From positions 4,297-68,296 of the forward strand of contig CANQNL010000002.1 in assembly GCA_947625215.1 (NCBI GenBank): DNA of 64,000 bases, in the 5' to 3' direction. This DNA comes from an uncultured Bacilli bacterium (GTDB taxonomy: Bacteria > Bacillota_I > Bacilli_A > RF39 > UBA660). The notes under the pieces are model-generated. The model had not been told where the DNA came from, did not search any database, and saw only the letters and a list, made by a program, of their open reading frames with translations. Below are positions 1 to 64,000 of the stretch, one piece after another (the first letter of the stretch is position 1; each line of letters begins with the position of its first letter). The translations under genes were made by a program, and so were the position numbers.

Positions 1-981
1 ATATTTTGCTGAACCACTAATTAGTTGTAAATAGTCGATGATAACGACATCTAAACCATCACTAGAATTAGCTAGTCTACGACATTTAGCTCTAATTTCA
101 CTTACTGTCATTCCTGGAGTATCATCGATAAATATTTTGGTATCAGCTAGTCTACTTATCGCTTCATTAACTCTTTTCCAATCACTATGTTCTAGTTTTC
201 CTGTCGCTAGCTTTGATAGTTCAATTTGACCAACTGAAGCTAGCATTCTATTGATTAATTGTTCAGCGCCCATTTCCATTGTAAATAAAGCAACTGTTTT
301 TTTAGCATTAATAGCCATATTAACAGCTAAATTTAAAGCAAATGCGGTTTTTCCCATTGCTGGTCTAGCTGCCAAAATTATTAATTCATTATTATGAAAT
401 CCTTTAGTAATTCTATCTAAATCATAAAATCCTGAAGGAATACCTGTTATTTCACCTTTTTGTTTTGATAATTCTTCTAAATCAGCTTGGGCTTTAAATA
501 AGACATCCTGGATCGTTCTAAATTCTGTTCCCATTCGATATTTTACAACATCTTGAACACCCTTTTCAGCTTCATCTAAAATATCGCCGATATTTTCGGT
601 TGAAGAAAAGCCATCACCGACTATTTTAGTTGCTGTTTCAATTAAGCTTCTTCTTAAGAATTGTTCTTCTATAATTTTTAAATAATAATCAACATTAGCG
701 GCCGTTGGCACACTATTAATTATTTCTGTTAAATTTTCAACGCCACCAACTGAACCTAATATTTTTCGTTTATCAAGTTCAGCAGTAACTGTAGTAATAT
801 CAATGGGAGTTCCTTTTTCAGCTAAATATTTAATAGTATCAAATATTTTAGCGTGCGCTTCTAAATAAAAATGATAAGAAGAAACTTGTTCTAAGCTTTT
901 CTCTAAGGCATTTTTACTTAAAAACATTGACCCTAATACTGCTTGTTCGGCATCTATGTTGTGAGGCATTACTCTTTCCAT
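1..981 (-). CDS. dnaB: Replicative DNA helicase DnaB (N-terminal 327 codons; 3' end runs off the left edge)
   Basis: My own translation of the minus strand from ATG 981..979 gives MERVMPHNIDAEQAVLGSMFLSKNA..., then a Walker A-like AARPAMGKT, and ends ...VVIIDYLQLISGSAKY. RBS AAGGTGA lies 5 nt upstream. An alternative in-frame ATG at 996 forms an ATGA overlap with the rplI stop. The frame stays open to base 1. It is absent from the ORF track because there is no stop in the window. Synteny DHH-rplI-dnaB matches Bacillus yybT-rplI-dnaC. Confidence 0.9.
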   Translation of the reverse strand, partial: MERVMPHNIDAEQAVLGSMFLSKNALEKSLEQVSSYHFYLEAHAKIFDTIKYLAEKGTPIDITTVTAELDKRKILGSVGGVENLTEIINSVPTAANVDYYLKIIEEQFLRRSLIETATKIVGDGFSSTENIGDILDEAEKGVQDVVKYRMGTEFRTIQDVLFKAQADLEELSKQKGEITGIPSGFYDLDRITKGFHNNELIILAARPAMGKTAFALNLAVNMAINAKKTVALFTMEMGAEQLINRMLASVGQIELSKLATGKLEHSDWKRVNEAISRLADTKIFIDDTPGMTVSEIRAKCRRLANSSDGLDVVIIDYLQLISGSAKY

Positions 982-992
982 ACTTATCACCT

Positions 993-1430
993 TCATTTTA
1001 TAAGTCTTACTTTTAATGATGCAGTTACTTCTTTATGTAAATCAATATCAACGTTAGTTATTCCTAAAGTATTAATTGGTACATCGATTTTTATTTTTCG
1101 TTTATCAATATCTATTCCTTTATTTTTTAATTCACTTGCGATTTGTTTTGAACTAATAGAGCCAAATACTTGGTCTTCTTTACCAACTTTGACTTTGAAA
1201 TCCAAAGTTAGTTTTTCTATTTGTTTTTTTTGCTCTTGGCACTCTTCTAATAATTTATCGGCTTTTTCTTTAGCTTCTTTATTTTGTTTTGCTAAAACTT
1301 CTTTACTTCCTTTAGTTTCTAAAACCGCTAGATTATTAGTAATTAAATAATTTCCATAGCCATCTTTAACGGTAATTATCTCGCCCTTTTTACCTTGCTT
1401 TTTAACATCTTCTAAAAGAATTACACGCAT
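993..1430 (-). CDS. rplI: 50S ribosomal protein L9
   Basis: 145 aa. The N-terminus MRVILLEDVKKQGKKGEIITVKDGYGNYL is the classic L9 signature, and the gene sits next to dnaB. Confidence 0.95.
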   Translation of the reverse strand: MRVILLEDVKKQGKKGEIITVKDGYGNYLITNNLAVLETKGSKEVLAKQNKEAKEKADKLLEECQEQKKQIEKLTLDFKVKVGKEDQVFGSISSKQIASELKNKGIDIDKRKIKIDVPINTLGITNVDIDLHKEVTASLKVRLIK

Positions 1431-1431
1431 T

Positions 1432-2418
1432 TTATCCCTCCGTGACTACTTTTTTTATCATTTCAATAACTTCGGCATTTGTTTTGTCAGTAAACTGGGC
1501 GGCAGCATCTGTAACGTGGCCACCACCACCGATTGCTTCCATAATTACAGCAGCGCTTACTTTTCCCATTGAGCGAGCGCTTACTCCAACTTTATTAGGT
1601 CCTAATTTACCAACAGCAAATGATACTTCGACTTTATCAAATCTTAATAATTCATCGGCTAAAATAGCTAAATCAACAGGATCATTTATTTCTTCTTCAC
1701 CCATATCACATAATAAATATTTTTCACATATAAAATAACTGTTTTTTATATGATTATTTCTTCTAATAACATCTTCTTTTGATTCTTGTAAAATTTCTTT
1801 TTTTAATATAGGATCCGCACCTAATCTAGTTAAAAATCCAACCATTTGAAAAGTGTTTTCAGTTGTTTTTAAACTAAATGAATGTGTATCTATTTCCATT
1901 CCTGCTGCCATTAAAGTTATAATTACTGGATCTAAAGTTTTATTTAAATATCTTAAATATTCCGTAATTATTTCAACAACACTAGATTTATTAGAATTAA
2001 TATATTCAAATACTGTATTTGAAATATGTTCAGAACTATTTGTATGATGGTCAATTACAAATATGTCTTTGACTTCATCTAATAATTCTGATGACTCCAC
2101 TAAAGATGGTTTTTGAGTATCTAGGACGATAAGTAATGTATTATCATCAATTAATTTCTTTATTTCTCCAGCTTTTTTAAAATTAATTTCTATACCTTTA
2201 TTTTTAAGGGCCGCTAACCCTTTATCAACTGACATATTTACTCTTTCTTTAGGAAATACAACATATGCTGTTTTTTTGAAACTTTCAATAATTTTAGCTA
2301 AAGCAATTGCACTACCTAAGCCATCTAAATCGGGATGTTTATGAGTCATTAAGACAACATTTGAATGTGATTTTATATCTTCAGTTAGTTTTTTAAATAA
2401 ATAATCCATTCTAGTCAC
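1432..2418 (-). CDS. DHH/DHHA1 family phosphoesterase (NrnA-like size, in the position usually held by GdpP/YybT)
   Basis: 328 aa with DHH motifs (HKHPDLDGLGS, VIDHH) and the DHHA1 motif GGGGH. No N-terminal TM/PAS/GGDEF region is present. Confidence 0.8.
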   Translation of the reverse strand: MTRMDYLFKKLTEDIKSHSNVVLMTHKHPDLDGLGSAIALAKIIESFKKTAYVVFPKERVNMSVDKGLAALKNKGIEINFKKAGEIKKLIDDNTLLIVLDTQKPSLVESSELLDEVKDIFVIDHHTNSSEHISNTVFEYINSNKSSVVEIITEYLRYLNKTLDPVIITLMAAGMEIDTHSFSLKTTENTFQMVGFLTRLGADPILKKEILQESKEDVIRRNNHIKNSYFICEKYLLCDMGEEEINDPVDLAILADELLRFDKVEVSFAVGKLGPNKVGVSARSMGKVSAAVIMEAIGGGGHVTDAAAQFTDKTNAEVIEMIKKVVTEG

Positions 2419-2613
2419 CTCTAATAAACATTATACTATAAATTTGATAAGTTGTCTTTATTATAAAAGAAAAAAAACAAGAGATTTTTATTTTATTGGT
2501 CTGCTTATTAGGATTAATAATGTTTTATAATTCCATTTAATTTACATCAATAATTTTTCTATTAATTTTATTTTATAATTTTAGTACAATTAGATGCGCC
2601 AAAACCTTTAAAA

Positions 2614-2622
2614 TGATATAAT
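2614..2622 (+). promoter_or_regulatory. Candidate extended -10 promoter (TGATATAAT) for the Abi-like gene
   Basis: TGATATAAT lies 22 nt upstream of ATG 2645, followed by RBS GAGGTGA. No clear -35 element. Confidence 0.4.
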
Positions 2623-2644
2623 AATACATACGAGGTGATTAGCT

Positions 2645-4162
2645 ATGGAAACAAATTCAACTAACAAACTTATTATAATTACTAAAAATAAAGGTATAAA
2701 ATTTTTAAAAGGTGATAAATCTTTATTTACAAAATACAGTTATTTTCAAGTAATTAATGCATATAAGAATCTTTTTGTTTGTGATGAAGATACTATAGAC
2801 GAAATAAAAAAGAATATTGAAAATAAAATAAAATTAGGTTTTTATAGAAAATCCTTTCAAATAAAAGATGATGTTACTGACGATAACTTGTTTGAAGCAA
2901 TATGTAATAAAATATGCAAAAAATATGGTTTGTGTGGGAAAACACTACAGGAAAAAGAGGAGCAAATAAAAATTATAAAATACCATCATCATATCTATAA
3001 TCCTAACACTTTGTATACAGATTTTATCAGAATGTATAAATTCGAACATGAATTAAGAATGTTACTATTAAAATACACTTTGATAGTAGAAGAAAGTATA
3101 AAGAATATTTTCATTTCTTATCTTAATGATAAAAATGCTGAGCCAAATTATCTTGTTAATATGGATAATTATAATACTAACTCTTTAAAATCAAAATCTT
3201 TTGACACAATGAAGTTAATAATTGATAAATATGACAATCAAAAATCAAAACCAATAAAGAGGAAAAGAGATCAACACTTAATTGTTCCATATTGGATTAT
3301 TATTAATGAATTAGCTATGAATCAAACTTACTATGCAATAGCTAATTTGAATTCAAATGATTCAAATAAGATATTTTTAAAATGTTTAAATTTTTTTACT
3401 AATCTTAATTTATCCGAAGAAAAAAAAGGAAAAGCTACAAAACAGATAACTTATGAACGGAAAATGGTTAATAATTTCAAAACCTTATTATGCTATTTAG
3501 GCGAATTTAGAAATATGTTGGCGCATAATCAACCAATATATTGTTATAACGTATTAAACTATAGTATTAATGGTAATCCAAAGTTTGAATATGAGTTACC
3601 ATTAGCAAATCCCGAATATAAAGATAAATATAATAATAAAGTGCCTATAGAAAAACAACAAATAAATATAATGGGATCTCTAATGAATAGTTTGAAAGAA
3701 TATTTTGGTAATGATAATTTTAACTCAAATAATTCTACTAAATTAGATCTTTCAAAAATAATATATATTTTATATAAACTGCTAAAACATATTGATAAAA
3801 ACACTAATTTTTATACTGAATTGGTAGAAATATATTCAAAATATAATATAATTTTAAGTAAATCAGTCATTGAAGTCAAAAATCCTAAAAAAATTAATGA
3901 AATTAAAAATATTATTTCAGAACTATCTACATATGATATGGAAATACCTAATCTTATTGAAAAAATTGAATCTGGTAAAGCATATAAAATGAGTTTAAAA
4001 TCTAAGAATAAACAATTAGAAAACCTAATAAAACAAATTAATCTTATATCCAAAAGTATTAATGTTAATGAAATTAAATCTAAGTATAAACACTTCCCTG
4101 CAGCAAAACGATATACTGAATTTACAGGAATAAATGCAAATTTTTTTACTAATATAAAATAA
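2645..4162 (+). CDS. Abi_2 (AbiD/AbiF-like) abortive-infection family protein with a long K/N-rich C-terminal extension
   Basis: 505 aa. The N-terminal ...KGIKFLKGDKSLFTKYSYFQVINAYKNLF and the central LGEFRNMLAHNQPIY resemble the conserved Abi_2 blocks (the R-N-x-x-A-H motif). The last 170 aa or so are low-complexity and coiled-coil-like. It is a lone plus-strand gene among minus-strand housekeeping genes. Confidence 0.65.
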   Translation: METNSTNKLIIITKNKGIKFLKGDKSLFTKYSYFQVINAYKNLFVCDEDTIDEIKKNIENKIKLGFYRKSFQIKDDVTDDNLFEAICNKICKKYGLCGKTLQEKEEQIKIIKYHHHIYNPNTLYTDFIRMYKFEHELRMLLLKYTLIVEESIKNIFISYLNDKNAEPNYLVNMDNYNTNSLKSKSFDTMKLIIDKYDNQKSKPIKRKRDQHLIVPYWIIINELAMNQTYYAIANLNSNDSNKIFLKCLNFFTNLNLSEEKKGKATKQITYERKMVNNFKTLLCYLGEFRNMLAHNQPIYCYNVLNYSINGNPKFEYELPLANPEYKDKYNNKVPIEKQQINIMGSLMNSLKEYFGNDNFNSNNSTKLDLSKIIYILYKLLKHIDKNTNFYTELVEIYSKYNIILSKSVIEVKNPKKINEIKNIISELSTYDMEIPNLIEKIESGKAYKMSLKSKNKQLENLIKQINLISKSINVNEIKSKYKHFPAAKRYTEFTGINANFFTNIK

Positions 4163-4273
4163 AATGTATAATTATTTCTAAAAAAGCATATAAATATAAT
4201 GGGTTACATATTTACAAAGATATTTAAATATGATATCATAAATATGTAATTAAATTCCGTAATTAACGGGGGG

Positions 4274-4300
4274 AAAAGGAACTGAGGTTCCTTTTTTCTT
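4274..4300 (+). terminator. Rho-independent terminator after the Abi-like gene
   Basis: Stem AAAAGGAAC / GTTCCTTTT with loop TGAG, followed by a T-run. Confidence 0.7.
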
Positions 4301-4303
4301 ACT

Positions 4304-4338
4304 AAAAATCCCATTTCTTTGTCCGAAAAATGGGATTT
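4304..4338 (-). terminator. Rho-independent terminator after the PP2C gene
   Basis: Stem AAATCCCATT / AATGGGATTT. On the minus strand it is followed by TTTTT. Confidence 0.6.
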
Positions 4339-4348
4339 ATATCATTTG

Positions 4349-5191
4349 TCATCTCTTTTTAGTTAATGTTTTACAAGCTAAAGTAGCATTATCTTTTCCA
4401 GCTTTTATTATTGTATCATATTCTGGTGATATATAAGGATAAAAAGAGTCTGTAGTTAAAACGTGATTTATAATATCTTTGCAAGGATTATTACTTGTTT
4501 TAACAATATCTTCAAATGTTTGCTTAGAAATACAATCAGAAACTCCATCAGAACATAGGAAGATTTTTTCTATATCCTTTTTATCAATCTCGTGAAATTT
4601 TACATTTATAAGTTTATTATAATTAATACCTAAATATGAAGTTATAATATTACTCTTTTTATAGAAACGCATCTCTTCATTATCTTTAATTTTACCAGTT
4701 TCATACATTCTTTGAGCATATGAATCATCGTTTGTAACTTGTTTTAATTCCTCATTATTATAAATATATCCGCGGGAATCTCCGATATTAAAAAGTAATG
4801 CTTTTTCTTCATCAGTAAAAGCGGCAACTAAGGTAGATCCACCGCCATAACTTTTTCTTTTTACTGTCATATCTAACTTATCTAAAAATTTATTAAATTC
4901 TATTTGAAAATTATTTAAATCGTTTTTATTTAAGTCTTGAAACCAAAAATACATTTCAGTTACGGTAATATTACTGGCTAGATCACCGTTTTTAGCTCCG
5001 CCTACGCCATCGGCAACTATCAGTAGCTCTTTTTCAGGGTATTTTTGATGCTTAGTAATTAATAAAGAGTCTTCTTGTCTTTTTCGGTAATTTCCAATAT
5101 CCATAATTGCTATTACATCATCAATGTCATATAAAACATAATCTTTTTGCTGTTGTAATTTAGCTAAAACATCTACTTCACAAACATTCAC
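4349..5191 (-). CDS. PP2C-family Ser/Thr protein phosphatase
   Basis: 280 aa with PP2C motifs RKRQEDS, LLIVADGVGGAKNGDLAS and LCSDGVSD. Its start overlaps the whiA stop by 4 nt. Confidence 0.8.
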   Translation of the reverse strand: MNVCEVDVLAKLQQQKDYVLYDIDDVIAIMDIGNYRKRQEDSLLITKHQKYPEKELLIVADGVGGAKNGDLASNITVTEMYFWFQDLNKNDLNNFQIEFNKFLDKLDMTVKRKSYGGGSTLVAAFTDEEKALLFNIGDSRGYIYNNEELKQVTNDDSYAQRMYETGKIKDNEEMRFYKKSNIITSYLGINYNKLINVKFHEIDKKDIEKIFLCSDGVSDCISKQTFEDIVKTSNNPCKDIINHVLTTDSFYPYISPEYDTIIKAGKDNATLACKTLTKKR

Positions 5192-6105
5192 TTTATATCT
5201 CCTTTTTCTCTTAATTTTTGAGCAAAGTTTTTTATTTTATTAAATCGGTGATATATCCCTGATTTTGTAATTTTATTACCGGTTTCAAGTCCTATTATTT
5301 CACTAAGTTCAAGTAATGAAGCATCAGGATATTTTAATCTATATTCACAAACTATTCTTTCTTTTTCATCTAATAAATCTAAAACATCTTTTTCAATTAT
5401 TAAATTAATATCTTTTATTTGATTATTAGAAGTTTCAATTATTCTATCAACATTAGCTTGTTCACAATTATTAAGCCTATTAGTCATATTTTTATGATCT
5501 CTATAAATTCGAATATCTTCATAGTACATTACGGCTTTAAAAGCACCAACCATTCTTAAAAAATCTCCAATTTTTTCCGCTTCTTTAATATAAACCATAT
5601 AATTATTATCACGGTGAAGTACTTTTGAATTTAAAGTATATTTATTTAAAAGATTATTTAAATAATAAGCATACTTTTCATTATTTAAATTAAATTCTAA
5701 ATGATATCTTGAAGTTTTAGGATCATTGATACTTGCACTCATCATAAAAACGCCTCTTAAATAAGCTCTAGCAAGCTCATCATCAGCAACAATAAATTCT
5801 TCAGGTATATCTTTTGTAATTCCTAAATCTTTTACTATTTTGTCTACATTATTTGTAACTTCTAAAATATAATTCATTTTTTTATTATAATTATATCCTT
5901 TTCTTACAGTTATTTTAGGATTGATATGAAAGATTTCTTTAATTAAAACAAAAATTCTTCTAGCTACACTATTATTTTCAGTTGTAATTATAATACTATT
6001 ATCTATATTAGCGGTACTAATAATTCCTGATAATTCTGAAATTCTAGAAGTTTCATTTGTTTCTAATTTAGCTAATTCATCTTTTACAGTACTAGTAAAA
6101 GACAT
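5188..6105 (-). CDS. whiA: DNA-binding protein WhiA
   Basis: 305 aa with the MSFTSTVKDELAK start typical of WhiA and a C-terminal HTH (KSGIYHRFNKI). yvcK-whiA synteny supports the call. Confidence 0.9.
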   Translation of the reverse strand: MSFTSTVKDELAKLETNETSRISELSGIISTANIDNSIIITTENNSVARRIFVLIKEIFHINPKITVRKGYNYNKKMNYILEVTNNVDKIVKDLGITKDIPEEFIVADDELARAYLRGVFMMSASINDPKTSRYHLEFNLNNEKYAYYLNNLLNKYTLNSKVLHRDNNYMVYIKEAEKIGDFLRMVGAFKAVMYYEDIRIYRDHKNMTNRLNNCEQANVDRIIETSNNQIKDINLIIEKDVLDLLDEKERIVCEYRLKYPDASLLELSEIIGLETGNKITKSGIYHRFNKIKNFAQKLREKGDIK

Positions 6106-6115
6106 AATATCACCT

Positions 6116-7066
6116 CTAATCTAATAAGTATGATAAAAGGTTAATTGAAACTTTGAGTGCATTATGTCTAATGGTATTGTTTTCAATTAAAACATAGTTA
6201 TCTTCAATTATATCTACACCTAGTTTTTTAATATTTTTATAATCTATTTCAACTAAATCTTTCTGTTCACTAGCGCCATATTTTTCAATAATTTCTTCAG
6301 ATATTTTTCCGTTATTAACAACAACGGCATCAACTTTCCTGCGTCCTAAATATTTATTTAATAATCTAATATGATGACTTACTGAGAAATCATCAGTTTC
6401 ACCAGGTTGAGTCATTATATTACAAACGTAAATTATTTTAGCCCTGCTTCGGCCAATTTCACGTCTTACTTCTTCACAAATTAAGTTGGGAATAATACTT
6501 GTAAATAAACTACCCATACTTAAAACAATGGCATCAGCTTCTCTTATTGCTTTTAAAACTTCAGGATTAGCTTCTGGTTTTTCTTTATAGAAAACTGATT
6601 TAATTGGTCTTTTATCTTCGGTGATATTGTGCTCACCTTCGACAATACTACCATCTTCCATATTACCCATTAAAATTACATTATCCTCTGTAAGTGGGAG
6701 GACTTTTCCTTTTAATTTTAAAAGGGAATTTAAAAGTTCAATGGCATCTGACATATTACCAGCAATATCATTGGCTCCCGTTAATAAGAGATTGCCTAGT
6801 GGATGTCCATTTAAATCACTATCAGTTACAAAACGATAATTAAGAACTTTTTCAACGTCCTCATCATCTTCAGAAAGACTTATAAGAACTTTTCTGATAT
6901 CACCAACAGCAAGCATATTAAATTCTTCTCTAAGTCTACCCGTACTTTGTCCATCATCACAAACTGAAACCACAGCAGAAATATCAAAAGGTAATTTTTT
7001 TAAACCTTTTAATAAAACGCTCATTCCTGTTCCTCCGCCTAATACAGCTACTTTAATTGCTTCCAC
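6116..7066 (-). CDS. yvcK: YvcK/CofD-like gluconeogenesis factor (UPF0052)
   Basis: 316 aa with the N-terminal VAVLGGGTGMSVLLKGLK motif, located upstream of whiA. Confidence 0.85.
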   Translation of the reverse strand: MEAIKVAVLGGGTGMSVLLKGLKKLPFDISAVVSVCDDGQSTGRLREEFNMLAVGDIRKVLISLSEDDEDVEKVLNYRFVTDSDLNGHPLGNLLLTGANDIAGNMSDAIELLNSLLKLKGKVLPLTEDNVILMGNMEDGSIVEGEHNITEDKRPIKSVFYKEKPEANPEVLKAIREADAIVLSMGSLFTSIIPNLICEEVRREIGRSRAKIIYVCNIMTQPGETDDFSVSHHIRLLNKYLGRRKVDAVVVNNGKISEEIIEKYGASEQKDLVEIDYKNIKKLGVDIIEDNYVLIENNTIRHNALKVSINLLSYLLD

Positions 7067-7940
7067 TTTTCCACCTACTTTTTATACTTAGTGCGGCAAT
7101 AATACCGTCATTAATAGCTGTTGATATTTGATAAAAATCTTTAGAAATAATATCACCAGCCGCATATATGTTTTTCTTTGATGTTTCCATATTTTTGTCT
7201 ACTTTTATATAACCATCTTTAAGATTTATATCTTTAATAAAATCTAGATTTGGCCTTCCTCCAATAGCAATAAATAAGCCTTTTATATCTAATTTTTCAT
7301 CATTATTTAAAATGATACTTTCTAGCTTATTATCTTCAGCATTTAATTTTTTTACTTCTGTTTTTTCTAATACTTTGATATTTGGAAAACTTTTTGCTTG
7401 ATTTATAAGTTCATAACCAGCTTTTATTTTATTTCTAACTAAAATATAAACCTGATTACATATTCCAGCTAAATAAATGGCATTAGTAAAGGCTGAATCA
7501 CCGCCACCGACAACGGCCACATCTTTATTTTTATAAAATGAACCATCACAAACAGCGCAGTAACTTATACCTTTTATTTTATCTATGTTTTCTAAAGGTA
7601 AAGTTTGCGGTGTTTTTCCTACGGCAATTATGATGTTTTCACATTCAAATTCTTCGGTTTTGGTTTTAACTATATAATTATTATTTTCTTGAATACTGAT
7701 TACTTCACCAAATTTATAATCGATATTATTATTTTTAATTTGATTATACATTTTTAAAGCTAAATCAGCTCCACTAATAGATTCAAAACCTAAATAATTT
7801 TCAATAACGCTTGTTTTTAGCATTTGACCTCCGGGAGCATCTTTATCTATTAACAAAGGATTTATCCCAGCTCTTTTCAAATATAAGGAAGCGGCCATAC
7901 CAGCTGCTCCTGAACCAATAATTATTGTATTATATTTCAT
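7053..7940 (-). CDS. trxB: Thioredoxin-disulfide reductase
   Basis: 295 aa with FAD motif IIIGSGAAGMAAS, redox-active CAVCDG and NADPH motif VVGGGDSA. Confidence 0.85.
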   Translation of the reverse strand: MKYNTIIIGSGAAGMAASLYLKRAGINPLLIDKDAPGGQMLKTSVIENYLGFESISGADLALKMYNQIKNNNIDYKFGEVISIQENNNYIVKTKTEEFECENIIIAVGKTPQTLPLENIDKIKGISYCAVCDGSFYKNKDVAVVGGGDSAFTNAIYLAGICNQVYILVRNKIKAGYELINQAKSFPNIKVLEKTEVKKLNAEDNKLESIILNNDEKLDIKGLFIAIGGRPNLDFIKDINLKDGYIKVDKNMETSKKNIYAAGDIISKDFYQISTAINDGIIAALSIKSRWKSGSN

Positions 7941-8744
7941 CTATTTCGCCTCCATATTATATGGCTGATTTTTCTTTAAACTGATTATAAATAATATAAT
8001 GCCAGCTAAACACATTAGTATTGATACTACTTGAGCGATTTTTAAATCAAAAAACATTAAACTATCAGTCCTTAAACTTTCGATAAAAAATCTGCCAATA
8101 CTATACCAGATTAAATATAAACTAGTCATAAATCCTATTTTATTTTTCTTAAGATTTCTTATAAAAAATAAAATTATAAATCCAAGTAAACACCATAATG
8201 ATTCAAAGAAGAATGTTGGTATATAATATGTCCCTCCAATATGCATTCCATCGATAACGAAGCTAGGAAGGTGCATATCTTGAAGATGGGCTAAAGTTGT
8301 GGCTGGCCCGTGGGCTTCACCATTAAAGAAATTCCCCCATCTACCGATGGCCTGACCGATTATAAGGCCAACTACAATAAAATCTAAGATTAATAAAGTA
8401 TTTTTCTTTTTTATATAAAGATAAATTATTATGAAAATTAAGGCGGCAATAATTCCGCCGTGAATTGCGAGACCTCCGTGCCAAAACATAATAATTTCTA
8501 AGGGGTTTTCTAAATAATAATCAAGGTGAAATAAGACAAAATAAGCTCTTGCGCCTAATATACCGATTAAAACTGTGAAAAATATTAAATTCACGATAAA
8601 ATTTTCTTCAAAACCAAACTTTTTTGCTTCTTTTAAAACTAAATATCCTCCTACTATAACCGCTAAAAAGATAAAAATGGAATACCAATGTATACTAATA
8701 AATCCTAAATTAATAACATTATCCATTATTCTTACCTTTTCCAT
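7941..8744 (-). CDS. lgt: Prolipoprotein diacylglyceryl transferase
   Basis: 267 aa polytopic protein with HWYSIFI and GRWGNFFNGEAHG motifs. An alternative start is M7 at 8726. Confidence 0.9.
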   Translation of the reverse strand: MEKVRIMDNVINLGFISIHWYSIFIFLAVIVGGYLVLKEAKKFGFEENFIVNLIFFTVLIGILGARAYFVLFHLDYYLENPLEIIMFWHGGLAIHGGIIAALIFIIIYLYIKKKNTLLILDFIVVGLIIGQAIGRWGNFFNGEAHGPATTLAHLQDMHLPSFVIDGMHIGGTYYIPTFFFESLWCLLGFIILFFIRNLKKNKIGFMTSLYLIWYSIGRFFIESLRTDSLMFFDLKIAQVVSILMCLAGIILFIISLKKNQPYNMEAK

Positions 8745-9144
8745 TTAATTTTTCAAAAACTAAGGTATCCATTAAAACATTTAAAGCGGATATTAAGATT
8801 GAAGCACATACGGCAAACCAAATTCCATAAATGTGAAAATGAGGTCCTAGAATAATATTGACGATTTTTAAAATAATTAGATTTATAAATGGATAAAACA
8901 GTCCTAAAGTAATACCTGTAATAGGAATTGTAAGCCACACTAATAAAGGTTTTATTGTTTTATTTAGTAAATAAATTATTACTGCAGCTACTAAACACCA
9001 TACTCCATAAAAGGCATTATCAATATATAATGTTTGCTTAAAAATTAGTGATGTTACATATAAAATAACCGCATAACCAAACATTCTAATTATCCAGTCA
9101 AAAAGTTTATATAAAGCTTGTTTTGAAAATAATTTTTCGCGCAT
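8719..9144 (-). CDS. YvlD/Phage_holin_4_2-family small membrane protein
   Basis: 141 aa with 4 TM segments. The block IKPLLVWLTIPITGITLGLFYPFINLIILK resembles the family core. Confidence 0.6.
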   Translation of the reverse strand: MREKLFSKQALYKLFDWIIRMFGYAVILYVTSLIFKQTLYIDNAFYGVWCLVAAVIIYLLNKTIKPLLVWLTIPITGITLGLFYPFINLIILKIVNIILGPHFHIYGIWFAVCASILISALNVLMDTLVFEKLNGKGKNNG

Positions 9145-9173
9145 TTTTTCACCTTCTTATGCCCTCTTTTTAT

Positions 9174-9182
9174 ATTATATCA
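9174..9182 (-). promoter_or_regulatory. Candidate extended -10 promoter (TGATATAAT on the minus strand) for the yvlD-like/lgt/trxB gene string
   Basis: The reverse complement of ATTATATCA is TGATATAAT, about 30 nt upstream of ATG 9144. Confidence 0.35.
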
Positions 9183-9194
9183 TATATAAGAAGT

Positions 9195-11144
9195 TTATTC
9201 GCTTTTTAATTCATATAAAATATCACGAAGTTCCATAGCTCTTTCAAAGTCTAAGTTTTTAGCGGCCTGTTTCATTTCGTTTTCGATGTTAATCATTAAT
9301 TTTGCTTTTTCATTCTTACTCATTTTTTGTGGTTTTTCTTCTTTAATTTCTTCATTATTAGAAATTAAATCTCTAATTTCTTTAACAATTGTTTTTGGAA
9401 TAATGCCGTGCTTTTTATTATAATCATCTTGAATTTGTCTTCTTCTTTCTGTTTCTTTAATTGCTTTATTCATCGCATCGCTTATATAATCAGCATACAT
9501 TACTACTCTTCCTTCAGCATTTCTAGCGGCTCTACCAATTGTTTGAATTAAACTGCGTTCACTTCTTAGGAAGCCTTGCTTATCAGCGTCCATTATGGCA
9601 ATTAAACTTACTTCTGGAATATCAATTCCTTCTCTAAGTAAGTTTATTCCAACTAAGACGTCATATTTACCAAGTCTTACATCTCTAATTATTCTAGTTC
9701 TTTCTAAAGTTTTTACTTCGTTATGTAGATAAGCTACTTTAATATCGATTTTCTTTAAGTAATTTGTAAGTTCTTCGGCCATTCTTATAGTTAATGTCGT
9801 AATTAAGGTTCTTTCATTTTTATTTATTTGTTTTCTGATTTGTTCTACTAAATCATCTATTTGATTTTTAGTTGGCTTTACTTCAATACTTGGATCTAAT
9901 AGACCAGTTGGTCTAATAATTTGTTCAGTAACTTTATGATTACATTTTTCAAGTTCATAGTCCCCAGGGGTGGCTGAAACATATATCACATTATCGGTTT
10001 TTTGCTCAAATTCATCAAATTTTAATGGTCTATTATCTAGAGCACTTGGAAGTCTAAAACCATAATCTATTAATACTTGTTTTCGCGCTCTATCACCATT
10101 ATACATTGCTCTTACTTGGGGAATAGTAACGTGAGATTCATCGACAACTAATAGATAATCTTCACCGAAGAAATCCATTAAAGTTGTAGGAGTTTCTCCT
10201 TCTTCTCTTAAAGCTAAGTGTCTTGAATAGTTTTCTACGCCTCTACAAAAACCAGTTTCTGAAAGCATTTCAATATCATAATTTGTTCTTTCTTTTAGTC
10301 TTTGATATTCAAGTAATTTATTTTCTTTTTTAAAGTATTCTAATCTTTCTTCTAATTCATTTTTTATTCTTTGAACGGCTATTTTTAATTTATCTTCACT
10401 AGTAACAAAGTGACTAGCTGGAAAAATGGTTGTTGTTTTTTTATCATTTAAAATAGCTCCTGTTACGATATCAAATTCACTAATTCTTTCTATTTCATCG
10501 CCAAAGAATTCAACTCTTAAGCCTTTTGAATGGTCATTTGCGGGAATAACTTCTAAAACATCTCCTCTTACTCTAAATGTTCCTCTTTTTAAATCTATGT
10601 TATTCCTTTCATATAGCATTTCGATTAATTTTTCGATAACTTTATCTCTATCAATCGTTTCTCCTTTATTAAGGGATAAAGTTTTATTTCGGTATTCTTC
10701 AATTTCTCCAATACCATATATACAAGAAACTGAAGCTACAACAATAACGTCTTTATTATATAAAAGTGAGGAGGTAGCATAATGACGAAGTTCATCTATT
10801 TCATCATTTATTGCCGCATCTTTTTCAATATAAGTATCAGTTTTAGCTACATAAGCTTCGGGCTGATAATAATCATAGTAGGAAACAAAATAACAAACGT
10901 GGTTATTTGGAAATAATTCTTTTAATTCCCCATATAATTGCCCAGCTAAGGTTTTATTATGAGCTAAAACTAAAGTTGGTTTATTTATTTCTTTAATAAC
11001 GTTGGCGATTGTAAAAGTTTTTCCAGTACCTGTTGCTCCTAGTAATACTTGATTTTTCTTACCCTCTTTTATTCCATTTACTAATTCTTTAATAGCTTCG
11101 GGTTGATCGCCACTTGGTTTAAATTTTGATACTAAATTAAACAT
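9195..11144 (-). CDS. uvrB: Excinuclease ABC subunit B
   Basis: 649 aa with Walker [13 protein letters not shown] helicase motifs and a C-terminal UVR domain (FERAMELRD). No uvrA is adjacent. Confidence 0.95.
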
Positions 11145-11200
11145 ATTTTTTCACCTTCTTTTTTAGTGATTTCTGTTAATATATTTTACCATTTATATAT

Positions 11201-11229
11201 AAAGAAAACAAGATAACTAAACTATCTTG
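11201..11229 (-). terminator. Possible terminator or insulator hairpin upstream of uvrB
   Basis: Stem CAAGATA / TATCTTG with a 7-nt loop. On the minus strand it is followed by TTTTCTTT. Confidence 0.35.
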
Positions 11230-11311
11230 CTTATCTTATTTTGAAACTTTGAATCTTTTATTTTTTTGATAATTTTTTAATACAGTTTTATCAAACATAA
11301 GTGACAAACTT

Positions 11312-11370
11312 ACAAAAATCAATCAGAACAAGATAAAGACTATATATTTTTTTCTTTTTGTGATAAAATA
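11312..11370. repeat. Direct repeat, copy A (25 bp exact plus a degenerate extension)
   Basis: ACAAAAATCAATCAGAACAAGATAA is identical at 11312..11336 and 11696..11720. Both copies continue to a similar TTTTTGTG(A/T)(T/G)AAAATA block. Confidence 0.8.
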
Positions 11371-11375
11371 CAGAT

Positions 11376-11720
11376 ATGGGGAGGTTTAGTCTGAAAAACA
11401 ATTATTTTGATGGCTATGTGTTCCTTAAACAAATTGAAAGGAATGGTTGGATTAAAATGAAAAATGAAGAAATTCTTGACAATGCATTTCTAAATGAGGA
11501 AAAAGAAATAAATAAAGAAAAACAAAATAGAAGTTTTAAAGAGCACGAAAGACCTAATTTACGCATAAGAAAAGTAGTAAAATCAAATATTACAATTAAA
11601 CGCGATGATACAGGAAAAATGATAATTCCATCTCGATTTTTATTAGAAGAGGTTAGAACTGAAGAAAATCAAACAGAAAAAATAAATAAAGGAAAACAAA
11701 AATCAATCAGAACAAGATAA
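11376..11720 (+). CDS. Hypothetical K/E-rich small protein (doubtful)
   Basis: 114-aa ORF with no recognisable motif and a weak RBS. Its 3' end coincides with repeat copy B. Confidence 0.25.
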   Translation: MGRFSLKNNYFDGYVFLKQIERNGWIKMKNEEILDNAFLNEEKEINKEKQNRSFKEHERPNLRIRKVVKSNITIKRDDTGKMIIPSRFLLEEVRTEENQTEKINKGKQKSIRTR

Positions 11721-11750
11721 TGGGTTATTCCCTTTTTTTGTGTGAAAATA
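11696..11750. repeat. Direct repeat, copy B
   Basis: See copy A. The 25-bp exact match ends at the ORF stop codon. Confidence 0.8.
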
Positions 11751-12194
11751 TGAATTATGATTTCTACTATTTTTTATAAACTTAAATCATACTAAACCTA
11801 ATAATTCCTTTTAATTTATTTCTATTTAAAATTATTTTGAACTTTGAAGATTTTTTTCTAAATAATAGAGGCCGAATTTTTGCATATTTTTGCATTTTTT
11901 CGGCCATATAATTTTTTATTAAAATTATTTCATTTAAAAATTTGTAGTATCATAAATAAAAGTAAAGATTACATTCTTTGAAACTTTTTATATAATTTCT
12001 TTCATTATTTTAAATTAATTTATGTGAATTATTTTTAAGAAAGGTTTTTTCATTTTTCATAATTGCGTTTTCTTTACTTTCGTACTTACATTATATAATA
12101 TATATGTACAAAAGTAAGGGTGAACTTAATTATTTACAAACTAAATAATAATTAGCATTATAGTTGGATATAAATATATGAAAACATATGATAA

Positions 12195-12234
12195 TTAAAA
12201 ACAAAAACTTTAGCTCATAGTTGGCTAAAGTTTT
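12195..12234 (-). terminator. Rho-independent terminator after the DUF5684-like gene
   Basis: Stem AAAACTTTAGC / GCTAAAGTTTT with a 9-nt loop and T-runs on both strands. Confidence 0.65.
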
Positions 12235-12254
12235 TATATTAAATAATTTTAGTA

Positions 12255-12746
12255 TTATTCCGCTTTCTTAGATTCATTCTTTACATATTTGATTTTACTA
12301 AATGCTAAAATCAAAATAAAGATTGGATTTAAGAACAATAATCCTAATGTATACCCAACACCTTTGCCGAAAGCTTTTGAAAGCATATGTGTCTGGTATA
12401 TACTAATTACTAGTGCTGCGAGTAAGAAAATAAGTCCAACTACTGGGATAACACTTAAAGCAGCTAGAATTATAACGGCTAAAAATAACCAAGGTGTTAC
12501 TCCAGAAATTCGATACAATACAACTTGATTGTATATTGGAATAATTGATTTCCAACCTTTTTCACCAGCTTTAGTAAAGATTTTCCACCAAGCAATTATT
12601 TGAATAATAGTCCAAACTAGACCGATTGTTAAAATTACTCCAATATACGCTCCAAAAGCAGCAAATATAGCATTTTGAGTTTCTGGATCTAAACCACCTA
12701 CTAATTGCTGAAGTTGTTCTGGTGTTTCAATACTACTAACATCCAT
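12255..12746 (-). CDS. DUF5684-like small membrane protein
   Basis: 163 aa. WWKIFTKAGEKGWKSIIPIYNQVVLYRISG matches the block I associate with DUF5684, and there are 4 TM segments. Confidence 0.55.
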   Translation of the reverse strand: MDVSSIETPEQLQQLVGGLDPETQNAIFAAFGAYIGVILTIGLVWTIIQIIAWWKIFTKAGEKGWKSIIPIYNQVVLYRISGVTPWLFLAVIILAALSVIPVVGLIFLLAALVISIYQTHMLSKAFGKGVGYTLGLLFLNPIFILILAFSKIKYVKNESKKAE

Positions 12747-12771
12747 TTACATATTCTCCTTCCTTATAAAA

Positions 12772-12800
12772 ATTATACTAATTAGCCATAGATTTGTCAA
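12772..12800 (-). promoter_or_regulatory. Consensus sigma-A promoter TTGACA-17-TATAAT
   Basis: The minus strand reads TTGACA aatctatggctaattag TATAAT. It lies about 25 nt upstream of ATG 12746, and RBS GGAAGGAG follows. Confidence 0.7.
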
Positions 12801-12812
12801 TTTTTTTAATAT

Positions 12813-13220
12813 TTATTTTAAAATATAATTTAAAATAAATAAACTTAAAGAAGCACCTAAAGTATCAATAAAAATATCAAGTAATTTAGGAGTTCTACCA
12901 TCAATAAAAATCTGATGAACTTCATCACTAACAGCATATATAAAACAGAATATAATACCAATTATTAATTTATTATCTAAATTATATAATCTTAAATTTA
13001 AAAATAATAATATTCCTAAAATAAAATATTCCATAAAATGAGCTGTTTTTCTTACAATAATACTTATTTCTTCATCTTTATTTTTAATATTTAATATATT
13101 AGTTATTGATGATACAAATTTATCACTAACGCCAGTACTTTTATCAGCTGTTTGATTTGAAAACATAAATATTATTATTAACCATATAACTAATAATGTA
13201 CCTAATATTATTTTTGGCAT
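12813..13220 (-). CDS. VanZ-like family membrane protein, copy 1 (last gene of the left glycan operon)
   Basis: 135 aa with VRKTAHFMEYFILG and SDEVHQIFIDGR motifs. It is near-identical to 45965..46375. Confidence 0.8.
   Translation of the reverse strand: MPKIILGTLLVIWLIIIFMFSNQTADKSTGVSDKFVSSITNILNIKNKDEEISIIVRKTAHFMEYFILGILLFLNLRLYNLDNKLIIGIIFCFIYAVSDEVHQIFIDGRTPKLLDIFIDTLGASLSLFILNYILK
12834..13215. repeat. Left arm of a 382-bp inverted repeat (381/382 identical to 45973..46354)
   Basis: I aligned the reverse complement against 45973..46354 base by base. The only mismatch is 13155 versus 46033 (AAT/AAC, synonymous). Confidence 0.95.
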
Positions 13221-13238
13221 TGTATCATCTCCTTTATG

Positions 13239-14402
13239 TTAATCTCTAATATAAATATCTCTTGAATATATTTTATTCATTACATCTTCTATATTTTCAT
13301 CTATTCTATTGGCAATTATTAAATCACTTTGTTTTTTAAATTCATCTAAATTATTTATTTTTTCACAATTATTAAAATTATCTTCTTTTAATATTGGCTC
13401 ATATATAATTACGTTTACTTTATCTTTAAGCATATTTATAACATCTTGAATAGCACTAGCTCTAAAGTTATCAGAATTTGATTTCATAGTTAGTCTATAT
13501 ATTCCAACTGTTTTAGGATTTTTTTCTAAAATCATATTTACAATATGTTTTTTTCTTGTATCATTAGCTTTTACAATGGCTTCAATCATATTATTTGGAA
13601 CATCTTTAAAGTTAGCTAAGAGTTGTTTTGTATCTTTAGGAAGGCAGTAGCCTCCATAACCAAAAGATGGATTATTATAAAAGTCCCCTATTCTAGGATC
13701 TAAACATACTCCTTCAATTATATCTTTTGTATTTAAGTCTTTTACTTCAGCATAAGTATCCAATTCATTAAAATAAGCAACTCTTAAAGCTAAATATGTA
13801 TTAGCAAATAATTTAACTGCTTCAGCTTCTTTTGAACCCATTAAAAGTATTTTTACGTCTTTTTTTAAGGCACCTTCTTTTAAAGCTTCAGCGAACTTTA
13901 AAGCTTCCTTACTTTTAGAACCAACAATGATTCTAGATGGATATAAATTATCATATAAAGCTTTACCTTCTCTTAAAAATTCAGGAGAAAACATTATATT
14001 ATCAATATTGTATTTTTCTTTCATTTTATCGGTAAAACCTACAGGTATAGTTGATTTTATAATTATAGTTGTTTCTAATTTCATATCTACTACTTTTTTA
14101 ATAATATCTTCAACAGAAGATGTATCAAAATGATTTAAAACATCATCATAATTAGTAGGTGTACTTATAACAATATAATCAGCATCTTTAAAAGCTTCTT
14201 TATAATCTAAAGTGGCTTTTAGATTTAATTTTTTATTTTTAAAATAATCTTCTATCTCTTTATCTTTAATTGGAGATATTCTATTATTAATCATATTTAC
14301 TTTATCTTCGATTATATCTAAAGCCACTACTTCATTATTTTGTGAAAGTAATGTAGCTATCGATAATCCAACATAACCTGTTCCTGCTACCGCTATTTTC
14401 AT
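13239..14402 (-). CDS. ugd: UDP-glucose 6-dehydrogenase
   Basis: 387 aa with [14 protein letters not shown] and the [10 protein letters not shown] catalytic Cys motif. Confidence 0.9.
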
Positions 14403-14429
14403 ATTGATTCACCTTCTTTCGTGAAGAAT

Positions 14430-15989
14430 CTAATTTTCTTTTTCTTCGTGATATTCTTGTTCTGTATTGACATTCCAAATATTGTTCTTGTCTTTAACAC
14501 CATTTAAAATATTTTTAACTGTTTCAAATGATGTAACCATTGAATGATCCATATTGTTATATCTGTGTTGTCCATTTCTACCAACACAATATAGATTCTC
14601 ATAATTATTCAAATATTCGATTAATTCATCGATCTTATCATAAGTGTCAAAATATGCTGGATAAGCTTTTTTTACTTTTTCTCTGTGACTATCTAATACA
14701 CTTTCTTCACCTATTATTCCCATTGATACTAATTCTTTAGTGGCAAACTCAATACATTCTTTATCACTCATATTCCAGAATGAATCACCCTCATCACAGA
14801 AATATTCTAATCCTATCCATACTGTATTATCAGGATTTTTTACCATATATGGTGACCAGTTATTGAATATTTGTATTCTTCCTAATTTTACATTTGGTTC
14901 TTGAACATATATCCAACAATCTGGGACGATATTATTTAATGTTTTAATGTCAGTTTCATTTTTTAAGTTTAATTTATTTACTAAAAGTCCTACTGTAACA
15001 AAGTCACGATATGGTAGTCCTTTAGCTATATCGTAATACTTCTTAGGTGCTTTTGTTTTAAAATCTACTACTAAATCTTTAAGTGGCATTGATGATATAA
15101 ATATATCTCCTTTTATTTCTTCTTTTTTATTTTTTACTTCACAAGTGACTGATGAAATTTTGTTTTTGTCATTTTTTATTTCAACTACTTTATATCCTTT
15201 TTTAATTGTTCCGCCCATTTTTTCAAAATCTTTAGCTACTGTTTCCCAAAGTTGACCTGGGCCATATTTTGGATATATAAATTCTTCTATTAAAGATGTT
15301 TCGACCTTTCCATTATTAATATGGAATACCTTTTTAAACATATCTTTTATTATTCCAATAACTGATAAACCTTTTACTCTTTGAGCTCCCCAATCAGCTG
15401 ATATTTCACTAGGATGTCTTCCCCATAATTTTTCAGTATATTTTTCAAAAAACATACTATATAGTTTTTTACCAAATCTATTTATATAGAAATTTTCTAG
15501 TGATGTTTCTGGCTTTTTAACTATAGTGCTTTTTAAATAGCTAAAACCACCAGCTAAAGTTCTACCTAATCCCATATTTTTAAAAGTCTGTAGTTTCATA
15601 CTTATTGGATAATCAAAGAATTTTTTTAAATAATATATTCTTGATACTCTATTTCTTAATAGTAATACTCTATCTTCCTTTTCAGGATCTGGTCCATTTG
15701 GGTTTAGATTCTTTTTTCTTCCTAATTTTTTATCATCGTATGATGGTTTTCCCTGTATTGGCATAATGTTTTTCCAAAACTCCATTACTTCTTCATCTTT
15801 TGAAAAGAATCTATGACCACCGATATCCATTCTATTACCGTTATGTTTTACAGTTCTAGATATACCGCCTATTTCATTACTTTCTTCTAATATAATTACT
15901 TCATAGTCTTTGCTCTGTTTTAAAAGTTCATAACCTGCTGTAAGTCCAGCTGGACCAGCACCTATTATTATTACTTTTTCTTTCTTCAT
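14430..15989 (-). CDS. NAD(P)/FAD-dependent oxidoreductase (amine-oxidase/UDP-galactopyranose-mutase-like fold)
   Basis: The start was moved to [22 protein letters not shown], which has RBS AGGAGTG 5 nt upstream. The track start at 16007 would overlap gtrA. Rossmann GxGxxG motif present. Confidence 0.7.
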
Positions 15990-15999
15990 ACTATCACTC

Positions 16000-16434
16000 C
16001 TACTCAATTACTTTGTATAATACCTTTCTAGCCCCAAAGTTCCATATAAATACTATTATTGTTGATATAATCTTACTTACCATATAAAATAAGGCAATTT
16101 TCTCAGTAAATAACCATAATAACAATGTATCTAAACCTAAACCAATTACTCCAATAATGGCATATATTGTAAATTCACTTATTTTGGAAATACTTACATT
16201 ATTACTAAAGACAAATTTTTTACTTAATATATAATTAACAATTAATCCTAGAGTAAAGGATAAAACATTAGATACAATATAATGAATATGAAACATATCG
16301 GTAAATACATAAAGCATTCCAATGTTTACTATGGCTGCTATACCACCAACAAATCCATATCTTATAAATTGTAAAAATGAATTATTGGTTTGATTTATAA
16401 ATAGCTTATTTATTAATTCAGTCATTTTTATCAC
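16000..16434 (-). CDS. GtrA-family membrane protein (polyprenyl-phosphate-sugar translocation family)
   Basis: 144 aa with 4 TM segments. [25 protein letters not shown] is a typical GtrA N-terminus. Confidence 0.75.
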
Positions 16435-17977
16435 TTCTCTTTACTTTATTATTTAAACTTAAGGCATATATTAATAGCGGAACTGCACAAATTATCTGTG
16501 AATAGACAAATCTATATTCTTCACCAGTTATTAGTAACATAATTACTAAAGTATTGGATAAAACTAAGACAAATGGTAAATAGCTTGTCCATTCTTTTCG
16601 TTTTTTAAATATTGTTATTGCTATTGAAAATACAATTATAAATAAACTAGTTCCAACACTGAAAAATATATAGTTTAATGGTGATGCTGATACAATTTCC
16701 GTATATCTTTCATACCATCCACGAGTGTATTTAACAGCAGCTGATTTAGAATCTAAAATTGTAAAAGTTGTATCAGGGCTTTTAAAATCAACCTGATTTC
16801 TTATCTTCCATATTGGGCTTGTAACATTCATATATGAACGGATATACATATTTGGATATTTTAAGCCATACTTTATATAGAAATTTACAATTTCTTTAGA
16901 ATTTTCACGTCCCCAAATAAAGTAGCGTTTTTTAACTTCTTTATCAAACTTAAAAGGATTGAAATTAGCTGGTCGATATTTTTCTTCCCATTTTTCTTTA
17001 GGTGCTAAATCATCAAGTAATTTTTGATCTTCTTTAGATAACAGAACATTTTGATGATATACATAAGCTATTTGGTTCATTGGGACACCGATAAGTTCGG
17101 AAATTCCACCATCTTTTGACATATTTAAGCTATTATAAACAGGGCCATATAAGATAAATCTAAATAATATTAAACCAATTATCGTAACGGTATAAAATAA
17201 TCTTTTTTCCTTAAAAAATATTATCAAGAGGACAAACATCAAAAATACATTAGCGATACCATTATGTCTAACAAGCATTATGCCTAAGCTTGTTATAATA
17301 AGTAATATTTTGTGACTGTTTTTATTTATCCACTCACCTTTTGTTAGAACTATTTCAATTAATAGTAATGTTCCTAGGAAAAGAAGATAGGAAAATGGGC
17401 CATCTTTTCCAATATACATTGCCATTTTGATAAAAGTAGGATTTAATATAACCAATAATAAGGTTATAATAGTTCCTTTTTTATTAAAGAAATATTTTCT
17501 TAAAAAATAACAGAAATATAATAATATAGCACCTACAATTATCAGTTCAAATATTGCACATGATGCATAGCTATTATATATAAGTGAAGGAAGCTTCATA
17601 AATATAAATGTATGAATGAATGGATGCCAATTAGAATATATGCCACTTTGAACTTCTTTCCATTGACTTGGTGTATCTGCAGCTTTTAAAACAGCTGGAT
17701 AAAAGGCTATAAAAGCAAATAGCAATACTACAAATATAATAAGTCCATATACAATAAGTTCTTTTTTATTAAATTTTTCTTTATTAGTTGGCAATTTTAA
17801 ATTAACAATTTTAGGGAAAATAATGTTTAGAATAATAAAGGAAATTATAAATACTACTATTAAACTAAAATATGAAATGCTTTCTGTAACACTAAAACAA
17901 ATAGCTATAGAAAAATATATTGATAAAAGTGTAATTAAAATTTCTTTTAAAATTTTATTTTTGTTCATTATTTTCAC
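16418..17977 (-). CDS. Polytopic membrane protein, GT-C-like glycosyltransferase candidate (tandem paralog 2)
   Basis: 519 aa with more than 10 TM segments. It is a clear paralog of 17955..19487, sharing blocks SGxYSNWHP, FCYFLRKYFFNKKGTI, NQIAYVYHQ, YMNVTSPIWKI and EWTSYLPFVLVLSN. Confidence 0.45.
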   Translation of the reverse strand: MKIMNKNKILKEILITLLSIYFSIAICFSVTESISYFSLIVVFIISFIILNIIFPKIVNLKLPTNKEKFNKKELIVYGLIIFVVLLFAFIAFYPAVLKAADTPSQWKEVQSGIYSNWHPFIHTFIFMKLPSLIYNSYASCAIFELIIVGAILLYFCYFLRKYFFNKKGTIITLLLVILNPTFIKMAMYIGKDGPFSYLLFLGTLLLIEIVLTKGEWINKNSHKILLIITSLGIMLVRHNGIANVFLMFVLLIIFFKEKRLFYTVTIIGLILFRFILYGPVYNSLNMSKDGGISELIGVPMNQIAYVYHQNVLLSKEDQKLLDDLAPKEKWEEKYRPANFNPFKFDKEVKKRYFIWGRENSKEIVNFYIKYGLKYPNMYIRSYMNVTSPIWKIRNQVDFKSPDTTFTILDSKSAAVKYTRGWYERYTEIVSASPLNYIFFSVGTSLFIIVFSIAITIFKKRKEWTSYLPFVLVLSNTLVIMLLITGEEYRFVYSQIICAVPLLIYALSLNNKVKRSDKND

Positions 17978-19487
17978 CTTCTTTCTTATTTAACCATAAT
18001 GAATATATTAATAATGGAATCATACATATTATTTGGGAATAGACAAATCGGCATTCATAACCGGTAAGTAAAAGCATAATTATTGCTGTGTTTGAAAGAA
18101 CTAAGACAAATGGTAAATAACTTGTCCATTCTTTTTTTCTTTTATTAATAGTAATAAATAATGAAAATACAATTATAAATAAGCTAAAGCCTACTCCAAA
18201 GAAAATATATTTTGAAGTAATAATACCGCTATATTTATCTACATAATTACCAACACGAATACTTACTGGTGAATTTTTGCTACTTCCTATAAACTGAACA
18301 TTATCTTGAATTTTCCATATTGGACTGGTAACATTCATATATGCTCGAATATATTTATGTGGATACTTAAGTCCATATTTGATATAAAAATTCATTATAT
18401 CTTCAAAATTATTAGATACCCAGTTTCTATATGGTTCACCATTATCGTGAGTATATATTCCGTAAGTTTTCCCGTGACCTTTTAAACTATTAAAAGTAGC
18501 TGGTTCATAATATTTATTCCAAGTTTCTTTATCAGCAAATTTATCTAATAATTCTTGTTCATCTTTAGTTATATCGATATCTTGATGATAAACATAGGCA
18601 ATTTGATTCATCAAAACACCCATCATTTCTTCTTTACCACCATTTGGTTTTATATTTAAATTATCATATATCGGGCCATATAAGATAAATCTAAAAGCAA
18701 TTAATAATATACCGGTAATAATGTAAAATTTTTTATTTTTATAAAATATTGATAGAAATAAGAAAATTAGAAATACACTAACAATTCCATTATGTCTAAA
18801 TAGCATAATACCTAAACTGGTTAAAATTAATAATATTTTATTTTTATTGTTTTCTATCCATTTACCTTTTGTTAGAACTATTTCAATTATGAATATTGTT
18901 CCTATAAACATACACCAAGAAAATGGAATATCTTTGTAGATATACATTGCCCATCTTATAACTGCTGGATTTAATATAATTAAAAGCAATGATATTATCG
19001 TACCTTTTTTGTTAAAGAAGTATTTTCTTAAAAAGTAACAAAAATATAGTAAAATTAAACCAATAAACAATAATTGAAATATCGCACACGAAACATAGCT
19101 ATTATGAAACAATGATGGGAGTTTTAAAAATATTAATGTTTCTACTACTGGATGCCAATTAGAATATACGCCACTTTGAACTTGTTTCCATTGAACTTCT
19201 GTATCAGTATTTATTACACCTGGATATGAGGCAATAAATGATACTACTAAAAATATTAAAATAATAAATCCATATATAATAAGTTCCTTTTTATTAAAGT
19301 TTCCTTTATTCTTCTTAAAACTAAAATCGGTTATTTTTGGAAAAATTTTATTTAAAATTATAAAGGAAATTATAAATAAAATAAGCATAGCTATTAATGA
19401 TACTTTTTCAAATACATTATAAGTAATAGCTACTGAAAAATATATTGATAAAAGTATTGTTAACATTTTTTGTAGTATGTTATTCAC
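17955..19487 (-). CDS. Polytopic membrane protein, GT-C-like glycosyltransferase candidate (tandem paralog 1)
   Basis: 510 aa. See the paralog at 16418..17977. Confidence 0.45.
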   Translation of the reverse strand: MNNILQKMLTILLSIYFSVAITYNVFEKVSLIAMLILFIISFIILNKIFPKITDFSFKKNKGNFNKKELIIYGFIILIFLVVSFIASYPGVINTDTEVQWKQVQSGVYSNWHPVVETLIFLKLPSLFHNSYVSCAIFQLLFIGLILLYFCYFLRKYFFNKKGTIISLLLIILNPAVIRWAMYIYKDIPFSWCMFIGTIFIIEIVLTKGKWIENNKNKILLILTSLGIMLFRHNGIVSVFLIFLFLSIFYKNKKFYIITGILLIAFRFILYGPIYDNLNIKPNGGKEEMMGVLMNQIAYVYHQDIDITKDEQELLDKFADKETWNKYYEPATFNSLKGHGKTYGIYTHDNGEPYRNWVSNNFEDIMNFYIKYGLKYPHKYIRAYMNVTSPIWKIQDNVQFIGSSKNSPVSIRVGNYVDKYSGIITSKYIFFGVGFSLFIIVFSLFITINKRKKEWTSYLPFVLVLSNTAIIMLLLTGYECRFVYSQIICMIPLLIYSLWLNKKEGENNEQK

Positions 19488-19502
19488 ATTATCACCTTCT
19501 TT

Positions 19503-20345
19503 TTATTTAAATCTAGTTAATATATGATTTCCAGCATTGGTATGAATTATTTCACCGGAAATACAATTTGAAAAATCGGAAATTAGAAACAAAACTGTTT
19601 CAGCAACTTCTTCTGGAACAAAATATCTTTCACAATTTTCTTTACCAGAATATAAATCACCATTTTTATCTATACTAGTCATTTCCGTAGCTGTAACTCC
19701 AGGAGCTACCCCATTAACTCTAACTCCTTTGCGGTAAAACTCCGTTGATAGTCCTTTCACTAAACTATTAATGGCTACTTTTGTTAAACCATAAGGTATA
19801 TTGTCACAATAATCACCTCGCTCGGATGAAATGAAAATTATATTTGCCCCTTTTTGATCTATAGCTAAATATTTTCTTAAAAAATGCTGGGTAAAAAAGT
19901 AACTACCGTATAAATTTGTTTCCATTTGATTTTTAAAGCTTTCTTCGGTAACATCGAAAAAGCTTTTTTCGTGTAATGAAATACCAGCATTATTAATTAA
20001 ACAGTCTATTTTGCCATATTTTTCATAGATTTTATCAATGATATCTTTTCCTTTAGCAAAATCTTTAATATCAAAAACCATATATTCACTATTTTCGCCA
20101 ATTTCTTTTGTAGTTTGGGAAAGCTCTTTTTCATTTCTTCCTGTTATAATTACTTTAGCGCCTTCGCTTGCTAATTTTTTCGCTATTGCTTTTCCTAAAC
20201 CTTTTCCACCACCAGTGATTACTACTACTTTGTCAGTTAAACAATGTTTCATATCACTTTGAATAATTTCAGCTTTAATTACTTTTGGTTTATGATCATA
20301 AGCAATATATTTAAATGCTCTTTTGAAATATGTTCCTAAACTCAT
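19503..20345 (-). CDS. Short-chain dehydrogenase/reductase (SDR)
   Basis: 280 aa with TGGGKGLGKAIA cofactor motif, NNAG, and a Y-x-x-x-K region (PYGLTKVA). Confidence 0.8.
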   Translation of the reverse strand: MSLGTYFKRAFKYIAYDHKPKVIKAEIIQSDMKHCLTDKVVVITGGGKGLGKAIAKKLASEGAKVIITGRNEKELSQTTKEIGENSEYMVFDIKDFAKGKDIIDKIYEKYGKIDCLINNAGISLHEKSFFDVTEESFKNQMETNLYGSYFFTQHFLRKYLAIDQKGANIIFISSERGDYCDNIPYGLTKVAINSLVKGLSTEFYRKGVRVNGVAPGVTATEMTSIDKNGDLYSGKENCERYFVPEEVAETVLFLISDFSNCISGEIIHTNAGNHILTRFK

Positions 20346-20361
20346 TTACAACATACCTCCC

Positions 20362-21903
20362 CTATATTTTTATATTTTTCTTTTTATTTATGAGATAATA
20401 AATTCTCTCCTTAACTTGTTTATATTGTTCGGTTTTAAATGTAAATAGGACAAAAATTACCATTACAATTCCAGTTATTAAAATGCCATCAACTATAAAT
20501 CCTAAAATACCTTGTATTGGAATGATATTGATAACAAAACCACTTATGATAAATGCAATAGCAGTTACAAAAAAGTAATATGCGTATGTTTTATAATATC
20601 TTAAGGGTGACGTTCCAAAAGCATTTTTATGTATAAAATATGGTTCATAACTAGTTAAAATAAATAATCTTGTTATAGATGTAGCTATTAAAACACCAAA
20701 CATTCCCATATAATTTACTAATATTATAGATAAAATGACATTCGCTAAAGCTGTTATAATTGGAACAAAACGGCCTTTTCTAAATAAGCCTAAAGTATTT
20801 CTATATGTATAATTAACATACCTCATACCATTTATATAAAAATCAAGTCCCAAAGCTATACTTATGCTTAAGCCTAAAATATAATTATTTCCTAACCAAA
20901 TAGTTACAAAATCATTTATAAGTAAGGTCATTGCGATAGATATATAGCCATATACAATAAACGATATAAACATGATCTGATAAAAGACACTTTCTTTTTT
21001 TGCTTTTTCTTTTATCGTATTTAAATTTCCTATACTTGATGTTATTGATTTAAACACAGAATCAAGTAAATTTTTTATCGAAGATGTTATAATGGTATAA
21101 TTTGATAAAAGACCAACGGCTCCTACACCTAAAAATGTCGAAATTATAATATTATCAGTACCTGTTGATAGTACATATCCTAACTGATAGAAAAATAATG
21201 ATTTAATATCGTTGAAAATACTTTTTTGTTCAGCTTTATCTAACTTTTTATATTCCTTTTCTTTGATATATGGGTACATTTTATCAGCTTTTTTAGAAGC
21301 TATTATATTATCTAACAATGTCGCTCCAATTTGTAATAATAAATAGACAATATAATTATGTGTAATTAATAAAAGTATTATTTGTAATATGTCTAGTACA
21401 ATAGATATTACAAGCGAAATAAGACTTAATATATAATCTTTTTGATGCCCAGTTATTATCGACCTTTTATACACAAAAAAGTACGACATTGTTGAATTTA
21501 TTAAAAATAGGATATAAATAAATATTAAATTTTCACTAATATTTGGTTGTTCTTTAATAAAGTAATGTAAGAAAGGAATAAGACACAAACCCATAACTAA
21601 AATAACTATGCCAATTATAAAATAGACTTTTTTATAGAAATGAATTAAAGTTTTTATTCTTTCTCTATCATCTTCAGCTATTGGTTTATACATTTTATAT
21701 ATTATTGCCGTACCAATTCCAAGTTCGGCAAATGATAACATTGTTAAAACATTGGTAAATAAACCATTAACACCTAAATATTCAGTGCCTAGTGTTTGTA
21801 TAAATATTGTTCGGCAAATAAAACTTATAATAATGTATATAACTTTTGAAATAATGGTGACACTTGCATTTCTTGCTGAATTTACAGTTCTTGATTCTTC
21901 CAT
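20362..21903 (-). CDS. wzx: Wzx-type (MOP superfamily) polysaccharide flippase
   Basis: 513 aa with about 14 TM segments. The N-terminal ARNASVTIISKVIYIIISFICRTIFIQTLGTEYLGVNGLF is typical of this family. Confidence 0.7.
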   Translation of the reverse strand: MEESRTVNSARNASVTIISKVIYIIISFICRTIFIQTLGTEYLGVNGLFTNVLTMLSFAELGIGTAIIYKMYKPIAEDDRERIKTLIHFYKKVYFIIGIVILVMGLCLIPFLHYFIKEQPNISENLIFIYILFLINSTMSYFFVYKRSIITGHQKDYILSLISLVISIVLDILQIILLLITHNYIVYLLLQIGATLLDNIIASKKADKMYPYIKEKEYKKLDKAEQKSIFNDIKSLFFYQLGYVLSTGTDNIIISTFLGVGAVGLLSNYTIITSSIKNLLDSVFKSITSSIGNLNTIKEKAKKESVFYQIMFISFIVYGYISIAMTLLINDFVTIWLGNNYILGLSISIALGLDFYINGMRYVNYTYRNTLGLFRKGRFVPIITALANVILSIILVNYMGMFGVLIATSITRLFILTSYEPYFIHKNAFGTSPLRYYKTYAYYFFVTAIAFIISGFVINIIPIQGILGFIVDGILITGIVMVIFVLFTFKTEQYKQVKERIYYLINKKKNIKI

Positions 21904-21918
21904 ATTTCTCCTTTATAT

Positions 21919-23112
21919 TTAATTAATGATTTTATTTATTTTTTTAATAATTTTATAGAGGAAAAAACGAGGTTTTAAAAATATTTTGCTTGGTAAAGAC
22001 ATTTTATGTTCCTTTAAATACTTTATTAATGCTCCACTTTGTATATCGTCGGATAGTAGAAATTTATATTTGAAAAATTTTTTGTTTTGATGATAAACTT
22101 GTAAATCAAATACATTTTTATAATCCTCTAATTTATTTATTGTCTCCAAAACTAATAATGTTCTCACACATTTTTGACAACAAGAACAATTATATCCATT
22201 ATCTTTTGGATTAATACAAACATTTAAGTATTTTTTTGCAATATCCCAATCATTTATTTTTTCGATTTTTTCAGCCCTTGTATATTGACAGCCATCTATA
22301 ACTAATTCAAATATTTCAGTAGATATCAAATGTGGCATATAATTTTCGGCATAACCAGCCATATCTATATCCCGTTCGGAAAGAGAATACTTGGAATTAT
22401 CATCATATGATGAGCTACTAGATGCAACATACCTTTTTATATATTTTTGTAAACAAAGAATACAAGAATATATAGCTAAATAACCAACTTGTGTCTCTCC
22501 TACCTTATGTGTAAATGCATGCAAATTGGAATCGATTAAATATACAGGCAAGCCTAATTCATCAGCTGCACCTTTGTTTAATTTAGCTCTATCAAGCCAA
22601 ACTTGCCTTGTTTTTTCATTTTCATAATCGCCGTGAGTCCCACAGTTTGCGAAAAATAAACTATTTATTCTAAAATTTTTATCAGTAGTTTCTATAAAAT
22701 TGTCATATATGGTAGTAAGGCAATCTACTCCACATGATATGCCAGTTCCGATTAAATTAGCTGGTCCTTTATCTGCTACTTTGAAACCATCTACAGTAAA
22801 ATTAACTTTCTTAGTATAATCAGAAAAACCATCAAATATATTCATTAAATAATGTGTAATATTATGATAGAAACGTGGAGAAATTTTTCCTTCTATATGC
22901 ACATCTTGGTGATAGTGCATTCCTAAATAAAGTGGAACTAAAGTAAAGGCATCATATACATCATCTGTTAACATATCAGCATTTTTATTTTCAACAGCTA
23001 TCCACATTGTCTTTTCTTCAAATGGATTTTCAAATTCAGTAACATTAAAATCAGCTTTTAAATATGTCCAACCATTGTTTTCTTCTTTTCTTAAATTGCT
23101 TATTACAAACAT
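21919..23112 (-). CDS. Hypothetical protein (Cys-rich, function unknown)
   Basis: 397 aa. GTGISCGVDC (a degenerate PP-loop-like SGGxDS?) and CSCCQKCVRT are noted. I recognise no family. Confidence 0.5.
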   Translation of the reverse strand: MFVISNLRKEENNGWTYLKADFNVTEFENPFEEKTMWIAVENKNADMLTDDVYDAFTLVPLYLGMHYHQDVHIEGKISPRFYHNITHYLMNIFDGFSDYTKKVNFTVDGFKVADKGPANLIGTGISCGVDCLTTIYDNFIETTDKNFRINSLFFANCGTHGDYENEKTRQVWLDRAKLNKGAADELGLPVYLIDSNLHAFTHKVGETQVGYLAIYSCILCLQKYIKRYVASSSSSYDDNSKYSLSERDIDMAGYAENYMPHLISTEIFELVIDGCQYTRAEKIEKINDWDIAKKYLNVCINPKDNGYNCSCCQKCVRTLLVLETINKLEDYKNVFDLQVYHQNKKFFKYKFLLSDDIQSGALIKYLKEHKMSLPSKIFLKPRFFLYKIIKKINKIIN

Positions 23113-23128
23113 ATACCTTCTCCTTCAC

Positions 23129-24865
23129 TTATTTTTTTATAATTTTTTTTAATCTATTTATGTTTTTTTCTCCTATTACATTTTTTATCATTTGTTTACC
23201 AGAAAAAGTTTGCACTAAATTATTCATTGTATTTAAGGCATCACTTTCTAGTTTTGCATCAGTAAAAATTTCAAAGATAATTGATTTTTCATTATCATTT
23301 ATAAATCTTTTAATATTAGTTAAATATTCTTCTTTATTAGAGGCACTTAAATAATCAAAGCCTAAATCTTCGGCATAATCTTTAACTAATTTTTTTGATT
23401 TATTACCATTATGCCCATCGGCAGCAATAAATTTTTCGGCCATTCCACTATCTAATTTACTTGCCCTATGTCTAGCAAGATGAAATTCTGCACCACAACC
23501 ATTATTAATTACAATTAACCTTAAATTGTTTTGAATTTCTCTATTTCCAAGTGAATTCATATCGTAGAAAAATGCTAAATCACCAACAATTCCATATACC
23601 TTTTTTGATGGATTATTTAATGATGCGCCAATTAAGGAAGAAACATTGCCATCAATTCCAAAACCACCAGTGTTGCTATAACAGAATAATTTTTGTTTAG
23701 GACTAAAATAATTCCAAGATCTTAATGTGTTTAAAATTCCTAAATGAAGAATACTGTTTTCAGGTAATAAATCAATGGTATTTTGAGCTACCCATATATT
23801 AGAAAATGGGAAATCTATTTCTTTTAATTTTTTATTTACCATTTCTTGTTCTGTAAGCCATTTTTGATAATACTCATTATTAGTAAAAACCTCTTTGCTA
23901 TTATTGTATTTTTTGAAAAACTCAAGCTCATCCATTTCAAAAACATAACGTAATTTTTTAAATGGATCTCTAATTTCACCATCAGGATTAACTCGCCATA
24001 CTGTTTTTGGATTTAATGATATATAAGCTCCAGACACATCACCAATATGGATTAAAGTATCAATGTTTTTTAATGGTGAAAAATATCCATTTTGATCACA
24101 TATTAAATTAGGCATAATTTTATATTTACCGTGATAATTACTTGTATGGTCACATAAAACTACAGCATTATATTTTTGGCAAAATTCTTCAACCTCTTTT
24201 GTTAAATTATCACTCCATTTTTTATGAGAACCTACAAAAATAGCTACATTATTAGAATTAATTAATGGAATATTGTCATTACTTTCAATTCTATCTATTT
24301 TTCTTTCTGAAGGAATCTCTGGAACATCAAAATTGTTGCTATATGTTGAGACTAAGTTGATATGTACTGGTCCACCACCGTTATGTCTGCATTCCAATAA
24401 AGCTTTATTTATATTTAGATTACATGCCCATCTATCTTCTTCGGAATGAACAGTATCAGCTAAAATGCTTACTTTAACCATATCATTTAATGGATTACTT
24501 CTATCTATTACTTGCGCAATATGCTGTCCGATTCGGCCAGGGTGCTGGGCACCAGTTATCGCAATTATTGGTAATTTTCGATAATAAGCTTCGGTCAAAC
24601 CCGAAATGTAATTTCTTGAAGCTGTTGCTCCCGTACAGGTTAAAACTACTGGTTCCCCGCTTTCGGTAGCTAAACCACAAGCCATATAACAAGCTGATCT
24701 TTCATCTACACAAGAATAGATTTCAAAAAACTCATCATTTTGAATACTAGCTAAAAAACTAATATGAGTTGTTCCTGGACTGGCAATAACCTTTTTAATA
24801 TTGTGTTTTTTAAGTAAACTAATTAAGATTTGCGCATTAATCTCATCAGTATATTTATTAGCCAT
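23129..24865 (-). CDS. Thiamine-diphosphate enzyme, MenD-like (left-operon copy)
   Basis: 578 aa. SPGTTHISFL...VDERSACYMACGLATESGEPVVLTCTGATASRNYISGLTEAYYRKLPIIAITG follows the MenD/SEPHCHC-synthase N-terminal pattern. A C-terminal ThDP motif GDLAFFYDMNSLG...NNGCG is present. Paralog of 41577..43316. Confidence 0.7.
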   Translation of the reverse strand: MANKYTDEINAQILISLLKKHNIKKVIASPGTTHISFLASIQNDEFFEIYSCVDERSACYMACGLATESGEPVVLTCTGATASRNYISGLTEAYYRKLPIIAITGAQHPGRIGQHIAQVIDRSNPLNDMVKVSILADTVHSEEDRWACNLNINKALLECRHNGGGPVHINLVSTYSNNFDVPEIPSERKIDRIESNDNIPLINSNNVAIFVGSHKKWSDNLTKEVEEFCQKYNAVVLCDHTSNYHGKYKIMPNLICDQNGYFSPLKNIDTLIHIGDVSGAYISLNPKTVWRVNPDGEIRDPFKKLRYVFEMDELEFFKKYNNSKEVFTNNEYYQKWLTEQEMVNKKLKEIDFPFSNIWVAQNTIDLLPENSILHLGILNTLRSWNYFSPKQKLFCYSNTGGFGIDGNVSSLIGASLNNPSKKVYGIVGDLAFFYDMNSLGNREIQNNLRLIVINNGCGAEFHLARHRASKLDSGMAEKFIAADGHNGNKSKKLVKDYAEDLGFDYLSASNKEEYLTNIKRFINDNEKSIIFEIFTDAKLESDALNTMNNLVQTFSGKQMIKNVIGEKNINRLKKIIKK

Positions 24866-24884
24866 ATTTATTCTTCCTTTCTTT

Positions 24885-26186
24885 TTATTTTTTTTCTTCT
24901 ATTTCACTTTTATTTTCTCTAGTAAAAGCATAAGTATAAAACATAAATAACATTGAAATTAAAACTGTTTCTTCGTAAATGGTAAAAATTCTCGCATAAG
25001 CCGTAAAGATTAATAAAGTTACAAAGATAAATAACTTATGCCACTTATTTAAATTTTTAGAAAAACTGGCAATAACTGAGTAGAAAAGATTTACTAAAAT
25101 TAGTAAGTATATAATGCCACCTGTATAAATTCTTGGTACCATATCATTTAAAGTAAAATGATTAGGTAAATAAGGTGTTTGTTCTAATAAAGAAATTGCC
25201 CCTATTCCTTTACCAAATAAATAACCATTTCCATTTTCTAAAGAATATTTAAGTAGTTCGATTCGCTCCTCACCATTTCCATTAGAATTATCTGATAAAC
25301 TATCAGTAACATTATCAAAGGTTCTTGTAATATGTTGTTCGATAATATCTTTATCAATGAACTCTTTAAAACTATCATTGAATGTATACACTCCAAAAAC
25401 AATAAAAACTATTGCAAGAAAGCCACAAGTGATTTGTCCAATTCTTTCTCTTTTTATTTTGATTTTATTTCCACTTTTAGAAAATAAAGCGGTAAAAATC
25501 ATTGGTATCAAGAATAACATTAACAAGAAATAATACATTCTATTATCATTAAAAGCTGAAATATAAATTGATGAAATAATTATAAAGATAAACATTATTT
25601 TAGCTATTTTACTTCTTGTTTTATTTTCATCTTTTAAATAAATATAATTAAGCATTAAACAAACTAATGTAAAAAAACATAATCTATGTGTACCATTAGT
25701 CCCAAGAAGTCCACATATTTTATCAAAATTCCACTCCTCGCCATATGGGTTAGAAAACAAAAAACCAGGGACATAAATTTGAATAAAAGTAATAATAGTA
25801 TTAATTACACAATATGCATTTAAAATTATAAAACTCGGATTAAGAATTAATTTCTCAAATTTTTCTTTATCAGCCATAAAGAATCTAAAACATAGAACAA
25901 TAGATAATGGAATAATTCCACGGCCGATAACTTCTTTAATCCAAAGACTATGAGCATCAGTAAGAATATAATTTATTACCAGATAAAGGATATATATAGC
26001 AAATGCCATAATTTCCTTATAAGTAAATTTCATTTTTTTGTAATTTATTATAAGTAATACAGCACAGGTTCCAACAGCTACATACCTTACTAACCACATT
26101 TGATTAGCCCAAACTAGAAATAAAACGCAAAAAGTCATCAAATAAAATGATACAACACAAATTATGTCATTAGTTTTTAATTTCAT
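24885..26186 (-). CDS. wzy: Wzy-like polysaccharide polymerase / O-antigen ligase-like membrane protein
   Basis: 433 aa with more than 10 TM segments and a large loop near the C-terminus. The call rests on position and topology only. Confidence 0.5.
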   Translation of the reverse strand: MKLKTNDIICVVSFYLMTFCVLFLVWANQMWLVRYVAVGTCAVLLIINYKKMKFTYKEIMAFAIYILYLVINYILTDAHSLWIKEVIGRGIIPLSIVLCFRFFMADKEKFEKLILNPSFIILNAYCVINTIITFIQIYVPGFLFSNPYGEEWNFDKICGLLGTNGTHRLCFFTLVCLMLNYIYLKDENKTRSKIAKIMFIFIIISSIYISAFNDNRMYYFLLMLFLIPMIFTALFSKSGNKIKIKRERIGQITCGFLAIVFIVFGVYTFNDSFKEFIDKDIIEQHITRTFDNVTDSLSDNSNGNGEERIELLKYSLENGNGYLFGKGIGAISLLEQTPYLPNHFTLNDMVPRIYTGGIIYLLILVNLFYSVIASFSKNLNKWHKLFIFVTLLIFTAYARIFTIYEETVLISMLFMFYTYAFTRENKSEIEEKK

Positions 26187-26203
26187 ATTTTCACCCTTTT
26201 CTT

Positions 26204-27229
26204 TTATATATCCATAGATTTTTTTAAATAATCTTTAGCCTTTTCTTTTTCTATTTTCAATATTTTATGACTTTCATTATAATCTTTGTTTAAATTATCA
26301 GCTGTTAGTCTTCCTTTATAAGTTTTGTCTTTTAATTTTAACAATGAAAGTAATTGTTCAATTCTGGTATACATTTTTTCTTCATTATCATTGCGTTCAT
26401 ATACTGTAAATGGTGTATCAAATAATACAGCAAATACACAAGCGTGAAATGAATCGGTACAAACTAAGAAAGCATTTTTTTCAAGATATAAAAATTCCTC
26501 TGGGCTTAAACTATAAAATTCACTATCTTTATCTAAAATATTAATAATTTTAGCGTTATTTTGTTTCGCAAATTTTTTTAAATCGTCCTTTATTTTTTTA
26601 TCTTGCTTACCAAGAAAATATGTTAATATATATTTTTCTGGAATATTCTTAGGTTTAACTATTATTTGTTCCCATTCTTCTTTAGAAAGTAACATTGTTG
26701 GATCAACTAAAACCTCTGATTTGATTTTTAAATCTTGTAGTATTTGTTTTCCACTTTCTTCTCTTACAGAAACACTTTTAAAATTACTCAAATATTTTTT
26801 ATACTCTTCTTTTACAGAATCTTTTATTTTTGATATTCCAAAACTAGCTGCATAAGAAATATTTTTTTCTTTAGGTGAATATTTAAGTAGGGTCATATCC
26901 TTATTTACACTTGCAAAATTATAATTCCATACTTGATCACTGCCAACTATTAAATAATCATAATGTGTATGTATTTTTTCTAATTTAAAATAGAAAATTG
27001 TATTTAAATATTTCTGAGAAAATTTTTTTAATTTTTTATATTTTAATTTATCTTCCTTAGAAATAGTGATTTTTGTTTTTATGTTTCTTTTTATATCTTT
27101 TAATGACATATAATTAACTGTCTCGACTGTAACTCCAATATCTTCTAAAAAACATTTTAAAGCATAATTTTGAAGACGATTACCATAGTTTATATAACCA
27201 TTTAATGTGACAATTCCGACTTTTTTCAT
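26204..27229 (-). CDS. Polysaccharide pyruvyl transferase family protein
   Basis: 341 aa with MKKVGIVTLNGYINYGNRLQNYAL and GSDQVWN blocks. Paralog of 39033..40154. Confidence 0.7.
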   Translation of the reverse strand: MKKVGIVTLNGYINYGNRLQNYALKCFLEDIGVTVETVNYMSLKDIKRNIKTKITISKEDKLKYKKLKKFSQKYLNTIFYFKLEKIHTHYDYLIVGSDQVWNYNFASVNKDMTLLKYSPKEKNISYAASFGISKIKDSVKEEYKKYLSNFKSVSVREESGKQILQDLKIKSEVLVDPTMLLSKEEWEQIIVKPKNIPEKYILTYFLGKQDKKIKDDLKKFAKQNNAKIINILDKDSEFYSLSPEEFLYLEKNAFLVCTDSFHACVFAVLFDTPFTVYERNDNEEKMYTRIEQLLSLLKLKDKTYKGRLTADNLNKDYNESHKILKIEKEKAKDYLKKSMDI

Positions 27230-28170
27230 ATGTTCCTCCTTTTTATATAACTATATAAATTAGGATTTAACCTAAAGATAAAATATTTGAGTTTATTTTT
27301 AACTGAAATATTTATTGTTATTTTTTTTCGGCAATTATTAAATTTATCTAATAATTCCTGTTTTTGCTTTTTATCTAAAATGTTAGTTAAAATACTATAA
27401 CAATGCATTATTGAATCCATAACTCTAAGAATCGATTTTTCATAATGAAAATTATCGTTTTTCTTTTTAAATTCTTCTGCCCAATGTTCAAAAGCACCAA
27501 TTTCATCTAATCTATCTATATTATTTGTTGACATAATACTATTTGTGTGAATCACCCTATTATATAAAGGAAGATTTAAATACGAAAATTTCTGGCATTT
27601 TGATAAAATATCATAAATTATATAGGTATCTTCATTAATTGTATTTATGGGATACTTGCAAGATTTTATAATTTCTGATTTATATAATTTATTTATTGGG
27701 TTGCCAAGCCTTCTTTCAGAAAATAAATAATCAAACATTTCTTCACCTTGAGCAGTAAATGAATTTCTTTCTTCAGCAATTAAATAATTTTTACTAGGAG
27801 TGTGCTGAAGAATATCACACATCGAAAAATCAGCATTATTTTCTTTTAAATTATCATACAAATATTGGCAGTAATTAACATCATAATAATCATCACTATC
27901 GCAAAAGCATAAATATTTTCCTTTTGCTAAAGATAAACCAACATTTCTTGTATAAGCAATTCCCTTATTTTTTTGATGATGTACTTTTATTCTTTTATCT
28001 TCTTTTTGATATTTTTTGCATATATCTAAAGATTTATCAGTAGAACCATCATCAATTAAAATAATTTCCAAATTTTTATATGTCTGATTTGTGATGCTGG
28101 TAATACATTTATCTAAGTATTTTTCACGATTATATATACATACTATTACGCTTATTAAATCTTTGTTCAT
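27226..28170 (-). CDS. Family 2 glycosyltransferase
   Basis: 314 aa with ISVIVCIYNREKYL, IILIDDGSTD and CDSDD (DxD). Confidence 0.85.
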   Translation of the reverse strand: MNKDLISVIVCIYNREKYLDKCITSITNQTYKNLEIILIDDGSTDKSLDICKKYQKEDKRIKVHHQKNKGIAYTRNVGLSLAKGKYLCFCDSDDYYDVNYCQYLYDNLKENNADFSMCDILQHTPSKNYLIAEERNSFTAQGEEMFDYLFSERRLGNPINKLYKSEIIKSCKYPINTINEDTYIIYDILSKCQKFSYLNLPLYNRVIHTNSIMSTNNIDRLDEIGAFEHWAEEFKKKNDNFHYEKSILRVMDSIMHCYSILTNILDKKQKQELLDKFNNCRKKITINISVKNKLKYFIFRLNPNLYSYIKRRNI

Positions 28171-28176
28171 AATATC

Positions 28177-29331
28177 TCACTTTTCTAATATTTCATCATA
28201 TAATTTCATTATATTTTCAGCATTTTTTATATCACTAAATTCTTTAGCTCTTTCATAACCATTTTGGCTAATTTTGTTTCTTTCTTCTAAAGGCATATTG
28301 TAAATTTTTATAATAATATCAGCCAAATCTTGATAATCATTATGTTTATAGATAAAACTTGAATTTTTAGTTACTATTTCTGGGCAAGCACCAGTATTTG
28401 GAACAATAGTAATTAATTTATTTGTCATATATTCAACAATTACTCTTCCAAATGCTTCTGATTTTGAGCACATAATTCCAACATTATAATCTTTCATAAT
28501 AATATCAATATTATCGATAAAGCTATGAAACTTTATATTTTGAAGATTGTAATTTTCTATCTTATTAAGTAGCATCTTTTTATAGTCTTTATTTGCTTCA
28601 CCATAAAATGAAACATTTATATTTTTGCGTATTTCAGCAGGTATTAAATTTAAAGCTTCTATAAGTTCTAATTGGCCTTTGCTTTCTTGAATGCCTCCTA
28701 AAAATAATATATTTAAATTTTTATCAGTATTTGTTTTTGCTTTTTCATTTAATTGAACGCCATTATAAATAACTTTTATTTTATTTTTATCAATACCTTT
28801 TTTTACAAAATTCTCTTTTATCACATTAGATATTGCAATAAATCTATCAGTATTATTATTTAAAAATGTTATATATTTTTTTCTTAAATATAAAAGTTTA
28901 TAATCACTATCGCCAAATTCTCTTAAATGCATAATATGTGGGATATGATATTTTTTACTTAATAAAGCCCCAAAGTCATCACGATTTACATTAGTATGGA
29001 TTAAAGATATTTCATTCATATCAATTAATTTATCTATCTGTTTTAAGGCTAATTTATTGCGAATAAAATATTTTAATTTTAAAAGTGGAAATAATATTTT
29101 TTTAGCAACTTTTTTAAATTTTGTAATTCCTTCACAAACAGCAAAACCTTCATAATTTAAAATGTAATATTTTATATTATATTTTTCACACATTTTAGTT
29201 AATTGACCCTCTTTATTTATAAGAATAATTGGTTCATATTGTTTGTGCATATTTTTTGCCATATAAACAAGGGATTTAGTAGCTCCTCCTATTTGTATTT
29301 CATTAGCAATAAATAAAATTTTCTTTTTCAT
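28177..29331 (-). CDS. Family 4 (GT-B) glycosyltransferase
   Basis: 384 aa with a GGATKS N-terminus and a C-terminal SKSEAFGRVIVEYM (E-x7-E region). Confidence 0.8.
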   Translation of the reverse strand: MKKKILFIANEIQIGGATKSLVYMAKNMHKQYEPIILINKEGQLTKMCEKYNIKYYILNYEGFAVCEGITKFKKVAKKILFPLLKLKYFIRNKLALKQIDKLIDMNEISLIHTNVNRDDFGALLSKKYHIPHIMHLREFGDSDYKLLYLRKKYITFLNNNTDRFIAISNVIKENFVKKGIDKNKIKVIYNGVQLNEKAKTNTDKNLNILFLGGIQESKGQLELIEALNLIPAEIRKNINVSFYGEANKDYKKMLLNKIENYNLQNIKFHSFIDNIDIIMKDYNVGIMCSKSEAFGRVIVEYMTNKLITIVPNTGACPEIVTKNSSFIYKHNDYQDLADIIIKIYNMPLEERNKISQNGYERAKEFSDIKNAENIMKLYDEILEK

Positions 29332-29481
29332 TAAATATCACATCCTACTTGTATTCCAATTCATCATCTGATTCTAAAATAGCAGAATATAATGTTCATA
29401 TATCGGCAACAAAAATATTAAATAGTTACGTCAATGAAAATAACAATAAATTGTTTCAACATTATATTTTGACTATTTATT

Positions 29482-31338
29482 TTATTTACTATCACGCACC
29501 ATTAATTTATATAATTTAAAATAATCAATTTTGATTTTAAATAACTTTTTTAAAAATCCTACTTTCCAATTACTATCTAGTAAATCTTTTATTAATCTTT
29601 TAGGTCTAAAGATATAATAAATTAAGCTATGAGGATTTGCTAAATAAAACGTTTTGGTATCTAAGTAAGTAATACTTCCAAATAATTTAATATCATTTAA
29701 TGTGGGATATAATCCAAGTTTTTTAATGCCAAACGAGGCTATATAATTATCTATATTTATAACATTTCTATCAATAGCACTATAATTTTTTACAAAATCT
29801 AAAGCACCATTTTGAATTAAACGAAAGATTTCATTTTCCCTTGAAGAATATTCATATTTTGCTAAAACCGGGTTGATTCCATTAGAAGTTTTTTCATACT
29901 TAATTGTTGTACCGTGATTAGCAGAAAACAAATTTTCAAATAGGCTTATAAAAGCTCTAATTTGTGTTTCATCTGATTTATAATTAAACAAATACCCATA
30001 TTGCTTATTTCCTTTTTTTATGTTTTTATAAGCATTTGATAATTGACCTATATAATACCCTGTGATATCAGCTGATATTTTATTTTGAATGCAGGCATTA
30101 GTAAGTGCTGATTGCATTGAACCAGACCAACCAATATCTGAAATAGCTAATTTGCCATTAAAATCTTGCTCTTTTAAATATGAAAGTAAATTGATTTCCT
30201 CTTTTTTAGCGTTTTCTTTAATATCATTTTTAATTTCATTAAATAAATCTTCAAAATTAAAAATATTTTTGATATTTTCCTCTTTATTTGTTTTATATTT
30301 ATTTAAAAAATCTTTATAATTATTAATATCTAAGCCTACATTAATAAAGAAACTTTCTAAATCAATTACTCTTCGCATTTTACAAATTTCAAATACTTCT
30401 TCTAAAGTATTTATATTTTTAAGCAAACTAACTCTGGTACTTCTTCTTGATACATATAAATATTTTGTTTCTATATCAGTATCATTTATTAAATCAAAGG
30501 CTTTTTTTAATAAAGCTCCTTCTCTAGATAGGAAAAATATTTTATTTATTTTTTCTTTTTTAACATTTTCTTTTAACCATTTTGAATATCCAAGTAAAAG
30601 TATTCCTAATGTTTCATAACCTATTTTGTAATAAATATCTTTATCAGGTAGATTATTATTAATAAAATTTTTAATAATATTATCTTCTAAAGAATTTATT
30701 TTGTAGTCTTTATAATATCTAAGTTTATTTATTTTTTTAGGAATTAATATTGATTTAATCCTATAAAATTTTGGCATTAAATAATCAGCTCTTTTAGAAT
30801 CTCCTATATGTAATAATTCATTAGATTTAATATTTAATTTTTTTAATATATAAGGATATACTTTTCCACAATGTTTATTTAGTTTTATATCATTAGATAA
30901 AAACATATAATCATAGTTGATATTGGCATTTTTTAAAATTTGTTTTAATGTATCTTTTTCAAGATACATATCTGAAGTAATAATAATTTTTTTATTCTTT
31001 TCTTTTGCATATTTATATATAGGATAAAAATCTATATTTTTTTGGCAAAATTTTAATTCTAATTCTATTTCTAATTTTTTTATTTCTTCTTTATTTTTAA
31101 TATCAATTAACTTATAAATATCATTTATATCTGGTTCTCTATGGTTAGTTAAATCTCTAGCTTTTCTTTCGGCATTAATTCTAATTTCTTTAAAGTTTGT
31201 ATGATTATATTTTTTTCCGATTAAATCAAATATGTCAGCCGGATTTTCTATATTTCTTTTAATTAATGTATCGAAAACATCAAAAGATATATAGTCATAT
31301 TTATCTATTTGTTTTTTTATTTTTTTATAATCATACAT
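29482..31338 (-). CDS. Large HAD-superfamily hydrolase-domain protein (COG5610-like)
   Basis: 618 aa with an N-terminal HAD motif I (ISFDVFDTLIKR) and a later GDS motif. The function in the glycan pathway is unknown. Confidence 0.6.
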   Translation of the reverse strand: MYDYKKIKKQIDKYDYISFDVFDTLIKRNIENPADIFDLIGKKYNHTNFKEIRINAERKARDLTNHREPDINDIYKLIDIKNKEEIKKLEIELELKFCQKNIDFYPIYKYAKEKNKKIIITSDMYLEKDTLKQILKNANINYDYMFLSNDIKLNKHCGKVYPYILKKLNIKSNELLHIGDSKRADYLMPKFYRIKSILIPKKINKLRYYKDYKINSLEDNIIKNFINNNLPDKDIYYKIGYETLGILLLGYSKWLKENVKKEKINKIFFLSREGALLKKAFDLINDTDIETKYLYVSRRSTRVSLLKNINTLEEVFEICKMRRVIDLESFFINVGLDINNYKDFLNKYKTNKEENIKNIFNFEDLFNEIKNDIKENAKKEEINLLSYLKEQDFNGKLAISDIGWSGSMQSALTNACIQNKISADITGYYIGQLSNAYKNIKKGNKQYGYLFNYKSDETQIRAFISLFENLFSANHGTTIKYEKTSNGINPVLAKYEYSSRENEIFRLIQNGALDFVKNYSAIDRNVINIDNYIASFGIKKLGLYPTLNDIKLFGSITYLDTKTFYLANPHSLIYYIFRPKRLIKDLLDSNWKVGFLKKLFKIKIDYFKLYKLMVRDSK

Positions 31339-31346
31339 ATAACCAC

Positions 31347-32420
31347 CTACTTGCCGTGTACTTCCTTTTCTTTTAATTTAATAAATAATCCTTTAAAATG
31401 TTTTCTTACAAAATTAATAACATTACTAAACCATATACAAAGAGTTATGTTGTTTAATTTCATCGGTATAACTAATATCTTAAATTTTACTGATAATGAT
31501 TTAGCATTTTTTAAAGCTTCTTTCGTATATTTATGATTTAAAATATATTTTGTTTTTTCTCTTACTTCTTTTTTAGTTAAATTTTTATTGTCAGCTAATT
31601 CTTGAATACACTGAAACACACGACCTATAAAATATGAATCAATAGCATCTCTACTTTTTTCATCATCTAACATATTCCAATGTTTATAGAGTTTTAAAAC
31701 GTGTTCATAATGTTCAATTCTTTTTTCAAACATATTAGGATCACTATAATTTATCATTGTTTCTGCACCTTTTCTTGAACGATACCAATGATATTTAGCC
31801 ATTGAAGATACGACTACTTTACCTATATCCATTAAAAAAAACATATTAAAATGATGATCATCCCATTTGGTATCTGGAAAAATTATATTATTTTTGACAA
31901 CAATTTCTCTTTTAAAAAGCTTGTTCCAAGGTAAACTTAAAAAACTGTTATTAAAATATTTATAAGCATTTTTGCGGAAATCATTTTTATTTGTATATAT
32001 AGCATCTTCACAAGAGGTACTGTAGGTTATTGTTTTTCCATTTTGATAATATTCCATTAAAAATCCAGTAACTACTAAATCAGCATTATTATTTTTAGCT
32101 AGTTCATACATTTTTTCTAAATAATCTTTTTCAATCCAATCATCTGAATCAATAAAGTATAGATATTCTCCTTTAGCTTTTTTTAAAGCTGCATTTCTAG
32201 CAGTTGGTGCGCCGCCGTTTTCTTTATGAATAGCTGTTACTCTTTTATCTTTTTTGGCATACTCATCACATATTTTTCCACTATTATCCTTAGAACCATC
32301 ATCAATGACGAATAATTCAATATCTTTAAATGTCTGATTTAAAACGCTTTCAATTGCTTTTGATAAAAATTCTTCAACATTGTAAACCGGCATTATAATG
32401 GAGATTTTTCCTTTTTCCAT
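31347..32420 (-). CDS. Family 2 glycosyltransferase (first gene of the left operon)
   Basis: ISIIMPVYNVEEFL, VIDDGSKD and IDSDD motifs. The start was set at ATG 32420, which has RBS AGGTGG 5 nt upstream. The track start at 32429 is a GTG inside that RBS. Confidence 0.85.
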   Translation of the reverse strand: MEKGKISIIMPVYNVEEFLSKAIESVLNQTFKDIELFVIDDGSKDNSGKICDEYAKKDKRVTAIHKENGGAPTARNAALKKAKGEYLYFIDSDDWIEKDYLEKMYELAKNNNADLVVTGFLMEYYQNGKTITYSTSCEDAIYTNKNDFRKNAYKYFNNSFLSLPWNKLFKREIVVKNNIIFPDTKWDDHHFNMFFLMDIGKVVVSSMAKYHWYRSRKGAETMINYSDPNMFEKRIEHYEHVLKLYKHWNMLDDEKSRDAIDSYFIGRVFQCIQELADNKNLTKKEVREKTKYILNHKYTKEALKNAKSLSVKFKILVIPMKLNNITLCIWFSNVINFVRKHFKGLFIKLKEKEVHGK

Positions 32421-32454
32421 TTTTTCCACCTACTATTTTTACAAATTTTATAAT

Positions 32455-32493
32455 TAATAATGTGATTAAAAAAATATCTCTGAATATTTAATT
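32455..32493. repeat. IRL: left 39-bp perfect inverted repeat of the recombinase cassette
   Basis: TAATAATGTGATTAAAAAAATATCTCTGAATATTTAATT is the exact reverse complement of 33617..33655. Confidence 0.95.
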
Positions 32494-32506
32494 CAAAGAT
32501 ATTTTT
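32466..32506 (-). terminator. Terminator hairpin after the recombinase gene, formed half by IRL and half by cassette-internal sequence
   Basis: Minus-strand RNA forms AAAAAUAUCUUUGAA / UUCAGAGAUAUUUUU: a 15-bp stem with one G-U pair and a 7-nt loop, followed by Us. The 5' arm is internal (32492..32506) and the 3' arm lies in IRL. Confidence 0.5.
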
Positions 32507-32520
32507 TATTTAATGTATGG

Positions 32521-33462
32521 TTATGCCATCATATATTCAACTAAATTTTCAATGGAAGTTTTTTTAAATTCATCAGATGGGTGGGCGTATAAATTAATGG
32601 TAATATCAACACTTGAATGACCTAATATTTCACTTAAAGTTTTAAAATCCATTTTTGATTCAAGTGATCTAGTAGCAAAAGTATGTCTTAATGTATGAAA
32701 ATTAGTATATTTAAGATTAGCTTTCTTCATTATTCTTTCAAAAAACCTTCTAAATTGTCTTGGATCATATAAAGATTTGCTTTTTGATAAAATAAAATCT
32801 TCATTTGAACCTTTAAATTTTAATAAATAGTCTATAATAAAATTAGAAATTGGTATTGTTCTAATTGAAGTTTCACTTTTAGGTGTACTTTCAATTAAAA
32901 TGGTTTTTGATTTTATATTAGGGTTTTCATTATAAATTCTTTCAATTGTCCTGTTAACTGTTACAGTTTTATTATTAAAATCAATATCTTCCCATTTAAG
33001 ACCACAAACTTCTCCTATACGAAGTCCAGTATAAAGGGCAAGCAATAAACAAGCTTTTCTAATATTTGGCTTTTGATATAATACTTTTTCTAATTTTATT
33101 TGTGATTCTTTTGATAAAACACATACTTGTTTCGCTCTTTTTCGGATTTTTAAATTTGTTAAATCAATGTTTTTACACATATTTTTTTTAACACCAGTTT
33201 TTAAAGCAGCCTTAATAATATAAAGTAAAGTTTTTTGAACTGAAATAGATACTTTTTTCTCATTTAAGCTATTAAAATATAAAATAATATCATTAGCAGT
33301 AACTTTCTTTGCTCTTTTGCCAGCAATATTACCTTTAATATATCTTTCTATTAATTGTTCATACTTTTGCCTTGATTGAATTTTTATATCATTTTTTGTT
33401 TTTACCCACATATTAACGACATCTAAAAAACTTTTTTTCTCCCATAACATTAACTTATGCAT
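32521..33462 (-). CDS. Tyrosine site-specific recombinase (phage-integrase family)
   Basis: 313 aa from MHKLMLWEKK, with RBS AAGGAGG 7 nt upstream. Catalytic pattern: YTGLRIGE (Arg), HTLRHTFAT (H-x-x-R) and LGHSSVDITINLYAH (His/Tyr). The track's 38-codon N-terminal extension is rejected. Confidence 0.85.
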   Translation of the reverse strand: MHKLMLWEKKSFLDVVNMWVKTKNDIKIQSRQKYEQLIERYIKGNIAGKRAKKVTANDIILYFNSLNEKKVSISVQKTLLYIIKAALKTGVKKNMCKNIDLTNLKIRKRAKQVCVLSKESQIKLEKVLYQKPNIRKACLLLALYTGLRIGEVCGLKWEDIDFNNKTVTVNRTIERIYNENPNIKSKTILIESTPKSETSIRTIPISNFIIDYLLKFKGSNEDFILSKSKSLYDPRQFRRFFERIMKKANLKYTNFHTLRHTFATRSLESKMDFKTLSEILGHSSVDITINLYAHPSDEFKKTSIENLVEYMMA

Positions 33463-33512
33463 ATTTTTACCTCCTTTATTTTGCCCCATATTTACTTCTT
33501 TTTTCTTCCAAA

Positions 33513-33541
33513 ATATTACAATATGCAACTTTTTGCAACAA
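33513..33541 (-). promoter_or_regulatory. Candidate promoter of the recombinase gene (TTGTTG-17-TAATAT)
   Basis: The minus strand reads TTGTTG caaaaagttgcatattg TAATAT, about 50 nt upstream of ATG 33462. Confidence 0.35.
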
Positions 33542-33580
33542 AATTTATGAATTTTCGACAAATTTATAAAAAACATAGTA

Positions 33581-33594
33581 TTTTATGGTATAAT
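33581..33594 (+). promoter_or_regulatory. Outward-facing extended -10 promoter (TTTTATGGTATAAT) inside the cassette, aimed through IRR at the right operon
   Basis: TGGTATAAT lies at 33586..33594, 22 nt inside IRR. The identical 14-mer TTTTATGGTATAAT precedes recF at 60004..60017. Confidence 0.55.
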
Positions 33595-33616
33595 ATTGCT
33601 ATGTGATTTGCCCTGA

Positions 33617-33655
33617 AATTAAATATTCAGAGATATTTTTTTAATCACATTATTA
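33617..33655. repeat. IRR: right 39-bp perfect inverted repeat of the recombinase cassette
   Basis: AATTAAATATTCAGAGATATTTTTTTAATCACATTATTA is the exact reverse complement of IRL. Confidence 0.95.
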
Positions 33656-33678
33656 GTTTAGAAAAAATAGGTGAAAGT

Positions 33679-34458
33679 ATGCATAAAGATATAAAAATAA
33701 TCATTGCCACTCATAAAGAATATAAAATACCAAATGACAATATGTATCTTCCTTTATACGTTGGAAGTAAAGGGAAAAAGAACATAGGTTATAAAAGAGA
33801 TGATACTGGTAAAAACATTTCTTTAAAAAATCCATATTTTTGTGAATTAACAGGTTTATATTGGGCCTGGAAAAATCTAAAAGTAGACTATATTGGTTTA
33901 GTACACTATCGTAGGTATTTTTCTTCTAAAAAGAAAAATAAAGATAAATTTGATTCTATTTTAAAAAGAGAAGAATTGGAAAAATATTTAAATGAATATG
34001 ATATAATCGTTCCTAAAAAAAGAAAATACTATATCGAAACAATTGAAAGTCATTATAAACATACAATGAAAGAAGAAACTTTAGAAGAAACAATAAAAAT
34101 TATAAATGAAAAATATCCTGAGTATGTTAATAGCTTACAAAAAATAATGAATAGAACTTATATGCATGCTTTTAATATGTTTATTATGAAAAAAGAATAT
34201 TTAGATGAATATTGTACTTGGTTATTTGATATTTTATTTGAATTAGAAAAAAGAATGAAAAATAAAGAATATGATGCTTTCCATTCTAGATTCTATGGAA
34301 GAATAAGTGAAAGATTATTAGATGTTTGGCTAGATTACAAGGGTTATAAATATAAGGAAGTACCATTTATGTATATGGAAAAAATAGACTGGATAAAGAA
34401 AGGAACTGGCTTTTTAAAAGCTAAATTTCTAGGTAAAAAGTATGACAAAAGTTTTTAA
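33679..34458 (+). CDS. DUF4422-family glycosyltransferase-like protein (first gene of the right operon)
   Basis: 259 aa. IIIATHKEY...DDTGKNISLKNPYFCELTGLYWAWKN...GLVHYRRYF matches the DUF4422 pattern. Confidence 0.7.
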   Translation: MHKDIKIIIATHKEYKIPNDNMYLPLYVGSKGKKNIGYKRDDTGKNISLKNPYFCELTGLYWAWKNLKVDYIGLVHYRRYFSSKKKNKDKFDSILKREELEKYLNEYDIIVPKKRKYYIETIESHYKHTMKEETLEETIKIINEKYPEYVNSLQKIMNRTYMHAFNMFIMKKEYLDEYCTWLFDILFELEKRMKNKEYDAFHSRFYGRISERLLDVWLDYKGYKYKEVPFMYMEKIDWIKKGTGFLKAKFLGKKYDKSF

Positions 34459-35542
34459 AGAACCAATAAGAATTTTACAAATAGGTATGCATAACCAAAT
34501 AGGCGGAGTTGAAACATATTTATATAATTATTATAAAAATATAAATAAAAATAAAATTCAATTTGATTTTATAAATTCTTATGATTCTTTATGCTTTGAA
34601 GATGATTTGAAAGATATGGGAGCAAATATATACAAAGTACCTAATTTTAAAAAGAATCCTATAGGATTTTATAGAAGTATAAAAAAGATAATTCAACACA
34701 ATAATTATCAAATTGTTCATATTAATATGCTGTCTGCCGCAAATATATTACCAGTTTTAGCAGCAAAAAAAAGTAAAGCTAAACATATAATTGTACATTC
34801 ACATAACAATGACACGCCTACAGGTTTTTTAAGAAAAGCATTGGATAAAATAAACAAAAAAGTGTTATTGAAGAATGCAACAGATTTCTTTGCTTGTTCA
34901 GATTTGGCAGGGCAATGGATGTTTGGAAATCATAAATTTACAATTATTGAAAATGCCATTGACCTAACAAAATTTAAACCAAATAAAGATATTAGGAAAA
35001 GAATAAGAAAAGAATTAAAAGTGGAAGATAAATTTGTTATAGGTCATATTGGTAGATTTTCATATCAAAAAAATCATGAATTTTTAATAGATGTTTTTAA
35101 TGAAGTACAAAAAAAGATAAAAAATGCTGTATTGTTATTAATTGGCACAGGTGAACTTGAACAAAAAATAAAAAACAAAGTTAATGATTTGAAATTAAAT
35201 GATAAAGTTATATTTTTTGGGACAACTGATAAGGTAAATGAGTATTTTAATGCAATGGACTTATTTGTTTTGCCTTCAAGATTCGAAGGATTTGGAATAG
35301 TCGCTATAGAAGCCCAAGCAACAAAAATAAAAACTATTTTATCAACTAATGTTCCTGCTTCAGTAAATGTATCCAATTTAGCTGAATTTTTGCCAATAAG
35401 TGATTATAAAATATGGTCAAATCATATTAAAAAATATTTTAAAAATTCAAATAAAATTAGTGAAGAACAAGATTTTCCTAAAGAATATAACATTAAATAT
35501 GCAGCTGGTCTTTTAGAAAAAAAATATACGGAAATGAATTAG
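34442..35542 (+). CDS. Family 4 (GT-B) glycosyltransferase
   Basis: 366 aa with GGVETY N-terminus, GRFSYQKN and LPSRFEGFGIVAIEAQA. Confidence 0.85.
   Translation: MTKVFKEPIRILQIGMHNQIGGVETYLYNYYKNINKNKIQFDFINSYDSLCFEDDLKDMGANIYKVPNFKKNPIGFYRSIKKIIQHNNYQIVHINMLSAANILPVLAAKKSKAKHIIVHSHNNDTPTGFLRKALDKINKKVLLKNATDFFACSDLAGQWMFGNHKFTIIENAIDLTKFKPNKDIRKRIRKELKVEDKFVIGHIGRFSYQKNHEFLIDVFNEVQKKIKNAVLLLIGTGELEQKIKNKVNDLKLNDKVIFFGTTDKVNEYFNAMDLFVLPSRFEGFGIVAIEAQATKIKTILSTNVPASVNVSNLAEFLPISDYKIWSNHIKKYFKNSNKISEEQDFPKEYNIKYAAGLLEKKYTEMN
35192..35289. repeat. 98-bp perfect direct repeat, copy 1 (inside a GT4 gene)
   Basis: AAATTAAATGATAAAGTTATATTTTTTGGGACAACTGATAAGG...GATTCGAAGG is identical to 36308..36405, while the flanking paralogous sequence has diverged. 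Confidence 0.9.
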
Positions 35543-35566
35543 TTTAATTATAAAAGGATGAGTAAT

Positions 35567-36649
35567 ATGTCTAAAAAAAGAATTTTAATTTATGGAATGA
35601 CGTCTGTAATCGGAGGTTTAGAAAGATATTTAATTAATTTTTTACAAAATATTGATTCTACAAAATATGAAATTGATCTTTTATTAAAAAAAGATATTAT
35701 CGGAACTAATGCCACAGAAATAAATGGATATTACCATAAAAAGTATATATTTCCACATCCTAACTTTTTTAAACATCCAATAAAAACATTTATGTTTTGT
35801 AAAAAAATTGCTGAAGAAAAGAATTATGACATTGTTTATTTTAATATCATAAATGCAGGGTTTATTTTATGTGCATTGCCTTTTAAATTATTTTCTAAAA
35901 CTAAAATATATATTCATAGTCATAATGACAATGATGAAAACAAAATATTTACTCATTACATATTTAGACCATTGTTAAATACAATTACTGATAAAAAATT
36001 TGCTTGTTCTATTTCAGCTGCTAGATGGATGTATGGCAAAGTTCAAAAAAATGTAATTTTAATTAATAATGCTATTGATTTATCAATATTTAAAACTGAT
36101 AATAAAGTTCGAAACAAGATAAGAAAAAAATTAAAAGTAGAAGACAAATTTGTTATAGGACACGTTGGAAGATTTTGTTATCAGAAAAATCAAGAGTTTT
36201 TAATAGATATGTATTATGAACTTCAAAAAGAGGTTCATAATACAAAATTACTTTTAATTGGAACAGGTGATTTAGAGTCAGAAATTAAAAAGAAAGTGAT
36301 AAATTTAAAATTAAATGATAAAGTTATATTTTTTGGGACAACTGATAAGGTAAATGAGTATTTTAATGCAATGGACTTATTTGTTTTGCCTTCAAGATTC
36401 GAAGGCTTAGGAATTGTTGCTATCGAGGCACAGGCGATAGGACTTCCTTGTTTACTTTCAAATAAAGTTCCAAATGAGGCAAAAATAACCAATATTACTG
36501 AGTTTTTACCATTTGATAAAGATATTTGGAAAAAGAAAATTATTAATATAATGAATAAAGATATTAAAATTAAAAATAGGAAAGCAGAAATTATAAAAGC
36601 TGGATATGATTTAGAAACAGAAATTAAACGTATAGAAAAATATTTTTAA
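35567..36649 (+). CDS. Family 4 (GT-B) glycosyltransferase (tandem paralog)
   Basis: Start set at ATG 35567, with AAGGA 8 nt upstream. Motifs GRFCYQKN and LPSRFEGLGIVAIEAQA. Confidence 0.85.
   Translation: MSKKRILIYGMTSVIGGLERYLINFLQNIDSTKYEIDLLLKKDIIGTNATEINGYYHKKYIFPHPNFFKHPIKTFMFCKKIAEEKNYDIVYFNIINAGFILCALPFKLFSKTKIYIHSHNDNDENKIFTHYIFRPLLNTITDKKFACSISAARWMYGKVQKNVILINNAIDLSIFKTDNKVRNKIRKKLKVEDKFVIGHVGRFCYQKNQEFLIDMYYELQKEVHNTKLLLIGTGDLESEIKKKVINLKLNDKVIFFGTTDKVNEYFNAMDLFVLPSRFEGLGIVAIEAQAIGLPCLLSNKVPNEAKITNITEFLPFDKDIWKKKIINIMNKDIKIKNRKAEIIKAGYDLETEIKRIEKYF
36308..36405. repeat. 98-bp perfect direct repeat, copy 2
   Basis: See 35192..35289. Confidence 0.9.
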
Positions 36650-36673
36650 AATCTATAGAAACGGGGTGCTAAA

Positions 36674-37879
36674 ATGACATTTTTAAGAAAAACTTCAAAT
36701 TTGCTATTAAATAAGCCAATCATAATATTTATCGTATTTATGTTTCTCATAAAACCAGGGATAGTAAATCTGAATGGTACTATAAATATGCTTTACAATG
36801 TAGCGAGTGTAACATTAATAGCAGTTATCATATTGTTGTATATCTTGCGAGGCAAAATTTCTAAATTACAAATAGCACTTATTATATTTATTTCTTGCTT
36901 AGGAATTTCCACGTGTTTTGGAACACAAGACTTTAGTACATTCGCAAAAACTTATAGTATGATATTAGGAATCAGTTTATATACTGAAATGGTTATTAAT
37001 ACTAATTTAGAAAAATTTTTAAAAGCACTTACTGCCTTAGTATCTGTTTATATAATTTTAAATTTTTTAACTATATTATTTGTGCCTCATGGCTTTATTG
37101 GTGATGGAACACTGCATGACTTTTATTTTTTAGGATATGATAATGCCTCAGTTCATACGATTGTGCTTGGATTGGTTGTCGTAATGATATCTTCTCATTA
37201 CTTTCATAAAAAATTAACACCATTTGCACTTATTATGATAGGAATAGGGGCACTATCTTATTACTTGGTATGGGCTGCTTCCTGCTTGGTTAGTGTTTCA
37301 TTATTAGTTTTTTATGTAATATTTGTATATAAAAGGCAATTTTTTAAAAAATTCTTGAATTTTAAGGTATTATTTGGTTTTGCCATATTGTTTTTCCTTG
37401 TTATAGTTATACTTAGATGGCAGGATATATTCTCATGGTTTATTGTTGATGTATTGCATAGAGATTTAACTCTAACTGGAAGGACATATATTTGGGATAG
37501 ATGTATGACACAAATAGGGAACCATCCTATTTTAGGCTTAGGTGTTCAAGCCGAAGCAGTTCGTTTATCTACATTAGGAATTTATCATGCTCATTCTGGA
37601 TTATTAAATGTATTACTTGAAGGTGGAATTATTGGATTTGTGGCTTTCTTAAATATCTTTAGAGTAGCAACTAAATCATTAACAACTAAAGAAAACAAAG
37701 TAAATGAATTTTCAGCAATTTGTACCTTTGCATTATTTATATATTTTATTTCTACATTAGTTGATGTTATTGTAGATAGTTATTTATTCTATATACTTTT
37801 AAATATTTGTTATTTCATTCCTTTAATAAAAGAAAAGTTTGAAGAAAGAGAAAAGTTAAATGAGAATACTGATAGTTAA
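36674..37879 (+). CDS. wzy: Wzy/O-antigen-ligase-family polymerase
   Basis: 401 aa with about 10 TM segments. GRTYIWDRCMTQIGNHPILGLG...YHAHSGLLNVLLEGGIIGF resembles the Wzy_C block. Confidence 0.65.
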   Translation: MTFLRKTSNLLLNKPIIIFIVFMFLIKPGIVNLNGTINMLYNVASVTLIAVIILLYILRGKISKLQIALIIFISCLGISTCFGTQDFSTFAKTYSMILGISLYTEMVINTNLEKFLKALTALVSVYIILNFLTILFVPHGFIGDGTLHDFYFLGYDNASVHTIVLGLVVVMISSHYFHKKLTPFALIMIGIGALSYYLVWAASCLVSVSLLVFYVIFVYKRQFFKKFLNFKVLFGFAILFFLVIVILRWQDIFSWFIVDVLHRDLTLTGRTYIWDRCMTQIGNHPILGLGVQAEAVRLSTLGIYHAHSGLLNVLLEGGIIGFVAFLNIFRVATKSLTTKENKVNEFSAICTFALFIYFISTLVDVIVDSYLFYILLNICYFIPLIKEKFEEREKLNENTDS

Positions 37880-39017
37880 TAGATGTGTTTTGCCATTACC
37901 AGCAGTACAAGGTGGAGCTGTAGAAACATTAATTGAATCTTACTTGGAAGAAAATGACAAAAAATATCACGATGAAATAGATGTAGTAAGTGTTCCTATT
38001 CCAACTGAAATGCAAAAAAAAATAAAAAAATACAAATATAGTAATTTTATATATATAAAAAATAAAAGTATAAATAGTCTATATAATCTTTGCCATAGAA
38101 CTATCAAAAAGTTGGGAAAATATATTGGTGATTATTTTATAAATTCAGCTATTAAAGAGATCAAAAATAGTAAGAAAGAATATGACATAATAGTTTGTGA
38201 AAATGAGCCAGTATATGTAATGTTGTTAAAAAAACATTTTAAAGGAAAAGTAGTTTTGCATTTACACAATGATTTTCTAAATAGAGAAACACCATTTTAT
38301 GAAGATATTATTCAAAGTTGTGATTTAATATTACCAGTAAGCAATTATATAAAAAAAAGAGTTAATTGCCCAAAAAAATGTATTACTACTTATAATGGAA
38401 TTGATTTGAAGTTGTTTAAAAATAATAGCAATTCAAAATTAAAAAAACAATATAATATCAACGATAAAGATTTTATATATAGTTATATTGGTAGAGTGTC
38501 TAAGGATAAGGGAATTAATGAATTAACAGATGCTTTTATAAAATTAAATGATAAATATAAAGATATAAAATTATTTATTATCGGAGATCCTATAGGAAGT
38601 CCTAATTCCAAAGTCGCTGAAAAAGATTATTTTTATAATAGTTTATTAAAAAAGAAAAATAATAATATGATTTTTACAGGCTATATTGATAATAAAAAAT
38701 TATATCAATATATTGATATAACTAACGTACAAGTTATACCATCTATAGTAAATGAAGCATTTGGCTTAGTTGCTATAGAGGCACTTGCAATGGATAAAAG
38801 ATTAATTGTAACAGATGCTGGAGCATTACCTGAAATAACTAATAAAAAATATGGAAGAATTGTTAAAAGAGAAAACTTAACCAATAATTTATATACCGCC
38901 ATGGAAGAGGAATATTTAAATAGAAAGAAAAACAAAAATTGTCTTAATAATTTAAAACAATTTTCAAAGGAAGAATATGCAAAAAGATTACATGATAATT
39001 TAATGACTTTAAAATAG
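37860..39017 (+). CDS. Family 4 (GT-B) glycosyltransferase
   Basis: 385 aa with QGGAVE N-terminus, GRVSKDKG and PSIVNEAFGLVAIEALA. Confidence 0.8.
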   Translation: MRILIVNRCVLPLPAVQGGAVETLIESYLEENDKKYHDEIDVVSVPIPTEMQKKIKKYKYSNFIYIKNKSINSLYNLCHRTIKKLGKYIGDYFINSAIKEIKNSKKEYDIIVCENEPVYVMLLKKHFKGKVVLHLHNDFLNRETPFYEDIIQSCDLILPVSNYIKKRVNCPKKCITTYNGIDLKLFKNNSNSKLKKQYNINDKDFIYSYIGRVSKDKGINELTDAFIKLNDKYKDIKLFIIGDPIGSPNSKVAEKDYFYNSLLKKKNNNMIFTGYIDNKKLYQYIDITNVQVIPSIVNEAFGLVAIEALAMDKRLIVTDAGALPEITNKKYGRIVKRENLTNNLYTAMEEEYLNRKKNKNCLNNLKQFSKEEYAKRLHDNLMTLK

Positions 39018-39032
39018 AAAGCAGGTGAAGTT

Positions 39033-40154
39033 ATGAAAAAAATAGGAATAATAACTTTTAGTAGAGCTCAAAATCATGGAGCTACTTTGCAGTGTATGGC
39101 ACTACAAAAAACAATTGCTAATATTGTTAATGATAGTGATGTAAAAGTAATAGATTATCGAAATAAATATGTAGAGCATTCTTATAAAGTGTTTAGTATT
39201 GATACAAGCAATATAAAAACTTGTATAAGAACTATTATATCTTCTTTAGTATTTTTTAAGAAAAATTTTATTAGAAATAAAAAATATAAAAAATTTATTC
39301 TAACTCATCTTAATTTTACTAAAGAATGTACTACTAAAAAGCAAGTAGAGGAAATTACTAAAGACTTTGATTATATTATTGTTGGTAGCGATCAAGTTTG
39401 GAATCCATTTTTTGCTAAAAGTATTGATGATGTCTATTTTTTGAATTTTAAAACACCTGCTAAGAAAATATCTTATGCCGCCAGTCTTGGCTTTAATAAA
39501 ATGGAAGATAAAAAGTTATATAAAAAGTTATTAGGAAATATCGATAATATTTCTATTAGAGAAAAAGATGGATGTAAGATAGTTTCTAATATTTTAAACA
39601 AAGATATAAAAAACACATTAGATCCGACATTACTTCTTACAAGAGAAGAATGGGAAAATTATTTCAATAAAAATAATACACTAACAGATAAATATATATT
39701 TGCTTATGTGCCTGGTAATTTGGAAGGCTATGAGGAATTAGTAAATACTGTTTCTGATAAACTTAACAAAAAGGTAGTCAATATAAGAAAAAGAGATACA
39801 GGGATTAGAAATATACTAAAAAATGCCTTTACATCCACTCCTGATGAATTTCTAAATTATATTTATAATGCTGATATTGTGGTGACAACATCGTTTCATG
39901 CGGTTGTATTTGCATTAATATTTGAAAAGAAATTTTGGGTATTAGCACCTAAAAATAATAGTAGTAGAATTAACAATTTACTTGAAAAGTTGAATTTATC
40001 TTATAGAAGTGTAGATAATATTGAAAAATTAAAACAAGTGGATTTGATGAAAGATATAAATTATAAAGATGTAAAAATTAAATTAGAAGAACTAAGACAA
40101 GATTCTTTAAATTGGCTAACAAAAATGCTGACTGAAAGTGATAAAAATGAATAG
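39033..40154 (+). CDS. Polysaccharide pyruvyl transferase family protein
   Basis: 373 aa with MKKIGIITFSRAQNHGATLQCMAL, GSDQVWNP and TTSFHAVVFA. Confidence 0.7.
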   Translation: MKKIGIITFSRAQNHGATLQCMALQKTIANIVNDSDVKVIDYRNKYVEHSYKVFSIDTSNIKTCIRTIISSLVFFKKNFIRNKKYKKFILTHLNFTKECTTKKQVEEITKDFDYIIVGSDQVWNPFFAKSIDDVYFLNFKTPAKKISYAASLGFNKMEDKKLYKKLLGNIDNISIREKDGCKIVSNILNKDIKNTLDPTLLLTREEWENYFNKNNTLTDKYIFAYVPGNLEGYEELVNTVSDKLNKKVVNIRKRDTGIRNILKNAFTSTPDEFLNYIYNADIVVTTSFHAVVFALIFEKKFWVLAPKNNSSRINNLLEKLNLSYRSVDNIEKLKQVDLMKDINYKDVKIKLEELRQDSLNWLTKMLTESDKNE

Positions 40155-41556
40155 GGAAAGAAAACTATTTAAAAATACAATAATAATATCAATTGGTAAA
40201 ATTTGTACCCAGTTTGTTTCTTTCTTACTTTTACCACTATATACAGGCTATTTATCAACAACTGAATATGGAATTGTTGATTTGGTAAATACATTGGTTA
40301 CATTATTGATGCCTATAGTATCATTTCAACTTTATCAAGGAGTGTTTAGAGAATTAATTGATAGTAGAAATAATGAAGAAAATAAAGGTAAAATAATATC
40401 TACTGGAACTACTTTAACGACAATGCAATGTATAATATTTTTAATTTTATTCTTGGTATTTTCTCCATTTATAAATAATGATTATAAATTACTGTTAGTT
40501 GTCAATTTAATCATCTGTATTTATTTGACATTATTTCAACAAATAGCTAGAGGATTTGGAGATAATACTAGATATTCTATTGGATGTGTCATTGCTAGTC
40601 TTTGTACAATAGTATTAAATGTTTTCTTCATTGTAGGTTTGCATTTAGGAGCAACAGGTATGTTACTGGGTACAATGCTTGGGCAACTAATTGGAATAAT
40701 ATATTTTATTTGTTCATTAAAATTAATTCGTTACATTGGTTTTAATAAATATGATGTTAGCATAAGAAAAAAATTATTAAAATATTCAATTCCACTAATA
40801 CCAAATGCTATATCTTGGTGGCTAATTAGTGCTTCTGATGCAATGATTGTGTCACTTATGTTAGGAGTTGATATGAATGGTGTATTAGCTGCTTCCTTAA
40901 AATTTTCTACTATACTTACAGTATTATATGGAATGTTTGATATGGCTTGGATTGAATCTATATCGGCTAATATAAATGATAAAGATATAGATGTATATTT
41001 TAATAAGACTATGAATATCATCTTAAAGTTGTTTTTATCATTATGTATAGGAATTATTGCTTGTATGCCATTTGTATTTCCAATAATGATTAATAGTGCT
41101 TATAGTGCTGGATATGTGTTAATTCCATTTACTATACTTTCAGCATTATTTAATGTCATTCAGGGTATGGTTATTGTTGTTTTTGCAGCAAAAAAGAATA
41201 CTGGTTTTGTTTCTATAACTTCAGGTCTAGCTGCAATCATAAATATTGCGATAGATATATTATTGATTAAATTTATTGGATTATATGCTGCTGTTATTTC
41301 AACTTTAATAGCATATATAGTTATAGCTATTACAAGATATATTGGAGTAAACAAAAAATATTTTAAAATAAAAATTGAAAAAGCATTATGTCTAAGTGGC
41401 TTTGCTATATTAACTTTGGTAATAAGTTGTTATTACATAAATAATATATATCTTAACATTTTATCATTAGGTGTAGCCATTATATATGCAATATTATTAA
41501 ATAAAAATTCAATTACTACTTTAATAAAATTAGTAAAACATAAATTTGGTAATTGA
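40138..41556 (+). CDS. wzx: Wzx-type (MOP superfamily) flippase
   Basis: 472 aa with 12-14 TM segments. LFKNTIIISIGKICTQFVSFLLLPLYTGYLSTTEYG is typical. An alternative start is at 40147. Confidence 0.75.
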   Translation: MIKMNRERKLFKNTIIISIGKICTQFVSFLLLPLYTGYLSTTEYGIVDLVNTLVTLLMPIVSFQLYQGVFRELIDSRNNEENKGKIISTGTTLTTMQCIIFLILFLVFSPFINNDYKLLLVVNLIICIYLTLFQQIARGFGDNTRYSIGCVIASLCTIVLNVFFIVGLHLGATGMLLGTMLGQLIGIIYFICSLKLIRYIGFNKYDVSIRKKLLKYSIPLIPNAISWWLISASDAMIVSLMLGVDMNGVLAASLKFSTILTVLYGMFDMAWIESISANINDKDIDVYFNKTMNIILKLFLSLCIGIIACMPFVFPIMINSAYSAGYVLIPFTILSALFNVIQGMVIVVFAAKKNTGFVSITSGLAAIINIAIDILLIKFIGLYAAVISTLIAYIVIAITRYIGVNKKYFKIKIEKALCLSGFAILTLVISCYYINNIYLNILSLGVAIIYAILLNKNSITTLIKLVKHKFGN

Positions 41557-41576
41557 AATATAAAGGAGAGATGTTT

Positions 41577-43316
41577 ATGTACACAAGTGAAAGAAATATT
41601 CAAATATTGATAAGTGTTTTAAAACATAATAATATAAAGAAAATAATTGTTAGTCCAGGAACAATGAATCTTTGTTTTGTTGGTAGTGTTAAAAATGATC
41701 CATTTTTTGAAGTCTATTCTTGTGTTGATGAAAGAGCTGCTTGTTATATGGCAAGTGGACTTGCTGTAGAGAGTGGAGAGCCAGTTGTATTATCTTGTAC
41801 TGGAGCAACTGCCTCAAGAAATTATATGTCTGGATTAACCGAAGCATATTATAGAAAAATACCAATTTTAGCAGTAACTTGTGCACAACATTTTTGTAGA
41901 ATTGGAAACAATGTGCCACAATCTATTGATAGAACTGCAATACCAAACGATATTGCTAATATAAGTGTTCAAATACCTAAAATAAATAGTATGGATGATG
42001 AAATCGGAAGTAATTTATTGATAAATAAAGCAGTATTAGAACTTAAACATAATGGTGGAGGACCAGTTCATATTAATTTAGAAGCACAAATTGAGAGTAA
42101 TAAATTTGAAGTTTCTGAATTACCACAAACTAGATTTATTGATAGAATTGAAATTTATGATAAATTTCCTGAACTTAAAAATAAAAAAATAGGTATTTTT
42201 GTTGGTAATCATAGAATTTGGGATAAACAATTGATTAAAGAGGTAGAAAAATTTTGTGAATTATACAATGCTGTAGTATTATGCGATCATACAAGTAATT
42301 ATAATGGCAAATATAAGATTATGCCAAATATTATATTGGATCAAGACAATTATATAAGTCCTTTAAATGATTTTGATATATTAATTCATCTTGGTGATAT
42401 ATCAGGAGCTTATCTTAAATTAAGTATGAAAGAGGTCTGGCGAGTTAATCCTGATGGAAAATTAACAGATACTTTTTCAAAATTAAGATATGCATTTGAA
42501 ATGAGAGAACTTGATTTTTTCCAAAAATATAATGCTGTTGGAAATAAGAAAATTAATACTAGCAACTATTTTGAGTTAAAAAAAGAATTTGATGAATTAG
42601 AAGAAAAGGCTTTAAATTGTGATATCCCATTTTCAAACATTTGGATGGCACGTAATACAATTAAATTGCTACCTAAAGATGGTTACTTACATTTGGCTAT
42701 TTTAAACTCATTAAGATCATGGAATTATTTTACAAGAGAAGATAATCTATATTGTTTTTCAAATACTGGAGGTTTTGGAATCGATGGCTCTTTATCCACA
42801 ATAATAGGATCTTCACTTGTGAATCCAAATAAAATTTACTTTGGCATTGTAGGTGATTTAGCATTCTTTTATGATTTAAATTCATTAGGTAATAGACATA
42901 TAGGCAATAATATTAGAATTATGTTTATAAACAATGGTTGTGGAACAGAGTTCCATAACTATAGTCATCCAGCATCTTCTTTAGGAAGTATGACAACAAA
43001 CTATATAGCTGCTGATGGACATTTTGGAAATAAGTCAAGAAGTTTAGTTAAACATTATGCTGAAGATTTAGGATTTGAATATATAAGTGCTGAAAATAAA
43101 GAAGAATTTAAAAAATACATAAAACATTTTACTTCGAACGATAAATATGATAAACCAATTATTTTTGAAGTATTTACTAATTCTGATGATGAAAGCAATG
43201 CTTTAAAAACAATAAGAAATTTAAAAAAGTCAACCATTGGAGTTATAAAAAATGCTGCCAAAAAAATACTAAATGAAAATGCAAAAGCTAAAATTAAAAA
43301 ACTTATAAGAAAATAA
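41577..43316 (+). CDS. Thiamine-diphosphate enzyme, MenD-like (right-operon copy)
   Basis: Start set at MYTSERNIQIL, with RBS AAGGAGAG about 8 nt upstream. VDERAACYMASGLAVESGEPVVLSCTGATASRNYMSGLTEAYYRKIPILAVT and GDLAFFYDLNSLG are present. Collinear with 23129..24865. Confidence 0.7.
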   Translation: MYTSERNIQILISVLKHNNIKKIIVSPGTMNLCFVGSVKNDPFFEVYSCVDERAACYMASGLAVESGEPVVLSCTGATASRNYMSGLTEAYYRKIPILAVTCAQHFCRIGNNVPQSIDRTAIPNDIANISVQIPKINSMDDEIGSNLLINKAVLELKHNGGGPVHINLEAQIESNKFEVSELPQTRFIDRIEIYDKFPELKNKKIGIFVGNHRIWDKQLIKEVEKFCELYNAVVLCDHTSNYNGKYKIMPNIILDQDNYISPLNDFDILIHLGDISGAYLKLSMKEVWRVNPDGKLTDTFSKLRYAFEMRELDFFQKYNAVGNKKINTSNYFELKKEFDELEEKALNCDIPFSNIWMARNTIKLLPKDGYLHLAILNSLRSWNYFTREDNLYCFSNTGGFGIDGSLSTIIGSSLVNPNKIYFGIVGDLAFFYDLNSLGNRHIGNNIRIMFINNGCGTEFHNYSHPASSLGSMTTNYIAADGHFGNKSRSLVKHYAEDLGFEYISAENKEEFKKYIKHFTSNDKYDKPIIFEVFTNSDDESNALKTIRNLKKSTIGVIKNAAKKILNENAKAKIKKLIRK

Positions 43317-43382
43317 ATCAATCAAAATACTAATATCACTAAAAATATGAGGATATTAACTAAAATAAAATATAAATAATGG

Positions 43383-44861
43383 ATGGAAGTGATGTTCTTT
43401 ATGGACAAACTGAAAAAAATATTAATATATGCTTTCTTAATATTTTTAAGTCTTGCCTTTGCCAATAAACTTTTAGATACATCAGTTGTTTTAAGTTTAT
43501 TATACGTAGGTATTGTTTTGTTAGTCGCTTATAAAATAAAAGTACCAAAGTTTGGATTAGTATTATTTATAGGTGCATTTTTACTAAGGCTAGTAGTTAT
43601 TTTGATATTTGATACTCCGATAGTAGCCGATCCTGAAATAGCTTATCAAATGGCAAATAATATTGTTTCTGGAAATTTTGATGCAATTGCTCATCATCCG
43701 TATATTCAAAAATGGGGATTTAGAATGGGCTATGCTATATTTATGAGTTTACCATTGTTTATTTGTAAAGGTACTATTTTAATAAAACTCATAAACTGTT
43801 TATTTACTTCATTAATAGTTTTATTAATTTATTTAATTTCTAAAGAACTTACAAATGAGAAGACTGCAAGAATTATTAGTATTGCCTATATGGCATTTCC
43901 ATTCCCATTAATATTCAATACAGTTTTAAGCGATCAACATATATCTTCATTTATGTTTTTGTTAGCGGTTTATATTTTAATTAGTAAAAAAACTAAAAAT
44001 ATGAATCATATATTAAAGTTTTTCTTAATTGGACTTGCTTTAGCCATAGGAAATATTATAAGGCCAGAAGCTATAATATTTTATACATCAATAATTTTAT
44101 TCTTAATTTTAACAAGTAAATTAAAAGATTATAAAAAAGTTATTATAAATATTTTAGTAATGCTTGTCACATATTTTGGGATAACAACTGGAGCATCAGC
44201 TTTAGTTACTTATTCAGGCATAAATCCTACAGGATTAAAAAATATGATACCATCTTTTAAAATCGCTATGGGATTAAATTATGCGAGTGGTGGTGATTAT
44301 GAGCAAACGTTTGCTTCCAAATTTGTAGGCCATTATAAAGAAAATGCTAAAACAAAAGATTCTGATGAAGACTATGTTTGGGCAAGTGATGAAACAAGAA
44401 AAGAAATGCTTTTAGATAATACAATAGGGCAATTTAATAAACTTCCATCATTATTCATATATAAAGCTAGAATGTATTGGCTAAATACTAATAGGGATGC
44501 AAACCCTTGGATAGAAGATTTTGCTGTAGGTTATTTAAAGAAAGATAATATTACTATTTTTGGACATAAATTTTCTGGTAATAAAGTATTAGGAATAATA
44601 TATTCCATTAACCAATTATATCTATATATTTTCTTTATACTTATGGTATTTGCTATTTATTTAAATAGAAAGAAAATGCCTAAAGAACAATTCTTTATTT
44701 TCTTAATATTAGCAGTTACTACTGGAGCATTTCTAATAGTTGAATGTACTCCAAGATATGCTTATCTAGGACAAATATATATGTTTATAATGTCAGCATA
44801 TTCTATTAAATATATATTGAACAAAATTGAAGAAAGAAAAATGCTAAAAAAAAGTAAATAA
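43383..44861 (+). CDS. GT-C fold membrane glycosyltransferase (ArnT/PMT, family 39/83-like)
   Basis: 492 aa with more than 10 TM segments and an N-terminal loop IVADPEIAYQMANNIVSGNF typical of the family. The start is uncertain (43383, 43392 or 43401). Confidence 0.5.
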   Translation: MEVMFFMDKLKKILIYAFLIFLSLAFANKLLDTSVVLSLLYVGIVLLVAYKIKVPKFGLVLFIGAFLLRLVVILIFDTPIVADPEIAYQMANNIVSGNFDAIAHHPYIQKWGFRMGYAIFMSLPLFICKGTILIKLINCLFTSLIVLLIYLISKELTNEKTARIISIAYMAFPFPLIFNTVLSDQHISSFMFLLAVYILISKKTKNMNHILKFFLIGLALAIGNIIRPEAIIFYTSIILFLILTSKLKDYKKVIINILVMLVTYFGITTGASALVTYSGINPTGLKNMIPSFKIAMGLNYASGGDYEQTFASKFVGHYKENAKTKDSDEDYVWASDETRKEMLLDNTIGQFNKLPSLFIYKARMYWLNTNRDANPWIEDFAVGYLKKDNITIFGHKFSGNKVLGIIYSINQLYLYIFFILMVFAIYLNRKKMPKEQFFIFLILAVTTGAFLIVECTPRYAYLGQIYMFIMSAYSIKYILNKIEERKMLKKSK

Positions 44862-44904
44862 AAGATTTGTTATTTAAACAAATTGTTGTATGAGAGGTGT
44901 TTTA

Positions 44905-45783
44905 ATGATAGAGAAGATAACTAATTATTTAAAACTTTTAAGAGTAAAACATTACATTAAAAACTTATTAATATTTCTTCCATTGCTTTTTGGCAAAATG
45001 TATTATGATGTAGATAATATATTAATTTGTTTAATAGGCTTTTTGACTTTTAGTTTTACTTCTTCTATTATTTATATATTTAATGATATTTGTGATATTG
45101 AAAGTGATAGGAAACATGAAATAAAGAAAAATAGACCACTTGCAAGTAGAAAAATAAGCATTGCCAGTGCTTATAAAACTATAATAATATTATTAGTTAT
45201 TGTTGCTTTTATGACATATTTATTATACATACTTAATGCTAATATGAACTCAATTTTTCTAGTTTGCAGTTACGTTATAATAAATTTACTATATTCAAAA
45301 TGGCTTAAACATATTATTTTGGTTGATGTAATTATTCTTGTTTTAAGTTTCTTAATTAGAGTGTTCTTTGGTGCAGCATTAATTGATGTTGAAGTATCAA
45401 ATTGGCTTTATTTAACAATTATGTCTGGAGCATTCTATATGGGATTTGGTAAAAGAAGAAATGAAATTATAAAAAACGAATCACATAAAGCACAAGCAAC
45501 TCAATTTTACAACAAAGATTTTTTAGATAAAAATATGTATGTTTGTTTAGCTTTAACAGTTGTATTTTATGCAATGTGGACTGTGGATCCGAACGTAATT
45601 GCTCATGTAAGGTATAATTATTTGATATGGACTGTGCCATTGGTTTTAATAATTTTATTTGAATATAGTTTTGCCATTGAAAAAAATGTATATGGTGATC
45701 CTGTTGATGTATTAATTAATAACAAAAATATCATTTTAACAACTATTATATATATGTTATGTTTGTTGTTAATGTGGCTTTAA
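44905..45783 (+). CDS. UbiA-family prenyltransferase, decaprenyl-phosphate phosphoribosyltransferase-like
   Basis: Start set at MIEKITNYLKLLRVKHYIKN, with RBS GAGAGGTG upstream. NDICDIESDRKHEIKKNRPLASRKIS matches the NDxxDxxxD...RP(L/I)AS pattern of the DPPR-synthase subgroup. Confidence 0.7.
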   Translation: MIEKITNYLKLLRVKHYIKNLLIFLPLLFGKMYYDVDNILICLIGFLTFSFTSSIIYIFNDICDIESDRKHEIKKNRPLASRKISIASAYKTIIILLVIVAFMTYLLYILNANMNSIFLVCSYVIINLLYSKWLKHIILVDVIILVLSFLIRVFFGAALIDVEVSNWLYLTIMSGAFYMGFGKRRNEIIKNESHKAQATQFYNKDFLDKNMYVCLALTVVFYAMWTVDPNVIAHVRYNYLIWTVPLVLIILFEYSFAIEKNVYGDPVDVLINNKNIILTTIIYMLCLLLMWL

Positions 45784-45964
45784 GAAATTAATCAATAATT
45801 ACAAAAGGTTCTTTTAAAACTAAATATTGATAAAAGCATATTGTCTGCTTTTTAAGGGTGTAAGAAAAATACATAGTTAGAATACATCTAAATAAAATCT
45901 TTTTTAGAGATAGTTAAATTTAAATTCTACACCCGGAAAGGTATATGACAAAAAGGGGGGTAAA

Positions 45965-46375
45965 ATGTTACAAAAAATAATATTAGGTACATTATTAGTT
46001 ATATGGTTAATAATAATATTTATGTTTTCAAACCAAACAGCTGATAAAAGTACTGGCGTTAGTGATAAATTTGTATCATCAATAACTAATATATTAAATA
46101 TTAAAAATAAAGATGAAGAAATAAGTATTATTGTAAGAAAAACAGCTCATTTTATGGAATATTTTATTTTAGGAATATTATTATTTTTAAATTTAAGATT
46201 ATATAATTTAGATAATAAATTAATAATTGGTATTATATTCTGTTTTATATATGCTGTTAGTGATGAAGTTCATCAGATTTTTATTGATGGTAGAACTCCT
46301 AAATTACTTGATATTTTTATTGATACTTTAGGTGCTTCTTTAAGTTTATTTATTCTTTCGTTAATAAAACCGTAA
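45965..46375 (+). CDS. VanZ-like family membrane protein, copy 2
   Basis: 136 aa, identical to copy 1 except for the first 3 and last 5 residues. RBS GGGGGG is present, and a 180-bp leader separates it from the UbiA-like gene. Confidence 0.8.
   Translation: MLQKIILGTLLVIWLIIIFMFSNQTADKSTGVSDKFVSSITNILNIKNKDEEISIIVRKTAHFMEYFILGILLFLNLRLYNLDNKLIIGIIFCFIYAVSDEVHQIFIDGRTPKLLDIFIDTLGASLSLFILSLIKP
45973..46354. repeat. Right arm of the 382-bp inverted repeat
   Basis: See 12834..13215. Confidence 0.95.
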
Positions 46376-46381
46376 ATTAAT

Positions 46382-46412
46382 GGGCTTTACTATTTGTATA
46401 GCCCTTTTTTAT
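46382..46412 (+). terminator. Rho-independent terminator after vanZ copy 2
   Basis: Stem GGGCTTTAC / GTATAGCCC with one mismatch, followed by TTTTTT. Confidence 0.55.
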
Positions 46413-46485
46413 TTAAATATATGATATAATTATGTTGTAATTATATTTTAAAATTTGTCATTAAATTTAATAATAAGGAGGATAT

Positions 46486-47925
46486 ATGGCTAAAAGAAAA
46501 AGTAAAGCAAAAAAAATGAGGACTACTGGTATTATTTTTAGTTTAATCAGTTTATGTTCATTAGGTATATTTAGTTATTTTTTATTAGATTTAAATGTTA
46601 TTCCAACTAAATATTTAGAAATTGGTTATGGAATTATTGGAGTAATTTATTTAATATTATTTATTATTTTCTTTAAGAAAAAATGTCCAAAATTTTTAAA
46701 AATAATGGCATTTATCCTTAGTTTTATTTTATCAGCTATCTTTATAGCTGGAAGTGTTTATCTAAATACTACTAATAAATTTTTTGATAAATTAGGAGTA
46801 GGGGAATATGATAAAATTACTTATTCTATATTAGTTTTAAAGGATAGTAAGTTTGATAATATAAATGATTTAAAAAATAAAACTATTGGTTTAATAAATG
46901 ATGATAATAAAAATAAAGTTAACGAAAAAATCCTTAAAAAAATAAATTATGAAAAAATAGAAAATGATAATTCAAATACTTTAGCTAATAACTTACTTAA
47001 TAACAAAATTGATGCTTTATGTTTAGAACAAGGATATATTGGTATGCTTTCAGAAGAAATTAATAATTTTGAAAGTAATGTTAAAACTATTTATTCATTT
47101 AATGTTTTTGTTAAATCGCATAAAGGTAAATCTAATATTGATACTACTAAAGAAGCCTTTATTATGTATATAAGTGGTATTGATCAGTATGGTAGTGTTA
47201 AATCAGTAAGAGGACGTAGTGATGTTAACCAATTAGCGATTATTAATCCTAAAAATCATAAAATATTATTATTAAACACCCCAAGAGACTATTATGTAAG
47301 ACTTCATAATACAACTGGACTTAAAGATAAATTAACGCACGCTGGTATTTATGGTATTGATAAAAGTATCGATACATTAAATGATATATATGATATTAAT
47401 ATTAATTATTATTTTAGAGTTAATTTTGATAGTTTAATTGATTTAGTTGATACCATTGGTGGTATTGATATTGATTCTGATACCGATTTTATAGCTTTTA
47501 CTGATAAAAGTGTTCACATTAATAAAGGTATAAATCACTTAAGTGGTAAAGAAGCACTAGCATATGCGAGAGAAAGACACGCTTATGCATCTGGTGATAG
47601 ACATAGGGGAGAGAATCAACAACAAATAATTAAAGCCATTATTGAGAAAATGACTAGTTCAACAGTTTTACTTAGTAATTATAATCAAATTTTAAATACA
47701 TTAAGTGGAACTTTTCAAACCGATATGCCTTCTAAAAATATTACTGATTTTTTAAAAATGCAGTTAGATAAAATGCCAAAATGGGAAATCGATGATTATA
47801 GTGTTGATGGTAATGGTAGTAAACAGCCAACATATAGTATGCCTAGTACATCACTTTATGTAATGATTCCAAATGAAGAAACTATAAATACTGCTAAAAA
47901 TAAAATTAAAAATATTTTAAAATAA
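46486..47925 (+). CDS. LytR-CpsA-Psr (LCP) family glycopolymer-peptidoglycan ligase
   Basis: 479 aa with an N-terminal TM anchor and an LCP core (ISGIDQYGSVKSVRGRSDVNQLAIINP, NTPRDYYV, YARERH). An extra segment of about 110 aa lies between the TM region and the LCP domain. Confidence 0.8.
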   Translation: MAKRKSKAKKMRTTGIIFSLISLCSLGIFSYFLLDLNVIPTKYLEIGYGIIGVIYLILFIIFFKKKCPKFLKIMAFILSFILSAIFIAGSVYLNTTNKFFDKLGVGEYDKITYSILVLKDSKFDNINDLKNKTIGLINDDNKNKVNEKILKKINYEKIENDNSNTLANNLLNNKIDALCLEQGYIGMLSEEINNFESNVKTIYSFNVFVKSHKGKSNIDTTKEAFIMYISGIDQYGSVKSVRGRSDVNQLAIINPKNHKILLLNTPRDYYVRLHNTTGLKDKLTHAGIYGIDKSIDTLNDIYDININYYFRVNFDSLIDLVDTIGGIDIDSDTDFIAFTDKSVHINKGINHLSGKEALAYARERHAYASGDRHRGENQQQIIKAIIEKMTSSTVLLSNYNQILNTLSGTFQTDMPSKNITDFLKMQLDKMPKWEIDDYSVDGNGSKQPTYSMPSTSLYVMIPNEETINTAKNKIKNILK

Positions 47926-47958
47926 AACACATTTCTTTATTTAAAAATGTGTTTTTTT
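47924..47958 (+). terminator. Terminator after the LCP gene
   Basis: Stem ACACATTT / AAATGTGT followed by TTTTTT. Confidence 0.65.
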
Positions 47959-47960
47959 AG

Positions 47961-47990
47961 AAAAAAACCAAATTCTATAAAATTTGGTTT
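47961..47990 (-). terminator. Terminator after the parB-like gene
   Basis: Stem AAACCAAATT / AATTTGGTTT. On the minus strand it is followed by a run of 7 Ts. Confidence 0.6.
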
Positions 47991-49761
47991 ATTGTTTTGT
48001 AATTTTAAATGTTGCCTGATAAGTATTTCCCATATCAATTTCATCAACATCAATATAATATCCTAATTTTTCTATCTGATTTGAACAATTTCTAATAATT
48101 GTTAAAACCTCATTAAATTTATTTGGTTGAACTAATTGTGGACCATTTTCTTCAATGATATCTGTATTTGGAATATTAAGCGCTGGCTCTGAAGGTGCGG
48201 TAAATGGCATTCCTTGTGGTTGTTCTGGTATTGGAGCAATTGGTTCAACTACTGGATTTACTGGTTGATTAAAATTGTTTGATTCTGGTACTGAAAATTC
48301 TGGTGTTTGTTGTGGTTCAAATGATGGCATTGGTGCTGGCTCAGGCTGAACTAATTCATTATATAACTGACTATTATCTTGAATAGGCGCTGCTGGTGGC
48401 TCAGAATTCATAGCTCTTTGAACCGCCTCAGCAATGCTTGTAGCATTCTGATTTACAGGTGGCACTGGATTAAATGGAGATGGTTCTTGTGGTTGTTCTG
48501 GTATTGGTGCGATAGGTTCAATTACTGGATTTACTGGTTGATTAAAGCTATTTGGTTCTGGTACTGAAAAACTTGGTGTTTGTTGTGGTTCAAATGACTG
48601 CGGAGTTACTACTGGCTTAGGTGCCTCAGTAGGTTGAACTGGAGCACTTTGTTCTAAACCAGCAGGTGCTGCATTAAACATACTATCAAAACTCACACCA
48701 TTTGGCGTAGGTATTGGTGCTGGTGCTTGTTCTTCTTGCGCCATTCCGGCAAAATTTACAAATTTATTTTGATCATCAACGGGAACTTCGGTATTTGGTA
48801 TATTCTCTGGTTGAACATTATTTGGCGTTGGTGGTTGAATTGCTGAAACACCATTTATTGTCATAAGATTTGAAATATCTTTTCCTTGTTCTGGTACATT
48901 TATATCTTGAGCTTCTTGCATTATTTTATCGATATCCATATTGCCCTCTTCCTTTCCTTTTAACTTATCTTCTAATTCTTTTGGTGGTTTTACCCTAATA
49001 ATTTCGTGACTAGCTACAGCTATCGCACGGCGAGGTTTCTTTTGTAATGGTTCTTTGAATAATTCTTCGATTTCATCAGTTGGTTTTATTACTGGTGATA
49101 TATATAAATCTTCAATTGAACCAGTATACATTTTTTTAGGTTTTTCCTCTTTAGGACCTTCCAAAAGTTCTTTTATCGCATCATCGGTCTTTTTAACCGT
49201 TAATCTTTCATTAATAATTTTATTAAGCATCTTTACTTGATCACTTTCATTACGAAGTCTAAGTAATGATCTGGCGTGTCTTTCAGATATTTTTCCGTTT
49301 AATAAAGCATACTGAACTTCATCATCTAAGTTTAGTAATCTTATTTTATTAGCAATTGTTGATTGTGATTTTCCTAATTTTTTAGCTAAATCTTCTTGAG
49401 TAATATAACCCATATCTAATATTCTTTTATATGATACAGCTTCCTCAATTGGAGTTAGATTTTGTCTTTGCACATTTTCAAGTAAAGCAATTTCTTCACT
49501 TTCTTTATCAGTTAAAGTTATAACAATAGATGGGATTGTACTTCTTCCAGCAATTTTACTGGCTTTGTATCTTCTTTCTCCAGCAATTATTTCGTATTTA
49601 CTTCCAATTTGTCTAACGATAATTGGTTCAATGACTCCATATTTACGAATAGATTCTGCTAGTTCATTTAGATGTAAATCATCGAAATGGATACGTGGCT
49701 GAAAACGATTTGGTAAAATATCATTTATGTCTAAATACGTAAAACTGCTAGCGCTGTCCAT
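47989..49761 (-). CDS. ParB/Noc/Spo0J-family protein with a long P/Q-rich repeat-containing C-terminal region
   Basis: 590 aa. ParB N-domain (LPNRFQPR, GVIEPIIVR, IIAGERRYKAS) and HTH (QEDLAKKLGKSQSTIANKIRLL) are present. About 300 aa of low-complexity P/Q/E sequence with two 39-aa repeats follows, then a short globular tail. Confidence 0.8.
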   Translation of the reverse strand: MDSASSFTYLDINDILPNRFQPRIHFDDLHLNELAESIRKYGVIEPIIVRQIGSKYEIIAGERRYKASKIAGRSTIPSIVITLTDKESEEIALLENVQRQNLTPIEEAVSYKRILDMGYITQEDLAKKLGKSQSTIANKIRLLNLDDEVQYALLNGKISERHARSLLRLRNESDQVKMLNKIINERLTVKKTDDAIKELLEGPKEEKPKKMYTGSIEDLYISPVIKPTDEIEELFKEPLQKKPRRAIAVASHEIIRVKPPKELEDKLKGKEEGNMDIDKIMQEAQDINVPEQGKDISNLMTINGVSAIQPPTPNNVQPENIPNTEVPVDDQNKFVNFAGMAQEEQAPAPIPTPNGVSFDSMFNAAPAGLEQSAPVQPTEAPKPVVTPQSFEPQQTPSFSVPEPNSFNQPVNPVIEPIAPIPEQPQEPSPFNPVPPVNQNATSIAEAVQRAMNSEPPAAPIQDNSQLYNELVQPEPAPMPSFEPQQTPEFSVPESNNFNQPVNPVVEPIAPIPEQPQGMPFTAPSEPALNIPNTDIIEENGPQLVQPNKFNEVLTIIRNCSNQIEKLGYYIDVDEIDMGNTYQATFKITKQ

Positions 49762-49856
49762 AAAGTACCCCTCCCTTCTATTCTTTCATAATTATAATAC
49801 TATTTTTTGGGAAATAATTCAACATATTTTTCTAATAAAAAGAAAAAAGTCTCATA

Positions 49857-50555
49857 TTATAGAGGTTTTTTCTTAATTTCAGTATTTTTTCTAGGATATT
49901 TTAAGGAAATATTTCCCAGCCTTTTTATTTTAATAATTGTACGGTTACTATTTTCAATTGGAAGAGTAAACTTATCTTCTTTTATAACTTCAGAATTTAA
50001 TATTTTTAAAGCATTTTTAGCTAATGATATATCCTCATTTCCCTTTAGGGCAATAAAATATTTCCCGGGTTTTACTAAAGGTAAAGAATACTCTAATAAA
50101 ACATTTAATTTAGCTACAGCTCTTGCGGTAACAACATCAAAAATATCTCTATTTTCTTTAGCATATTCTTCAGCTCTTATGTGAATACATTCAATATTTT
50201 GAAGATTTAATTTAGAAATTACTTCCTCTAAAAAAGTAATTCTTTTTTGCAAAGCATCTACTAAAGTTACTTTTAAATGAGGAAAACAAATCTTTAAAAC
50301 AATTCCAGGAAAACCTGCTCCTGTTCCAATATCACAGAGCGTTTTTTCTTTACTTAAATCAATTACCCGGCATAAAGTTAAACTGTCATAAAAATGTTTT
50401 AAATAAACTTCTTTTTTTTCAGTAATTGCTGTAAGATTGATTTTTTCATTCCACTTAATTAATAACTCATAATACATTTCTAGTTGCTTTAACATATTAT
50501 CAGTTATATCAATATTAAATTCTTTAATTTTATTAATAAATTGTTCTTTATCCAT
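49857..50555 (-). CDS. rsmG: 16S rRNA (guanine527-N7)-methyltransferase
   Basis: 232 aa with the SAM motif DIGTGAGFPG, located downstream of mnmG. Confidence 0.9.
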   Translation of the reverse strand: MDKEQFINKIKEFNIDITDNMLKQLEMYYELLIKWNEKINLTAITEKKEVYLKHFYDSLTLCRVIDLSKEKTLCDIGTGAGFPGIVLKICFPHLKVTLVDALQKRITFLEEVISKLNLQNIECIHIRAEEYAKENRDIFDVVTARAVAKLNVLLEYSLPLVKPGKYFIALKGNEDISLAKNALKILNSEVIKEDKFTLPIENSNRTIIKIKRLGNISLKYPRKNTEIKKKPL

Positions 50556-52407
50556 AATAATCCTTCTTTAAATAAATCATTAAAACACTAATATCAGCTG
50601 GATTTACGCCACTAATTCTTAAAGCTTGTCCTACTGAAGTAGGCCTTATTTCTTTTAACTTTTGTTTAGCTTCGCTAGCAAGATTATGCATATCATCATA
50701 ATTTATATCTTCAGGAATTTTTTTATTTTCAAGTTCATTCATTTTTAAAGCTTCTTCATTTGCTTTTTTAATATAACCTTCATATTTTATCATAATGCCT
50801 ACTTCTTCTAAAACATCAAATTCATATTCTTTATTCAATAAATGTTTTAAAGATTCAATTGTTACTTCAGGTCTTTTTAATAAATTATATAAAGTCATTC
50901 CATCCTTAATTTCAGGTGTATTTATTGATTTTAAAAATTCATTATCATTAGTAGTTACTTTTTTTTCTTTTAATTCACATATTAATTCTTTTATTGCCTG
51001 CTTTTTATCTAGAAATTTTTGATAACGTTTTTTATCAATTAAACCGATTTTATAACCATATTCCCTTAATCTTAAATCGGCATTATCGTTTCTAAGTAAT
51101 AATCGATACTCGGCGCGCGATGTTAATAAACGATAAGGATCTCTTATACCTTTGGTAATTAAATCATCAATTAATACTCCAATATAAGCTTCATTTCTTT
51201 TTAAGATAAGTGGCTCTTTACCTTCAATTTTTAAAGAAGCATTGATTCCTGCAATAAGTCCTTGGCACGCGGCTTCTTCATAACCACTAGTTCCATTTAT
51301 TTGACCCGCTGAATAAAGATTTTCAATGATTTTAGTTTCTAAAGTTTGCTTAAGCTGCGTTGGATAAATAGAATCATATTCTATCGCGTAGGCATATTTT
51401 AAAATTTTAGCCTTTTCTAAGCCTTTAAGACTATGAACCATTTCTTCTTGAACGTCATATGGCATTGAAGTAGAAAAACCTTGTAAATAGATATCATCAT
51501 AGTATATACTTTCTGGTTCTAAAAACAATTGATGTTTTTCTTTATCAGAAAACCTAACAACTTTATCTTCAATTGATGGGCAGTACCTTGGACCAACACC
51601 TTTGATATCATCAAGGCCTCCATACATACTCGATTTATTTAAATTATTTTTTATAATCTTATGAGTATTATCATTTGTATATATTAAATAACACGATATT
51701 TGTTTATCAACATCATATATAGGCTTCATATCATAACTAAATGTATGATATACACTATCTCCTTTTTCCTCTTTTGTTTGAGTAAAATCAATACTTTGTT
51801 TATCAATTCTAGGTGGCGTTCCTGTTTTTAATCTTTTTAAAGTAAAACCATATTTTTTTAAATTATCACTTAAATAATTAGATGGTTTTTCCCCGTGAGG
51901 ACCTTCTCTTCTTCTTTCACTACCAATTAAAATATCAGCATTCATATAAGTACCTGTAGTTAAAATAACAGCTTTAGCTTTTATTTTGGTTTCATCTTCT
52001 AATAAAACACCTTCAACTTTGTTATTTTTGACGATTAAATCTTTAACTAAAGCTTCTAATATATCAAGGCTGTGCTCTTGTTTTAAAGTTTTTAACATTT
52101 CTTTTGGATAAGTTATTTTATCAGCTTGGGCGCGTAAAGCTCTAACCGCAAGTCCTTTTCCACTATTAAGCATTTTTATTTGAAGTAAACTTTTATCGGC
52201 ATTTTTGCCCATCTCTCCGCCTAAGGCATCAATTTCTCTTACGACAATTCCTTTAGCGCTACCACCAATAGATGGATTACAAGGCATATCCGCAATATTG
52301 TTTATATTGCCGGTTACCAATAAAGTTTTATGACCTTTTCTAGATGCCGCTAAAGCGGCTTCACAACCAGCGTGACCACCACCGACAACGATTATCTCAT
52401 AATTCAT
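50548..52407 (-). CDS. mnmG: tRNA uridine 5-carboxymethylaminomethyl modification enzyme MnmG
   Basis: 619 aa with IVVGGGHAGCEAALA and the conserved GidA core. Confidence 0.95.
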   Translation of the reverse strand: MNYEIIVVGGGHAGCEAALAASRKGHKTLLVTGNINNIADMPCNPSIGGSAKGIVVREIDALGGEMGKNADKSLLQIKMLNSGKGLAVRALRAQADKITYPKEMLKTLKQEHSLDILEALVKDLIVKNNKVEGVLLEDETKIKAKAVILTTGTYMNADILIGSERRREGPHGEKPSNYLSDNLKKYGFTLKRLKTGTPPRIDKQSIDFTQTKEEKGDSVYHTFSYDMKPIYDVDKQISCYLIYTNDNTHKIIKNNLNKSSMYGGLDDIKGVGPRYCPSIEDKVVRFSDKEKHQLFLEPESIYYDDIYLQGFSTSMPYDVQEEMVHSLKGLEKAKILKYAYAIEYDSIYPTQLKQTLETKIIENLYSAGQINGTSGYEEAACQGLIAGINASLKIEGKEPLILKRNEAYIGVLIDDLITKGIRDPYRLLTSRAEYRLLLRNDNADLRLREYGYKIGLIDKKRYQKFLDKKQAIKELICELKEKKVTTNDNEFLKSINTPEIKDGMTLYNLLKRPEVTIESLKHLLNKEYEFDVLEEVGIMIKYEGYIKKANEEALKMNELENKKIPEDINYDDMHNLASEAKQKLKEIRPTSVGQALRISGVNPADISVLMIYLKKDYYG

Positions 52408-52466
52408 TTTACCACCTTATTTCTTTAAAATATGTTTTTTATGGAAGAAAAAGAATCAAATGATTC

Positions 52467-52871
52467 TTAAGTAAGTGAAAATATATAAAAGGTTATTAAT
52501 GTTACCCCTAATAAAGCAATTATACTTATAATTATTCCAGTTAAACCAATCACGTTTTTATTATGTTTATATCCACTAATAGATAAAATTAAACTAATTA
52601 TTGGCAATATTAAATAAAAGAAAATATTAGAAACCGCTGATAAAACAAATTCATATGTTCCTTTGCTATATAAGATTTCTTCTTTTATCTCAAGTGGTGT
52701 TCCCATACAAGAAAATATAATTAAAGAAGATATTGCTGCTATAGTCAAACCAGCTACTGATAGTCCATTAATATTTTTATGAGGTGTTATCGTTTCTTTT
52801 AACATTTTTCCGCAGTTTAAACAAAAATCAGATTCTTCTTTTACTTTTTTCCCGCAATTTGGACAATACAT
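52467..52871 (-). CDS. Zinc-ribbon domain membrane protein
   Basis: 134 aa with MYCPNCGKKV...FCLNCGK (CxxC...CxxC), then 3-4 TM segments. Confidence 0.6.
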   Translation of the reverse strand: MYCPNCGKKVKEESDFCLNCGKMLKETITPHKNINGLSVAGLTIAAISSLIIFSCMGTPLEIKEEILYSKGTYEFVLSAVSNIFFYLILPIISLILSISGYKHNKNVIGLTGIIISIIALLGVTLITFYIFSLT

Positions 52872-52909
52872 AATAATCCCTCCTAGTTTTAATTATATAA
52901 TATTTTTAT

Positions 52910-54259
52910 TTATTTGCCTACACAAAATCGGCTAAATAATTCATCAATTAATTCTTCTTCGTAAGTTTCTCCAATTATTTCACCAAGTAAATTCCAAATA
53001 TTTTTTAAGTCGATTTCAATCATATCTAAAGTAGCCCCGTTAGAAAGTCCATTTTTTACTTCTTTAATAGCAACTTTTATTTTATTTAAAATAGCCTGTG
53101 AGCGAGCACTTCCTAGATAACTCATATCTTCGGTTTCTAGTTTTTCTAAATTAAATAATTCTTTTATTTTTAATGAAATACTTTCCATATTTATGTTTTT
53201 ATAGGCACTTACGTAAATTTTATTTTCTAAATTTTCATCGTTTATTTTTTTATTTAAATCACATTTATTTATAATCGTAATATACTTTTTATTTTTTATT
53301 TCATTTAATATTTTTTCATCTTCTTTAGTTAAAGGTTCACTATAATCTAAGACTAATAAAATTAAATCAGCTTCTTTAGCTAGTTTTAAACTTTTTTCAA
53401 CACCTTTACTTTCTACTATATCATCTGTTTTTCTAATACCAGCTGTATCAATTAAATTTAAAATTATATTGTCGATTATTAGTGTAGCTTCAACACTATC
53501 CCTTGTTGTCCCTTGAATTTCGGTAACTATAGCTTTTTCTTCACCTATTAAATTATTTAAAAGACTACTTTTACCAACATTAGGTCGACCTAATATAACC
53601 GTCTTTATTCCGTTTTTTAATAATTCGCCATTTTTACTTTCACATATGATTTTATTTATTTTCTCTTCTAAAGAGTCCATACTATCATTTATTTTAGATA
53701 CAGTCATCTCTTCGATATCTTCATATTCTGGATAGTTTAAATTTACTTCAATATTGGCGAGTATATGTGATAAATCATTTCTTAAATTTTTAATAAGTTT
53801 AGATGCTTTTCCACCAATTTGACTAATAGCCATTTTATGAGCTTTTTCTGTTTTCGCATTTATTAAATCAATTATACCTTCAGCTTCCGTTAAATCTATT
53901 CTGCCATTTAGAAAAGCCCTTTTTGAAAATTCACCCGGTTCAGCTAATCTACAACCTTCTGAAAGTAATATTTCTAAAACTTTATTTGTCGTAGTTATTC
54001 CGCCGTGGGTGTTTATTTCAACAATATCTTCTCTGGTAAAAGTTTTAGGAGCTAACATTTTAGATACTAATACTTCATCTATTTTTTCATCTTTATATAT
54101 TATATAACCATAATGAATAGTATGGCTTGAAGATGTTTTAAAATTTTTGTTAGTAAATATTTTACTTACAATATCAACCGCTTTACTACCACTAACTCTG
54201 ATTATAGAAATAGCTCCAATTCCTTGTGCCGTAGCTATAGCTGCAATAGTATCATTCAT
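52910..54259 (-). CDS. mnmE: tRNA modification GTPase MnmE
   Basis: 449 aa with G1 GRPNVGKSS, G3 DTAG and the C-terminal FCVGK motif. Confidence 0.95.
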   Translation of the reverse strand: MNDTIAAIATAQGIGAISIIRVSGSKAVDIVSKIFTNKNFKTSSSHTIHYGYIIYKDEKIDEVLVSKMLAPKTFTREDIVEINTHGGITTTNKVLEILLSEGCRLAEPGEFSKRAFLNGRIDLTEAEGIIDLINAKTEKAHKMAISQIGGKASKLIKNLRNDLSHILANIEVNLNYPEYEDIEEMTVSKINDSMDSLEEKINKIICESKNGELLKNGIKTVILGRPNVGKSSLLNNLIGEEKAIVTEIQGTTRDSVEATLIIDNIILNLIDTAGIRKTDDIVESKGVEKSLKLAKEADLILLVLDYSEPLTKEDEKILNEIKNKKYITIINKCDLNKKINDENLENKIYVSAYKNINMESISLKIKELFNLEKLETEDMSYLGSARSQAILNKIKVAIKEVKNGLSNGATLDMIEIDLKNIWNLLGEIIGETYEEELIDELFSRFCVGK

Positions 54260-54326
54260 ATAGTACCTCCTTTAAGTAATGATTTTACAATATATAATGA
54301 TTTAAGTCAAATTAAAAGAAGATAAA

Positions 54327-54941
54327 TTAATCTTCTTTATATTTTATAACAGTATATCGGTTAGGATTTTCTCCTTCACTTTCACTATATAAATGATCAA
54401 ATTGTGATACAACATTATGAACTATTCTTCTTTCGTAAGAATTCATTGGGTCTAATTTAACATCAACTTTTGTTTTTAATACTTCCTTACAAATCTTTTT
54501 AATTTCAAAACTTAAATGTTTCTCTTTTTTAGCTTTATAATTAGAAATATCTAAATTAACTTTAAAGCCAAAATCACCATATTTTTTAAGGCTTTGACGT
54601 AAGATAGCTTGAATACTATTTAAAGTTTTACCATCTTTACCTATCATCATTGCACTATCTTCAGTTACGATAATTACAGAAAAACCAACTTCATTATTAG
54701 TAACTTCAATATTAAATTTAGTATTCATTTTTTTAGCTAAATCTTTTAAAAATTCTTTAATATATTCTTTGACTGCATATTTAGTTGTAACTACTGAAGT
54801 ATATTTTTTTCCTTTAAATAAACCACCTTCTGTTTCTTCAAAGAAATAATAAACTTCATCTTCTCTAACATTTAATTGTTCTAAACTTTTATTTAAGGCT
54901 TCCTCTTTATTCTTAGCTTCGTTTCTTACTACTTCTAGCAT
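54327..54941 (-). CDS. jag: Jag/KhpB RNA-binding protein (KH + R3H)
   Basis: 204 aa with the R3H region SYERRIVHN, located downstream of yidC. Confidence 0.85.
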   Translation of the reverse strand: MLEVVRNEAKNKEEALNKSLEQLNVREDEVYYFFEETEGGLFKGKKYTSVVTTKYAVKEYIKEFLKDLAKKMNTKFNIEVTNNEVGFSVIIVTEDSAMMIGKDGKTLNSIQAILRQSLKKYGDFGFKVNLDISNYKAKKEKHLSFEIKKICKEVLKTKVDVKLDPMNSYERRIVHNVVSQFDHLYSESEGENPNRYTVIKYKED

Positions 54942-55902
54942 CTTTTTTCCTCCTTATAATTAATGATTGGATAATTGTAAATAAGCTTCCTGTTATCCAA
55001 TAAATAATGATACTTGTTGACATTGTGAAAGAAGCAAAGGTGATAAATACCATCATAAAATTCATCATCATTTTCATTTGTTTTTCTTGTTCTGGATTAC
55101 CAGTATTCATACCAGAATTCATCTTAAATGAGAAGAAAGTGGCAAGTCCAACCATAATTGGTAATAAAATATAAACCCAAGAGCCATTACTAAATGAACT
55201 AATAAAATGACTCCAAGAAAGACTTGTTCCAAATAAAGCATTAAAAGGACTGGTACCTAAATTATAAACTAAGAAGTCTCCTTCAAACACCGCTGGAATA
55301 CGATATAAACTTTCTAAGAAAGCAAAGAATAAAGGTAATTGGATAAAGGCAAATAAACATCCAGACATTGGATTAACATCGTATTTTTTATATATATTCA
55401 TCATTTCTTGGGCTTTCATCATTTGATCTTGCTGAGAATTTCGATTACGATATTTATTTTCTAATTTTTGTAAATCTTTACTAGCGTCTTTCATTCTTTC
55501 AGATTGAAGAGCTGATTTTTGACTTAGTGGAAAAATAATCATACGAATTAGAAGAGTTACTATAATAATTGCTAAACCATAATTTTTGATAATTTCACCA
55601 ATTTGAATAATAAGCCAACTTAAAGGTTTAATAAATACTGTACTCCAAATTCCTTCATATCCGCCAGAAGCAGGAGTAAATTTTTCACATTTAGGTAATT
55701 TTTCAATATTTACATCATTTTTTTTATAAGTTTTTATTACGTCTTTATTTTCAGGCTGACATAATATATTAGAAACTAAATTTTGACCATTTGTCTGTTC
55801 TCTAACTGCTCTACCATCATCATCTCTTAAATATTTCGTGCATCCTGTTAGAGATAATGTCATTATTAGTAGAAGAACAATAAGTACTTTTTTACTTTTC
55901 AT
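54913..55902 (-). CDS. yidC: Membrane protein insertase YidC/SpoIIIJ (lipoprotein type)
   Basis: 329 aa with the lipobox LSLTGC and a conserved 60-kDa IMP core (PMSGCLFAFIQLPLFFAF). Confidence 0.9.
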   Translation of the reverse strand: MKSKKVLIVLLLIMTLSLTGCTKYLRDDDGRAVREQTNGQNLVSNILCQPENKDVIKTYKKNDVNIEKLPKCEKFTPASGGYEGIWSTVFIKPLSWLIIQIGEIIKNYGLAIIIVTLLIRMIIFPLSQKSALQSERMKDASKDLQKLENKYRNRNSQQDQMMKAQEMMNIYKKYDVNPMSGCLFAFIQLPLFFAFLESLYRIPAVFEGDFLVYNLGTSPFNALFGTSLSWSHFISSFSNGSWVYILLPIMVGLATFFSFKMNSGMNTGNPEQEKQMKMMMNFMMVFITFASFTMSTSIIIYWITGSLFTIIQSLIIRRKKDARSSKKRS

Positions 55903-56239
55903 TATGATTCTCCTTTATTAAATTTAATTTTTCAAAAGCTTTAAACAAATTATCTTCCATTTCCTCAAAACTTCTATCTAAAATCCCCTTGCTTACTATT
56001 ATAATACAATTAAAGTTATTTTGATAGGTTTTTTTATCAATTATATTTTTTAATCTTCTTTTATATTTATTTCTAGTTACAGCATTACCAACCTTTTTAC
56101 CTACAGATAAGCCAAATTTATAGATATCGTTTGTATTTTTTTCTAAATATATAACATAATCCTTATACTTAAAAGGCTTATTATTTTTGATAATTCGATT
56201 AAAATCTTCATTCTTTTTTAAGATATTTATCTTTTTCAT
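55892..56239 (-). CDS. rnpA: Ribonuclease P protein component
   Basis: Start set at MKKINILKKNEDF, with AGGTGA 5 nt upstream. The conserved VGKKVGNAVTRNKYKRRLK block is present. Confidence 0.9.
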   Translation of the reverse strand: MKKINILKKNEDFNRIIKNNKPFKYKDYVIYLEKNTNDIYKFGLSVGKKVGNAVTRNKYKRRLKNIIDKKTYQNNFNCIIIVSKGILDRSFEEMEDNLFKAFEKLNLIKENHNEK

Positions 56240-56287
56240 ACATATCACCTAATATTTAAAAGCCACTGAGTTGCAGTGGCTAGATAA

Positions 56288-56413
56288 TTAATGAGATAAA
56301 ACTTTGCGTCCTTTTTTTCTTCTATTTTTTAATACTTGCGTTTGCATTCTTGCAAAAAATCCTAATTTTTTACTTCTTCTTCTAGTATTAGGTTGAAAAG
56401 TTCTTTTGGTCAT
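56288..56413 (-). CDS. rpmH: 50S ribosomal protein L34
   Basis: My own translation gives [41 protein letters not shown] (41 aa), with RBS GGGAGGAG upstream. The ORF is below the size cut-off of the ORF track. Confidence 0.9.
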
Positions 56414-56457
56414 CTCTTTCACTCCTCCCAATTAAATTTTTTCCCTTTGCTTAGTTA

Positions 56458-56486
56458 ATTATATAGATAAAAGCCTATTTTGTCAA
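56458..56486 (-). promoter_or_regulatory. Consensus promoter TTGACA-17-TATAAT for rpmH-rnpA
   Basis: The minus strand reads TTGACA aaataggcttttatcta TATAAT, about 45 nt upstream of ATG 56413. Confidence 0.65.
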
Positions 56487-56502
56487 TCTTTTTTCCTTTT
56501 AT

Positions 56503-56729
56503 TTATCCACATTTTATATTTTTTATTTTTTTTATCTTTTAATTTATCCACAGTGGTAATTTCTTTTTATTTATTTTGTTTTTTTCGTTTTAAACATATG
56601 TGAATTTGGATAATTTTATACCCAGTTGGGGATAATTATTTATCCACAAAAAATGTGGATAAAATTTGTTTTTAATTTATTTGTAATAGATTGCTTACTT
56701 GTGGATACTTTTTTTTATTTTTTTCCACA
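56503..56729. promoter_or_regulatory. oriC upstream DnaA-box cluster
   Basis: Perfect TTATCCACA boxes lie at 56503, 56544 and 56640 (+) and at 56654..56662 (TGTGGATAA, -). One-mismatch boxes lie at 56605..56613, 56627..56635, 56700..56708 and 56721..56729. Confidence 0.85.
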
Positions 56730-56803
56730 GTTTTTATGGTTTTTTTTATTAAAATAAGGTAAAATGAATGTAAGACCTAATATGTAAGTAAGTGGGGGAT
56801 TTT

Positions 56804-58147
56804 ATGGATTTAGATAATATTTGGAAAGTTTTTTTAGCAAAAATAAAAGAGAAATTAAAACCGGTTTTATTTCAAACGTGGTTTAAAGATACTAACCTAG
56901 TAGAACTTACTGATGAATATGCTTTAGTTAAAGTTCCTTTAGATGTTCATAAAAAACATCTTAAAGAAAATTATAATGACATTATTAAAGAAACTTTTAT
57001 GGAAGTTACGGGCGCTATTTTTGATTTTAAATATATAACTGAAGATGAAAGCACTGATGACAAACCCGTAATTAAAGAAAATGATGAAGCCGTTTTCGAA
57101 AGTAATTTAGATAGCCGTTATACCTTTGATAATTTTATTTTAGGTGAAAGTAATAAATTTGCCAAAACAGTAGCAATGGCCGTAGCCGAAAAACCAGGTA
57201 ATACTTATAATCCCTTATTTCTATATAGTGGAAGTGGTCTTGGTAAAACCCATTTAATGCACGCAATTGGAAATTATATTGTGGCTAATTCTAATAAAAA
57301 AGTTTTATTTGTAACTTGTGAAAAATTTGTCGAAGATTTTATTAATCTATACCGCCGAAAAGAAAATAATTTTAATGATGTCGATAATTTTAAAAGAAAA
57401 TATAGAGACATCGATGTTTTATTAATTGATGATATTCAGTTTTTAGAAATTGCCAATAAGACACAACAAGAATTTTTTAATACATTTAATGAACTACACG
57501 ATAAAAATAAACAAATTATTATTTCTTCAGATAGATCACCCGATGATTTACACAAATTAGAAGAACGACTTATTACTAGATTTAATTGGGGGCTTACCAT
57601 TGATATTTTGCCACCTGATTTTGACCTTAGAATGGCTATTTTAGAAAAAGAAATTGAAGCCCAAGGTATAAGCAGTTTTGTTCCTGAAGAAGTAAAAGAA
57701 TACATTGCGAATAACTGTACTAGTGATATTCGTAAATTAAAAGGCGCTTTAACTAGAGTCTTCGCATATGCTACTATTATGAATGGATCGGAAATTACTA
57801 TTGAACTTGCCGTTGAAGCTTTAAAAGATTTAATTGGTAAACACGTTTTAGCTAAAAATAAAATCAATAAAGTTATAAATATTGTGGCAGATAATTATAA
57901 TATAACACCTGAAGATATAAAAGGAAAAAGCCGATTATCAAAAATTGCCGTTCCAAGACAAATTGCTATGTATATATGCCGTATATATTTAGAAGAATCT
58001 CTACCAAAAATTGGAAATGAATTTGGGGGTAAAGATCATACTACAGTAATGCACTCAGTAAATAAAATTAAAAAAGCCATCGATAAAGATAAAGCCTTGG
58101 AAGAAGAAATTAAAAAAATTGTTTCTAAAGCTAATCTGGAAAACTAA
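56804..58147 (+). CDS. dnaA: Chromosomal replication initiator protein DnaA
   Basis: Start set at MDLDNIWKVFL; the track start at 56792 is a GTG. Walker A GSGLGKTHL, sensor motifs and a C-terminal DNA-binding domain (DHTTVMH) are present. Confidence 0.95.
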   Translation: MDLDNIWKVFLAKIKEKLKPVLFQTWFKDTNLVELTDEYALVKVPLDVHKKHLKENYNDIIKETFMEVTGAIFDFKYITEDESTDDKPVIKENDEAVFESNLDSRYTFDNFILGESNKFAKTVAMAVAEKPGNTYNPLFLYSGSGLGKTHLMHAIGNYIVANSNKKVLFVTCEKFVEDFINLYRRKENNFNDVDNFKRKYRDIDVLLIDDIQFLEIANKTQQEFFNTFNELHDKNKQIIISSDRSPDDLHKLEERLITRFNWGLTIDILPPDFDLRMAILEKEIEAQGISSFVPEEVKEYIANNCTSDIRKLKGALTRVFAYATIMNGSEITIELAVEALKDLIGKHVLAKNKINKVINIVADNYNITPEDIKGKSRLSKIAVPRQIAMYICRIYLEESLPKIGNEFGGKDHTTVMHSVNKIKKAIDKDKALEEEIKKIVSKANLEN

Positions 58148-58150
58148 AGT

Positions 58151-58286
58151 TTTCCCACATCTTTTTAACAGGTGGTATTTCCTAATTTTGAGCTTATAAA
58201 TTAACATATTTTTTAGGTTATCCACACAATTCACATCTATAATAAAAATATAATTATAAATAATATAATAAAAGGAGATAAAGAAA
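58151..58286. promoter_or_regulatory. oriC downstream part: a DnaA box plus an AT-rich stretch that is a candidate unwinding element
   Basis: A perfect TTATCCACA lies at 58218..58226 and a degenerate TTTCCCACA at 58151..58159. These are followed by about 55 bp that is almost pure A/T before the dnaN RBS. Confidence 0.6.
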
Positions 58287-59408
58287 ATGAAATTAGAAAT
58301 AAAACAAGAAATTTTACTTGAACATTTAAACTATGTAATAAAAGGAATATCTACTAAAAATTTAAGACCTATTTTAAACTGTATTAAATTTGAACTTACT
58401 GATGAAGGTTTATATTTAATGAGTACTGATAATGAAATTGCTATTAAAACCTTTATTTATAAAAGTGAAATTGAAAAAATAGAAGCAAATGGAGAAATTG
58501 TTGTATCTGGAAGATATATATATGAAATCGTAAGAAAATTACCTGATGAAATAATTAATATTGAAGAAGTTATTGATTCCAAAATTTTTATTACAACTAA
58601 AAATTCATCATTTAATTTAAATTGTAGTGATGTTTCTGAATTTCCAGATTTAGAACTAGAATATCGAAAAGAACCTATTATTTTAAATCAAAAAGTATTT
58701 AAAACAATTATAAATCAAACAGCTTTTGCTACTTCAGTAGGGGAATCAAGACCAGTTTTAACTGGAATAAATTTTAAAATAGAAGGAAATAAAATGGAAT
58801 GCACCGCTACTGATTCATATCGTTTAGCTATAAAGAAAATAGAGTTATTAACTAAAGCCGAAGAAAGTAGTAATATTATAATTCCAACCAAAAATCTAAA
58901 TGAATTAGTTAAATTAATGCAGGATGATGAGGATAATATTGAACTTCATATTTTTAACAATAAAATAATTTTTAGATTTGGATCACTTACAATGATGAGC
59001 CGTTTAATAAGTGGAACATATCCTGATACTTCTAAATTAATTCCTGAAGAGTTTACTTTAAAAATAAAAGTGAGTTTAATGGATTTCTTTAGTGCGATTG
59101 ATAGAGCTTCATTATTAACCAATGAAAGTGATAAAAATACAATTAAACTTGCCAGTAAAGAAAATACAGTCTTTATTTCTTCTAATATTCCAGAAATAGG
59201 AAATGTTGAAGAAAAAATAACAGTGGAAAAAGATAATGATGAAGAAATTAAAATTGCTTTTAATTCAAAATTTATGTTAGAAGCAGTTAGAGTATTAGAA
59301 TCAACAGATATTGAACTTTTATTTAATGGAGAATTTAAACCAATTATTCTAAAAAATCCTGAAAGTGATGACTTAATTCAATTAATTTTACCAATTAGAA
59401 CTTATTAA
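58287..59408 (+). CDS. dnaN: DNA polymerase III beta sliding clamp
   Basis: 373 aa. Position and overall pattern fit (MKLEIKQEILLEHLNYV, a C-terminus ending LPIRTY). Confidence 0.95.
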   Translation: MKLEIKQEILLEHLNYVIKGISTKNLRPILNCIKFELTDEGLYLMSTDNEIAIKTFIYKSEIEKIEANGEIVVSGRYIYEIVRKLPDEIINIEEVIDSKIFITTKNSSFNLNCSDVSEFPDLELEYRKEPIILNQKVFKTIINQTAFATSVGESRPVLTGINFKIEGNKMECTATDSYRLAIKKIELLTKAEESSNIIIPTKNLNELVKLMQDDEDNIELHIFNNKIIFRFGSLTMMSRLISGTYPDTSKLIPEEFTLKIKVSLMDFFSAIDRASLLTNESDKNTIKLASKENTVFISSNIPEIGNVEEKITVEKDNDEEIKIAFNSKFMLEAVRVLESTDIELLFNGEFKPIILKNPESDDLIQLILPIRTY

Positions 59409-59514
59409 AAGTTCTTTTTTTTAGTTTTTTGACAATAGTTGATAATTTCTGACAATAAAAAAGAGTATAAGAGTACTATCGAATTTTTAATTCGGCAAAT
59501 TTAGGGGGGATAAT

Positions 59515-59961
59515 ATGTTAGAATATGAAATTACGAGTAATACTTGCGCATTAATAGGAATTAGTGAAAATGAAACTGAGGTAATTGAAAAAGATAAACG
59601 TTTTGTTATTCCTAAAAAATTAAATAAAGTCCTTAACGATAGCTGTCAATTTTATGGAAGTACTTTAGAAGGAAGAATAAAAGGAAGTCAGAGACAACTT
59701 GGAATGAAATATAAATTACCGATTATGGTGGAAAGTAGTAAAGAATTAATATTTTTTCCCACAATTTCACCAAGATTAACTTATTGTTCTTGGATTTCCC
59801 TTAAAAATATTAAAAGTTATAGAGATACACCATTAGGTTTAGTTATTGAATTTGAACATAACAACACAATTACCATTTCATTATCATTAGAATCTTTTGA
59901 AATGCAAATATTTAGAGCTACCAAATTAATGTTAATTGCAAGAAATCGTAGAAATAATTAA
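59515..59961 (+). CDS. ComK-family protein (short form)
   Basis: 148 aa. YEITSNTCALI...SCQFYGSTLEGRIKGSQRQLGMKYKLPIMVES...IFFPTISPRLTYCSWISLKNI follows the conserved ComK blocks (C..GSS.EGR, K.PI, FFPT.SP...C.WI). Confidence 0.65.
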   Translation: MLEYEITSNTCALIGISENETEVIEKDKRFVIPKKLNKVLNDSCQFYGSTLEGRIKGSQRQLGMKYKLPIMVESSKELIFFPTISPRLTYCSWISLKNIKSYRDTPLGLVIEFEHNNTITISLSLESFEMQIFRATKLMLIARNRRNN

Positions 59962-59965
59962 AAAT

Positions 59966-59988
59966 AGGCTAAAAAAAGCCTGTTTTTT
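59966..59988 (+). terminator. Terminator after the ComK-like gene
   Basis: Stem AGGCT / AGCCT followed by GTTTTTT. The stem is short. Confidence 0.45.
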
Positions 59989-60003
59989 GATTTTTTCACC
60001 CCA

Positions 60004-60017
60004 TTTTATGGTATAAT
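60004..60017 (+). promoter_or_regulatory. Extended -10 promoter TTTTATGGTATAAT upstream of recF
   Basis: TGGTATAAT lies 75 nt upstream of ATG 60092. It is the same 14-mer as in the invertible cassette. Confidence 0.5.
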
Positions 60018-60091
60018 GTAAGTGGTGTATAGGAGTACTATTAAGGTGAATTTTTTTGAAAATAACCTAAAAAAAGCGAAAAGAGGAATTT

Positions 60092-61204
60092 ATGATACTA
60101 AAAGATATAGAAATCAGAAATTTTCGAAATTATGAACATCTAAAACTTAGTCTCGATAAAAATATAAATATTATCTATGGTAAGAATGGTGGAGGAAAGA
60201 CTAATATCTTAGAAAGTATATATGTTTTAGCATTAACAAAATCTCATCGAGCGCTTAATAATATTGATTTAATTATGAAATCAAAAGAAAAAGCTTTAAT
60301 AAAAGGTACTATACATAATGATATTTCTTATAATCTTGAGTTAGAACTCACAAAAAGTAAAAAACAAGTGAAAATCGATAATGATTTAATTTTAAAAAAA
60401 GGTGAATATATAAGTATGATGAATATCATTATTTTTTATTCTGAAGATTTAGAATTAATTAGAGGTTTTCCAAGTAATCGACGAAAATATTTGAATTTAG
60501 AATTAAGTCAAATTTCTAAGAACTATTATAATACTTTAAATGATTATAATAAGCTATTAAAAACCAGAAATGATTATTTAAGAAAAATAGCTAATAAAGA
60601 AATTATCGATATGAGTTATTTTGATATTTTAACAGAATATTTAGTTGAAAAAAGTGTCTTTATTTATCAAATGCGCGATAAATATATTGAAAAGCTTAAT
60701 GAAATTTGTCCGAAAATATATAAAGATATTACTAAGGCTAACAATTTTAAAATTCAATATAACCCATCAACTGATTTAAAAGATAAATCAAAGGAAATGA
60801 TAAGAGAAGAATTAAAAAAAGTTTTGACGGATAATTATGAAAAAGAAGTTAAATTAAAAACAACCCTATATGGTCCCCACCGTGATGATTTTGAGTTTAT
60901 TTTAAACAATGAAAATTTAAAAAATTATGGGTCTCAAGGTCAACAAAGAATCGCAGTCTTATCACTTAAATTATCTGAAATACAAATTTTCAAAGATTAT
61001 AAGAAAAATAATCCAATTATTTTATTAGATGATGTTTTTAGTGAACTTGATATTGATAAAAAAAATAATTTATTAAAATACATCGATAACGATATGCAGG
61101 TAATTATTACTACTACTGATTTAGATAATATTGACTCGAAACTAAAAGCAAAGGCTAAACTTATAAAAGTTCATAAAGGAAAAGTAATGGAAGAGGTGAA
61201 ATAA
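60092..61204 (+). CDS. recF: DNA replication and repair protein RecF
   Basis: 370 aa with Walker [10 protein letters not shown], the SMC signature GSQGQQR and Walker [12 protein letters not shown]. Confidence 0.95.
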
Positions 61205-63129
61205 TGGCAGAAAATAATGAACATTATAGTGAATCAGATATTCAGGTTTTAGAAGGCTTAGAAGCTGTTAGAAAAAGGCCTGGAATGTATATTGGAACAA
61301 CTGATGTTAAAGGACTTCATCATTTGGTATGGGAAATTGTCGATAATGCGATTGATGAAGCTTTAGCTGGTTATTGTGATAATATTGAAATAATTATTAA
61401 TAAGGATAATTCTATTACGGTAAAAGATAACGGTCGTGGTATTCCTGTAGGAATTCACCCTAAAACTGGATTATCTACGGTAGAAACGGTTTATACAGTT
61501 CTTCACGCTGGTGGTAAATTTGGTGGCGGCGGATACAAAGTATCAGGTGGTCTTCACGGTGTTGGAGCTTCAGTAGTTAATGCTTTATCAAAAAGTGTTA
61601 CCGTAACTGTATATAAAGAAGGTAAAATTCACGAAGCTAAATTTGCTGATGGCGGAAAATGTATTCAAAAATTAACAGTAATAGGTGAATGTTCACCTGA
61701 AAGAACTGGAACAACAGTAACTTTTAAACCAGATCCTGATATTTTTGATACTGATATTTACGATTATAATACCTTAATGGTTAGAACTAGAGAGTTAGCG
61801 TTCTTAAATAAAGGTCTAAGACTTACTTTAAGAGACGATCGTGATGAAGAAGATACCACAGGTGAAACATTCCATTATGAAGGTGGTATTAGTGAATATG
61901 TTAAATATTTAAACCAAAATAAAACCCCAATTCAAAATGAAATTATTCATTTAGAGGGAGAAGAAGATGATATTGTTTTTGAAGTAGCCTTACAATATAA
62001 TTCAGGATATAACGAAAGTATTTATTCATTTGTTAATAATATTAATACCCACGATGGTGGTACTCACGAAGAAGGAGTAAAAAGAGCTTTAACAAGAATT
62101 TTGAATAATTACGCTAGAAAAGCCAATATTTTGAAAGAAAAAGATGATTCTTTAAGTGGAGAGGATGTTAAAGAAGGTTTAACAATGATTGTTTCCTGCA
62201 AACACCCAAATCCACAATTTGAAGGCCAAACTAAGGGACGTCTTGGAAACTCTGAAGTTCGTAAAATTGCTGATAATGTTTTTGCTGAAGGCTTTGAAAG
62301 ATATTTAATGGAACATCCTGATGAAGCTAAAATAATTATCGAAAAAAATATGACAGCTGCTCGTGCTAGAGTAGCCGCTAAAAGAGCTCGTGAGCTTACA
62401 AGAAGAAAAAGTGACTTAGATGTTGTAAATTTTGGTGGAAAACTAGTCGATTGTAAAGATAAAGACCCAATAAATAGTGAAATATTTATAGTCGAGGGTG
62501 ATTCAGCAGGTGGTTCAGCAATTAAAGGAAGAAATTCAATGACCCAGGCTATTTTACCACTAAGAGGAAAAATCTTGAATGTCGAAAAAGCGCGAATAGA
62601 TAAGGCTTTGTCAAACGAAGAAATAAGAACTATTATAACCGCTTTTGGCACAGGTATAGGACAGGATTTTGATTTAAATAAACTACGATATCACAAAATA
62701 ATAATTATGACCGATGCCGATGTTGATGGTGCTCATATCCGTGTTTTATTATTAACATTATTTTACCGCTTCTTTAGGCCTATTGTCGAGGCTGGATATG
62801 TCTATGCAGCTCAGCCACCATTATTCTGTATTAAGCACGGCAAAACGATTAAATATGTTTTAAATGAAGAAGAAAGAGATGCTTATTTATCAACCCTTAA
62901 TCCAAATACTAAATATGATATATTACGTATGAAAGGTTTAGGTGAGATGGATCCTGAAGAATTAAATGAAACAACAATGGATATTAATACAAGAGTCCTT
63001 AGAAAAATAACTGTAGATGATGCTATTGCGGCCGATGAAGCATTCTCAATGCTTATGGGTGAGGAAGTAGAGCCAAGAAGAAAATTTATTGAAGAGAATG
63101 CGCCTTATGCGCAAAATCTAGATATTTAG
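61204..63129 (+). CDS. gyrB: DNA gyrase subunit B
   Basis: 641 aa with [14 protein letters not shown], the GHKL ATPase fold, Toprim EGDSAGG and [12 protein letters not shown]. Confidence 0.97.
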
Positions 63130-63139
63130 GAGGTGCGAT

Positions 63140-64000
63140 ATGGATGATAAGATAAAAGATAAACTAGAAGAAAATAATATTGTCGATGAAATAAAATCAT
63201 CATTTATTGATTATTCATTAAGTGTCATCGTTTCTCGTGCCCTTCCTGATTTAAGAGATGGATTAAAACCCGTTCATCGTCGTATCTTATATTCAATGTA
63301 TGAATCTGGTTATACGCCTGATAAACCACATAAAAAGAGTGCTCGTATTGTCGGAGATGTAATGGGTAAATATCACCCACACGGAGATTCTAGTATTTAT
63401 GATGCAATGGTAAGAATGGCGCAAGATTTCAACTACCGACATATGCTAGTAGATGGCCACGGAAACTTTGGTAATATTGAAGGTTATAGTGCCGCTGCAA
63501 TGCGTTATACAGAATCAAGATTATCAAAAATATCACTAGAACTATTGCGTGATATAAATAAAGATACTGTAGATTTTGATCCAAATTTTGATGAATCAGA
63601 AAAAGAACCATCAGTTTTACCTTCAAGATTTCCAAATATTTTAGTAAATGGAACAATGGGTATAGCAGTTGGTATGGCAACCAATATTCCACCACATAAT
63701 CTTGGTGAAGTAGTAGATGGTTGTGTTGCTTATATTGATAATCCTGATATTGATACTTTGGGATTAATGGAATATATTAAAGGACCTGATTTTCCTACTG
63801 GAGCTATTATTTTAGGAAATAGTGGCATCAAAAAAGCTTATGAAACAGGAAAAGGTACCATTACAATTCGTAGTAGAGCTCGTATTGAAGAAAATAATGG
63901 TAAAAATCAAATTATTATTGATGAAGTACCTTATGGTATAAATACTTCAGAACTTAAAAATAAAGTCGCTGATTTGGTTCACAGTAAAGTAATAGATGGT
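63140..64000 (+). CDS. gyrA: DNA gyrase subunit A (N-terminal 287 codons; continues past the right edge)
   Basis: My own translation from ATG 63140 (RBS AGGAGGTG upstream) gives [15 protein letters not shown]...[21 protein letters not shown]...[22 protein letters not shown]...[12 protein letters not shown], which includes the active-site Tyr region. Confidence 0.95.

Follow-up and report, generated by a model that had tools for sequence, protein, structure and literature searches.

A probable recombinase-end core site of a promoter cassette from an uncultured Bacilli bacterium as a candidate split terminator of the recombinase transcript

The window analyzed here is a stretch of 64,000 nucleotides from the genome of an uncultured Bacilli bacterium (assembly GCA_947625215.1, contig CANQNL010000002.1, positions 4,297 to 68,296), and all coordinates given below are counted from its first nucleotide. 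It contains a 1.2-kb cassette of the invertible type, located between two divergent glycan-biosynthesis operons and bounded by two 42-nt inverted repeats, IRL and IRR, which a repeat search found to be 98% complementary. The cassette carries the gene of a tyrosine recombinase, as testified by a match to Phage_integrase (1.1e-29) in a domain search and by a conserved catalytic R/HxxR/H/Y region, together with a promoter that faces outward at the opposite end. The local composition is AT-rich, with 24.5% GC, and an Rfam search of positions 32300–33800 with E values up to 1 gave no match. The features of the locus are the following.

32420 to about 12255, minus strand: left glycan operon
31347–32420, minus strand: GT2 glycosyltransferase gene, first of the left glycan operon, which the hairpin described below would shield from recombinase read-through
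32452–32493, no strand: IRL, composed of the outer flank, the putative outer RBE, the spacer and 2 nt of the inner arm; 98% complementary to IRR
32468–32474, minus strand: U7 run in the recombinase transcript, corresponding to A7 in the plus-strand DNA; 6 of the 7 U can pair with the upstream A6
32469–32507, minus strand: palindrome with 17-bp arms and a 5-nt loop (putative outer RBE TATCTCTGAAT, spacer ATTTA, putative inner RBE ATTCAAAGATA, each with an A6/T6 extension)
32521–32523, minus strand: stop codon of the recombinase gene
32521–33462, minus strand: tyrosine recombinase gene (313 aa plus stop codon), preceded by a GGAGG ribosome-binding site
33584–33594, plus strand: outward extended −10 promoter TATGGTATAAT, at the cassette end opposite the recombinase end, facing the right operon
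33604–33618, plus strand: degenerate inner arm of the promoter end, TTGCCCTGAA versus TATCTCTGAA, 7/10 matches, with a spacing 1 nt longer
33617–33658, no strand: IRR, the partner of IRL
33679–34458, plus strand: DUF4422 gene, first of the right glycan operon, the one that the promoter serves in the orientation assembled here
33679 to about 47925, plus strand: right glycan operon

Thirteen nucleotides past the recombinase stop codon begins a long palindrome, detected as a local inverted repeat (32469–32485 / 32491–32507) whose 17-nt arms match at 94% and are separated by 5 nt. The minus-strand RNA that follows the recombinase stop reads AAAAAAUAUCUUUGAAU-UAAAU-AUUCAGAGAUAUUUUUU-UAAUCA and folds into a stem that includes one G-U and two G-C pairs. 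A first-pass annotation of this DNA had described at this position an AU-rich stem of 15 bp with one G-U pair, followed by Us, and had placed its 5′ arm almost entirely inside the cassette and its 3′ arm in IRL. Both descriptions are borne out: the 15-bp version has a folding energy of −14.7 kcal/mol and belongs to a fuller form with 17 bp, a 5-nt loop and U7, while the 5′ arm (32494–32507) is cassette-internal except for 2–3 nt and the 3′ arm is inside IRL. The bare 17-bp hairpin reaches −15.6 kcal/mol, and the core stem without its A/U tracts, with U7 next to it, −10.0 kcal/mol. With its surroundings, the minus-strand RNA folds at −16.1 kcal/mol over 47 nt (z = −6.81) and at −18.6 kcal/mol over 91 nt (z = −5.25), none of 200 shuffles of the latter being as good. 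In the RNA copied from the plus strand of the same DNA, a C-A mismatch stands in place of the G-U pair and the energy is −11.4 kcal/mol.

No comparable structure is formed at the promoter end. At its inner arm, the promoter transcript has a 5-bp stem only, and the junction (33600–33646, plus strand) folds at −3.8 kcal/mol with z = −0.05, in agreement with the earlier statement that the flank adjoining IRR lacks a matching complement. We built the inverted orientation in silico by reversing positions 32494–33616. In the inverted sequence, the recombinase transcript ends in the same hairpin, completed now by IRR, and the promoter transcript, which now runs across IRL, is again without a hairpin. 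The arrangement is thus recreated after inversion, as the first-pass annotation had expected, and the folding energies computed for both junctions in both orientations leave the recombinase-end hairpin stronger throughout than the −8 kcal/mol that had been proposed as a threshold.

The recombinase-end junction has an identical sequence in an independent assembly from another sample (L114), and in L113, also from another sample, the inner arm of the promoter end matches at one additional base, its hairpin reaching −8.1 kcal/mol. Look-ups of the flanking genes placed the locus in two short contigs of other samples, in the native orientation each time; the inverted form of this exact locus was not found in the two other assemblies. 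A look-up of the exact recombinase protein sequence returned no record. When metagenomes were scanned for sequence patterns, the left flank with IRL gave 0 matches and the 23-nt core of the IR a single chance match, inside an unrelated coding region.

The core sites of tyrosine recombinases such as loxP, FRT, and dif are made up of two inverted binding elements that flank a crossover spacer, and strand exchange requires that this spacer be identical in both partner sites. The palindrome of the window follows the same anatomy. Its arms, TATCTCTGAAT and ATTCAAAGATA, align with the RBE motif TATCGTAKAAY of the cassette family described below, and its spacer falls inside the 42-nt IR and is thus common to both partner sites. 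Judging from these sequence features, the palindrome at 32469–32507 is in all likelihood the crossover (core) site of the recombinase. In an invertible promoter cassette that is self-contained, it would constitute the core site of the recombinase end, with two inverted RBEs placed around the spacer; for such a site, a hairpin-forming sequence is expected whether or not it terminates transcription. The identity of the palindrome as a core site had been overlooked in the first-pass annotation.

The window cassette belongs to a family. Two paralogous cassettes, L031 and L032, are present in the same genome, with recombinases 66% and 61% identical to that of the window, and about 30 further homologues with 42–60% identity were found in public genomes, for the most part gut MAGs of "uncultured Bacilli" from rabbit, mouse, and human. 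The comparison set comprised 25 cassettes whose flanking IRs could be placed (recombinases 42–66% identical), hence 50 sites. At both ends of these 25 cassettes the IRs are short palindromes of one plan, in which the outer arm TATCGTA(G/T)AA(C/T) is separated by a spacer of ~5 nt from an inverted inner arm that is less well preserved. The arms of the paralogs, GGTCCTAGAAC in L031 and TATCGTAGAAT in L032, also fit the RBE motif. In most of the 25 cassettes, one IR overlaps the recombinase stop codon or lies 0–8 nt past it. In 20 of the 25, a TGnTATAAT-like motif that faces outward is found 9–23 nt inside the promoter-end IR; none has it at the recombinase-end IR. The relatives' IRs consist essentially of the palindrome alone, and IRL of the window reaches ~17 nt past the outer arm. 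More distant relatives from Clostridia and Enterococcus (33–46% identity, ~34 cassettes) display the same plan, TTTCGCAGAAT-n5-ATTCTGCGAAA.

Among the related MAGs, the cassette promoter points toward the target in six cases (L034, L040, L048, L056, L061, and L062) and toward a static terminator in others (L035, L037–L039, L042–L045, L047, L049–L051, L053, L059, and L063). The occurrence of both orientations is good indirect evidence that the family inverts; inversion of the window cassette itself is an inference. Self-contained cassettes of this kind, with a recombinase and a promoter, appear to govern surface polysaccharides and surface proteins in uncultured gut Bacilli, and bear on phase variation in the gut microbiota.

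Comparison of the 50 sites reveals how far the recombinase-end site of the window departs from the family plan. Whichever end is considered, inner arms typically match at ~8 of 11 positions, which means that recombination can do without a perfect palindrome. The recombinase-end inner arm of the window matches at 10 of 11 positions as DNA and at 11 of 11 as RNA, and the A6/T6 extensions lengthen the stem to 17 bp; on sequence grounds, this degree of match and this length exceed what recombination would need. Among the 50, the site ranks second in stability and its U-tail is the best. A similar design is found at the recombinase end of L031, where a perfect CCUAGAAC/GUUCUAGG stem, with arm sequences different from those of the window, is followed by UCAUUUUUUU (U7) and folds at −13 kcal/mol (z = −4.8); the promoter end of L031 consists of two tandem sites, each with a mismatch in the inner arm and z of about −1. 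Site-embedded hairpins with a U-rich tail are also present at the recombinase ends of L055 (−11.6 kcal/mol) and L062 (−12.5 kcal/mol). In the terminator scan, no promoter-end site hairpin of the 25 cassettes reaches −10 kcal/mol, the sole match being a weak one in L037 (−6.4 kcal/mol); in a separate 45-nt fold, the L037 promoter-end site gives −11.1 kcal/mol with a U-rich tail.

These examples do not add up to a family rule. The better inner arm is at the recombinase end in 7 of the 25 cassettes, at the promoter end in 8, and the two are equal in 10, which rules out that the recombinase-end palindrome always surpasses its promoter-end partner. The earlier division of the cassette into a promoter end and a terminator end is thus upheld in part: a promoter end and a recombinase end are distinct in the window, with a strong hairpin and U7 at the latter only, and the asymmetry does not extend to the family. 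Indeed, in single-target cassettes the promoter-end hairpin is often the more stable one. In most relatives, a single target gene occupies one flank, and a separate, canonical static terminator stands immediately outside the cassette on the opposite side (e.g. AAAAGGAAUAUGA...UCAUAUUCCUUUU). In many cassettes in the "off" orientation, the recombinase gene is followed by the site and then by the ribosome-binding site of the target, with no terminator between them; insulation from read-through is therefore not universal. As judged from these sequences, the site-embedded terminator design is not general to the cassette family. It was likewise rejected as a general trait of the wider recombinase superfamily, in which 2 recombinase ends and 3 promoter ends of 34 carry such structures, making them rare and without preference for either end. 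The only clear two-target cassette in the set is that of the window; the second target of L031, located 175 nt from the site, is truncated by the end of its contig, and the set thus offers too few cases to link site-embedded terminators with two-target toggles.

The hairpin was then compared with the gene ends of its own genome. A terminator scan calibrated on this genome called hairpins whose stem is immediately followed by an 8-nt stretch with 6 or more U, with a cut-off of −8 kcal/mol. Structures at or below the cut-off occur in 18% of the 3′ regions of operon-end or convergent genes, in 1.6% of operon-internal gene ends, and in 0–0.2% of intragenic control windows. With a core of −12.0 kcal/mol and the tail TTTTTAAT, the recombinase hairpin ranks 19th among about 870 gene 3′ ends. 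In the 1.2-Mb genome, 53 hairpins have a stem of 15 bp or more with no more than one mismatch, versus 3–5 in shuffled genomes, and most of the long hairpins of this genome consist of an A-tract, an AU-rich stem, and a T-tract in the manner of bidirectional terminators, a style that the window site shares. The Rho_RNA_bind domain (PF07497) was not found in this genome, which is 92% complete, while 9 of 14 control genomes were matched; with no detectable Rho, intrinsic termination is therefore probably the sole way to end transcripts in this organism.

The hairpin has a stable stem-loop, a U-tract directly 3′ of it, and a position just past a stop codon, as intrinsic terminators do. It lacks the G+C-rich stem with at least 3–4 G-C pairs of the classical description, and the genome's own long gene-end hairpins are similarly AU-rich. 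A classical consensus scan did not call it because such a scan requires at least 3 G-C pairs and the stem has 2. The lone non-Watson-Crick position favors the recombinase-sense RNA, in which it is G-U instead of C-A, and the same holds for L055; a bias of this kind is expected about once in four at random and is weak evidence of a terminator. Terminator hairpins average about −8.4 to −8.9 kcal/mol in mycoplasmas and, in B. subtilis, about −15 kcal/mol, according to the figures of de Hoon et al. 2005 as quoted in PMC2268961, and the window hairpin, at −10 to −16 kcal/mol, is inside the low-GC range quoted there. Taken as a whole, these properties of the sequence make it rather probable that in the window cassette the site has also been adopted as the terminator of the recombinase gene.

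The mechanism that we propose, and favor with confidence only slightly above even, is that the core site has been lengthened into a perfect A6-stem-U7 hairpin that also serves as the intrinsic terminator of the recombinase mRNA and is rebuilt in both orientations. The 5′ arm would move with the recombinase gene, and the 3′ arm and the U-tract would come from whichever IR adjoins it, because of which the terminator would be re-formed in either orientation. The recombinase transcript would end at this hairpin, which would thereby bar recombinase transcription from the glycan operon that the outward promoter does not serve. Transcripts from the promoter would cross the same U-tract without meeting a hairpin because the inner arm of the promoter end is degenerate. 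Such a split could also answer a problem of placement. In a two-target toggle, no static terminator is possible outside either IR, since the promoter must cross each of them in one orientation; a terminator whose 5′ half is internal and whose 3′ half and U-tract are in the IR would avoid this problem. More tentatively, and with somewhat less than even confidence, we suggest that the split portable terminator keeps the cassette strictly one-sided while it toggles between the two glycan operons of this Rho-less bacterium, the family using a static terminator where there is one target and a site-embedded one where none can be placed.

The main competitor of this mechanism is that the palindrome is a recombination site and nothing more, its RNA hairpin being a by-product that terminates weakly or not at all, with read-through into the adjacent operon tolerated. 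Several observations are consistent with it: the RBE-spacer-RBE plan is conserved throughout the family, many cassettes pass from the stop codon through the site to the ribosome-binding site of the target with no terminator, the stem is AU-rich with 2 G-C pairs, and the ends show no family-wide asymmetry. However, family sites recombine with an inner-arm match of ~8/11, and the window site is far longer and more perfect than these; U7 follows directly after its stem; the hairpin is in the top 2–3% of the terminator-like structures found where genes end, and this in a genome that is Rho-less and has AU-rich terminators; and L031 and L055 repeat the design with other sequence. We regard this explanation as a substantial minority possibility.

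A different account would reverse the roles, the hairpin being an ordinary gene-end terminator that overlaps the IR by accident, with the crossover elsewhere in the 42-nt IR and with arms that are not protein-binding elements. The hairpin does resemble the other bidirectional terminators of the genome, and the IR extends about 17 nt past the outer arm. This account is nevertheless improbable, as the arms align with the family RBE (RTCNYWGAAY / TATCGTAKAAY), the spacer of ~5 nt and the place relative to the stop codon are the same as in the family, and the IR of the relatives is essentially the palindrome alone. Least probable by far is a functionless palindrome that arose by chance in AT-rich DNA: the composition of the region (24.5% GC) would favor one, but chance is effectively refuted by the z value of −6.8 with 0 of 200 shuffles as stable, by the 53 such hairpins of the genome against 3–5 in shuffled genomes, by the identity of the sequence in a second sample, and by the homologous sites found throughout the family.

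If the hairpin does terminate, a single 39-nt element would serve at the DNA level as a protein-binding crossover site and at the RNA level as a signal that stops transcription. This dual-purpose site would then explain how one promoter can toggle two surface-glycan operons of 14–20 kb in a mutually exclusive manner, despite a recombinase gene that points into the "off" operon. It would also suggest a rule for the design of inversion switches, whether natural or engineered, namely that a terminator split across a recombination site follows one cargo gene. Our literature search found no paper on this cassette family or on a core site doubling as a terminator, an absence that is not proof of novelty.

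A parallel in overall content is the H-segment of Salmonella, an invertible cassette of ~1 kb that carries its own recombinase gene, hin, and an outward promoter. Hin belongs to the serine invertases and depends on Fis and an enhancer; the promoter of the segment is located 3′ of hin and switches one operon ON and OFF. We know of no description of a terminator embedded in its recombination sites. The window cassette likewise combines a recombinase and an outward promoter in about 1 kb, but differs in layout and in recombinase class. As for the core sites of other tyrosine recombinases, loxP, FRT, and dif are, to our knowledge, not known to double as transcription terminators; the window site differs from them in that its arms are flanked by A6/T7 tracts and that it is situated 13 nt past a stop codon.

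Bidirectional terminators of low-GC Bacillota and Mollicutes resemble the window hairpin in their AU-rich stem, modest stability, and long T-stretch. These terminators stand alone, whereas that of the window would be split across a recombination crossover point. In the fimS/fimE system of E. coli, the "detachable" fimE terminator is Rho-dependent, is present in phase OFF only and stands outside the switch, as fimE itself does (Joyce & Dorman 2002; Hinde et al. 2005; both as cited in PMC2784873). Going by that summary, the two systems are alike in that the fate of the 3′ end of a recombinase transcript is tied to an adjoining invertible element. They differ in that the window genome is without detectable Rho and that the window hairpin would be, for the recombinase, independent of orientation.

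The nearest precedent for the hairpin itself is cwpV of C. difficile, for which a 9-bp stem followed by poly-U is predicted where the left IR meets the inversion region. That structure is confined to the OFF orientation, its formation depending on which internal sequence adjoins the IR, and it terminates the leader transcript (Emerson et al. 2009, PMC2784873). In both cases the terminator-like hairpin is assembled from one IR and sequence internal to the segment, and a tyrosine recombinase, RecV in C. difficile, carries out the inversion (PMC2784873). In cwpV, however, the promoter is outside the switch and the terminator is in the leader of the target, present in one orientation only, which makes it an ON/OFF device. 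The window cassette has both promoter and recombinase inside, its hairpin re-forms both ways, and the role that we propose for it is insulation, not switching. The principle of a terminator at an IR junction is thus already known from cwpV; the arrangement found here is new, and the advance is an incremental one.

The window cassette belongs to a family with about 30 members, all of them self-contained invertible cassettes of about 1.1 kb from uncultured gut Bacilli metagenome-assembled genomes (MAGs). Two paralogs lie in the window's own genome, L031 on contig 28 and L032 on contig 21, and the homologs from other genomes are L033-L063. Each member carries a tyrosine recombinase gene and an outward extended -10 promoter, bounded by palindromic inverted repeats (IRs). 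Both orientations, with the promoter directed to the target or to the terminator, are present across the MAGs. The targets of the family include priming sugar transferases, a Big_2/List_Bact_rpt surface protein, zinc-ribbon proteins, and a HerA-like ATPase. The terminators of the window's genome are AU-rich hairpins of the A-tract/stem/T-tract type, and a search for the Rho RNA-binding domain gave no match in this 1.2-Mb, 25%-GC, 92%-complete MAG.

One core recombination site from each of the three cassettes that share this genome is listed here:
32469-32507, core site of the window cassette
2413-2450 of L031, core site of the first paralog
1373-1411 of L032, core site of the second paralog
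The arm sequences differ among the three (TATCTCTGAAT, GGTCCTAGAAC, and TATCGTAGAAT), and these differences would prevent the switches from recombining with one another.

The paralogs also vary in architecture. At the promoter end of L031, the site is present in two tandem copies (1244-1281 and 1304-1333), the repeated unit being about 60 nt long and containing ATGTTGTGTG and an A-run; the cassette thus has three sites in total, making two alternative inversions possible. In L032 and in L034, a homolog from another genome, the site lies about 85 and 84 nt, respectively, from the recombinase stop codon, and an imperfect IR reaches 60-100 nt inward. Both cassettes carry an outward TGnTATAAT-like promoter at each end, the two copies of L032 being TGTGATATAAT and TGTTATAAT, so that inversion would exchange two promoters rather than turn one on or off.

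At the promoter end of the window cassette, the inner flank ATGTGATT and the outer IR flank AATCACAT are complementary (33601-33608 and 33643-33650), and the promoter transcript could therefore fold into a GUGA...U7...UCAC helix enclosing the site. An analogous bracket is observed in L031 (1337-1347 and 1293-1302), and the helix may act as a 5' stabilizing stem. Beyond the IR, the two operon leaders stay similar up to the ribosome-binding sites (32421-32451 versus 33659-33678, 77% as an inverted-repeat pair), and whichever operon receives the promoter would thus be expected to have a nearly identical 5' UTR.

A contig from another sample provides a strain variant of this end:
1-107 of L113, equal to window 33572-33678
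Here, TTG replaces TGG before TATAAT, with loss of the extended -10 TG, and the inner arm of the promoter end reads GCTCTGAA versus GCCCTGAA in the window, so that one extra position matches the binding element. This contig is broken 45 nt inside IRR, the promoter-end repeat.

More distant recombinases from Clostridia and Enterococcus (L065-L110), with 33-46% identity, are likewise bounded by palindromic IRs, of the plan TTTCGCAGAAT-n5-ATTCTGCGAAA and variants, the upstream IR being located 330-400 nt ahead of the recombinase gene. Their flanking repeats point to a very wide superfamily of invertible elements with the recombinase in cis. In L079, the recombinase (about 35% identity) lies between 140-nt IRs (2321-2462 and 3598-3739), as it does in L096. 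In both loci, two outward prepilin-like genes have their 5' ends (MKKNKKGFTLIELL...) inside the IRs, and a TTGACA-type promoter is present at the 3' side of the recombinase, a layout that resembles that of Hin, unlike the window-type cassettes.
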